From the IMG/VR virus record IMGVR_UViG_3300046000_002084, positions 1 to 39,015 of that record: a stretch of 39,015 nucleotides of DNA; one strand, 5' to 3'. The notes below the pieces were generated by a model, which was not told the DNA's origin, made no database searches, and was given only the letters and a program-made list of their open reading frames with translations. Origin of the DNA: a virus (Duplodnaviria > Caudoviricetes). Positions 1 to 39,015 of the stretch are shown here, piece after piece. Each line of letters starts with the position of its first letter. Position 1 is the stretch's first letter. Both the position numbers and the translations under genes were made by a program.

Positions 1-240
1 CTCTTGGTGGTACAGTCGGCGGTGCAGGTCTTGTACAGAAGGCGTATGACCGTCTTCTTGAGTTCGCTCTCCGCGCCGAACCACTAATTCGTTCAGTCGC
101 AGACAAGACACCAGCACAGCAATCAATTCCAGGCTCAACTGTAGTTCTACAGAAGTACGTTGACCTAAATGCAGCAACAGATACACTAACAGAGACAGTA
201 GACCCAGATTCAGTCGCGTTGTCAACACCTAACACAGTTA
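1..240. repeat. Left copy of terminal overlap (circular assembly join)
   Basis: 1-127 is identical to 38776-38902. 128-240 aligns without gaps to 38903-39015 with 12 substitutions. Confidence 0.97.
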
Positions 241-1166
241 CAATTACTCTTAACGAGTACGGTAACTCTGTTCTTGTAACACGCGCTTTGGAACTATTCT
301 CACTCGCAGATGTAGACCCAGCAATTGCTAACGTAATTGCATTCAACCTTGCAGATTCAATCGATAAGGTTGCGATGACCACACTTAACGGTGGAACAAA
401 CGTAATCTACGGCGGTTCAACTGCTACATCAACAGCAACAATCACTGCTGCTGCAACACTAGACTCAGCAGACATCCGTAAGGCTGTTGCTAAGTTGCGT
501 TCAGCAAAGGCTGCATACCGTAAGGGTTCACTATACTGGACAGGTATCCACCCAGAAGTTTCACACGACCTTCGTGCAGAGACAGGCGCAGCAGGATGGC
601 GCGACCCACACAATTACTCCACACCAGAGAACATCTATGCTGGAGAAATTGGACAATACGAAGGTGCATTCTTTGTAGAATCACCACGTTTGTACTCAAC
701 AAAGTCAGGTGCAGACCAGACAGCATTGACAACAACAGCAGTAACAGTTGCAGGAGTTTCAGCCGCATTCACATTCGGCGTTGCTTCATCTTCTGTAATT
801 GCAGCCCGCGCTGAAGTTGGCGACAAGATTGCAGGAACAGGAATCGGCGCATCTGCAAAGATTACTGCTCTTTCAACAACAGGCTCAACAACAACAATCA
901 CTGTAGACGTTGCTAACTCAGCAGCAGTTACAGCAACAACAGTTGTTACAGTTACACCAGTAACTCGCGTATTCTCAACAATCGTATGTGGAAAGCAAGC
1001 ACTTGCTCAGGCAGTTGCTGAAGAGCCACACGTTGTTATCGGACCAGTCGTTGACAAGTTGATGCGTTTCCGCCCAATGGGTTGGTACGGCGTACTCGGC
1101 TTTGCACGCTACCGTGAAGAAGCACTTTACCGCTTGGAAACAGGCTCATCAATCGCTGCTCTCTAG
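1..1166 (+). CDS. Major capsid protein, 3' part (N4-gp56-like, HK97 fold)
   Basis: Motifs ITLNEYGN, IHPEVSHDLR, GEIGQYEGAFFVES, DKLMRFRPMGWYG. Position after scaffold. The ORF-track start at 219 is an artefact of the linear break. Confidence 0.92.
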   Translation, partial: LGGTVGGAGLVQKAYDRLLEFALRAEPLIRSVADKTPAQQSIPGSTVVLQKYVDLNAATDTLTETVDPDSVALSTPNTVTITLNEYGNSVLVTRALELFSLADVDPAIANVIAFNLADSIDKVAMTTLNGGTNVIYGGSTATSTATITAAATLDSADIRKAVAKLRSAKAAYRKGSLYWTGIHPEVSHDLRAETGAAGWRDPHNYSTPENIYAGEIGQYEGAFFVESPRLYSTKSGADQTALTTTAVTVAGVSAAFTFGVASSSVIAARAEVGDKIAGTGIGASAKITALSTTGSTTTITVDVANSAAVTATTVVTVTPVTRVFSTIVCGKQALAQAVAEEPHVVIGPVVDKLMRFRPMGWYGVLGFARYREEALYRLETGSSIAAL

Positions 1167-1181
1167 TAGTTAATTGACGCT

Positions 1182-1207
1182 GTGGCAGGGGGGAAACTCC
1201 CTGTCAC
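1182..1207 (+). terminator. Hairpin after capsid gene (terminator or 3' stabiliser)
   Basis: GTGGCAGGGGG-GAAA-CTCCCTGTCAC: 11-bp stem with 2 G-U pairs and a GNRA loop; no U tract. Confidence 0.65.
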
Positions 1208-1232
1208 GGAGTAAGTTCACTAAGGAGGACTA

Positions 1233-1502
1233 ATGGCTACTTGGCTATTCAGAACACCAACAGTACAAGAAGGTCCTATTGGTGGAGCACGCCTATTTTA
1301 CTTCTATAAATTAGATGTAGGTGTGTCAATCGTAAAGCAAAACGGAGTCTACTCCCAGGAACGATACATCCTTGACTCAGACTTACCAACCTTTGAGCAA
1401 GTCTATCGTGGTGGAAGAAACTACAACGTGGACGATACAACAAAGGCAGCATTAATTGCTGGTGGTGTTGGTGTCACAGAGGCAAACTTCACAGAGGTAT
1501 AG
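1233..1502 (+). CDS. Hypothetical virion-associated protein
   Basis: AAGGAGG RBS, 89 aa, directly after capsid. Confidence 0.8.
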   Translation: MATWLFRTPTVQEGPIGGARLFYFYKLDVGVSIVKQNGVYSQERYILDSDLPTFEQVYRGGRNYNVDDTTKAALIAGGVGVTEANFTEV

Positions 1503-1508
1503 GGACAA

Positions 1509-1823
1509 ATGGGATTACATCAGATACAGACACACCCAGAGTACGTAGAAGGTTGCTTTGGTTGCAAGATACAACTTCTTGAATTATCTACTGGCGATGC
1601 CAAGCGAGATATATCTGACAAGAAGTGGGTCGGAGAATTGAATGCCTACAAGGAAGCAAGAGCACAAGGTATTCAACCAGCAGGAACAACGCACAAACAT
1701 ATCCAACAGGCATACGCTGCTAGTGAGGCTCTCAATAAACCTTACAACGCTGACACTATGCCAACTGCAAAAAACATCACTAAACAAACCGTCGAAGTAA
1801 TGAAAGAAGTAGGAGCAATATAA
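1509..1823 (+). CDS. Hypothetical protein with H-x3-H...CxxC motif
   Basis: HQIQTHPEYVEGCFGC; operon packing. Confidence 0.75.
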   Translation: MGLHQIQTHPEYVEGCFGCKIQLLELSTGDAKRDISDKKWVGELNAYKEARAQGIQPAGTTHKHIQQAYAASEALNKPYNADTMPTAKNITKQTVEVMKEVGAI

Positions 1824-1951
1824 TGATGAAAAACAAAGCATACAAGATGGCTGAAAAGATGGAATCTAAAAAAGAAAAAATGATGGAAATGAAGATGGGC
1901 AAGAAGGCTGTCAAGAAGGTTGCTAAGAAGAAGATTGCGAAGAAGAAATAA
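1823..1951 (+). CDS. Lys/Met-rich microprotein (42 aa)
   Basis: Manual translation MMKNKAYKMAEK...KKKIAKKK; AGGAG RBS; TAATG coupling at both ends. Confidence 0.75.
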   Translation: MMKNKAYKMAEKMESKKEKMMEMKMGKKAVKKVAKKKIAKKK

Positions 1952-2082
1952 TGCCAAAAGTCGGAATGAAAGAATTCGCATACACAGCAAAAGGTAAGGC
2001 AATGGCAAAGGCAGAAGCCAAGAAGACTGGCAAAAAGATGGTAACTAAAAAGACCACCAAGAAAATGGGAAAGAAGAAGTAA
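1951..2082 (+). CDS. Lys-rich microprotein (43 aa)
   Basis: MPKVGMKEFAYTAKGKAMAKAEAKKTGKKM...; TAATG overlap. Confidence 0.75.
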   Translation: MPKVGMKEFAYTAKGKAMAKAEAKKTGKKMVTKKTTKKMGKKK

Positions 2083-2084
2083 TT

Positions 2085-2285
2085 ATGCCAACTCCTAAAC
2101 CTAAGCCACTTACAGGCGATGCTGCAATCAAGGAAATCCAACGTCAGACATCCGCTAAGGGTGTAGCACAAGCAGAAGCACAAGCACGTGCTGCTATTGC
2201 AAAGAAGTACCCAGGGCTTACTATCCCTGAGGTAAAGAAGGCATCAGACCTATCACGTTCAAGAAACAAGAATTTCGGTAAATGA
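2085..2285 (+). CDS. Basic hypothetical protein
   Basis: 66 aa; fills the operon; ATGA overlap with the next gene. Confidence 0.7.
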   Translation: MPTPKPKPLTGDAAIKEIQRQTSAKGVAQAEAQARAAIAKKYPGLTIPEVKKASDLSRSRNKNFGK

Positions 2286-2467
2286 AGAACAAAGTAGAAA
2301 AGGTTATGGGCGAGTTCAAGCGCGGAACCTTACACGCAGGGGCTAATCCTAAAGGACCAAAGAAGGCGCCTATTGTTAAATCTCGTAAGCAGGCTATTGC
2401 TATTGCTCTCTCTGAGGCAGGCAAGTCAAAAACGAAAAAGACTGTTAAGAAAGCGAAGAAAAAGTAA
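2282..2467 (+). CDS. Basic protein, DUF6496-like
   Basis: KVMGEFKRGTLH...KSRKQAIAIALSEA pattern, recalled from memory. Confidence 0.7.
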   Translation: MKNKVEKVMGEFKRGTLHAGANPKGPKKAPIVKSRKQAIAIALSEAGKSKTKKTVKKAKKK

Positions 2468-2721
2468 TGGACCCAAGACTAAAGCGAGCAGGAGTAGCAG
2501 GCTTTAATAAGCCTAAGCGCACACCAAGTCACCCAAAGAAGTCACACGTTGTTGTGGCTAAAGAAGGAGACAAGGTTAAGACTATTCGCTTTGGTCAACA
2601 GGGTGTTACTGGAGACAAGAAGCCAACAGCACGTCAAGCATCATTCAAGGCGAGGCACGCAAAGAATATTGCTAAAGGAAAAATGTCAGCAGCCTACTGG
2701 GCAGATAAGGTGAAGTGGTGA
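2467..2721 (+). CDS. Basic conserved aquatic-phage protein
   Basis: NKPKRTPSHPKKSHVV...IRFGQQG...SFKARH...AAYWADKVKW. Confidence 0.8.
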   Translation: MDPRLKRAGVAGFNKPKRTPSHPKKSHVVVAKEGDKVKTIRFGQQGVTGDKKPTARQASFKARHAKNIAKGKMSAAYWADKVKW

Positions 2722-2876
2722 AAAAACAAGCATTCTGGGACAAGAAGAATCCTAATAAGAAATCAACACCTTTGACCCCAGCACAAAAGGCTAAGGCAAA
2801 GGCTAGGGCTAAGGCTGCAGGTCGACCTTATCCAAATCTAGTAGACAACGCAGCAGTTAAAAGAAAGGCTAAGTAA
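2718..2876 (+). CDS. Lys/Ala-rich microprotein (52 aa)
   Basis: GTG start overlapping the previous TGA; ...AKARAKAAGRPYPNLVDN...; TAATG coupling. Confidence 0.7.
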   Translation: MKKQAFWDKKNPNKKSTPLTPAQKAKAKARAKAAGRPYPNLVDNAAVKRKAK

Positions 2877-3142
2877 TGGCTAGTGTTCCAGGTTTATCAT
2901 TTTGTGCTGAACTTAATCGTTTAGCAAATGGTGGAGATTATCCACTAATGACTGTGTTCAAGGAGTCACAAGGTGCAGCCAATGCTTGGGCTGGGACAAC
3001 AGGTAAAGGCTTAATTGCTGCTCTTAACTACAAGGCTGATTCTGCTCGTCAACCTAATAACTACAAAAACCTTAATGCTATCTGTAACGAGTTAGCATCT
3101 ACTACTGGACTATCTGCTCTTGCAGCATTGAGGACTATCTAA
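2876..3142 (+). CDS. Hypothetical virion protein
   Basis: 88 aa; TAATG-coupled on both sides. Confidence 0.75.
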   Translation: MASVPGLSFCAELNRLANGGDYPLMTVFKESQGAANAWAGTTGKGLIAALNYKADSARQPNNYKNLNAICNELASTTGLSALAALRTI

Positions 3143-4080
3143 TGCCAACATTTGAAAGTATGATTGATGAAGTTCTCATCAACCTTGCAGGTTATACATA
3201 CCAGCAGGATAGAGCAACTTATATTACTCAAGACGTTTCTGATACTGCATCTACTATTGCTAGCCCAATCATCTTGCAGTTAGCATCTACCGACAATATC
3301 GGTAAGGGTGCTATTGAGATTGACGAAGAATTGTTTTGGTTAGACTCATTTGACCGCGTATCTAATACAGCCACCATCCCTCCTTATGGTCGTGGTTACT
3401 TAGGCACAGAGATTGCTGCACATACCGCTGGAGCCAAGGTTACTATTACGCCTACCTTCCCACGCTATGTTATTAAGAAAGCACTCAACGATACTATCGG
3501 CGCCTTTGGCGCAAACATCTTTGCAGTCAAAACAACAACATTTGTTTTTAATGCAGCACAGACTACTTACGCATTTAACAACCTCAACATCAATAACATT
3601 ATGACAATTATGTGGCAGGACATTGGACCATCACAAGAGTGGTTCCCAATCCGTCGTTGGTCTTGGGACTCGCTTGCTTCAAGCACAGCATTTGGTGCTG
3701 GAGCACAAACAGTAACTATCGGTGACTTTGTTCAACCAGGTCGTACCGTCAAGGTTATCTATGCAACTGACCCAGTGGCATTTCCAGAACTTGCAACACC
3801 AGCATTAACTAATGCTCAAGATTATGCCACGATTACAGGATTACCTAACTCAACACGCGATGTTGCAATCTTAGGTGCTTCTTATCGCCTACTGACCTAC
3901 TTAGACCCAGCGCGTGCGTCTCAGGTAAGTCCTCAGGCAGATGAGACAGATAGCAAGCGTCCATTTGGTGCATCACAGACTGCTACCAAGCAACTCTACG
4001 CACTTTATACACAACGCCTTAATGAAGAAACAGCAAGACAACAATCCCAGTATCCAATCCGCGTTCACTACAGCCGATAG
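3142..4080 (+). CDS. Putative head-tail adaptor / tail tubular protein
   Basis: 312 aa; helical termini around a beta-rich core; lies between capsid and fibres. Function inferred from position. Confidence 0.6.
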   Translation: MPTFESMIDEVLINLAGYTYQQDRATYITQDVSDTASTIASPIILQLASTDNIGKGAIEIDEELFWLDSFDRVSNTATIPPYGRGYLGTEIAAHTAGAKVTITPTFPRYVIKKALNDTIGAFGANIFAVKTTTFVFNAAQTTYAFNNLNINNIMTIMWQDIGPSQEWFPIRRWSWDSLASSTAFGAGAQTVTIGDFVQPGRTVKVIYATDPVAFPELATPALTNAQDYATITGLPNSTRDVAILGASYRLLTYLDPARASQVSPQADETDSKRPFGASQTATKQLYALYTQRLNEETARQQSQYPIRVHYSR

Positions 4081-4088
4081 GTAGATAA

Positions 4089-6692
4089 ATGACAACAAGA
4101 AAATATTCCTCACGCTCACAGCAGACAACGCTAGCAGCCAACCTTACAGACACAGCAACTAGTTGTACTGTAGTATCTGGCTCCGCGTTACTCGGTGGTG
4201 CAAGCGTTACCGCTGGTACAACATTTACTGTTGTCATTGACCCAGATACAGCCCTTGAAGAAATTGTAGATGTCACGGTTGTTAGTACTAACGTATTAAC
4301 AATTACCCGTGGTATTGAAAATTCTGGTACTGGTCAGGCTCACTCCGCTGGTGCTGCTGTTCGCCATATGGCAATTGGTCGTGACTTCCGCGAAGCCAAC
4401 CTTCACATTGAAGCAACTGGTGGGTACAACGACGGTACTGGTGCTCACACAATGCACGGTATTGCAGCAGGTGAAGGTGTCGTAGTAGGTACTGACAAGA
4501 CTCAGACACTTACTGCTAAAACTTTAACCGCTCCTACTATCTCTGACCCTACATTTACTGGTACTCCTAATGCTGCTGCTAGCATCAGATTCGAAGGCGC
4601 GGTAGCAGATGACTACGAAACTACCCTGACTGTAGTTGAGCCAACTCAAGATAATACAATTACCCTACCTAATACAACTGGTACTGTAGTAGTTGCTAAC
4701 GCAGCACAGACATTGACCAATAAGACTATGGGCGACGCCCTTAACGCTGGTGGGTTTAAGATTACAAATCTTGCTACGCCAACAGATGCATCAGATGCGG
4801 TACGCAAAGACTTTGCAGATGCTCAGGTAGCAGCAGCAGCCACAAGTGCTGCAAGTGCTGCGACATCTGCTGCCTCAGCAGCAACATCAGCATCTTCTGC
4901 TTTAACTTCTGCTAACTCAGCAAGTGCTTCTCAGACTGCAGCAGCAACTTCTGCTGCTAGTGCAGCAACTTCTGCTTCTACTATGGCAGCAAGCGTAACT
5001 GCTGCAGCATCTTCTGCTACAGCAGCGGCTACTAGCGCAACAAGCGCAGCAGCCAGTGCAACTACAGCAGCAAACTCAGCCACCGCAGCAGCAACATCAG
5101 CAACGAGTGCAGCAGCATCTGCTACAGCAGCGGCAACGTCTGCCACATCTGCTGCAGCGAGTGCAACAACTGCTGCTAACTCAGTAGCAACAATTGCAGG
5201 TTATGCAAGTTCTGCTGCAACATCAGAGGCTAACGCGGCAGCAAGTGCTACCGCTGCTGCTACATCGGCTACTTCTGCAGCGGCATCTACAAGTGCTGCT
5301 GCTGCTAGCGCAACTGCTGCAGCAACAAGTGCTACATCTGCAGCAGCCTCCGCAACGGCTGCAGCGACATCTGCTACAAGTTCTGCAGCATCAGCAACAG
5401 CGGCTGCAACTAGTGCTACCTCAGCAGCAGCAAGTGCTGCGAGTGCAGCAGCAGTTCTCAACCAAGCATTCGATGCTAAGGGTGATTTACTAGTTGGAAC
5501 AGGTGTTGATACATTTGACCAACTTGGTGTAGGTACTAATGGATATTTGCTCACAGCAGATTCAGCAGAAGCAACAGGAATTAAGTGGGCAGCAGCCCCA
5601 GTAAGCCTTCCTTCACAGACAGGTAATGCTGGTGAGTTCCTCACAACAGATGGAACCAACGCAAGTTGGGCAGCAGTTGCAGGTTCTCTTGCACAACCTA
5701 CTGAACCAACATCTCCTACAGATGGACAGATTTGGATAGACACAGATGGTACTGCACCAACTACAGTAGTTACTCGTTGGTCTAAAGCACCTACTGCTGG
5801 TACTACAACATTGACTGGTACAGATGATGGCTCAACAGTTCTTGCATACACACCAGGCTATGAAGAAGTATTTCTCAATGGTGTACTGCTATCTAGAACC
5901 AATGACTACACTGCTAGTACTGGAACAAGCGTTGTTCTAAGCGTAGCAACAGTTGCTGGTGACATTGTAGAAATCATCTGCCCACTGCAGGTGGCTTACA
6001 CAGATGCCATTACAACTACTGCTGCTAATGCAGCCTATGTGCCTAAGACTCTGACCACTACTACTGGCGATATTATCTATGCATCTGCTGCTAATACTCC
6101 AGCAAGACTGGGTATCGGCTCAACTGACCAAGTACTTAAAGTTTCAGGTGGAGTTCCTGCTTGGGCTACAGCATCAAGTGGGGCATTGACACTTATTACT
6201 CGCCAATCATTTTCAAATGTGGCTGGTACTGGCACAACATTTGACGGAATCTTTACATCAACCTATAAAACTTATTTAGTTGTTATTGAAAACATCTCAG
6301 GAGTGACATTCTCGGATGACCTTCAAATGCAATTCCGTTATGCAGGGCCAACAACACAGGCTGCTTCTTATTATGGCTCAAGCATTTATACAGACTACTC
6401 AACGACAACAGTTGCAAATCTTCAAACAAATAACGCGGCACAGGCAACACTTAATTCTGCCATTGGCACAGGCGGAGCAGGTGATTCAACTGGGTATATT
6501 TGGGTGCAAGATGTTGGCAATTCTAGTTATATTCCTAGATACCAAGGCTCAGTAGTTTGCCAAGATTCAAACATCATTAATTACTTTGGCGGAATTACTA
6601 ATACGGCAAGAGTTTATACAGGATTGTTATTTAAATCTTCATCAACAAATGTCACTGGAACAGTGGCAGTCTACGGATTGGCGACAGCATAA
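4089..6692 (+). CDS. Long tail fibre / receptor-binding protein
   Basis: TDKTQTLTAKTL and KITNLATPT..DA fibre motifs; about 210-aa Ala/Ser/Thr stalk; C-terminal globular tip. Confidence 0.85.
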   Translation: MTTRKYSSRSQQTTLAANLTDTATSCTVVSGSALLGGASVTAGTTFTVVIDPDTALEEIVDVTVVSTNVLTITRGIENSGTGQAHSAGAAVRHMAIGRDFREANLHIEATGGYNDGTGAHTMHGIAAGEGVVVGTDKTQTLTAKTLTAPTISDPTFTGTPNAAASIRFEGAVADDYETTLTVVEPTQDNTITLPNTTGTVVVANAAQTLTNKTMGDALNAGGFKITNLATPTDASDAVRKDFADAQVAAAATSAASAATSAASAATSASSALTSANSASASQTAAATSAASAATSASTMAASVTAAASSATAAATSATSAAASATTAANSATAAATSATSAAASATAAATSATSAAASATTAANSVATIAGYASSAATSEANAAASATAAATSATSAAASTSAAAASATAAATSATSAAASATAAATSATSSAASATAAATSATSAAASAASAAAVLNQAFDAKGDLLVGTGVDTFDQLGVGTNGYLLTADSAEATGIKWAAAPVSLPSQTGNAGEFLTTDGTNASWAAVAGSLAQPTEPTSPTDGQIWIDTDGTAPTTVVTRWSKAPTAGTTTLTGTDDGSTVLAYTPGYEEVFLNGVLLSRTNDYTASTGTSVVLSVATVAGDIVEIICPLQVAYTDAITTTAANAAYVPKTLTTTTGDIIYASAANTPARLGIGSTDQVLKVSGGVPAWATASSGALTLITRQSFSNVAGTGTTFDGIFTSTYKTYLVVIENISGVTFSDDLQMQFRYAGPTTQAASYYGSSIYTDYSTTTVANLQTNNAAQATLNSAIGTGGAGDSTGYIWVQDVGNSSYIPRYQGSVVCQDSNIINYFGGITNTARVYTGLLFKSSSTNVTGTVAVYGLATA
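4830..5455 (+). repeat. Coding heptad repeats (SATAAAT/SATSAAA)
   Basis: Degenerate 21-nt units with synonymous variation inside the fibre ORF. Confidence 0.85.
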
Positions 6693-6949
6693 TGACTACA
6701 CTCAACGAAATGATTGAAATTATTAAGGCAGAAAATCCAACGCTTCAAGTCGGTGATGATAAGCAAGGCTATACACAACTTAATGCAACAGAATATGATG
6801 CAAAAGTAAAAGAGTATGCTGAGGCACGATTGGCAAAAGAAGCCAAGATTGCCGAAGCCAAAGCATTGGCACAATCAAAAGTCGAGGCAATAGAGAAACT
6901 AACAGCATTAGGTATTGACCCTAAAGCACTAGGATTGGGAGTTAACTAA
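6692..6949 (+). CDS. Putative fibre chaperone 1
   Basis: Follows the fibre; ends KLTALGIDPKALGL; paralogue of 7611-7874. Confidence 0.7.
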   Translation: MTTLNEMIEIIKAENPTLQVGDDKQGYTQLNATEYDAKVKEYAEARLAKEAKIAEAKALAQSKVEAIEKLTALGIDPKALGLGVN

Positions 6950-7611
6950 TGACAAGAGCAAGAGATGTCGCAAACATCGATGGTCTTCTAACAACTACGG
7001 GTGACACCTATTACGCCTCTGCTGCAGGTACACCTACTCGCTTAGGCATTGGTTCTACTGGTCAGGTTGTGACTGTGGCTGGTGGGGTTCCTACTTGGGC
7101 TACGCCTGCAAGCGGTGCATTAACAAAAATCCAAACATCTACACTAAGTGCAGTGGCTAACTCAGGCACTACTTTTGATGGCGTATTTACTGGCACATAT
7201 AAGAAATACATTGTTGTTTTTGACGCAATGTATGCATCTGGTAGTTCAACACCGTTGTTGTGGCAATTTAGAATTTCAGGAACAACAAGAGCAGCAGGAT
7301 ACTATGGCTCATACAACGTAGTACCTTACAATGGCTCACTTACTACTACTGGCACAAACAATGGCTCAAGTTGCCAAATCATTAACTTGCAAAACTCTAC
7401 GGGGTTAACAGGTTTGACTTTAAATGTGCGAGGCGTTGGTAGTGCATCTTTACAAGGTCAGATTTACGGTGTTGGTGTTGAACAAGTTTCGCTTGGTCCA
7501 ATATTTGAAAGTTATGAAAACAACACTGCAGCGGTCAATACTGGCTTTATTCTTTCCGTTGCCTCAGGCACATTAACAGGCACAGTCACCGTTTATGGAT
7601 TGGAAAACTAA
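6949..7611 (+). CDS. Second short fibre / receptor-binding protein
   Basis: Clearly paralogous to the last ~215 aa of 4089-6692 (TTTGD..YASAA.TP.RLGIGST; GTTFDG.FT.TYK.Y; GTV.VYGL). Confidence 0.8.
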   Translation: MTRARDVANIDGLLTTTGDTYYASAAGTPTRLGIGSTGQVVTVAGGVPTWATPASGALTKIQTSTLSAVANSGTTFDGVFTGTYKKYIVVFDAMYASGSSTPLLWQFRISGTTRAAGYYGSYNVVPYNGSLTTTGTNNGSSCQIINLQNSTGLTGLTLNVRGVGSASLQGQIYGVGVEQVSLGPIFESYENNTAAVNTGFILSVASGTLTGTVTVYGLEN

Positions 7612-7874
7612 TGACAAAAAATGACAAAATTGTTGCACTCAAAGAAGAGTTTCCAACACTTAAAGTCGGTAGCGATGAAACAGGCTACACAGAAATGGAT
7701 GCTGACGAATATGAGGCAACTATTGCTCAATGGGCTGATGTCGAATTGGCAAAAGATGCTAAAGCAGAAGCGGAAAAAGCACAGATTGCAGCCAAGATAG
7801 CAGCAACTGCAAAACTTGCAGCACTTGGACTTACAACAGATGACCTCAAAGCACTAGGGTTAGGAACTAACTAA
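7611..7874 (+). CDS. Putative fibre chaperone 2
   Basis: PTLKVGSDETGYT...KLAALGLTTDDLKALGL, paralogue of 6692-6949. Confidence 0.7.
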   Translation: MTKNDKIVALKEEFPTLKVGSDETGYTEMDADEYEATIAQWADVELAKDAKAEAEKAQIAAKIAATAKLAALGLTTDDLKALGLGTN

Positions 7875-8044
7875 TGGCCACGATTAGCAATACACCCCGT
7901 CCTGGATATGTCTGGGATTCAACAGACAATGTTTGGTATCCTATTGGAGTAGGTGGACACGGACACCCTGACTATGCAACAACAGCATCTGTAACAAATT
8001 CAATTCAAGATTTACAAATCCTAACTATAATGCAAGCCCAATAA
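7874..8044 (+). CDS. Small virion protein (56 aa)
   Basis: Manual translation MATISNTPRPGYVWDSTDNVWYPIGVG...; TAATG coupling. Confidence 0.7.
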   Translation: MATISNTPRPGYVWDSTDNVWYPIGVGGHGHPDYATTASVTNSIQDLQILTIMQAQ

Positions 8045-8059
8045 GAGAGGTAGTAACTA

Positions 8060-8362
8060 ATGGCTACAGTAAGTAAAGCACTGGCTCGCACAGCAGCGGC
8101 AACATCAAGCACAACACTATACACGGTTCCATCATCTACAACTACAATAGTAACTAATATTGTAGTAACCAACACTGCAGCATCAGCAGCAACATTTACG
8201 CTGACATTTGATGGAGTTGCTATGTTTACAACAGTAGCACTTGCTGCTAACTCAACTGCAATGTTTGACCTCAAGCAGGTCCTTGCAACTACAAAGATTA
8301 TTGCTGGTCTTGCATCAGCAACTACAGTTAACTTTCATATCAGCGGAGTGGAGATTTCCTAA
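8060..8362 (+). CDS. Beta-rich virion protein
   Basis: TTLYTVPSSTTTIVTNIVVTN...FHISGVEIS; GAGG RBS. Confidence 0.75.
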   Translation: MATVSKALARTAAATSSTTLYTVPSSTTTIVTNIVVTNTAASAATFTLTFDGVAMFTTVALAANSTAMFDLKQVLATTKIIAGLASATTVNFHISGVEIS

Positions 8363-9135
8363 TGGCATCAACAGTATTTCCCGTGGCTAGTTCTGCATCT
8401 CAACCACCTACGCTCCCTACGGCAGTTCCAGTAGGGCTTACTTTAAGAAACACTTACACATCATCACAATCTGGACTTACTTATCCTGCTGGTATAACAC
8501 AGGTATTTGTAGTCTTAATTGGGGGCGGTGGCAATGGTGGTGCCGCTAATAGTTATGGTCGTGGTGGCGGCGGTGGTGGTGGTGGCGCAGTAGTTATGGG
8601 TTGGATTCCAGCACCAACGGCTATTACTGTTGGCGCTGCTGCTGGTGCAAGCACTATAGGCTCTCTTATTGCTTGTCCTGGTGGCAATGGTGGTGCAGGT
8701 GGTCCCGCTGACGGTGCAACAGCAAACGGTGTTGCTAGTTTTGGTGGTAGCGGCGCTGGCAATAATGCTGCTGGTTCTAATTACGGCTATTCAATAGGTG
8801 GAGGAGTCGGAGCAACATCAGCAACTAGCGGCGGAGGCGGTGGCGGTATTGGCACTGCTGTAGGCGGTGGTGGTAATAGTGGCTCAGCAGGCGGCGCTGG
8901 TGTTTATGCTGGCGGTTCTGCTGGTGCTAATTCCACATCAACTGGTGGTGGAGGCGGTGGCGGTGGATACCTTGCTGTCGGTTCTAACGGAACAGCGGCA
9001 GGTGCAAACGGTGGCGCTGGCGGCGCTGGCGGAGCAGGCGGTGGCGGCGGTGGTGGTGGTGGAGCGGGTACCGATGGAAACTCAGGCGGCGCTGGCGGCG
9101 CTGGCGGAGCAGGTCGTTGTCTTGTTTACTACTAA
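8362..9135 (+). CDS. Glycine-rich adhesin-like protein
   Basis: VLIGGGGNGG...GGGGGGG repeats typical of polyglycine fibre tips. Confidence 0.75.
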   Translation: MASTVFPVASSASQPPTLPTAVPVGLTLRNTYTSSQSGLTYPAGITQVFVVLIGGGGNGGAANSYGRGGGGGGGGAVVMGWIPAPTAITVGAAAGASTIGSLIACPGGNGGAGGPADGATANGVASFGGSGAGNNAAGSNYGYSIGGGVGATSATSGGGGGGIGTAVGGGGNSGSAGGAGVYAGGSAGANSTSTGGGGGGGGYLAVGSNGTAAGANGGAGGAGGAGGGGGGGGGAGTDGNSGGAGGAGGAGRCLVYY

Positions 9136-9147
9136 GGAGAATGAAGA

Positions 9148-9378
9148 ATGAGTAAAACTTTTGCAGTTATTATAAATAATATTGTTAATAATTTAATTAT
9201 TGCTGACACCGTAGAGGTGGCAGAGACAGTATCAGGTCATACCTGTATTGAATATATAGACCATACAACTGTTGGTATTGGCTGGACTTATGATGGTACT
9301 AACTTCATTGCTCCAGAACCTGAGGTAATTAATGACGCACAACAAGCGGCACTATCCACACCAATGGTGGCTGAGTAA
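9148..9378 (+). CDS. Small partner/chaperone of the Gly-rich protein
   Basis: FAVI.NNIVNN.I...GIGWTYDGTNFIAP; AAGGAG RBS. Confidence 0.7.
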   Translation: MSKTFAVIINNIVNNLIIADTVEVAETVSGHTCIEYIDHTTVGIGWTYDGTNFIAPEPEVINDAQQAALSTPMVAE

Positions 9379-9381
9379 TAC

Positions 9382-9410
9382 TTGATTAACTTGACAGGCT
9401 ATGGTATATT
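9382..9410 (+). promoter_or_regulatory. Housekeeping-sigma promoter for the glycosyltransferase
   Basis: TTGATT-17 nt-TATATT with extended TG at 9402-9403, in an intergenic gap. Confidence 0.55.
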
Positions 9411-9448
9411 GTAAGTAGGCTAACACTGCCTATAACTTAGGGGACACT

Positions 9449-10171
9449 ATGAGTAAAGTAAATAAAGGAACGCTAGCCCTAGGCTGGTGTGATAACGGTA
9501 ACACTGATGGCAAGTTCACAGAAGGTATGGTTAGCGTAGCCTTACAGGCTCCTGCTAATGGTATCCCCATTACTCATAGTATGCGAGTACAAGGTAATCA
9601 GATTGGCAGACAACGCCAGGTTCTCTTTGACTATTGGGCTGACCAAGTTAAGACTGACTGGCTTTTATGGGTTGACTCAGATATCGTCATTGATATCCAC
9701 GTAGTTACAAAACTATGGGATGCTGCAGACAAGATTGGTAAGCCAGTTATATCTGGTACTTACTTCATCTCTAAGCAAGGCGAAGGCACACTAGCCCAAC
9801 CATTCCCTGCTTTATTTACAGAGGTGAATGAACACACTATTCGTCACTTGCATCCACTGCCAGAGAACCAAGTTGTTCCTGTTGATTCAGCAGGTCTTGG
9901 GTTCTGTCTTATGCACAAGTCTATTATTCCTAAACTTCGTGAGAAGTTCCCAGACCAATCCTTGTTTGCAGAGCAAGAAGGCATTGGCGATAAGTTCGTA
10001 GGAGAAGACATTGTGTTCTTCCGCAAACTTAAAGAAGCAGGTGTTCCATTATACGCACACACTGGTGCGCTAGTACGACATATGAAACGATTCTCATTAG
10101 ATGCCGATTACTACGGTCTCTACTGGAGTTGGCAAGCATTAAAGAATCAAATAGAGCAAGATAAACCTTAA
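9449..10171 (+). CDS. GT-A fold (GT2-like) glycosyltransferase
   Basis: DWLLWVDSD (DxD), AGLGFCLMHK, GEDIVF, HTG..VRH. Confidence 0.85.
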   Translation: MSKVNKGTLALGWCDNGNTDGKFTEGMVSVALQAPANGIPITHSMRVQGNQIGRQRQVLFDYWADQVKTDWLLWVDSDIVIDIHVVTKLWDAADKIGKPVISGTYFISKQGEGTLAQPFPALFTEVNEHTIRHLHPLPENQVVPVDSAGLGFCLMHKSIIPKLREKFPDQSLFAEQEGIGDKFVGEDIVFFRKLKEAGVPLYAHTGALVRHMKRFSLDADYYGLYWSWQALKNQIEQDKP

Positions 10172-10180
10172 GGAGTCTAA

Positions 10181-12379
10181 GTGGCTGGTCGTGATATTAC
10201 CGAAGGTCGCCCTACGCGAGCCATTGCAACAGATATTGGTATCGTCTCTGACGGTGCAGTATGGCAGAACACCGACATCAATTATGATGTAGCAATTGGT
10301 GGACTCCCATTTATCTATGCAATTAGCGATTCACGACCATACATTAGACAGACAGCACCATTTCGTAAAGACCAGTTCGACAACCAAACAGAACCAGGCG
10401 AGCAATCCCTAACTGGTTGGTGGATTCGTTCACAGTCTTCCTTCCACGGTGGTACGGGTATCGTATACTTCGACCCTCAAACATCTGACCCATTTGGTCA
10501 CTATCGTTTTGCAGATAGCAAGGGTGTGGATGTATTCAAGCAAGGTGAAGTAACTCTACTTAACAATGTAGACGTAAACCACGTCACCACTGGTCGCGTA
10601 CGTACAAATGGTCGCCCGTTCCAGGCAGCACGTTCTATTAAGTACAACAACACTGAGGCTGTATTGCTGTGGGATGAGTATGACGTAGACAAGATTGTCC
10701 CAGGTTCAGCACCTGTTCACTTCATTGATTACAACTCTGGAACAGATGCTGCAGTTTATGGAATCTGTGATGATGGTACTAACGCATTTTGGATTACCAA
10801 TACTGCAACAAAGAAAACTGTCTACAAGAAGCCTTTGACTGGCACCTCTGCATCAACTGCAGATGTAACATTAATGTTTGATGAAATTGGTACCATTGCT
10901 AACGCAACAATGGAGTACGTTAAAGAACGTATTGTTATGTGTGCAGACAACAAGGTGTATGAGTTCTCATCATCTGCTGTTGCAATGCCAACTGCGGTCT
11001 ATACGCACCCATCTACAACTCACGTATTTACATCTGTAGCAGCATCAGGTTCCTCTATCTATGTATCTGGCTACAATGGTATTCAGTCAACTATTATTAA
11101 ATTTACTTTATCCACTGCTGGAGTTATGCCTACTCTAACATCGGCAGTAGTTGCAGCAGAACTTCCAGTGGGGGAGATTGTCCACAGAATTTATTACTAC
11201 CTAGGCTTTATGATGATTGGTACCAACAAGGGTATTAGAGCAGCAGCAGTATCAGAAGTTGATGGCTCTCTTAACTACGGTCCACTTATCGTAGAAACAT
11301 CTCAGCCTTGCTATGACTTTGCAGCACGTGACCGCTTCATATGGTGTGCCACATCTGTCAATGGCGAGCCTGGTGTTATCCGTATGGACCTAGGTACAGA
11401 AATAGAAACGCTTCGCTTTGCTTACGCTAATGATATCTACTATCCAGGAGTAACAAACCACGTAACTACTAGTTGTGCTTTTGTTAATGGTACTGAACAG
11501 TTAGCATTTACTACATCGGCTACCTCTGCAGGAACAATTGTTAATAAGGCATTGACTAGCAACGTGGCAACACTGACTACAAGTGCAGCACATAACTTAG
11601 CGATTAGTGATTCAATCTGGGTTGAAGGTGTCGATGCGACATTTAATGGTGAGTTCACAGTACTAACTGTGCCAACTACCACAACATTTACATACACAAA
11701 GGCTGCTACAAACGTAACATCCACAGCAGTCACTTCTGCTGCAGCGATTGTTGCCACTACTGGTGCTATTTATGTAGAGGATTTAACTGAGTTAACACCT
11801 ACTGGTTACTTAACTACTGGCAACATACGCTACAACACACTAGAGAAGAAGAACTTTAAACGTCTCTTAGGTCGAGGTAACTTTACCTACGGCTCTATGA
11901 CACTAGATACTGTTGATGAAGCAGGCACAGAGTATGATGTTATTTCTTATGATGCAGCAGTTGGTGCACCTGAGGTAACCACATCATCTCCTGCTGTGGC
12001 ACAAGAGTACTTAGCCTACAAGTTTATTATGTACAGAGACGATGAGGACGCAAGCAAGGGTCCACAGTTCAAGGGTTATCAAGCAAAGGCAACGATTGCT
12101 ACTCCACGTCAGCGTGTGATGCAGTTTCCTGTCTATTGCTATGACATTGAGACTGACCGCTACAACGTAGTGCTTGGCTATGAAGGCAGAGCCTTCGATA
12201 AGATTCGCCTAATGGAAGATATCGAAGCCAATGGCGACGTAGTTACTTGGCAAGACTTAACAACTGGTGAATCTCGTCAGGCTGTTATTGAACAAGTAAC
12301 TTTCACCCGATTAACCCCACCAGATAAGCGCTTTGATGGCTTTGGTGGAATTCTACAAATCACTATCCGTACCGTATAA
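10181..12379 (+). CDS. Tail nozzle-like structural protein
   Basis: 732 aa, beta-rich (propeller-like); AAGGAG RBS with GTG start; last structural gene before lysis. Function inferred. Confidence 0.65.
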   Translation: MAGRDITEGRPTRAIATDIGIVSDGAVWQNTDINYDVAIGGLPFIYAISDSRPYIRQTAPFRKDQFDNQTEPGEQSLTGWWIRSQSSFHGGTGIVYFDPQTSDPFGHYRFADSKGVDVFKQGEVTLLNNVDVNHVTTGRVRTNGRPFQAARSIKYNNTEAVLLWDEYDVDKIVPGSAPVHFIDYNSGTDAAVYGICDDGTNAFWITNTATKKTVYKKPLTGTSASTADVTLMFDEIGTIANATMEYVKERIVMCADNKVYEFSSSAVAMPTAVYTHPSTTHVFTSVAASGSSIYVSGYNGIQSTIIKFTLSTAGVMPTLTSAVVAAELPVGEIVHRIYYYLGFMMIGTNKGIRAAAVSEVDGSLNYGPLIVETSQPCYDFAARDRFIWCATSVNGEPGVIRMDLGTEIETLRFAYANDIYYPGVTNHVTTSCAFVNGTEQLAFTTSATSAGTIVNKALTSNVATLTTSAAHNLAISDSIWVEGVDATFNGEFTVLTVPTTTTFTYTKAATNVTSTAVTSAAAIVATTGAIYVEDLTELTPTGYLTTGNIRYNTLEKKNFKRLLGRGNFTYGSMTLDTVDEAGTEYDVISYDAAVGAPEVTTSSPAVAQEYLAYKFIMYRDDEDASKGPQFKGYQAKATIATPRQRVMQFPVYCYDIETDRYNVVLGYEGRAFDKIRLMEDIEANGDVVTWQDLTTGESRQAVIEQVTFTRLTPPDKRFDGFGGILQITIRTV

Positions 12380-12394
12380 CTCTTAGGAGCGCAA

Positions 12395-12601
12395 ATGACC
12401 ACAGCAAATTGGGCTGGACTAATCGTATCTGTAATAGCAATTGTATCTGCATTCGCAGGTTCAGTTCGATGGTTAGTTAAGCATTACCTTTACGAACTTA
12501 AGCCTAATTCTGGCAGTAGTCTCAAAGATTCCGTCATTAGACTAGAAGAAAAAGTAGAAATCCTTTATCAGATGATGTTACAAAGAGGGAAGAATGAATG
12601 A
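12395..12601 (+). CDS. Membrane protein of lysis cassette
   Basis: N-terminal TM helix plus coiled coil; directly before endolysin. Confidence 0.7.
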   Translation: MTTANWAGLIVSVIAIVSAFAGSVRWLVKHYLYELKPNSGSSLKDSVIRLEEKVEILYQMMLQRGKNE

Positions 12602-13101
12602 AGTCTGTTGCCAAGAAAGCCACACCTGCCGCTATTGCTGTCCTTCGTCAAGCCACGGCGATAGCGCCATTGCGTATGAAAGCATCGGATGGACTTCTTC
12701 CGTCCAACGCTCATTTGAAACAGAGTCCAACCAGCGACCATAACACTGGTCTTGCAGTTGACTTAACTCACGACCCGAAGAATGGTATTGATTGTGAAGA
12801 TATTTTTGAAAAACTTAAAGAAGATAAGCGTGTCAAGTACCTTATCTTCAAAGGAAGAATCTGGTCCAAAGAAAAATCTAAGTTGGGAAACAGACGGTAC
12901 ACTGGGACTAATGCTCATAATAAGCATCTTCATATTTCTATTGAGTCCACTATGGGTACCGATACTTCTCCTTGGTTTTGGTGGATGAATCAACCTAAGA
13001 CTCTTAATCAGGTTATTGCTAGTTTGACTACAGTGCCTGCAAAGAAAGCATACAAGACCGAAGTTTGTACCTGTTGCAAAGTGCACGGTGCAAAAGCCTA
13101 A
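12598..13101 (+). CDS. Endolysin, M15-like Zn peptidase
   Basis: SDH-x5-VD and HxxHxH (HNKHLHIS) ligand pattern; flanked by membrane proteins. Confidence 0.7.
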   Translation: MKSVAKKATPAAIAVLRQATAIAPLRMKASDGLLPSNAHLKQSPTSDHNTGLAVDLTHDPKNGIDCEDIFEKLKEDKRVKYLIFKGRIWSKEKSKLGNRRYTGTNAHNKHLHISIESTMGTDTSPWFWWMNQPKTLNQVIASLTTVPAKKAYKTEVCTCCKVHGAKA

Positions 13102-13118
13102 TCCCCTAGGAGGATACA

Positions 13119-13304
13119 ATGGAGCAATTCAAACAAGTAGCACTCACTTGGTTTCGTGCAGCGGCAGCATCTGCTGTAGCACTTTTCCTTGCTGGTGAAT
13201 CAGACCTTAAGACTCTATCAATGGCAGCATTGGCTGGATTCGCTGGTCCGCTACTCAAGTGGCTAGATTCATCTGCCGTAGACTTTGGTCGCGGTTCAAA
13301 GTAA
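13119..13304 (+). CDS. Holin
   Basis: 61 aa, two hydrophobic segments, AGGAGG RBS, follows endolysin. Confidence 0.75.
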   Translation: MEQFKQVALTWFRAAAASAVALFLAGESDLKTLSMAALAGFAGPLLKWLDSSAVDFGRGSK

Positions 13305-13343
13305 TACCCTTTAGAAGCCTTCCAAGGCGGTTTTAAGACACTT

Positions 13344-13387
13344 AGACCCTCAGGTCATAGGATTACCTATGGCTTGGGGGTCTTTTT
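13344..13387 (+). terminator. Intrinsic terminator ending the late operon
   Basis: 18-bp stem (3 G-U pairs, + strand specific), ATTA loop, then a T run. Confidence 0.85.
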
Positions 13388-13408
13388 GTCATTTCTATGG
13401 GTTGCCTT

Positions 13409-13452
13409 CGGCGTGTCTAAAACTTGCATTAGGGGTCGGGTGTGTGTATACT
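13409..13452 (+). promoter_or_regulatory. Promoter of replication module with upstream GTGTC (GACAC) motif
   Basis: TTGCAT 13424-13429, 17 nt, TATACT 13447-13452; CGGCGTGTC at 13409-13417. Confidence 0.7.
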
Positions 13453-13455
13453 CAG

Positions 13456-13530
13456 ATTATTAATTAAATTATTAATTAATATAAGGCGCGGAGCGCCGAT
13501 ATAATATATAATTATTATATATAACTTAAT
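13456..13530. other. AT-rich palindromic tract, candidate replication origin
   Basis: Nearly pure A/T with inverted repeats at 13459-13480 and 13505-13521 around GGCGC-GGA-GCGCC; directly upstream of replication genes. Confidence 0.5.
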
Positions 13531-13534
13531 AGAT

Positions 13535-13607
13535 TTACATAGTTCTCCCTTGTTGAGTACCCTCCTGTCCTCTAAGGGAGGACTATGTAACAACTTTCAG
13601 ACAGGAG
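13535..13607 (+). ncRNA. Leader hairpin displaying an anti-SD loop (pseudoknot or antisense candidate)
   Basis: 17-bp stem 13535-13551/13574-13590. Loop CTCCTGTC (13562-13569) is complementary to GACAGGAG (13600-13607). Confidence 0.6.
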
Positions 13608-13613
13608 AAGTCG

Positions 13614-13799
13614 ATGATTAAATTGGACAGTTACGAACTGCCAGCACATATATCCTACTCAGCATTTACAACCTACCTAACCTGTGGTTACCAGTACTAC
13701 TTGGGTAGACTACTTAAGGTTGAAGAAGAACCATCCATCTGGTCAGCAGGCGGACGAGCATTCCACTTGGCAGCAGAGTTGTATGACTATGACAATTAA
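13614..13799 (+). CDS. Cas4/AddB-like exonuclease, N-terminal part
   Basis: ISYSAFTTYLTCGYQYYL and GRAFHLAAE, the N-terminal motifs of Fe-S PD-(D/E)XK nucleases. Confidence 0.8.
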   Translation: MIKLDSYELPAHISYSAFTTYLTCGYQYYLGRLLKVEEEPSIWSAGGRAFHLAAELYDYDN

Positions 13800-14391
13800 C
13801 CCACTATGGGAACAAGCGTGGCGTAAAGAGACCGAAGGTCTTGACTTTGCCAACGCACGAGTAGCAGGACGAGCAACTAAACTCAACCCTAACAAGGAAG
13901 ATGCTGCTTGGTGGTATGAACAAGGTTCCGTATGGACTGATAACTACATCCTATGGCGCAAGAACAACCCTAACTGGAAAATCTGGACGACACCTCAAGG
14001 TGCTAAGGCTATCGAGTTAGAGTTAAACCCTGTCATCTCTGGAGTACCAGTGAAGATGTTCATTGACAGAATCTTTGAGGTTGACGGTAAGTTAGTTATC
14101 GTTGACCTAAAGACCTCTCGTGCACGTCCTCAATCTGACCTCCAGTTAGGCTTCTACAAAGTGGGAGTCGAGATGATGCTGGGTGTGGAAGTCAATCTAG
14201 GAAACTACTGGATGTCTCGTGAGTCGGGGACAGGAGAGATGATTGACCTAAGTAGGTATACACAGGACACGCTTGAATACTTTGTCGATGGCTTTGATAA
14301 AGCACGCAAGGCTGGTATATTTCTACCGAACCTACAATCGTGCAATTTCTGTGGACTCACAGAACATTGCCAATTCACGAAGGAAAAATAA
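13783..14391 (+). CDS. Cas4/AddB-like exonuclease, catalytic part
   Basis: IELEL, IDRI, IVDLKT, QLGFY, C-terminal CNFC-x4-C. Likely start ATG 13783 or 13789 rather than 13684. Confidence 0.85.
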   Translation: MTMTINPLWEQAWRKETEGLDFANARVAGRATKLNPNKEDAAWWYEQGSVWTDNYILWRKNNPNWKIWTTPQGAKAIELELNPVISGVPVKMFIDRIFEVDGKLVIVDLKTSRARPQSDLQLGFYKVGVEMMLGVEVNLGNYWMSRESGTGEMIDLSRYTQDTLEYFVDGFDKARKAGIFLPNLQSCNFCGLTEHCQFTKEK

Positions 14392-14511
14392 ATGCATAAA
14401 GTAAATGCACTATCAGCACAAGATGTGTTAGTTGCACTTGAGATGAAAATCATTACACAAGATGAAGCACGCGAAGCACTAGGCTTTGCAGTTAACAAGG
14501 AGGACAAGTAA
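14392..14511 (+). CDS. Microprotein (39 aa)
   Basis: MHKVNALSAQDVLVALEMKIITQDEAREALGF...; AAGGA RBS; TAATG coupling. Confidence 0.6.
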   Translation: MHKVNALSAQDVLVALEMKIITQDEAREALGFAVNKEDK

Positions 14512-14894
14512 TGGCAGAAGATTGGAAGTTACAGGTCTCTTACAAGACCAACGGTGGGGATATGATAAATGTCCGTGCTAATACAGCAGATGAACTTAGC
14601 GTATTGCTAGAGGGAGTTGCTGATTTCTCAACACAGATTGCAGCAACAGGAAGAATGCTTAACGGTGCAAGTGTGGTAGCCCCTTTGGCGACGCCTACTT
14701 CAACTCCCGTGCAGCAAGCCTCTCCTACCTTCGTAACCGCCCCGACAGCGGAAGCATCAGGTACCACTCCAACGTGTCTTCACGGGGACAGAAAGTTCCT
14801 GTCGGGAATCTCGAAGAAGAACGGCAAGCCTTACCGAATGTGGGTATGTCAACAACCACAGGACCAGGGACAATGCACACCAGTCAATGGTTAG
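14511..14894 (+). CDS. Hypothetical replication-region protein with C-terminal Zn finger
   Basis: CLHG...GKPYRMWVC...QC; AAGGAGG RBS. Confidence 0.75.
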   Translation: MAEDWKLQVSYKTNGGDMINVRANTADELSVLLEGVADFSTQIAATGRMLNGASVVAPLATPTSTPVQQASPTFVTAPTAEASGTTPTCLHGDRKFLSGISKKNGKPYRMWVCQQPQDQGQCTPVNG

Positions 14895-14913
14895 ACATTG
14901 ACATAAAGTAGAA

Positions 14914-14960
14914 TTGGTGGAGGGGTATTTATTAGGGGAAGATATCTACCCCTCTTCCAA
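14914..14960 (+). promoter_or_regulatory. Long intergenic hairpin before GACAGGAG RBS
   Basis: TTGGTGGAGGGGTA pairs with TACCCCTCTTCCAA; apical loop AGGGGAA. Confidence 0.55.
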
Positions 14961-14979
14961 CTTAAGACAGGAGAAGCGG

Positions 14980-15147
14980 ATGGAAAAAACAGTCAAGTAC
15001 TTATTACAAGAAGCATACGTTGATGGATATAACGATGCTCGTGTTGCAATTGCAGAAGAGATTGAAAGACTGCCAGTTGAAAGTTCAACTACTAATGCAG
15101 TAGGTATGCAAGTTTTGGCTGCAAAGATTGCACGAGGTAAGAAGTGA
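14980..15147 (+). CDS. Hypothetical protein (55 aa)
   Basis: GACAGGAG at 14966-14973 favours ATG 14980 over the track start at 14914. Confidence 0.7.
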   Translation: MEKTVKYLLQEAYVDGYNDARVAIAEEIERLPVESSTTNAVGMQVLAAKIARGKK

Positions 15148-15926
15148 GAACACTTGTTCGCTCTGTAGGTAGAGCAGATATTGGTGGAGAACCACTGCCT
15201 CCAGTATTTCGTTCGCTTGATTCAAACAAAATTATATTTCGTAGAGCAGAAGTCTCTATGCTTGCAGGTACTCCAGGTGTGGGAAAGTCCACTCTGGCAC
15301 TGGCTTTAGCCCTTAAGATGAAGGTGCCAAGCCTCTACATTTCAGCAGATACTAACGCACACACTATGGCTATGCGTCTTGCATCAATGATTAGTGGTAA
15401 GAATCAAACTGATGTTGAGACACTAATGAACAGTGACTACGGCTGGACTAAAGCAACTCTTGCTAAAGGTTCACACATTGTCTGGTCATTTGAATCATCA
15501 CCTACTCTTCAAGATATAGACGAAGAGGTTCAAGCATTTGAGGAACTATGGGGATGCCCACCGACTGCAATCTTTGTAGATAACCTAATGGATATTGCTA
15601 CCGATGGTGGTGAAGAGTTCGCATCTATGCGTGCGATTATGAAGGAGTTGAAGTATCTTGCCCGTGCTACTAATGCCGCTGTTATTATTTTGCACCATAC
15701 TTCTGAGGCTGTATCTGGTAATCCTTGTCAGCCTAGGTCGGCTCTCCAAGGTAAAGTTGCACAACTTCCTGCTCTTATCTGCACTCTTGGTGTCGTTGGT
15801 ACTTCTATGGCAATTGCACCAGTAAAAAATAGATACGGAAGAGCAGATGCAAACGGAGATTTGTTAGCGTGGCTAGCATTTAATCCTGAGTATATGTTTA
15901 TGGATGACATACCAGAGAATGGATAA
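15144..15926 (+). CDS. DnaB-like (SF4) helicase, ATPase domain only
   Basis: Walker A AGTPGVGKST, Walker B IFVDNL, LHH, arginine finger KNRYG. Confidence 0.88.
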   Translation: MRTLVRSVGRADIGGEPLPPVFRSLDSNKIIFRRAEVSMLAGTPGVGKSTLALALALKMKVPSLYISADTNAHTMAMRLASMISGKNQTDVETLMNSDYGWTKATLAKGSHIVWSFESSPTLQDIDEEVQAFEELWGCPPTAIFVDNLMDIATDGGEEFASMRAIMKELKYLARATNAAVIILHHTSEAVSGNPCQPRSALQGKVAQLPALICTLGVVGTSMAIAPVKNRYGRADANGDLLAWLAFNPEYMFMDDIPENG

Positions 15927-15929
15927 GCA

Positions 15930-16127
15930 ATGATTAGAGAAGAAGAAGACGATATGACTCAGGAGATGCGTGCTTTTGTTTTGCTTGAACTTAAGCAGGA
16001 GACTACTAAGTTAATCGAGAAGATTCAAGCAGCCAAGATACCAGTCACAGATGAGTGGACTGAGGGTGTCAACGCTGGATTAGAGTGGGCTGTTCGCATT
16101 CTCAAGAAGGATAAGAGTGCCTCTTAG
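15930..16127 (+). CDS. Hypothetical protein
   Basis: 65 aa; operon packing. Confidence 0.65.
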   Translation: MIREEEDDMTQEMRAFVLLELKQETTKLIEKIQAAKIPVTDEWTEGVNAGLEWAVRILKKDKSAS

Positions 16128-16642
16128 TGTGGACTTATGCACTCAGTACAACTGAGGAAGCAACTGCTGTCGAAGTAGGTTATCAACGACAGAAGCCATA
16201 CTTTGGCGACCCAACTAGAAACATCAACTACTCAGAGGGTGACCTATGGGAGATGTGGCAACACGTTGTATGTGCAGGTTCAGAGTTAGCATTCGCAAGA
16301 ATGGTTGGCAAGAAAGATTTTGTACCACACTTTAACAAATGGAAGTCTGAGTTAGATATTCCTGGGTTGGGTGAAGTTCGCTATTCATTCCCACCTATCA
16401 GGGGGCTCCGATATACAACACGAGATGAGGACAACTTAATCTATGTTTTAACAACAGGTGGTCTTTGTAATAAAGAACGACGCAATGCACCTGATTGGAA
16501 GGGACCAGATTATGTAGCAGTTGGTTGGATGTATGGTAAAGATTGCAAGAAAGATGAATGGAAATATAACGAGAAGACTTGGTATGTTCCAATAGAATAT
16601 CTCAATCGAATGGAGACATTACCTAATGCCATCACAGAGTAG
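16127..16642 (+). CDS. Hypothetical protein (possible nuclease fold)
   Basis: 171 aa; G.E.AFA...D....EVR pattern; start overlaps upstream stop. Confidence 0.65.
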   Translation: MWTYALSTTEEATAVEVGYQRQKPYFGDPTRNINYSEGDLWEMWQHVVCAGSELAFARMVGKKDFVPHFNKWKSELDIPGLGEVRYSFPPIRGLRYTTRDEDNLIYVLTTGGLCNKERRNAPDWKGPDYVAVGWMYGKDCKKDEWKYNEKTWYVPIEYLNRMETLPNAITE

Positions 16643-16973
16643 GAAACATCGTGGTTACAGGTCACAGAAAGTTCTTGCTAATTTCTTGGCGGAGAATGGA
16701 TTTCCTTTTGCGGAATCTACTGGTGCTGGGCGCGGTGGTACTGATGTTACTGGTACTGTTGGGATTGACTGGGAAGTAAAGGCACGCACGGGGTTCAACC
16801 CCGCTGCTGCAATTGCACAACTCAAAGACAGAGCCAACGAAAAAGATTTGGGTGTAGTAGTGTTACGACTCAATGGACAGGGAGAGAAATCGGTGGGTGA
16901 TTGGGTTATGTTAGTGCGACTAGAAGATGGTGTAAAACTATTAAGAGATGCGGGATACGGTGATAAGAATTGA
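16626..16973 (+). CDS. Holliday junction resolvase (Hjc-like PD-(D/E)XK)
   Basis: RKHRGYRSQK, GTDV, WEVKAR. Confidence 0.75.
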   Translation: MPSQSRKHRGYRSQKVLANFLAENGFPFAESTGAGRGGTDVTGTVGIDWEVKARTGFNPAAAIAQLKDRANEKDLGVVVLRLNGQGEKSVGDWVMLVRLEDGVKLLRDAGYGDKN

Positions 16974-17337
16974 CAACGACCTTCCAAGTATAAGAGCCAT
17001 ACTTGAGCACTATGGTGCTAAATTAAGACAGACCCACGGACAAGTAAACCTCAAGTGTCCTTTTCATTCAGATACCCACCAGTCAGGCAGTGCAAATCTT
17101 GATAAGAATATCTTCATTTGTTTCGCTTGTGGTGTACAAGGCAACAGCATTCAAATTATTGTGAGACAGGAAGGATTAAATTTCAATGAAGCAAAGCGTT
17201 TTGCAGAAGGAATTACTGGGGAAAGCAGCAGCACAGTACGCGGAAAACATTTATCAGGCGGAAGATTACCTAAGAAGCAGGGGCATACCACTGGAAGTAG
17301 CACGTCTGGCGTCATTAGGCGTAGTCGCGGAGCCTGA
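16948..17337 (+). CDS. Primase zinc-binding domain (CHC2)
   Basis: CPFHSDTHQS...FICFACGVQG. The start may be GTG 16960. Confidence 0.85.
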   Translation: MRDTVIRIDNDLPSIRAILEHYGAKLRQTHGQVNLKCPFHSDTHQSGSANLDKNIFICFACGVQGNSIQIIVRQEGLNFNEAKRFAEGITGESSSTVRGKHLSGGRLPKKQGHTTGSSTSGVIRRSRGA

Positions 17338-17812
17338 GACAGGACACGAAGCATTCAAAGGAAGACTATCTATACCCTACATAACTAAGACTGGTGTTGT
17401 AGACTTACGATTTAGAAGCCTTAACCCTGCAGTTGAACCTAAGTATATGGGTATGACTGGGGCTGAGACCAAGATGTACAACGTAATAGATGTGGAGAGA
17501 GCCAGTGATTTTATTGGAGTTTGTGAAGGCGAGTTGGATACCCTTACTCTTTCTGCTTGCGTTGGGATTCCTTGCGTTGGAGTACCAGGTGCGAACAGTT
17601 GGAAGAAACACTACACACGATTGTTGGCGGACTTTGAAAGGGTCTTTATATTCGCAGATGGAGACCAGCCTGGCACGCAATTCGCCACTAGTCTTGCCAG
17701 GGAATTACCAGTTACTATCATTCAACTCCCAGACGGACACGATGTTAATTCAATGTTCGTGCAAGAGGGTGCTAACTACTTCCACCAAAAGATGGGTGTA
17801 AATGAACATTGA
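17186..17812 (+). CDS. Primase catalytic (Toprim) part
   Basis: YLRSRGI, RLSIPY, PKY, VCEGELD, ADGDQPG, DVN. Confidence 0.9.
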   Translation: MKQSVLQKELLGKAAAQYAENIYQAEDYLRSRGIPLEVARLASLGVVAEPETGHEAFKGRLSIPYITKTGVVDLRFRSLNPAVEPKYMGMTGAETKMYNVIDVERASDFIGVCEGELDTLTLSACVGIPCVGVPGANSWKKHYTRLLADFERVFIFADGDQPGTQFATSLARELPVTIIQLPDGHDVNSMFVQEGANYFHQKMGVNEH

Positions 17813-18173
17813 GGATACTCCTCCCCATAATCACTGCAACGATTGCAACATAACCTTCCCCGATTCGTTTGCTTTAATAGACCATATGATGGAAGAGGGT
17901 GAAGAGTTTGACCCGTACTATCTGTTGCCCTCTGGTTTCAAACTTATGCTAGGGTCGATGCTACGGTTCTTGTTTGACAATGCAGATAAACCTGACCAAA
18001 TCAAAATGATAACTCAGTCTACCTATGTTACACTGTTTGCTAGTGAGAATGGGTATGACCTAGTTGATGAGTTGGTTGAGGATATGATTGTCAAGTCTGC
18101 ACTGCAAGACTTTGACCGTGACTTACAACAACTATTAGCGGAGGAACCCAATGACGACGAAGGCGGAGCGTGA
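17802..18173 (+). CDS. Hypothetical protein with CxxC-x12-H finger
   Basis: CNDCNITFPDSFALIDH. Confidence 0.7.
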   Translation: MNIEDTPPHNHCNDCNITFPDSFALIDHMMEEGEEFDPYYLLPSGFKLMLGSMLRFLFDNADKPDQIKMITQSTYVTLFASENGYDLVDELVEDMIVKSALQDFDRDLQQLLAEEPNDDEGGA

Positions 18174-18303
18174 GGAAATATGGCAGATTATTCAGTACCT
18201 AACAAACTTGGGTTTAAACGTAGTAAAGACGGAGACTCAGGGAACTTCATTGATGGTTTCGTTAGCCATTCCGTTATTGCACGCGAACTCCACCTCGAAG
18301 TAA
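18151..18303 (+). CDS. Overlapping microprotein (50 aa)
   Basis: GGAGGA RBS; MTTKAEREEIWQIIQYLTNLGLNVV...; overlaps both neighbours. Confidence 0.45.
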   Translation: MTTKAEREEIWQIIQYLTNLGLNVVKTETQGTSLMVSLAIPLLHANSTSK

Positions 18304-18563
18304 ACCTTGCCAATGTAACCAAAGAATTATCTCAACTGCTTATCTCTAAGCATAAAGATTATGGTCCGAAAAATATTTCCCAAGCACCAGGTGGTGCAAT
18401 CAACGGGTTGCGTGTGCGTATGCACGACAAACTCGCACGCATTAACAACTTGATTGACAGTGGTGCAAACCCTGAGCACGAATCTCTTGAGGATTCCTTC
18501 AAGGATATGGCTAACTATGCAATCATTGGACTGCTAGTTTTAAGAGGCAAGTGGGATGAATGA
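18180..18563 (+). CDS. DUF1599 / nucleotide-modification-associated domain protein
   Basis: KHKDYG, RMHDKLARINNL, ESLEDSFKDMANYAII. Start uncertain. Confidence 0.8.
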   Translation: MADYSVPNKLGFKRSKDGDSGNFIDGFVSHSVIARELHLEVNLANVTKELSQLLISKHKDYGPKNISQAPGGAINGLRVRMHDKLARINNLIDSGANPEHESLEDSFKDMANYAIIGLLVLRGKWDE

Positions 18564-18946
18564 AAGAGCAGGAGTTATTTGACTGGCTAAAGTCGGAGCA
18601 CTTCCCAGATTTAATACACTCCCCAGAATTATTCGACGGCTTTGATTGCATCACAGATATGTACAAAATGTTTATTGAACTTAAATCACGCAACACACAT
18701 TACGATACGTTGTTGCTTGAGAAAAAGAAGTACGACTTCCTTATCACTAAGTCAACTGAACTTGGGTTAACACCCTACTACATTAACTATACACCTGAGG
18801 GTGTGTGGTCTTTTCGTCTTGACTTAATACAGAACATTGTATGGGAAGACAAGTGGTTGCCAGTTACAACAGAGTTTGCAAACAAGAACAAGATGATGAA
18901 GCCAGTTACCTTCCTCAAAATAGTGGACGGGACAAAGATTAAATGA
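18560..18946 (+). CDS. PD-(D/E)XK-like nuclease
   Basis: E...FDC...IELKSR. Confidence 0.65.
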   Translation: MKEQELFDWLKSEHFPDLIHSPELFDGFDCITDMYKMFIELKSRNTHYDTLLLEKKKYDFLITKSTELGLTPYYINYTPEGVWSFRLDLIQNIVWEDKWLPVTTEFANKNKMMKPVTFLKIVDGTKIK

Positions 18947-19632
18947 TTGAGTGGGAAAGAATAAAGCGTTGGGATTATGTAGTTGATGCTGTCGGTTCTG
19001 AATACTCACGCAAGTTTCCAACCATTGAAGTAGAAGACATCAGACAATCTCTCTATCAGTGGTTTGTTGAGCATCCAAATAAACTAGATGCTTGGGAAGA
19101 AATAGGTGACAAGGATGCAAAGAACCTTATCTATCGTAGCCTACGCAATCAAGCCTTAGATTATTGCAACCATTGGAAAGCAAAGTCTGGTGGGTATGAG
19201 ACCAGCGATTTATTTTATTACGAAGCAGATATGGTTGAGGCACTCTTGCCTCCCGTCTTGCGTGGTGAGTGGGGTGTGACTCACAAACTAAATCTTGGTA
19301 GAACTGGCAGACCTTCTGCGCCTAACGAGGGTGGCAACCTTATGGCTATGATGATTGAAGTTGACTATGCGTTTTGGAAACTACCTAAAGATGACAGGAA
19401 GATATTATTCCTACGCTATGCAGAGTCAATGGACTTTGGTGACATTGGTAAAGAGTTAGATATGGGCACAGAAGATGCGGTGCGGATGCGTCACAAGCGT
19501 GCCATTCGTAAACTGATTAACAAGATTGGTGGGTTCAAACCATTCCGCGATTATGATGATGCTCCCACAGAGGAAGACTCAGGCGTTGATTCTGCTGGGT
19601 CTACCCAAAGTGATTCACCATATGAGTCATAG
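18943..19632 (+). CDS. Phage sigma-70-family sigma factor
   Basis: Region 2-like EDIRQSL...RNQALDY; region 4 HTH LPKDDRKILFLRY...DIGKEL...RAIRKL. Confidence 0.8.
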   Translation: MIEWERIKRWDYVVDAVGSEYSRKFPTIEVEDIRQSLYQWFVEHPNKLDAWEEIGDKDAKNLIYRSLRNQALDYCNHWKAKSGGYETSDLFYYEADMVEALLPPVLRGEWGVTHKLNLGRTGRPSAPNEGGNLMAMMIEVDYAFWKLPKDDRKILFLRYAESMDFGDIGKELDMGTEDAVRMRHKRAIRKLINKIGGFKPFRDYDDAPTEEDSGVDSAGSTQSDSPYES

Positions 19633-19730
19633 AACTCTTCAATCTCTTTACCACTAGCAAATTGTAAACCTTCGCTTTCTGTCTTAAAACATACAGAGCA
19701 ACCGCCACCTTCGCATATATTGCACATCAT
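19551..19730 (-). CDS. Cys-rich microprotein (59 aa)
   Basis: MMCNICEGGGCSVC...; AGGAGG RBS; 3' end overlaps the sigma gene convergently. Confidence 0.6.
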   Translation of the reverse strand: MMCNICEGGGCSVCFKTESEGLQFASGKEIEEFYDSYGESLWVDPAESTPESSSVGASS

Positions 19731-19904
19731 CTAGCCTCCTGTTGAATAGAACCCGCTACCATTGAAGCGGATTGCTGGTGTGTTGTATATTCTACTTGAT
19801 GTATGACCACAAACGCAACTAACTTCTTCGTCGCGTTCTTCTACCTTACGACTTAGCACTGTGTGTGCCATACATTTATTGCAACGATACTCATACGTTG
19901 GCAT
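19731..19904 (-). CDS. FmdB-family zinc ribbon protein (57 aa)
   Basis: MPTYEYRCNKC...CVCG...FNGSGFYST. Confidence 0.85.
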   Translation of the reverse strand: MPTYEYRCNKCMAHTVLSRKVEERDEEVSCVCGHTSSRIYNTPAIRFNGSGFYSTGG

Positions 19905-20083
19905 TACTCATCCTTCCAATCCATAGGTGTTGGTGCAGTGCTGATTGCCTTGCACTCTTTGCATTCCTGTCTTAAGTCATACCAAGATACTTCTCTTGTC
20001 TCTTCGTCCCACATTACTGTGACCACAAACATCTTGCACCCACAAATACAGGTTAGTATAGGCTTGCCAGTTAAGTCAAGCAC
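19904..20083 (-). CDS. Zn-finger microprotein (59 aa)
   Basis: GTG start; CICGC...ECKEC...TAPTP. Confidence 0.7.
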   Translation of the reverse strand: MLDLTGKPILTCICGCKMFVVTVMWDEETREVSWYDLRQECKECKAISTAPTPMDWKDE

Positions 20084-20488
20084 CTAGTACCAACCCCTAG
20101 TGTGGTGTAACCAAGCCTTGCACGGTGTGCCATAGCGGTGTTCGATATAGCGATAGGCTCTGAGTATCTGAACTGCTGGGTCTTTACTCTTCTCGCCTAA
20201 CATCTGTGCAATTCCGTAGGCACTACTGCCTTGTTGGTTCTTGGCTAAATGGTCGAAACGACTTTCCTTCATAAAGATTTTATAGACACAGCCTCGCTCT
20301 TTTTTATCCCAACCCCAACCAACTTGGGCATAGCGCATAGCCATTATCTTGTTGGCTTTCTTCTCTTCCATTGTTGCCTTGGTTCTGATGACTGGTGGTT
20401 TATCATCTCTTGTCTTTATCGTGTGGTTCAACTGCACAATCAAAAGACTGGCAGTTAAAATTGACAGAACAATAAATCGTTTTCTCAT
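20084..20488 (-). CDS. Exported lytic transglycosylase (SLT/lysozyme-like)
   Basis: N-terminal signal/TM; KESR catalytic Glu; SSAYGIAQ; YIEHRYGTPCKAW. Confidence 0.85.
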   Translation of the reverse strand: MRKRFIVLSILTASLLIVQLNHTIKTRDDKPPVIRTKATMEEKKANKIMAMRYAQVGWGWDKKERGCVYKIFMKESRFDHLAKNQQGSSAYGIAQMLGEKSKDPAVQILRAYRYIEHRYGTPCKAWLHHTRGWY

Positions 20489-20838
20489 TTATCTATCCTA
20501 CCAATCATCAGCCGTACATTCCTTCTGTGTCGGTGCTCTGAGCGAACCATAGTTTCCTGTGGCTTCTTCGTTGTCAATAGATAACGCTCAACTGTGAGCA
20601 ACCCACCCCATATGGAACCGTGCCCGCCTGTGAACTCTAGGTTCTCACGCTCTAGCCCCTGCTCTAGGCACTTAGCCTTGACTGGGCATACATTACATAA
20701 CTCTATCGCCTCTACACTACGCAACACTTCTAACTTCTGTATGTCTGAGTCATTGGAATTGTTGTAGTGCCACAAGTCAGGGTCAGGATGTCTGTTGCAG
20801 TTGCCTTGCTCGTGCCATCTTCTATCTTTTAATACCAT
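20485..20838 (-). CDS. whiB: WhiB-family Fe-S transcription factor
   Basis: C-x33-CNVCPVKAKC and IWGG turn followed by ER. Confidence 0.9.
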   Translation of the reverse strand: MVLKDRRWHEQGNCNRHPDPDLWHYNNSNDSDIQKLEVLRSVEAIELCNVCPVKAKCLEQGLERENLEFTGGHGSIWGGLLTVERYLLTTKKPQETMVRSEHRHRRNVRLMIGRIDK

Positions 20839-21065
20839 TATATGACCGCCTTTAAATGAGATACTGGTAAGACATTAACTGCCTGTCCTTGGTATTCGTC
20901 CTGCCATAATGTCTTTGCCTCTGCTTGGTGTTCATACAACCATTCGTCCTGCTCTGTGTATGTCATAGTTGCCCATTGTGCGGGCAGTTCCGTGCCCTCT
21001 GGTAACCAGATATTAACTACTTTCACCCCCTTAGTTTCATACACTATCTGCATTTGCTTCTGCAT
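20838..21065 (-). CDS. Hypothetical protein
   Basis: 75 aa; TAATG coupling to whiB. Confidence 0.7.
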   Translation of the reverse strand: MQKQMQIVYETKGVKVVNIWLPEGTELPAQWATMTYTEQDEWLYEHQAEAKTLWQDEYQGQAVNVLPVSHLKAVI

Positions 21066-21165
21066 TAGTTACCCCAATCCACACGAAGCCATCTTGGTGG
21101 CGGGTAATCTGCCCCAGTATTTCAAACCATTGGTCATCTATCTCTGCTGTGATAATTCGTTTCAT
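21037..21165 (-). CDS. Microprotein (42 aa)
   Basis: AACAGGAG RBS; MKRIITAEIDDQWFEILG... Confidence 0.6.
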   Translation of the reverse strand: MKRIITAEIDDQWFEILGQITRHQDGFVWIGVTNAEANADSV

Positions 21166-21320
21166 TTCTTTTTCTCCTGTTCGACTATTTTATTTTCGCA
21201 TTCTTCACAAGTATCGGAGCGGTATAAGTTGTAATCAAAATCTTTATCACAACTTTTACATTTAATAAAGTCTGAGTCGTCGTAAAAGAATGGGTCGTTT
21301 AGTGGTGGTTCGTATGCCAT
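21162..21320 (-). CDS. Zn-finger microprotein (52 aa)
   Basis: MAYEPPLNDP...CKSC...CEEC; GGAGG RBS. Confidence 0.7.
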   Translation of the reverse strand: MAYEPPLNDPFFYDDSDFIKCKSCDKDFDYNLYRSDTCEECENKIVEQEKKK

Positions 21321-21478
21321 TACTCGCCCTCCACTATTGTGAACTCTGCGAACTCGCTTATGCGATTACCGTGTTGTTCCTCTGCAGTCTGCTTTGCCTG
21401 TTCAATCGCGTCTTCATCATTGTCTGCTTCTAGTGTCACATACATTGTGTAAACCATTTTGATTTCGTAGTCTTTCAT
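21320..21478 (-). CDS. Microprotein (52 aa)
   Basis: MKDYEIKM...VTLEADNDEDAIEQA; GGAGG RBS. Confidence 0.7.
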   Translation of the reverse strand: MKDYEIKMVYTMYVTLEADNDEDAIEQAKQTAEEQHGNRISEFAEFTIVEGE

Positions 21479-21576
21479 TCTTCCTCCTCCTCTGTAATCA
21501 AACCTAACTCCTTGAGTGCTTGCATTGCCTCGTTTAAACTATCTATTGCGCTCTTAATCTGTTGCTCTGTACTCAT
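21475..21576 (-). CDS. Acidic microprotein (33 aa)
   Basis: GACAGGAG RBS; MSTEQQIKSAIDSLNEAMQALKELGLI... Confidence 0.65.
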   Translation of the reverse strand: MSTEQQIKSAIDSLNEAMQALKELGLITEEEEE

Positions 21577-21653
21577 TTATTTTTCTCCTGTCTGTGGTGG
21601 CATTGGTTGATAGGGTATAGGCAATCTCCGCAAATGACAACCGTGTTCTCCAT
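21573..21653 (-). CDS. Cys/His microprotein (26 aa)
   Basis: MENTVVICGDCLYPINQCHH...; coupled at both ends. Confidence 0.55.
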   Translation of the reverse strand: MENTVVICGDCLYPINQCHHRQEKNK

Positions 21654-21817
21654 TACTTATCCCTGTATTTAATTATTGTTTGCATTACTTGGTGGATTTT
21701 GCACTCGCAAGGTTCTCCGCCCATATTCCACTCAAACTCTAGGTGTGAGTAATTGTCCTCGTAGATTTCATTTACTAATTGCTCGACTGTGTAGGGCTTG
21801 GTTTTTGTGTCACTCAT
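21653..21817 (-). CDS. Microprotein (54 aa)
   Basis: MSDTKTKPYTVEQLVNEIYEDNYSH...CECKIH; ATGA overlap. Confidence 0.65.
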   Translation of the reverse strand: MSDTKTKPYTVEQLVNEIYEDNYSHLEFEWNMGGEPCECKIHQVMQTIIKYRDK

Positions 21818-22137
21818 TTGTTGCCCCGTTCTGTAATCATTTGCCCTGTGCGTATGCCTGCTATGAGGCTTCGCAGTGTGCGCTCTGCCTCTGCCTTGGT
21901 TCCGCCTAGGTAATCGCTAAACCCTCGCGGTTCCCAATGTCCTGAGCCGTACTTACTGCCTCCACTAAAGTGGATACGAAAGGCTCGCCCGTAGGTCTTG
22001 CTTCCCTCTTGAAGTACAAGGTGCGGGCGTTTGTTGGATTCGTAGGTGTCCTCGACTATATCGCCCTCCAAAAGTGGCTTTACTAATTCCTCAAGCACAC
22101 CGACAAGGCGGTGCAAATCTGCCATAGTTGTTTGCAT
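21814..22137 (-). CDS. Hypothetical early protein
   Basis: 107 aa; GACAGGAG RBS. Confidence 0.8.
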   Translation of the reverse strand: MQTTMADLHRLVGVLEELVKPLLEGDIVEDTYESNKRPHLVLQEGSKTYGRAFRIHFSGGSKYGSGHWEPRGFSDYLGGTKAEAERTLRSLIAGIRTGQMITERGNK

Positions 22138-22141
22138 TTGT

Positions 22142-22273
22142 TTATTCTCCTGTCTGAAATGGGTTAGGTGCTGAGATGTTGAACTGTTTTACCTTGACCA
22201 TACAAGGCACACACACGCCCCGCATATTTTCAAGCGTTAAGAATGCCTGAGAACTCTCACATAATCCGCACAT
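22142..22273 (-). CDS. Zn-finger microprotein (43 aa)
   Basis: MCGLC...CVPC; GACAGGAG RBS. Confidence 0.65.
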   Translation of the reverse strand: MCGLCESSQAFLTLENMRGVCVPCMVKVKQFNISAPNPFQTGE

Positions 22274-22274
22274 T

Positions 22275-22361
22275 TTATTCTCCTGTCATTTCGTCGTTGA
22301 TTACTATCCCCGCAATGCATAGCGCGGCGATTGGTAGTAGTGCTAGGGCTAGGGCTGTCAT
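22275..22361 (-). CDS. Membrane micropeptide (28 aa)
   Basis: MTALALALLPIAALCIAGIVINDEMTGE; GACAGGAG RBS. Confidence 0.6.
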   Translation of the reverse strand: MTALALALLPIAALCIAGIVINDEMTGE

Positions 22362-22507
22362 TTCCTTGCCTCCTGTCGTGCGTCGTATGCTCTGACTCTT
22401 TCCATCCCTCGTTTGTGTGCGTCCCACAGATTAACCAACCCGTGAGAGATAAGCAAGCCTGAACCTAAGACAAAAACTAGATAACAAATTGTTATAATTG
22501 TTTCCAT
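22358..22507 (-). CDS. Membrane microprotein (49 aa)
   Basis: METIITICYLVFVLGSGLLISHGLV...; TGATG coupling. Confidence 0.65.
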   Translation of the reverse strand: METIITICYLVFVLGSGLLISHGLVNLWDAHKRGMERVRAYDARQEARK

Positions 22508-22677
22508 CAGTTGCCTGCCTTGCGTGCCTTAATAATCTTGCGAACCTTTAGCCCTGCGAAGATTAACACCGCAAGAATTACAGTCCTCCAAGGGAGAAAC
22601 ACATCTCCAAAATAGGTTGTCAGGTGAAGACTGTAACTATCAAATCCAAAGTTCAAGAACTCTTCTGTGTTGTACAT
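22507..22677 (-). CDS. Membrane microprotein (56 aa)
   Basis: ...PWRTVILAVLIFAGLKVRK...; GACAGGAG RBS. Confidence 0.7.
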   Translation of the reverse strand: MYNTEEFLNFGFDSYSLHLTTYFGDVFLPWRTVILAVLIFAGLKVRKIIKARKAGN

Positions 22678-22702
22678 TTTTTCTCCTGTCTAAGCCGTAC
22701 TA

Positions 22703-22771
22703 GTGGACATTTGCCACCGTGCCCCGCTAGAGTCTCGCACTCTGCGCCCTCTGTCAAGGGTGCGGGGCTGT
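22703..22771 (-). ncRNA. tRNA-like element copy A plus 3' hairpin
   Basis: GCCCCGC-A-CCCT(TGACAG)AGGG-CGC-AGAG(TGCGAGA)CTCT-A-GCGGGGC-ACGG. Confidence 0.7.
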
Positions 22772-22784
22772 GAGTTACCTCACT
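22769..22784. promoter_or_regulatory. CRP-consensus box
   Basis: TGTGA-GTTACC-TCACT, 9/10 match. Confidence 0.6.
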
Positions 22785-23049
22785 TCTTGTTCTTGTACTT
22801 CTTGCCGTTGCCGTGAGAATGGAATCCTTGCGCCGTGATAGTTGTTGCTTCTTTCAATGCTTCCCAAACCGCTATCTCATAGGTTGGAAATCCGCTACCG
22901 CGTCCCGCTAGCCCTCCACAATCGCAACCTTTAGGAATGAACGAATATTCATAGGTTCCCCCGTCTTGTAAGAACCAGACACCCTTTACGAGAGTGTCAA
23001 TCTCTAGGCGCATTACTTGGGTCTTGTCTTGCTCTGTTTGTGTCTGCAC
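22780..23049 (-). CDS. Hypothetical early protein
   Basis: 89 aa; GTG start; GACAGGAG RBS. Confidence 0.75.
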   Translation of the reverse strand: MQTQTEQDKTQVMRLEIDTLVKGVWFLQDGGTYEYSFIPKGCDCGGLAGRGSGFPTYEIAVWEALKEATTITAQGFHSHGNGKKYKNKK

Positions 23050-23069
23050 TTGCTTGCTCCTGTCGTTGT

Positions 23070-23133
23070 GGGATTGTTCCCGTGCCTCAATAGTGTCGTG
23101 AACACTCGCCCTCTGTCAAGGGTTTGAGGCTGT
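23070..23133 (-). ncRNA. tRNA-like element copy B plus 3' hairpin
   Basis: GCCTCAA-A-CCCT(TGACAG)AGGG-CG-AGTG(TTCACGA)CACT-A-TTGAGGC-ACGG. Confidence 0.7.
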
Positions 23134-23146
23134 GATTTGCATCACA
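23131..23146. promoter_or_regulatory. CRP-consensus box
   Basis: TGTGA-TTTGCA-TCACA, 10/10 match. Confidence 0.7.
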
Positions 23147-23293
23147 TCAAATCTGTGCATCTACCAATTCTGAAACGGTATCGCCAAACTCTCGCCAATC
23201 TAAATTATTAGAGTTTTTGAGTGAGACGGTAATCATTCGCCATTGTTCAAAAGTTAGTTCAAGCGTCGCGGTTCCTTGTTCTTGTGCTTTCAT
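23147..23293 (-). CDS. Microprotein (48 aa)
   Basis: MKAQEQGTATLELTFEQWRMI...; TAATG coupling. Confidence 0.6.
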   Translation of the reverse strand: MKAQEQGTATLELTFEQWRMITVSLKNSNNLDWREFGDTVSELVDAQI

Positions 23294-23589
23294 TAGTTCG
23301 CCCCCACTAACGCCTCAGCAATTGCGCGGCGGACTTGGTTGGTGTGCTTGCTTGTTGTCACGCTAAACTTTTGCGCGACTACATACCAGCCAAAATTAAG
23401 CGTGTGCCAAGCGATTGGGGTATTGTATGAGTAGACGATATAGTCCGCCCCGTTCACGTCCGCCTCGAATGTCGCTAAGTCCTTGCCCATCAGTTGCCCT
23501 CCGCCTAATGAATAACGGCTCCCGCTGAGTGCGCTTGCCTTGAACTCTTGGCGTGTTGCTATGTAGTGGATTGCGTCTCTCTGGTTCAT
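23293..23589 (-). CDS. Hypothetical early protein
   Basis: YIVYSYNTPIAW...KFSVTTSKH; GACAGGAG RBS. Confidence 0.8.
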   Translation of the reverse strand: MNQRDAIHYIATRQEFKASALSGSRYSLGGGQLMGKDLATFEADVNGADYIVYSYNTPIAWHTLNFGWYVVAQKFSVTTSKHTNQVRRAIAEALVGAN

Positions 23590-23616
23590 TCTGTGCTCCT
23601 GTCGTTGTGTCGTTCT

Positions 23617-23680
23617 GGTAGATTTTCTACCCGTGCCCCGCTCCGAATCGAATCGGCACGCCCTAGGCGGGCGGGGCTGT
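23617..23680 (-). ncRNA. tRNA-like element copy C plus 3' hairpin
   Basis: GCCCCGC-C-CGCC(TAG)GGCG-TG-CCGA(TTCGAT)TCGG-A-GCGGGGC-ACGG. Confidence 0.7.
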
Positions 23681-23686
23681 CCTTGC

Positions 23687-23827
23687 TTAGGCTAGTCTTT
23701 TAACTTTTGGGCTCTTGAAAATCTGCTCCACAATCTTCTCACGGGTCAAGACCGCTTGAAAATATTCCTCACGGGCTAAAACGTCCAAGATGATTTGAAT
23801 ATCCTTAGGCTCTAGGTTGAGTTTCAT
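23687..23827 (-). CDS. Microprotein (46 aa)
   Basis: MKLNLEPKDIQIILDVLAREEYF...; TAATG coupling. Confidence 0.6.
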   Translation of the reverse strand: MKLNLEPKDIQIILDVLAREEYFQAVLTREKIVEQIFKSPKVKRLA

Positions 23828-23973
23828 TACTTTCCCGCCTTGTCTGTGCAGAACTCACAGCGACCGATAAAATCGCCCTTGTTGTCTCTTGGTGGCACGT
23901 TGCAGACTGTGCAGCCCGCGACGTAAACCTTGACACCTGTCTCTAGTGTCTTGATGAATAGTTTCTGGCTCAT
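23827..23973 (-). CDS. First early gene, Zn-finger microprotein (48 aa)
   Basis: CTVC...CEFC; GACAGGAG RBS. Confidence 0.7.
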   Translation of the reverse strand: MSQKLFIKTLETGVKVYVAGCTVCNVPPRDNKGDFIGRCEFCTDKAGK

Positions 23974-24019
23974 CTTGTTCTCCTGTCTCTGTGTGGGCGG
24001 TTCCCACCTTGCTAACGCA

Positions 24020-24086
24020 AGTCTCTCACGCTTGTGTGATGTTTGTCAAGTATTGCCCACGCTCAAGAAATGTGATGTTCGTCACA
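24020..24086 (-). promoter_or_regulatory. Leading early promoter with CRP boxes
   Basis: TTGACA (24049-24044)-18 nt-GAGACT (24025-24020). AAA-TGTGA-TGTTCG-TCACA at 24068-24086. A degenerate box at 24035-24050 overlaps the -35. Confidence 0.65.
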
Positions 24087-24089
24087 CTT

Positions 24090-24737
24090 TCGGAACCTGT
24101 GAGGGAGGTTAGGTCTGTCGATTTGTCGACAATTCTAGAGGGTCTAAGTGATTGAAGTTTCAACTACTTCCCCGCATTCTTGGATTCAATTCAAAAAGAC
24201 TAGACCCCGCGAATATGGACGGGGGATAGTCGCCTAATCAATCTTTCCATTTGTACATTCATTCCTTGCCAACTTCTGGCATTTATACCCCGCAACCTGC
24301 GGGATTTATTATGTAAAGTAAACTCTAACCCTCAGGTATACGTTGAGGGTCTAGGTTCCGTAGGTTCTTGCCTACCTTTTGACCGTAGGGTTGTTTAATT
24401 TGCTCACTTACTTGTATATATACTCCCATCATAATTTTCTGTTATATTTGCTAAATGCGCCCTGACCAGGGCTTTTATATATATTAGCCCCCCTTATATA
24501 AATATTTAAAAATATATTGATATTAAGTGTTCGGTTTTGGTACTTTGAACGGGTTATCTTATATGTAAAGATTAATTATAATCTTTAACGGATTAACCTC
24601 CGTTTGCTCTACGGTTAATCCTTAATAATATATAATATATATAACAGTTACCACAGTTATGCCGTCAGGCAGATACCGTTTATTGAGCGTTTTTAAACCT
24701 CTACAGAGGGCGACGAAATACACCCTAGGGGGCACCA
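24090..24737. other. Non-coding divergence region rich in palindromes (candidate terminus/pac/ori)
   Basis: No convincing ORF; lies between early and late units; many inverted repeats and AT tracts. Confidence 0.55.
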
Positions 24738-26603
24738 ATGGGACGCAGACCTGGGATACAAAACATCCCTAAGCACGAGGCTCAAGAGAAGGTTCTCCTA
24801 CAACTTGAGCAAGGTTCGACCATTACCGCTGCTATGGCATCGGTTGGGCGCAATGATGTTACCTTTCGCCAATGGTCAATGAATGAACCAGCCTTCAAGG
24901 AACGAGCCGACAAAGCCCGACTGGTAGGCAAGGGAGTTATCGCTGACTTAGGCGACCTAAAGGAAATCTCCTTCCCTGACTTTTGTGAGCAGTTCTTGGA
25001 TACCAAGATGTTCCCTCACCAGTTGAACTGGATTGACTTAATCGAGGGGCGCGAGCCGCGCTGGATGCACCCTGCTATGACCTACGAGCCAGGCGCTACC
25101 AACAGAGTGCTCGTCAACGTTCCACCTGAGCACGCAAAGTCCACAGTCATCACGACCAACTACGTGACCTACAAGATTGTGACCAACCCTAACTCACGAG
25201 TCATCATCGTTTCAAAGACTCAGGGTATGGCACGCAAGTTCCTCGGTGCTATCAAGACAAGACTTAACCACCCCGCCTTTATTAAACTGCAGACCGCTTT
25301 TGGTCCAAATGGCGGATATAAGGCAGACGCCACTACGTGGTCTGCAGATATGATTTATTTAGGTACAGGACGCGATAGTGGCGAAAAAGACCCAACCGTC
25401 CAAGCCTTAGGTTTAGGTTCACAGATTTACGGTGCTCGTGCCGACTTGATTATCGTCGACGACGCTGTGATGGGTTCCAATGCCCACGAGTGGGAAAAGC
25501 AGATGGAATGGCTTCAGAAGGAAGTTATCACCCGTCTAGGACGCTACGGTAAACTTATCATCGTAGGTACCAGAGTTTCATCTATCGACCTCTACAAGAT
25601 GCTACGAGATGGCTCACAGTGGACAGGTGGCAAATCACCCTTTACTTATATGGCTATGCCAGCAGTTTTAGAATTTGATGAGAAACCTGCAAATTGGAAA
25701 ACCCTTTGGGCTAAAACAGATAGACCCGAAGGAGATGTGGACGAACCTGATGCTGACGGACTTTATCCGAAATGGGATGGACCCGCGCTCTTTACAAGGC
25801 GCTCTGAAGTCGCTCCGTCAGTCTGGGCTATGGTCTACCAGCAAGAGGATGTCCAAGAAGACTCAATATTCTCTCCAACCTGTGTGGCTGGCTCAGTCAA
25901 CGGAATGCGAAAAAGAGGACCTCTAAAAGCAGGCAACCCTGGTCACCCTACTCACGTCGAGGGTTACACCATCATCGGTCTTGACCCTGCTATGGCAGGT
26001 GCTACAGGTGCTGTGGTTTGTACCTACAACAGAGCCGATGGAAAAATCTATGTGCTAGATGCTGTCAATATGACAGAGCCTACACCTCAGAAGATTCAAA
26101 ATTTAATCGAAGATTGGGTGGAGAAATACCGCCCTCAAGAATTGCGTATCGAAATCAACGCGCATCAGAAGGCGTATGCACTCGACGAAAACTTACGTAA
26201 CTTTCTAGCAGGTTACGGTACGCAACTTAATTCTCACTTTACAGGTAAGAACAAGTGGGACACATCTTTTGGTGTGGCATCTATGGCTACCCTCTTTGGT
26301 AATACCAGAGATGGACGATTCCAAGATAACAACATTATCGAACTACCAAGCAATGAGGGTTCAGAGGGTCTTAAGACTCTAGTACAGGAACTCATTACCT
26401 GGAAGCCAGATACTAAGAACCCTACTGACGTTGTTATGGCTCTATGGTTTACCGTCATCCGTATTCGAGAGATGATGCAGAAGTCAAGTCAAGCAGCGCA
26501 ATACCAATCAAACCGTTGGGCAACTCGTGCTCAGCAAGGTCGCAGATACGCAGTCAACTTAGATGACGCATTCGCAGACCAATGGTCAGGTCAATACGGA
26601 TAA
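24738..26603 (+). CDS. terL: Terminase large subunit with N-terminal HTH-like extension
   Basis: PHQ, Walker A variant PPEHAKST, GARADLIIVDD, VGTR, YQQ, nuclease IIGLDPA, DVVMAL. Confidence 0.93.
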   Translation: MGRRPGIQNIPKHEAQEKVLLQLEQGSTITAAMASVGRNDVTFRQWSMNEPAFKERADKARLVGKGVIADLGDLKEISFPDFCEQFLDTKMFPHQLNWIDLIEGREPRWMHPAMTYEPGATNRVLVNVPPEHAKSTVITTNYVTYKIVTNPNSRVIIVSKTQGMARKFLGAIKTRLNHPAFIKLQTAFGPNGGYKADATTWSADMIYLGTGRDSGEKDPTVQALGLGSQIYGARADLIIVDDAVMGSNAHEWEKQMEWLQKEVITRLGRYGKLIIVGTRVSSIDLYKMLRDGSQWTGGKSPFTYMAMPAVLEFDEKPANWKTLWAKTDRPEGDVDEPDADGLYPKWDGPALFTRRSEVAPSVWAMVYQQEDVQEDSIFSPTCVAGSVNGMRKRGPLKAGNPGHPTHVEGYTIIGLDPAMAGATGAVVCTYNRADGKIYVLDAVNMTEPTPQKIQNLIEDWVEKYRPQELRIEINAHQKAYALDENLRNFLAGYGTQLNSHFTGKNKWDTSFGVASMATLFGNTRDGRFQDNNIIELPSNEGSEGLKTLVQELITWKPDTKNPTDVVMALWFTVIRIREMMQKSSQAAQYQSNRWATRAQQGRRYAVNLDDAFADQWSGQYG

Positions 26604-26611
26604 GGATGACA

Positions 26612-28399
26612 ATGGCATTATCAATGGAACAGGTAGCAGCGAGAGTAACCTCTTTGCGCTACCGCAATAGTGAGCGCGATGCTCGCAACCTTGACGTCCT
26701 TGCTGTCCGTAAGGGTCAAATCTCACAGGTTTACCCTGACTTCTTTCCAGATGGCGTAGACGCCAACGTAGTTGCCAACTTCATTGACGTAGTAGCACGT
26801 GACCTTTCAGAGGTTATGGCACCACTGCCAGCAGTAAACTGCTCAGCAGCAAATTCAGTTTCAGACAGAGCGCGACAGTTTGCTGACAAGCGTACTCGTA
26901 TTGCATCAAACTACTTTTCACATTCAGACTTATCAGTACAGATGTATTCAGGCGCTGACTGGTATATCACTTATGGTTTCGTTCCGTTCATTATTGAACT
27001 GGACGAAGAAGCAAAACTGCCACGTATCCGCATAGAAAACCCGATAGGTTCCTATCCAGAGTTTGACCGCTATGGACGTTGTGTGGCATTTGCTAAAAGA
27101 TATCTTATGACATTGGGCGAACTCGTTACTCAGTTTCCAGAGTTTGAGAGGGAACTGCTCGGTGGTCAAGGCTACAAGCAAGACCTCAATAACGAGGTTG
27201 AGTTAATTCGCTATTATGACAAAGACCAATCAATCATTTACTTACCAACAAAGCAAGACCTGATTCTTTCTAAGGTTAAGAATCCTCTAGGTAAGATGAT
27301 GGTTATTGTTGCACGTAAGCCTTCAGTTGATGGCGAACTACGTGGACAATTTGATGATGTCCTAGGTATCCAGTTGTTACGCAACCGCTTTGCGTTGCTT
27401 GCAATGGAAGCAGCAGAGAAATCTGTTCAGGCTCCTATCGTACTTCCACAGGATGTACAAGAGTTGCAACTTGGTGGAGACGCAGTTATCCGTACTGCTA
27501 ACCCAGCAGGTGTACGTCGTGTTGAACTCACACTTCCACAAGGTGCATTTACTGAGCAGACATTGCTTAACCAAGAACTTCGTGTTGGTACACGTTACCC
27601 TGAATCTCGTACAGGTAACATTGATGCTTCAATCGTCACTGGACAAGGCGTACAAGCACTTATGGGTGCATTCGATACCCAGGTCAAATCAGCACAGGCT
27701 ATCTTTGCTGCAGCACTGCGCGATGTTATTAGCCTTTGCTTTGAAGTTGATGAAGTTATTTATCCAGAAGAAAAAACAATCCGAGGCGTAGATTCTGGTT
27801 CTCCATATGAAATTGAATACAAGCCATCTAAGGACATCAAGAATGATTATTCTGCTGACGTTCGTTACGGTATGCTTGCTGGTCTTAACCCAGCGCAAGG
27901 TCTTATCTTTATGCTTCAAGCACTTGGAGGAAAACTCATCAGCCGAGATATGGCTATGAGAGAACTTCCATTTACTGTAAACGTAACTCAAGAACTTGAA
28001 AAGATTGAAATTGAAGATATGCGTGCCGCATTACTTGGTTCGCTTACTGCCTATACACAAGCCATCCCACAAATGGCAACACAAGGTCAGGATGCTTCAG
28101 AGGTAGTACGTAAGATTGCTGCGGTTATCAAGGCTCGTCAAAAAGGTCAAGCATTAGAGGACGCAATTGAAGCCACATTCGCTCCGCAGCAGCAAGTTCC
28201 TCCTGCTGGGGCACCACAAGCGGTTGAGCAAATGTCCCCTGCTCCCGAAGGCGTTCCAGCAGGAGGCGCTATTGCTCCAGAAGGTGCACCAGAAATTGCA
28301 CCACCAGAGCAAGCACCACCAGACATTATGAGTATTCTCTCTAGCCTTACGGGCGGTGGAGAAGCAAACGCAAGTGTAAGAACCGTAGCACGTAGATAA
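26612..28399 (+). CDS. Portal protein
   Basis: Follows terminase; VVANFIDVVARD; about 595 aa with Pro/Ala tail. AAGGA RBS favours ATG 26612. Confidence 0.85.
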   Translation: MALSMEQVAARVTSLRYRNSERDARNLDVLAVRKGQISQVYPDFFPDGVDANVVANFIDVVARDLSEVMAPLPAVNCSAANSVSDRARQFADKRTRIASNYFSHSDLSVQMYSGADWYITYGFVPFIIELDEEAKLPRIRIENPIGSYPEFDRYGRCVAFAKRYLMTLGELVTQFPEFERELLGGQGYKQDLNNEVELIRYYDKDQSIIYLPTKQDLILSKVKNPLGKMMVIVARKPSVDGELRGQFDDVLGIQLLRNRFALLAMEAAEKSVQAPIVLPQDVQELQLGGDAVIRTANPAGVRRVELTLPQGAFTEQTLLNQELRVGTRYPESRTGNIDASIVTGQGVQALMGAFDTQVKSAQAIFAAALRDVISLCFEVDEVIYPEEKTIRGVDSGSPYEIEYKPSKDIKNDYSADVRYGMLAGLNPAQGLIFMLQALGGKLISRDMAMRELPFTVNVTQELEKIEIEDMRAALLGSLTAYTQAIPQMATQGQDASEVVRKIAAVIKARQKGQALEDAIEATFAPQQQVPPAGAPQAVEQMSPAPEGVPAGGAIAPEGAPEIAPPEQAPPDIMSILSSLTGGGEANASVRTVARR

Positions 28400-28414
28400 T
28401 TGAGGTAGGGGACA

Positions 28415-28951
28415 ATGACAACAATTATCGGCGTTGAATACGCAAATCGCTGTGTTGTTCTTGGCGATTCTCGTGTAGTAGGTGACTCAAAGATTTATTC
28501 TCATCCAGATATGGTTAAAGTTATAACTAACGGAAACTTTATTATTGGAGCAGCAGGTGATGTACGAGCACTGCAAGTTATCTTGCATACTTGGAAGCCG
28601 CCTACAGCGATTGCTAAAGATAAAGAAAATCCTTTTCAGTTTATGGTCAACAAGGTTGTTACATCTCTTAAGCAACAACTGACCGATTCTAATATTTTAG
28701 ACGCAAAGTCGACAGACAAAGAGTTTGAACTTTATGTGTTAATAGCATTTAATGGAAACATCTTTGAAATTGATAGCGACTTTGCAGTCTCTCGTAGTGA
28801 TTCAGGATATTACGGTATAGGCACTGGTGGAGATTATGCTCTCGGTGCGCTTTATGCAGGTGCCACTCCAGAACAAGCAGCATCTATTGCTGCACTTAAT
28901 GATAGCAAAACAGCGGAACCATTTATATTAGAAACTCAGTACAAAAAATGA
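28415..28951 (+). CDS. HslV/proteasome-beta-like Ntn peptidase
   Basis: M-TTIIG N-terminal Thr, GDSR, K, IGAAG, GIGTGGDYALGAL. Confidence 0.85.
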   Translation: MTTIIGVEYANRCVVLGDSRVVGDSKIYSHPDMVKVITNGNFIIGAAGDVRALQVILHTWKPPTAIAKDKENPFQFMVNKVVTSLKQQLTDSNILDAKSTDKEFELYVLIAFNGNIFEIDSDFAVSRSDSGYYGIGTGGDYALGALYAGATPEQAASIAALNDSKTAEPFILETQYKK

Positions 28952-29202
28952 GTGAAGAGTTCCGCGAAGCAGTAGATGATGCTCTACGTTTATTAGTAGA
29001 TACAGACTCTACTGGTAAAAACTACATTGCTTCAGGTTGGGTTTTAATATCCGAATGGGCAGATTACAAAGGTAATCGCTTTCTTCATACAGAAGTAAGC
29101 GAAGCAATGACTCCTTGGAATGCAGCGGGAATGATGCGCTTAGCCGAAGAGTACAACAGCGAACTTGAAGATACTTTTACAGAAGAAGAGGATAACCAGT
29201 GA
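28948..29202 (+). CDS. Hypothetical acidic protein
   Basis: 84 aa; ATGA overlap. Confidence 0.7.
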   Translation: MSEEFREAVDDALRLLVDTDSTGKNYIASGWVLISEWADYKGNRFLHTEVSEAMTPWNAAGMMRLAEEYNSELEDTFTEEEDNQ

Positions 29203-29684
29203 CTACAGCACCTGATGATAGAGGCGGAGACCGCCCCACTGCACCTCAGAACAACCCTGCAAACATTTCTGCTACAGGCGGAGCAGGTGGAACTGGTAAG
29301 CAAGCACCTAAGTATATTCCAGGTATGAAGAGTTTAGGTTCAACAGGAGTAGAAACTATGGCACAACAGGGCGCAGCAACAATGGCAGGTGACCCTGTAC
29401 CTGCAGTACAGCCTCCTACAAACCCAATGGAGTCAATGTTGTCTAGTATTACACCACTTGATGCCGAATCAATGGATGATTTGCCTATCTCTGATGGTGT
29501 AGATATAGGTCGTGGTCGTGGTTCTGAAGCATTAAATCCACGTTTAACATCTGCAATTAATCAAGATGAAAACATAGCACTAATTAAACGCTATCTTCCA
29601 GATTTAATGAATGCGACTCGTCTACAAGGCGCACCTGATTCTTACAAGCAGTTTGTTAACTACCTGAAAAACAAGATACTTTAA
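29199..29684 (+). CDS. Hypothetical virion protein
   Basis: GAGGA RBS with GTG start; low complexity; PISDGVDIGRGRG. Confidence 0.75.
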   Translation: MTTAPDDRGGDRPTAPQNNPANISATGGAGGTGKQAPKYIPGMKSLGSTGVETMAQQGAATMAGDPVPAVQPPTNPMESMLSSITPLDAESMDDLPISDGVDIGRGRGSEALNPRLTSAINQDENIALIKRYLPDLMNATRLQGAPDSYKQFVNYLKNKIL

Positions 29685-29887
29685 TGAGATGGGTAGAAAA
29701 TAACTTCTTTGACCACCTAGATAAGTTTGCTAACTCTCTAGGTTATGACAACTTTGAAATAGCAATCCCTTTAGCAATGGTTCCTTGGGAGTCACCCGAA
29801 GATAGAGATATCTTTATTCTTACCATCACTGGTAATGAAGTACAAGGTGGTAGCCCTGATACATTTACAGCAGCGGAGGTGAAGTAA
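29684..29887 (+). CDS. Hypothetical protein
   Basis: 67 aa; TAATG-coupled. Confidence 0.7.
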   Translation: MRWVENNFFDHLDKFANSLGYDNFEIAIPLAMVPWESPEDRDIFILTITGNEVQGGSPDTFTAAEVK

Positions 29888-32800
29888 TGCCAGTATGGGA
29901 AGACTTCATCAACTCCGTTAAAGGCGCAGCCAAGGGAATTGCATCACTTCCTGGCGCTCTGATTGGTAACGTAGCAACATCTGGTGCTCAATTCGGCGCC
30001 GCACAAACATTCAAGGGTTCTCCAGAGGCTGCTGCTGCAGCGGGTATTGCTGCTGAAACAGGAACACAAAAGTCTTTGCAAAAGGCTGGGCTTTCTACTG
30101 TTCAAGACACCACCGCAAAAGTTGTTGACCCAATTCTCTATACTGCTCAAAAGGCTGAAGAGTATGTATTTAGTCCTATCATTGCTCGTCCTATTTCAAC
30201 AGCATTTTTACTTACTGACCCAAGTAGTCGTTTGTACAAATCTGGTGAGTATGGTAAAGGTTTTCAGCCCTCAGATGTAATTGATGCCTACGAGCGAAGC
30301 AAAAAGGTTTCTCTTGGCGTGTCTATGCTTAAGAGTTATATTTCACCACTAGGTGCATTTGAAAGTCTTATTCTTAAAAATGGTGGGATTGATGTTGCAG
30401 ATGTTGACCTATGGGATGATGTTCAGATTCAAAAAAACTTTGAGGAAAATACTCTTGGTAGATGGATTACAGGAACTAACGATTTCCTAATCAAGAATAT
30501 TGCAATCAATGTTGCAGGTGCTGGTCTTGCAGCAGGTGTCCGCGCTAGCGCATTAAAGGCTGGTCTTAACACACGCTTCCGCGCTGGTGATGTAGATGCT
30601 ATGCCTAAGGCTGAAGACTTAATTAATCAGCACATTGCATTCCGTAAATCTGGTGGAACAGAGGGCAACTTAACTGTCTTTGGACAAGATATTGAAAAAC
30701 TTGCAGCATCTAAAAATGATATTGAAATTAAAGAAATTCTTAAAAATCATACAACGGTCACACCAAACATAGTTAAACTTATAAAAGATACAGAATCTTC
30801 AGAAGTTGTGCGTGATTTTATTCTTGCAGGTAAAGGTTATGCGCCTGCAATTGAACGTTTGGCTTCTGCTGGTATGCGTGATGACCTATGGGTATTAGGT
30901 GATGGTAACTTGGTTATCCAAGGCAACTACGCTGCAACTGGACAACTTCCAAAGTTAACACCTGAAAATTCTGCTCGTGTACTTGGTGCATTTGATGATG
31001 CTATTAAAAAGAACCCTAAGCACCAAGAAATTTATGATGCCTTCTTAAAAGAAGTTGAAGACCCAAGTACTGGAATTGTATCGACTGAACCAACGTTTTT
31101 TGGTAAGAACTATAAGCCTGCAGAGCCAATCCTTGGACGCAAGGGATATGCTGCTGCACGTTCTCGAAAGCAAGATATTGGTCTTGCAGTTGCACAGCGT
31201 GACTTCTCTAATGCTGGTGGATTTACACAGACAGTACTGCAAAGTAAATATCTCAATGGACCAACTACGGTTCTTATCCGTACACTTGGAACAATGATGC
31301 CTAAGGGGTTTATTACTAACTCAGGTATCCGTCCTCAAAATGGTATTGACGAACTTATTGCTACATTTGATGATGTTCCTTTGTTTACTCGTGGCAATAA
31401 AATGATTGTAAATCACGAAAACATACCAATGACTGTATCGCAGTATCGCCTTGAAATAATTGATAAGTTTGTTTCAGCAAAAACTGACGGTGACCGAGCC
31501 GCAATGATTAATAACCTTAATACAGAACTTGCTCGCTCTATTGCATTTACTCGTGGATTTACTGACACAAATGTAATTGATACTTTTGTAAGTAATCTAA
31601 TGAAAGACGTATACACTGTACACGGAGACCTAAAGCGTATGGGTACAGCACTTGACCCAAGCGGTACAAGACTTCAAGTTGCTCCCAAAACTCAGGCTCA
31701 ACTTGCCAACTCAATGCCTATGCTACCATTTGGCGAACTTGACAGAATGCTTGCTCGTGCTGCAAGTCGTGAGAAAAATATAGTAACTGGTGGTATTCAG
31801 ACTGCAGGTGGTGTAGCACGCGATTCTATGCGTGGCATATTTGAACTTGGTAACAAGGCGTTCTCTATTTCAGCATTGTATCGTTTCAGTTATATTCCAA
31901 AGAACTCAATCTTTGAGCCTTTACTTGCAGCAACTATGGCTGAAGGCAGCAAGTTTTTTACCACTATGTTTGGTGCTGCTGCTAAGCAGATTATTAAGAA
32001 CGATGTAAATTTTGTAATTCGTAATATTGAAAAGTCTAAAACTATTTTGCCTAACGCAAAAAATGAGATTCAAAAAGAAATTAAGGCTTTGGCACAGCAG
32101 TATAATACTGCTATTACTAATCGAGACATTACATACGCTAAGTATGAGCAACTATTTGCAGATGTTCCTGGGGTATCTCCAGCAACCAAGCGTGAATGGG
32201 CAGATGTCGTTAAAGAAGACCTGCGGGCTGCAGAAAAAATGGTTGACTTCCTTGAGGTTAAACTCAATAAGTACACTGTTGAATACGGCAAGCCTATTGA
32301 TGTGCCATCTTTGTACAACTTAAAGCGTAGAGTTGAAACTCTTAAGAATATTGGGAAGCAAACAACGGAAGTACAACCAAAAGAAATTATTGCTCCAATT
32401 ATTACTGATGAAAATTCAATTGTTTTACTACTTAACAGTCAACGCTCCAAAGGTTTTACTGTTGAAAATTATAAACAATATGAAGATTCATTAATAAATT
32501 ACACAAATGGTAGTGGAGATTACAGTCTTGTTAATACTGTTCTTCGCGGTGGGTATAACGCTGGCGCAAAAGAAACAGTAAAAGTTAATAAGATTGTCGG
32601 TGATTTAGATTTTCTTATCTCAAAAGCGCCAGTTCTTGAAACTCCAATTACTACATTTCGCGGGATGTCATCTGACAGATTTAGCAAAGAGTACTTAGAC
32701 AATTTACGTGATTTAAAGCCAGGAGATACATTTGTTGAAAAGTCTTTTTCCTCAACTGATATAAAAGAAGCAGTAGGAAAAAGATTTGCAAGAGACAATG

Positions 32801-35664
32801 GAATTGTTATGGAAATAACAAACCCTGCTGGAACAAAAGGAATTTTCCCAATTGGTATGAGAGTTGAAACAACTGGAAAAATTGCAGCAGGAGAAGCCGA
32901 ATGGCTTCTTCCACGTAATACAAAATTTACGGTAACCGAAGTAAGTGGCAATAAAATTAAAGTTGTTGTCTCAAGCGGTATTAAAGGCAAAGCATTAAGT
33001 CCAGAAGCAATTATTGCTGCTCGATATGCTAGCGAAATTCGTAGTGCAGAACTACTGATTGCTAAAGCATCCCAGACTATCAATACTCTTGCTCCTGAAA
33101 TTAATGACCTAGATGCAATTATTGCAGCAAAGTATGCAAAAATTGGTCAGGTTCTCGAAGAACTTGGACCTAAGATTAAGAAGCGTGGAGAGATATTCTC
33201 TGTTGCTGAAGGTCGCTATGAGAAGAAGCCATTACTTCCAGAGATGGAAACAATTGTTTTGAGTAATGGTCAAGCAATTGAAATGCCTTCTATGCGTAAT
33301 CGTAATTATCTTGGTGATGGTTACTTCAGCGAAATTTCAAGCAACAATACAAGAACAATTGAAATTCTTGGTAACAAGGCAACTGTAGCAAAGTTTAATA
33401 CAATCTTTAGAAATGGTCCACAGACTATTACTAATGTTGCAGACCCTATGTATTTTGATGAGTTGGCTTATGTAGTCAACAATTTTATGCGTGGAGATAT
33501 GCTAGTTGACCAGGTTCTTGCTGGTAACTCACGAGAAACTATCCTTGCTTGGGCTGCTAGCAACCGAGGTAAGTCTTATGCAAGTTCAATGGGTCGTCCA
33601 ATTGACCAGTTGACTGATATGGTTGATGAAGCATTCTCATATGTCAATCGTTACCTTCCAACCAAGGACGCACAACTACTTGCCGCTGCAGGTCCTGTCA
33701 GGAAAACTGACCTAGAACAACTACTTGGTGACAAGTTGGACCAGATGGTTGGTATTCAACCAATAGATATTCCATACGGAAATCCTACTGGTCTTATTAA
33801 GGCTACTAATCAAGCAATCGACGCATCGATGGCAAATGCTTGGAAGTTTTTACTAAAGCCAGAAAACTTAATTCGTGAAGTTTACGGAACAATTGATTTC
33901 TCTAAGCGTATGACTGAAAAAGCAAATATGCTTGTTGCTCAGGGCAGAGAAGTAACGCTTGCAACAATTTTATCTATGCGTCAATCAGTTGCAGCCGAAA
34001 TGGTTGATAACATTAGCAATACGTTTTATACAATCCCACGTCAACAGCGTGGTTTATATCTTGCAAGAGCCTTATCCACATTTCCTAATGCTGCTGCATC
34101 TGGTATCTATCGTTATGGTGGGTTTGCTGTTAAGCAACCTGGACGTATGGGTGGATTCCTTAACAGTTACTATGGTTTATACAACTCATTTGGCATAGAT
34201 AAGTATGGTAATCCAGTTGAGAACCCAATGGATGCTGAGTTTCTTCTTATTCCTGGTACAAAGGAAATGGGATTTAACGACGGCAAGGGTATAATTATTA
34301 GTTCCCGTGCAACTAACTTTATTGCTAACCTACCTGGACCATCCTACCTAGTACCTCTTGCTATTGGGCGTGCTTTATCTTGGAAAGTAAGCACCGAAGA
34401 TGAAATTAAAAAGTCTATTGACAAAACAGTCGGAAAAATTCCTGGATATTCATATGATGAGTTATTCCCATTTGGAATTGAAACAGATTTAAAGACTCAA
34501 CTAGGTCGTACATTTACACCTGCTTGGGCACGTAACCTAACAACTGCTTTGAATAAAAGCACAACAGATGAGATGTGGGTTAATTCTTTATTATCTGAAG
34601 CCACACGTCAACAGATTCTTCACGAAATGAAGATAGGTCCTAAGCCTACAGAAGAAAGCATTCGTAAGGGTACAGAGAGTATCTACCTACGTAAATTCCG
34701 TACACAATTCTTCTCTCTACTTGGTACACCTCAGTATGTTGAGTCTCGTCCAGATGCATTGTTCTCTGATTACTACTATATGTTGTATGACAAGTACAAG
34801 GCTAAGAAAGACCCTAAGACTGGTAAGCCTCTTACTGAAATGCAAGCATCTACTCTTGCAGAAGATGAATTTCAAAAGCAAATGCGTCTTGCAGGTGGGG
34901 CTGACTTCCCAGTGGACCGTCTATTTACTGGCGGTGCACGAGATAAGGTTGCATATTTTCCACCAAGCCAGAAGGCTTACAGCCGTATCTATGAAGATTT
35001 CTCTGGTCTTGCTAAGAAACTAGAACGTCTTGACCCATCACTTGTTGGTTTGATGACTGCTGACCTACCAAGAGATTACAATATTCAGGTTAGTAAGTTT
35101 CTTAATGACCCTAATGCAACTCTTCCTGGCGGAACTATTCTTAACTCACAACTTAAGACACCACAAATGGTTGAGGATGAACTCACTAAGTCACGCCTTT
35201 GGAAGGCTTACACAGGATTTAAAGATGATTTAAATGCTGCAGCCAAAAAGGCTGGATATAGTAGTTATCTTAGTGTTCCAGAATTAAAGGACCAACTTAG
35301 AGAATATGCCGAAACATTGGGCGCCGTAAGCGCTCCTTGGTTCCTTGAATATGGTGGTGGCGGAGCCGCTAAAGATAGCGCTTATTACCAATCTGTTGGC
35401 ATTAAGACACTTGTAAATGATAAAGACTTTATGAAGAAGTTTGGAAACACGCAGTTCTGGACTCACGCTAAAGCATTTATTGAATACAGAGATTCATTTG
35501 GCAAGGCTCGACTAGATGCACCAACAGGATACAAGGGTGCGATTGAAGAGCAATGGCAACTCTATCTTGAAGGAACTCTTTCTCTATGGGACCCAACCTT
35601 ACAAAGAATGATTACACGCTACTACAGCAATGATAGTTTAAATATAAAGGAGCCTAAGAAGTGA
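29887..35664 (+). CDS. Large internal virion (ejection-type) protein with ADP-ribosyltransferase insert
   Basis: 1925 aa, helical; GGAGG RBS; lies in the virion module; ART motifs at about aa 865-1030. Confidence 0.8.
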   Translation: MPVWEDFINSVKGAAKGIASLPGALIGNVATSGAQFGAAQTFKGSPEAAAAAGIAAETGTQKSLQKAGLSTVQDTTAKVVDPILYTAQKAEEYVFSPIIARPISTAFLLTDPSSRLYKSGEYGKGFQPSDVIDAYERSKKVSLGVSMLKSYISPLGAFESLILKNGGIDVADVDLWDDVQIQKNFEENTLGRWITGTNDFLIKNIAINVAGAGLAAGVRASALKAGLNTRFRAGDVDAMPKAEDLINQHIAFRKSGGTEGNLTVFGQDIEKLAASKNDIEIKEILKNHTTVTPNIVKLIKDTESSEVVRDFILAGKGYAPAIERLASAGMRDDLWVLGDGNLVIQGNYAATGQLPKLTPENSARVLGAFDDAIKKNPKHQEIYDAFLKEVEDPSTGIVSTEPTFFGKNYKPAEPILGRKGYAAARSRKQDIGLAVAQRDFSNAGGFTQTVLQSKYLNGPTTVLIRTLGTMMPKGFITNSGIRPQNGIDELIATFDDVPLFTRGNKMIVNHENIPMTVSQYRLEIIDKFVSAKTDGDRAAMINNLNTELARSIAFTRGFTDTNVIDTFVSNLMKDVYTVHGDLKRMGTALDPSGTRLQVAPKTQAQLANSMPMLPFGELDRMLARAASREKNIVTGGIQTAGGVARDSMRGIFELGNKAFSISALYRFSYIPKNSIFEPLLAATMAEGSKFFTTMFGAAAKQIIKNDVNFVIRNIEKSKTILPNAKNEIQKEIKALAQQYNTAITNRDITYAKYEQLFADVPGVSPATKREWADVVKEDLRAAEKMVDFLEVKLNKYTVEYGKPIDVPSLYNLKRRVETLKNIGKQTTEVQPKEIIAPIITDENSIVLLLNSQRSKGFTVENYKQYEDSLINYTNGSGDYSLVNTVLRGGYNAGAKETVKVNKIVGDLDFLISKAPVLETPITTFRGMSSDRFSKEYLDNLRDLKPGDTFVEKSFSSTDIKEAVGKRFARDNGIVMEITNPAGTKGIFPIGMRVETTGKIAAGEAEWLLPRNTKFTVTEVSGNKIKVVVSSGIKGKALSPEAIIAARYASEIRSAELLIAKASQTINTLAPEINDLDAIIAAKYAKIGQVLEELGPKIKKRGEIFSVAEGRYEKKPLLPEMETIVLSNGQAIEMPSMRNRNYLGDGYFSEISSNNTRTIEILGNKATVAKFNTIFRNGPQTITNVADPMYFDELAYVVNNFMRGDMLVDQVLAGNSRETILAWAASNRGKSYASSMGRPIDQLTDMVDEAFSYVNRYLPTKDAQLLAAAGPVRKTDLEQLLGDKLDQMVGIQPIDIPYGNPTGLIKATNQAIDASMANAWKFLLKPENLIREVYGTIDFSKRMTEKANMLVAQGREVTLATILSMRQSVAAEMVDNISNTFYTIPRQQRGLYLARALSTFPNAAASGIYRYGGFAVKQPGRMGGFLNSYYGLYNSFGIDKYGNPVENPMDAEFLLIPGTKEMGFNDGKGIIISSRATNFIANLPGPSYLVPLAIGRALSWKVSTEDEIKKSIDKTVGKIPGYSYDELFPFGIETDLKTQLGRTFTPAWARNLTTALNKSTTDEMWVNSLLSEATRQQILHEMKIGPKPTEESIRKGTESIYLRKFRTQFFSLLGTPQYVESRPDALFSDYYYMLYDKYKAKKDPKTGKPLTEMQASTLAEDEFQKQMRLAGGADFPVDRLFTGGARDKVAYFPPSQKAYSRIYEDFSGLAKKLERLDPSLVGLMTADLPRDYNIQVSKFLNDPNATLPGGTILNSQLKTPQMVEDELTKSRLWKAYTGFKDDLNAAAKKAGYSSYLSVPELKDQLREYAETLGAVSAPWFLEYGGGGAAKDSAYYQSVGIKTLVNDKDFMKKFGNTQFWTHAKAFIEYRDSFGKARLDAPTGYKGAIEEQWQLYLEGTLSLWDPTLQRMITRYYSNDSLNIKEPKK
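32480..32975 (+). other. VIP2-like (R-S-E clade) ADP-ribosyltransferase domain
   Basis: YT....Y..VN..LR; TFRG (R925); FSSTD (S956-T957); EAEWLLPR (E1003, E1005). Confidence 0.88.
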
Positions 35665-36755
35665 CACCAATACCAACGCCTCCAGTTATTGTTGTTCCCA
35701 AAAAGGAAACCAAGGGTCCTAAGATTACTTATATCTGGATGCCAGATGCAAAGGGTAACTTAGTCAAGGCTGATGCATCTATAGTCAAGAAGTCTTTTGC
35801 TAAACTACCAGGTAGTGCACAGGTTGCTCTTACTCAGTATCTACTTACTATTGCTAATAAGCAACCAACCGATGTTGCTCGTCAGGCTTTATGGAATGAT
35901 ATTGTAGATGGTGCTATTGCATCATTTAAAGAAGGCAAGAAGCAAAGTCCTTGGGATGTTTTAGATGTTCTAACAAAGAACTCTCCAGCAATGACTGGCG
36001 AAAGTGCAACTTATACAGAGTACGACCCAATTACATCAGAAGCATTGTTAAATCAAATTGCTAAGACTATTGGTTTTGATGTAAGTCAACTTTCTGCTGT
36101 AGACAAAACAGAGTTCTTTAATAAGTTAAACACAGAGGCTAAGGCTTCTGGTAAATCAACTACTCGTAAGGCTGCCACTGGTGGTATGGAGACAGTTATA
36201 ACTCCATCACTGTTTAATGCTAAAGACTTTACAGAGTCATTCTTATGGGCAAAAGTAAATCTAGGTGATACAACTAAGTTGCCATCTAGTGCAATTGCTA
36301 AGATTTCTTCAATCAATGCTTTGCTAAAGGCAAATGGAATATCTGATTATAGCAAAAAAGAAATTGATGCTTTTGGTATAGCGCTTGCTTCAGGTACTAA
36401 AACTGTTGATGAGTTTAAAAATCAATTTGCAGCCAAGGCTGCAGCACGTTACCCACTATTTGCAAAGAGATTACAAGATACTCCTGGCTTAACTGTTATG
36501 GATGTTGTAGAACCATACATCACACAAATGGCTAAGTATTGGGAAGTTGACCCTAGCACTATTGACCTAGACAATCCAGACCTTGACAAGTTTGTACGTC
36601 CAGATGGAACAGCAGGAAATGTACCAATGGGTTCAATCTCTGACTGGGTAACATATTTAAAGAATCATCCCAACTCAGAAAAAGCAAGTTGGTCTAAAGA
36701 TTTAGCACGCGACTCCGCGATAGGTGTTGCATCAGCGATGGGATTTGGAGTATAA
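35661..36755 (+). CDS. Putative internal virion protein
   Basis: 364 aa; AAGGAG RBS with GTG start; position. Confidence 0.7.
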   Translation: MTPIPTPPVIVVPKKETKGPKITYIWMPDAKGNLVKADASIVKKSFAKLPGSAQVALTQYLLTIANKQPTDVARQALWNDIVDGAIASFKEGKKQSPWDVLDVLTKNSPAMTGESATYTEYDPITSEALLNQIAKTIGFDVSQLSAVDKTEFFNKLNTEAKASGKSTTRKAATGGMETVITPSLFNAKDFTESFLWAKVNLGDTTKLPSSAIAKISSINALLKANGISDYSKKEIDAFGIALASGTKTVDEFKNQFAAKAAARYPLFAKRLQDTPGLTVMDVVEPYITQMAKYWEVDPSTIDLDNPDLDKFVRPDGTAGNVPMGSISDWVTYLKNHPNSEKASWSKDLARDSAIGVASAMGFGV

Positions 36756-38104
36756 TGGCTATCAATACACGAATGATGGTTGATGGTGAGGGTCTTAATT
36801 CTCCCGTTTTAACTCCAGCGCAGTTACAAGCAGCAGTTGCTAAACAAGGTGCAGGCAAACCACTTACTAATCTAGAAAAAGAAACACTAGGACTGCCCCC
36901 ATCTGCCCCAACTGCTCAAGCAGCACCAGTAAAAACTGTAACTAAAACTGAGGAACAAATTGCTGCTTACGATAATGCTAAAGCATTAGCACAGTCATTT
37001 GTTGATACTTATGGCGGACAGTTATCTGATTATTTTGATGCAGCCACTGGAAAAGTAACCAGACCAACTGATACTGTTATTAAGAAAAAGTTAACACCAA
37101 CTCCAGTTGGAACACCTGTAGTGACACCCGTAGTAACACCTGTGGTAACTCCTGTAGTAACACCTGTAGCACCTCTACCACCAACTGATACTGGTCCTAC
37201 TTTAGCATCAGATGTATTTAAACAAACACTTGGTGTTTTCTTTGGTCCAACAGAGATGGCTAAGCCTTGGGCTAACGAACTCTACAAGGCTGTATCTAAA
37301 TTTTATAAACAAGGTGCAACTTCAGAAGAAGCATTCAATATGGCTCTTCTTGAGTCTGAAACCAACCCGTTGATGACTGACTTTACTAAGCGATTCAAAG
37401 GTATCTTTGCTCTTCAGAAGATGAAACAAGCAGGTAAGGCAGTTACTGTGCCAACTATTGCTGAATATTTTAAAACAGAATCTAAGATGGGTGAATTTCT
37501 TAAAGCGTCTAACTTAGGTGATTTGGCTAATGAAGACTTTCTTGGAGACGTTCTTGGTAAGGGTGTATCTGCTACAGAATTTGGCAATAGAATTACACAG
37601 ATTTTTGATAGAATTGATAACGCCCCTGCTGCAACTAAGAAAACTCTTCAAAGATTCTTTCCATATCTTGATAGAACCGCATTGGCTAGAACTCTTGCCT
37701 TGGGTGATAAAGGTGCAACGATGTTACAGCAAGAAATTGCTGGATATGAAGTTCTTTCTGCTGCAGAATTCCAGGGTCTTGGACTATCTAAAGAATTACC
37801 TAGCGGAATTAGCGTTGAGCAAGCAGCCGATATTGCTAAGGGTGGCGGCACATACGCCAGCACATTAGGACAATTTGGACAGATTGCTAGAGCACGAGAG
37901 ACAGAACAGAAACTTGCTGAAATTTCAGGGATGAAATCACTAGGAGTTACTGGTCTAACAAAGGCTGTTATCGGCAAATCTGCCGAAGAACTTAAGAAAC
38001 TAGAAGATTTAACTCAACAAGAAGAAGCACGCTTTAGTGGTAAGGCTGGAACCATTGGTTCTAAGAGCCTTGCATCACAATCAAGAGCAAACCGCGTAAT
38101 CTAA
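36755..38104 (+). CDS. Putative internal virion protein
   Basis: 449 aa; TPVV repeat linker; TAATG coupling. Confidence 0.7.
   Translation: MAINTRMMVDGEGLNSPVLTPAQLQAAVAKQGAGKPLTNLEKETLGLPPSAPTAQAAPVKTVTKTEEQIAAYDNAKALAQSFVDTYGGQLSDYFDAATGKVTRPTDTVIKKKLTPTPVGTPVVTPVVTPVVTPVVTPVAPLPPTDTGPTLASDVFKQTLGVFFGPTEMAKPWANELYKAVSKFYKQGATSEEAFNMALLESETNPLMTDFTKRFKGIFALQKMKQAGKAVTVPTIAEYFKTESKMGEFLKASNLGDLANEDFLGDVLGKGVSATEFGNRITQIFDRIDNAPAATKKTLQRFFPYLDRTALARTLALGDKGATMLQQEIAGYEVLSAAEFQGLGLSKELPSGISVEQAADIAKGGGTYASTLGQFGQIARARETEQKLAEISGMKSLGVTGLTKAVIGKSAEELKKLEDLTQQEEARFSGKAGTIGSKSLASQSRANRVI
37112..37174 (+). repeat. 12-nt coding repeat (TPVV)x5
   Basis: ACACCTGTAGTG/ACACCCGTAGTA/ACACCTGTGGTA/ACTCCTGTAGTA/ACACCTGTAGCA. 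Confidence 0.85.
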
Positions 38105-38114
38105 AAATAGAATC

Positions 38115-38197
38115 CCAACGGACCCACCAGCCCCGTTGGCGTATAAGACTGGTAGTAAGAGCCAGACCATTTCCCCGAATGGAACCTGAGGCTTGCG
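38115..38197 (+). ncRNA. Structured leader upstream of scaffold-capsid genes
   Basis: CCAACGG/CCGTTGG stem; loop ACCAG is complementary to downstream CTGGT; AGCC/GGCT encloses CCATT/AATGG. Confidence 0.5.
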
Positions 38198-38228
38198 AAC
38201 TAACTACGAATAGAAGGGTGGCGTTGCT

Positions 38229-38708
38229 ATGAGCAACAACTACTGGGACGACGAAGACGATGACCTAGATACAATCGAAGAAGCACCGATGGATGGAAGC
38301 GACTTACTTAAAAAGTTGCGTAAAGCCAAGCGTGCTGACGAGAAGCGTATTAAGGAACTCACTGAGCAACTTGAGGGATTTTCCAAGACGCAGCGTGAGG
38401 CTACTGTCAAGTCAGTACTAGAAAAGAAGGGCGTCAATCTTAAAGCAGCCCGTTTAGTAATGAAGGACTTGGATGACATTAACGAAGAATCAGTTTCTAA
38501 CTGGCTCGACGAGAATGCAGACTTGTTCGGACTAACGGTTAACGAAGATAGTTCTAAGGTAAGCCAAGAAGACCGCGCTGCATTACGCAACCAGGACTTG
38601 GTTACACAGAACGCTATGACCCCTGACCGAGCAAATGATATTGAATACAGAATGCAACAGGCTACGTCTGAAGAAGACATTCTTTCAATCTTGCGCTCAC
38701 AACAATAA
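38229..38708 (+). CDS. Capsid scaffolding protein
   Basis: Acidic N-terminus, coiled coil, immediately before the capsid gene. Confidence 0.8.
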   Translation: MSNNYWDDEDDDLDTIEEAPMDGSDLLKKLRKAKRADEKRIKELTEQLEGFSKTQREATVKSVLEKKGVNLKAARLVMKDLDDINEESVSNWLDENADLFGLTVNEDSSKVSQEDRAALRNQDLVTQNAMTPDRANDIEYRMQQATSEEDILSILRSQQ

Positions 38709-38741
38709 TATCCGTTCATAGTCACTTGGAGGTGACCGCGT

Positions 38742-39015
38742 ATGTCAAATGCATACACATCCACAGGCTCTACCACTCTTGGTGGTACAGTCGGCGGTGC
38801 AGGTCTTGTACAGAAGGCGTATGACCGTCTTCTTGAGTTCGCTCTCCGCGCCGAACCACTAATTCGTTCAGTCGCAGACAAGACACCAGCACAGCAATCA
38901 ATCCCAGGTTCAACAGTAGTTCTACAGAAGTACGTTGACCTAAACGCAGTAACAGACACACTTACAGAGACTGTTGACCCAGATGCAGTAGCATTGTCAA
39001 CACCTAACACAGTTA
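38742..39015 (+). CDS. Major capsid protein, 5' part (true start; continues at position 1)
   Basis: GGAGG at 38728-38732, ATG at 38742 (MSNAYTSTGSTTLGG...). It follows the scaffold gene and the frame is open across the join. Joined length 1200 nt = 399 aa. Confidence 0.92.
   Translation, partial: MSNAYTSTGSTTLGGTVGGAGLVQKAYDRLLEFALRAEPLIRSVADKTPAQQSIPGSTVVLQKYVDLNAVTDTLTETVDPDAVALSTPNTV
38776..39015. repeat. Right copy of terminal overlap
   Basis: Starts CTCTTGGTGGTACAG and ends CCTAACACAGTTA, as does 1-240. Confidence 0.97.

What the first reader, a model, noticed from the sequence alone, without database searches (positions are those of the whole stretch)
13535..13613. Hairpin loop carries the exact antisense of the early-gene start signal: candidate early-to-middle RNA switch
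Seen: a 17-bp stem (one G-U pair) in the replication-operon leader presents CCTCCTGTC in its loop. CTCCTGTC is the perfect complement of GACAGGAG, which is the RBS 10 nt downstream (13600-13607), the RBS at 14966, and the RBS of eight early genes on the other strand. The 3' arm also reads GGGAGG-ACT-ATG-TAA, a start-stop minigene. Inference: in cis it forms a pseudoknot occluding the nuclease RBS. In trans, one RNA made from the middle promoter could shut off translation of all GACAGGAG genes. That would explain why the phage conserves the GAC bases 5' of the normal SD, which do not match the canonical 16S anti-SD.
Basis: partly seen in the sequence, partly recalled or inferred. Interest (0 to 1): 0.85.

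Follow-up and report, generated by a model that had tools for sequence, protein, structure and literature searches.

The report
Phage RNA loop matching early-gene tags
A family of freshwater actinobacterial phages keeps a folded RNA hairpin whose exposed loop is the exact complement of a short tag at the ribosome-landing sites of its early genes; loop and tag change together in several distant phages, so the RNA likely switches those genes off as a group and may explain similar unexplained tags in mycobacterial phages.

Summary
Confirmed and extended. The 18-bp hairpin (13535-13590) leads the replication operon of a Planktophila-type actinophage; two cultured relatives carry it. In 45 aligned variants, 14 of 18 stem pairs show compensatory changes while the loop core CTCCTGTC stays fixed. 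GACAGGAG sits at 10 ribosome-binding sites (8 early) and is enriched only in the clade with this hairpin (median 8 versus 0 per record). It is no host anti-SD variant: its C mismatches the actinobacterial 16S tail and pairs with the loop's G. Loop and tag co-vary in 5 of 12 loop sets tested (e.g. TTGTCTCC/GGAGACAA, TCTCCATT/AATGGAGA). One is cluster K mycobacteriophages, whose lone reverse start-associated sequence (SAS) lies in a hairpin loop where Adephagia late transcription starts; other K subclusters lack it. Best reading (0.6): a loop that pairs in trans and represses translation of tagged genes, working like 6C/B11 RNA. Transcript, binding, timing and direction of effect are unshown; a cis pseudoknot is not excluded; the ATG-TAA minigene is not conserved. 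No Rfam match or paper found. This scan noted similar anti-SD hairpins in other phage genomes.

The parts
13344..13383 (+). Intrinsic terminator closing the late/lysis operon upstream
13424..13452 (+). Predicted sigma-70-type promoter TTGCAT-17-TATACT with TG extension; start predicted near 13458
   Evidence: sequence; not listed by the consensus scan; similar sites in relatives
13458..13534 (+). AT-rich leader with a small GC hairpin (13485-13497); a similar AT tract and small hairpin also occur in relatives lacking the main hairpin
13535..13590 (+). Main RNA hairpin: 18-bp stem and 20-nt loop, partly closed by GAG:CUC
13562..13569 (+). Loop core CTCCTGTC, antisense to the GACAGGAG tag
13600..13607 (+). 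Tagged RBS of the first replication-operon gene (ATG 13614)
13614..13799 (+). N-terminal half (61 aa) of a split Cas4-like PD-(D/E)XK nuclease
13786..14391 (+). C-terminal half of the split nuclease
14229..14236 (+). Internal GACAGGAG in the nuclease coding sequence; synonymous positions constrained in the hairpin clade (GGG 39, ACA 40, GGA/GGG 41 of 42)
14914..14960 (+). Second conserved long hairpin with a GGGGAAG loop, 5 nt before the next tag
14966..14973 (+). Tagged RBS (ATG 14980) ahead of the helicase region
21585..21592 (-). Early-gene tag
22147..22154 (-). Early-gene tag
22280..22287 (-). Early-gene tag
22370..22377 (-). Early-gene tag
22683..22690 (-). Early-gene tag
23057..23064 (-). 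Early-gene tag
23596..23603 (-). Early-gene tag
23980..23987 (-). Early-gene tag (first gene of the early block)

Best explanation
The hairpin is a conserved structured element in the predicted 5' leader of the replication operon whose loop is antisense to a phage-specific start tag, and it likely base-pairs in trans with the tagged ribosome-binding sites and would block their translation as the transcript accumulates. Shown: the stem, its strand, the fixed loop, the tag and their joint distribution and co-variation. Inferred: GACAGGAG still works as a strong SD (7 of 8 with the host tail), so tagged genes need no activator and are translated from the start of infection. The C at position 3 makes the site a perfect 8-bp partner for the loop and sets it apart from late and host AAGGAG sites. 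Loop-first pairing, as in 6C/B11 or c4 RNA, would then shut down the early block and also limit the operon's own first gene (the nuclease), in trans or through a cis pseudoknot. Whether the hairpin acts from the full mRNA or is cut out is unknown.
For: (1) Stem: 14 of 18 pairs with changes on both sides, 97% of cells paired; the whole structure beat all 500 shuffles and all slid controls. G-U 65 versus A-C 6 fixes the + strand as the folded one. (2) Loop to adjacent RBS: 98.6% of cells paired; changes are mostly wobbles, plus one compensatory G-C to A-U event (L343 TCCTATC/GATAGGAG). (3) GACAGGAG counts are 3-15 (median 8) in 18 hairpin-clade records and 0-2 in 22 relatives lacking this hairpin. 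GAC precedes the SD core in 47 of 113 early-strand ORFs versus 0 of 41. The 54-64% sister group mostly starts the nuclease leaderless. (4) No 16S explanation: a GTDB-wide scan gave 3 hits, none an actinobacterial 16S, and 50 of 50 tails read CACCTCCTTTCTA. (5) Loop and own-leader 8-mers are enriched in 5 of 12 loop sets: 10 vs 0.67 expected, 7 vs 0.43, 21 vs 3.9, 8 vs 1.7, 15 vs 0.45. (6) In cluster K, CCTCCTATCCCC sits in a hairpin loop in 5 of 5 Anayavirus and 4 of 4 Kratiovirus records with no SAS just downstream. In Adephagia it lies between genes 92 and 93, where late transcription is reported to start (PMC11373665, passage). (7) The internal copy at 14229 keeps its synonymous bases.
Against: No transcript, binding or effect was observed; the RNA runs were contigs only. 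In this clade the hairpin always has a matching RBS 5-11 nt downstream, which suits a cis role, and no terminator follows it. Six of 12 loop sets show no enrichment and one is borderline; several of those loops resemble the plain host tail. SAS persist in Pixie (19), Unicorn (17) and ZoeJ (14) with no exact antisense loop, and 4 Amginevirus/Unicornvirus loops are degenerate. Tag versus hairpin is one phylogenetic contrast, and loop-RBS compensation within the clade is one event in two short contigs without the early block. Loop cores were picked by eye after seeing the adjacent RBS. Eight base pairs is short: the unconstrained loop scores -13 kcal/mol or better at 241 places in the window. The promoter looks like a host consensus one, so late timing is unproven here. 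Other synonymous sites in the nuclease are as conserved as the internal tag (8 of 52 at 0.9 or more).
Confidence: 0.6

Rival explanations
1. The loop pairs with tagged sites in trans, but the outcome is not simple blocking: it guides cleavage or processing (an RNA-guided counterpart of T4 RegB), or stabilises or activates tagged mRNAs.
For: All co-variation evidence shows pairing, not its sign. The constrained copy inside the nuclease coding sequence suits cleavage or decay better than initiation block. Two long stems each precede a tag, like RNase III sites of T7 early mRNA (recalled).
Against: Tags sit exactly on the SD, so pairing competes with the 30S subunit. Tagged genes are strong SD sites already (median -9.7 vs -7.3 kcal/mol). 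In Adephagia some SAS/ESAS-region genes (36-38, 91) are transcribed in the lysogen and the early block before late transcription (PMC11373665, passages), which argues against an activator.
Confidence: 0.15
2. Cis only: a pseudoknot or switch that tunes the first replication gene; early genes share GACAGGAG merely as an inherited strong SD.
For: A matching RBS always lies 5-11 nt downstream. The geometry allows pairing in the window (about 50 A needed, about 65 A available) or after opening 2-3 basal pairs for 1.4-2.8 kcal/mol. In several distant lineages only the adjacent RBS matches.
Against: It does not explain the C that weakens 16S pairing at distant early genes only in this clade, the lineage-specific early tags, or cluster K loops with no adjacent SAS. 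Linkers of 5 nt cannot span an intact 17-18 bp stem, and basal pairs are compensated (21 of 45 rows at one basal pair).
Confidence: 0.12
3. The tag is a binding site for a phage or host protein (translational regulator or nuclease), and the hairpin is a processing site or a cis lock that hides the same site.
For: Pope et al. left a protein or RNA partner open (PMC3203893, passages); PMC11373665 speculates on gp51. SAS persist in K subclusters without an exact loop. The basal stem motif TAGATAG/CTATCTA is conserved in sequence.
Against: Loop and tag change as Watson-Crick partners in five loop sets, and tag variation is mostly wobble-compatible.
Confidence: 0.08
4. The loop is a generic anti-SD decoy aimed mainly at host mRNAs (host shut-off), and phage tags are secondary.
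For: Several distant loops copy the host tail exactly (CTCCTTTCT in L345, L664, L326), and one clade loop reads TCACCTCCTGTC.
Against: In this clade the loop's G mismatches canonical GAAAGGAG sites and fits the phage's own tag. Host tag usage was not measured.
Confidence: 0.05

Closest known systems
6C / B11 sRNA of Actinobacteria (PMC10470900, abstract and passages)
   Same: Stem-loops whose pyrimidine-rich loops pair with ribosome-binding sites in trans and repress them; same host phylum.
   Different: Host-encoded free sRNA with two C-run loops and G-run targets. Here one loop, phage-encoded, sits in a predicted mRNA leader, and its partner is a phage-specific tag that co-varies with it. 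No Rfam match.
Start-associated sequences (SAS) of cluster K mycobacteriophages and cluster EF Microbacterium phages (PMC3203893, PMC7302621, PMC11373665, PMC12699233; passages)
   Same: Over-conserved extended SD before non-structural genes, one orientation, with a single reverse copy in K1; function stated as unknown up to 2024-2025. The SAS core GATAGGAG differs from GACAGGAG by one base.
   Different: The SAS is 13 bp and often tied to ESAS promoter repeats; the tag here is 8-9 nt. No homology was shown between the two hairpins (model R1 found nothing in K loci). That the reverse copy lies in a hairpin loop is not stated in the passages read.
c4 antisense RNA of phages P1/P7 (PMC12197685, passages)
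   Same: Phage RNA that blocks translation in trans near a ribosome-binding site through loop-presented complementary sequences.
   Different: c4 controls one antirepressor operon in lysogeny and immunity; here about ten dispersed genes share one tag. No Rfam match.
T4 RegB endoribonuclease (PMC1702504, search listing with start of abstract)
   Same: Class-wide shut-off of early phage mRNAs addressed through a motif in the SD (GGAG).
   Different: RegB is a protein nuclease; here the predicted reader of the motif is an RNA loop.

Membership tests
6C/B11 RNA | Match to the Rfam covariance model | tested here: not met
   0 matches at gathering score in the window; no 6C hit among 14 weak matches
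6C/B11 RNA | Two adjacent hairpins with C-run loops | tested here: not met
   One loop, CCCTCCTGTCCTC
6C/B11 RNA | Loop complementary to target ribosome-binding sites | tested here: met
6C/B11 RNA | Repression by loop pairing shown with loop mutants | not testable with these tools
   needs reporters
SAS-type start tags | Repeated asymmetric motif at the RBS position of non-structural genes, conserved beyond what 16S pairing needs | tested here: met
   10 of 12 copies at starts, none before structural genes; position-3 C mismatches the tail
SAS-type start tags | The 13-bp cluster K consensus GGGATAGGAGCCC | tested here: not met
   Tag context is (A/C)GACAGGAG with variable flanks
SAS-type start tags | Upstream ESAS 17-bp inverted repeats | not tested
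   Early promoters of the form TTGACA-17-GAGACT/CACTAT/GACTCT were seen, repeats not analysed
c4 antisense RNA | Rfam model match | tested here: not met
Leader minigene / attenuator | Conserved start and stop codon in the 3' arm | tested here: not met
   ATG plus stop in 11 of 46 true variants; pair kept as G-C in 24 of 45 rows
Intrinsic terminator | Short loop followed by a U tract | tested here: not met
   Not called as a terminator; 20-nt loop, no T run
H-type translational pseudoknot | Second helix with covariation and linker lengths that can span the first helix | tested here: inconclusive
   Pairing kept in 98.6% of cells with one compensatory event; linkers of 5-10 nt against a 15-19 bp stem are marginal
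RNase III processing site | Cleavage in a stem of about two helical turns | not testable with these tools
   Stem of 18+3 bp fits the recalled size; no read ends available

The most novel reading that the evidence does not exclude
Actinophages widely use a tag/anti-tag code: each lineage writes its own extended SD on early genes and carries one matching loop on a later transcript, so that a single RNA silences a whole temporal class while sparing host and late genes. The cluster K SAS, unexplained since 2011, would be such tags, read by the hairpin at the head of the late transcript.
Probability: 0.4. Interest if true: 0.92.

Novelty: new variant of a known kind. Interest (0 to 1): 0.82.

Why it matters
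It would be an RNA-only way for a lytic phage to retire a whole class of genes, addressed by a private variant of the Shine-Dalgarno sequence. It gives a sharp, cheap test for the long-open function of mycobacteriophage SAS motifs in a tractable system (Adephagia in M. smegmatis). Two cultured Planktophila phages carry this very hairpin, so it can also be tested in the most abundant freshwater bacteria. Natural loop/tag pairs could serve as orthogonal translation switches in Actinobacteria.

Tried and rejected
Host 16S tail variant as the cause of the tag: rejected as far as testable. Planktophila's own tail was not identified; rhodopsin screens did not give a genome I could call acI. The tally of 177 of 301 genomes includes seven genomes flagged unpublished; no other claim uses them. 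Minigene: rejected. Terminator: rejected. Minus-strand or DNA cruciform function: disfavoured by 65 G-U versus 6 A-C. Rfam: nothing for the window and only a tRNA in 7 cluster K loci. Expression: 4 of 24 listed runs were laid, all contigs, with almost no cover of the hairpin; uninformative. Searching for longer contigs with the TCCTATC loop gave only the same two short contigs; 19 of 21 matches were unrelated. Model R1 did not find the distant loops at useful scores (best L329, E 0.03), so homology with the distant hairpins rests on position only. Free-loop duplex energy is not selective. The hairpin detector made 4 false picks in 50; three were corrected and L053 was not rechecked. One search used a structure string shifted by one column and was replaced. 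L306's GAGAGG tag looked matched by eye but failed the 7- and 8-mer test. Literature searches found no description of this hairpin or of an antisense loop for SAS. The library lacks most subscription papers, and supplements (Pope Fig. S3, Weinberg 2017 motif files) and a recalled catalogue of candidate phage structured RNAs were not seen and may list the motif.

Full report
Setting. The window is a nearly complete 39-kb virus record with WhiB, a sigma-70 region 4 protein, a split Cas4-like nuclease, helicase, primase, terminase and portal. Its nuclease is 96% identical to that of OX376641. The titles of OX376641 and OX376640 name phages LanE43-AprF5 and AprE7, described as the first cultured phages of 'Ca. 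Planktophila' (PMC10202952, first of two parts read). They cover 78% and 57% of the window at about 87% identity, and both carry the hairpin, early tags and one antisense copy in the loop. The host is therefore likely an acI actinobacterium.

Observation. The stem, loop and sites are as described. GACAGGAG occurs 12 times against 0.86 expected. Ten copies lie 5-9 nt before start codons of early or replication genes, one is the loop, and one is inside the nuclease. None precedes a structural gene.

The hairpin is a conserved RNA structure. All 113 loci examined with nuclease identity of 70% or more (some are the same contig fetched twice) gave a candidate, in 50 distinct forms. Four of these were false picks, and the true hairpin was found in three of those four. 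In 45 aligned variants (L358 left out) 14 of 18 stem pairs change on both sides and 97% of cells pair; the whole structure beat all 500 shuffles and all slid controls. These controls do not fully remove relatedness. G-U outnumbers A-C 65 to 6, so the + strand folds. An independent pattern scan gave 121 loci: 74 passed a stem filter (one unrelated), 14 more were family members with bulged stems, and 33 were not family hairpins. Every family member had a loop-matching RBS just downstream. The ATG-TAA minigene survives in only 11 of 46 variants.

The tag is not the host's anti-SD. A scan of all GTDB species genomes for a 16S end reading CCTCCTGTC gave 3 hits: a coding-region match, a gammaproteobacterial contig beside an N run and an archaeal 16S. 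Fifty of 50 Actinomycetota tails read CACCTCCTTTCTA; Planktophila's own was not identified. GACAGGAG thus matches the tail at 7 of 8 positions and the loop at 8 of 8. Tagged leaders pair with the free loop at a median -15.0 kcal/mol versus -9.7 with the tail; 37 other leaders give -9.4 and -7.3. The free loop also scores -13 or better at 241 places, so energy alone proves little.

Tag and loop go together. Eighteen hairpin-clade records hold 3-15 copies (counts include the loop and the internal copy); 22 relatives without this hairpin hold 0-2. With crude ORF calls, GAC precedes the SD core in 47 of 113 early-strand ORFs of 11 genomes versus 0 of 41 in 10 others. This is one phylogenetic contrast. 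The 54-64% sister group mostly has a promoter directly before the nuclease start, with no leader. Within the clade the adjacent RBS varies mostly by wobble, and L343/L393 change loop and RBS together to TCCTATC/GATAGGAG. That is one event, in contigs lacking the early block. The internal copy keeps GGG, ACA and GGA/GGG in 39, 40 and 41 of 42 dereplicated genes, against a median of 0.68 for four-fold sites, though 8 of 52 such sites reach 0.9.

Deep co-variation. Of 142 distinct distant leaders, 41 passed a loose loop-hairpin filter, some spuriously; several lineages at 37-47% identity have a long stem with a pyrimidine loop before the same gene. I tested 12 loop sets against start leaders of 20 records. 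Own-lineage 8-mer matches were enriched for the window (10 vs 0.67), TTGTCTCC/GGAGACAA (7 vs 0.43), TCCTCCTT/AAGGAGGA (21 vs 3.9), TCTCCATT/AATGGAGA (8 vs 1.7) and Anaya (15 vs 0.45). One set was borderline (5 vs 1.95) and six were not enriched. Loop cores were chosen by eye, and the adjacent RBS counts among the matches, so the P values are rough.

Cluster K. Pope et al. described SAS of unknown function and a single reverse copy in four K1 phages (PMC3203893, passages); papers of 2024 and 2025 still call the role unclear. That reverse copy lies in the loop of a long hairpin in 5 of 5 Anayavirus records examined, and in 4 of 4 Kratiovirus records between tRNA-Trp and the small terminase, with no SAS just downstream. 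In Adephagia it sits between genes 92 and 93, where late transcription is reported to begin. Against generality: four Amginevirus/Unicornvirus loops are only degenerate C-rich, Pixie has none in its whole record, Hurricane none in the 664 nt seen, and ZoeJ's lone forward match is likely the SAS of a leftward gene. No homology between the K and freshwater hairpins was shown.

Mechanism. The most economical reading is trans pairing that occludes tagged SD sites, like 6C/B11 RNA (PMC10470900, passages) or c4 RNA, with a class-wide outcome like T4 RegB (listing). A cis pseudoknot with the adjacent RBS is possible in the window and marginal for 5-nt linkers (rule-of-thumb distances, recalled). It may coexist with trans pairing but cannot explain distant tags. 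The promoter is a predicted near-consensus host type and no terminator follows the hairpin, so timing and release as a small RNA are open. Public RNA runs were uninformative.

Novelty. No Rfam family matched and no description was found in the searches named under Tried and rejected. The pairing mode is known; the phage-private, co-varying tag addressed by a leader loop is the new part. This scan's notes list 58 similar findings in at least 57 other genomes, two citing the SAS parallel. They are unchecked AI notes seen after my cluster K result, and none overlaps this DNA.

Noticed in passing
window 13614-14391: The Cas4-like nuclease is split into a 61-aa N-part and a 201-aa C-part in every close relative listed and in distant ones (N-part 62-74 aa); junctions vary and some phages insert a gene between the halves, so it is a real two-gene form.
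   Followed up: partly
window 14914-14960: Second long hairpin, 5 nt before a tag, found in 112 of 119 clade loci; the stem varies, and GGGGAAG occurs in 65 of 69 distinct forms, usually in the loop. Could be a processing site or a protein- or RNA-binding loop.
   Followed up: partly
window 13458-13534 and 24380-24680: AT-rich tracts with short palindromes; the first, with a small GC tetraloop hairpin, is shared by relatives with and without the main hairpin. Candidate replication origin; the second lies between the early block and the terminase, near the likely genome end.
   Followed up: no
window about 14310-14390 (3' end of nuclease C-part): Several four-fold degenerate sites near the 3' end are invariant in 42 dereplicated genes, suggesting an overlapping signal.
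   Followed up: no
L220-L297 (sister group): The nuclease gene is mostly leaderless (TTGACA-17-TATAAT directly before ATG), and a small reverse-strand ORF starts upstream of the AT tract.
   Followed up: partly
L345, L351, L360, L664, L326, L616 leaders: Hairpin loops that copy the host 16S tail (CTCCTTTC), possible generic anti-SD decoys.
   Followed up: partly
L399:31700-32060: The cluster K late leader folds into a multi-hairpin structure of about 300 nt, with blast matches in 150 records and no Rfam match.
   Followed up: partly
window 24049, 23119, 22757 (- strand): Three early promoter-like sites share TTGACA and a non-consensus -10 region, unlike the consensus-type promoter of the replication operon.
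   Followed up: no
window 28415-28951: Weak Pfam proteasome-subunit (Ntn hydrolase) match right after the portal gene.
   Followed up: no
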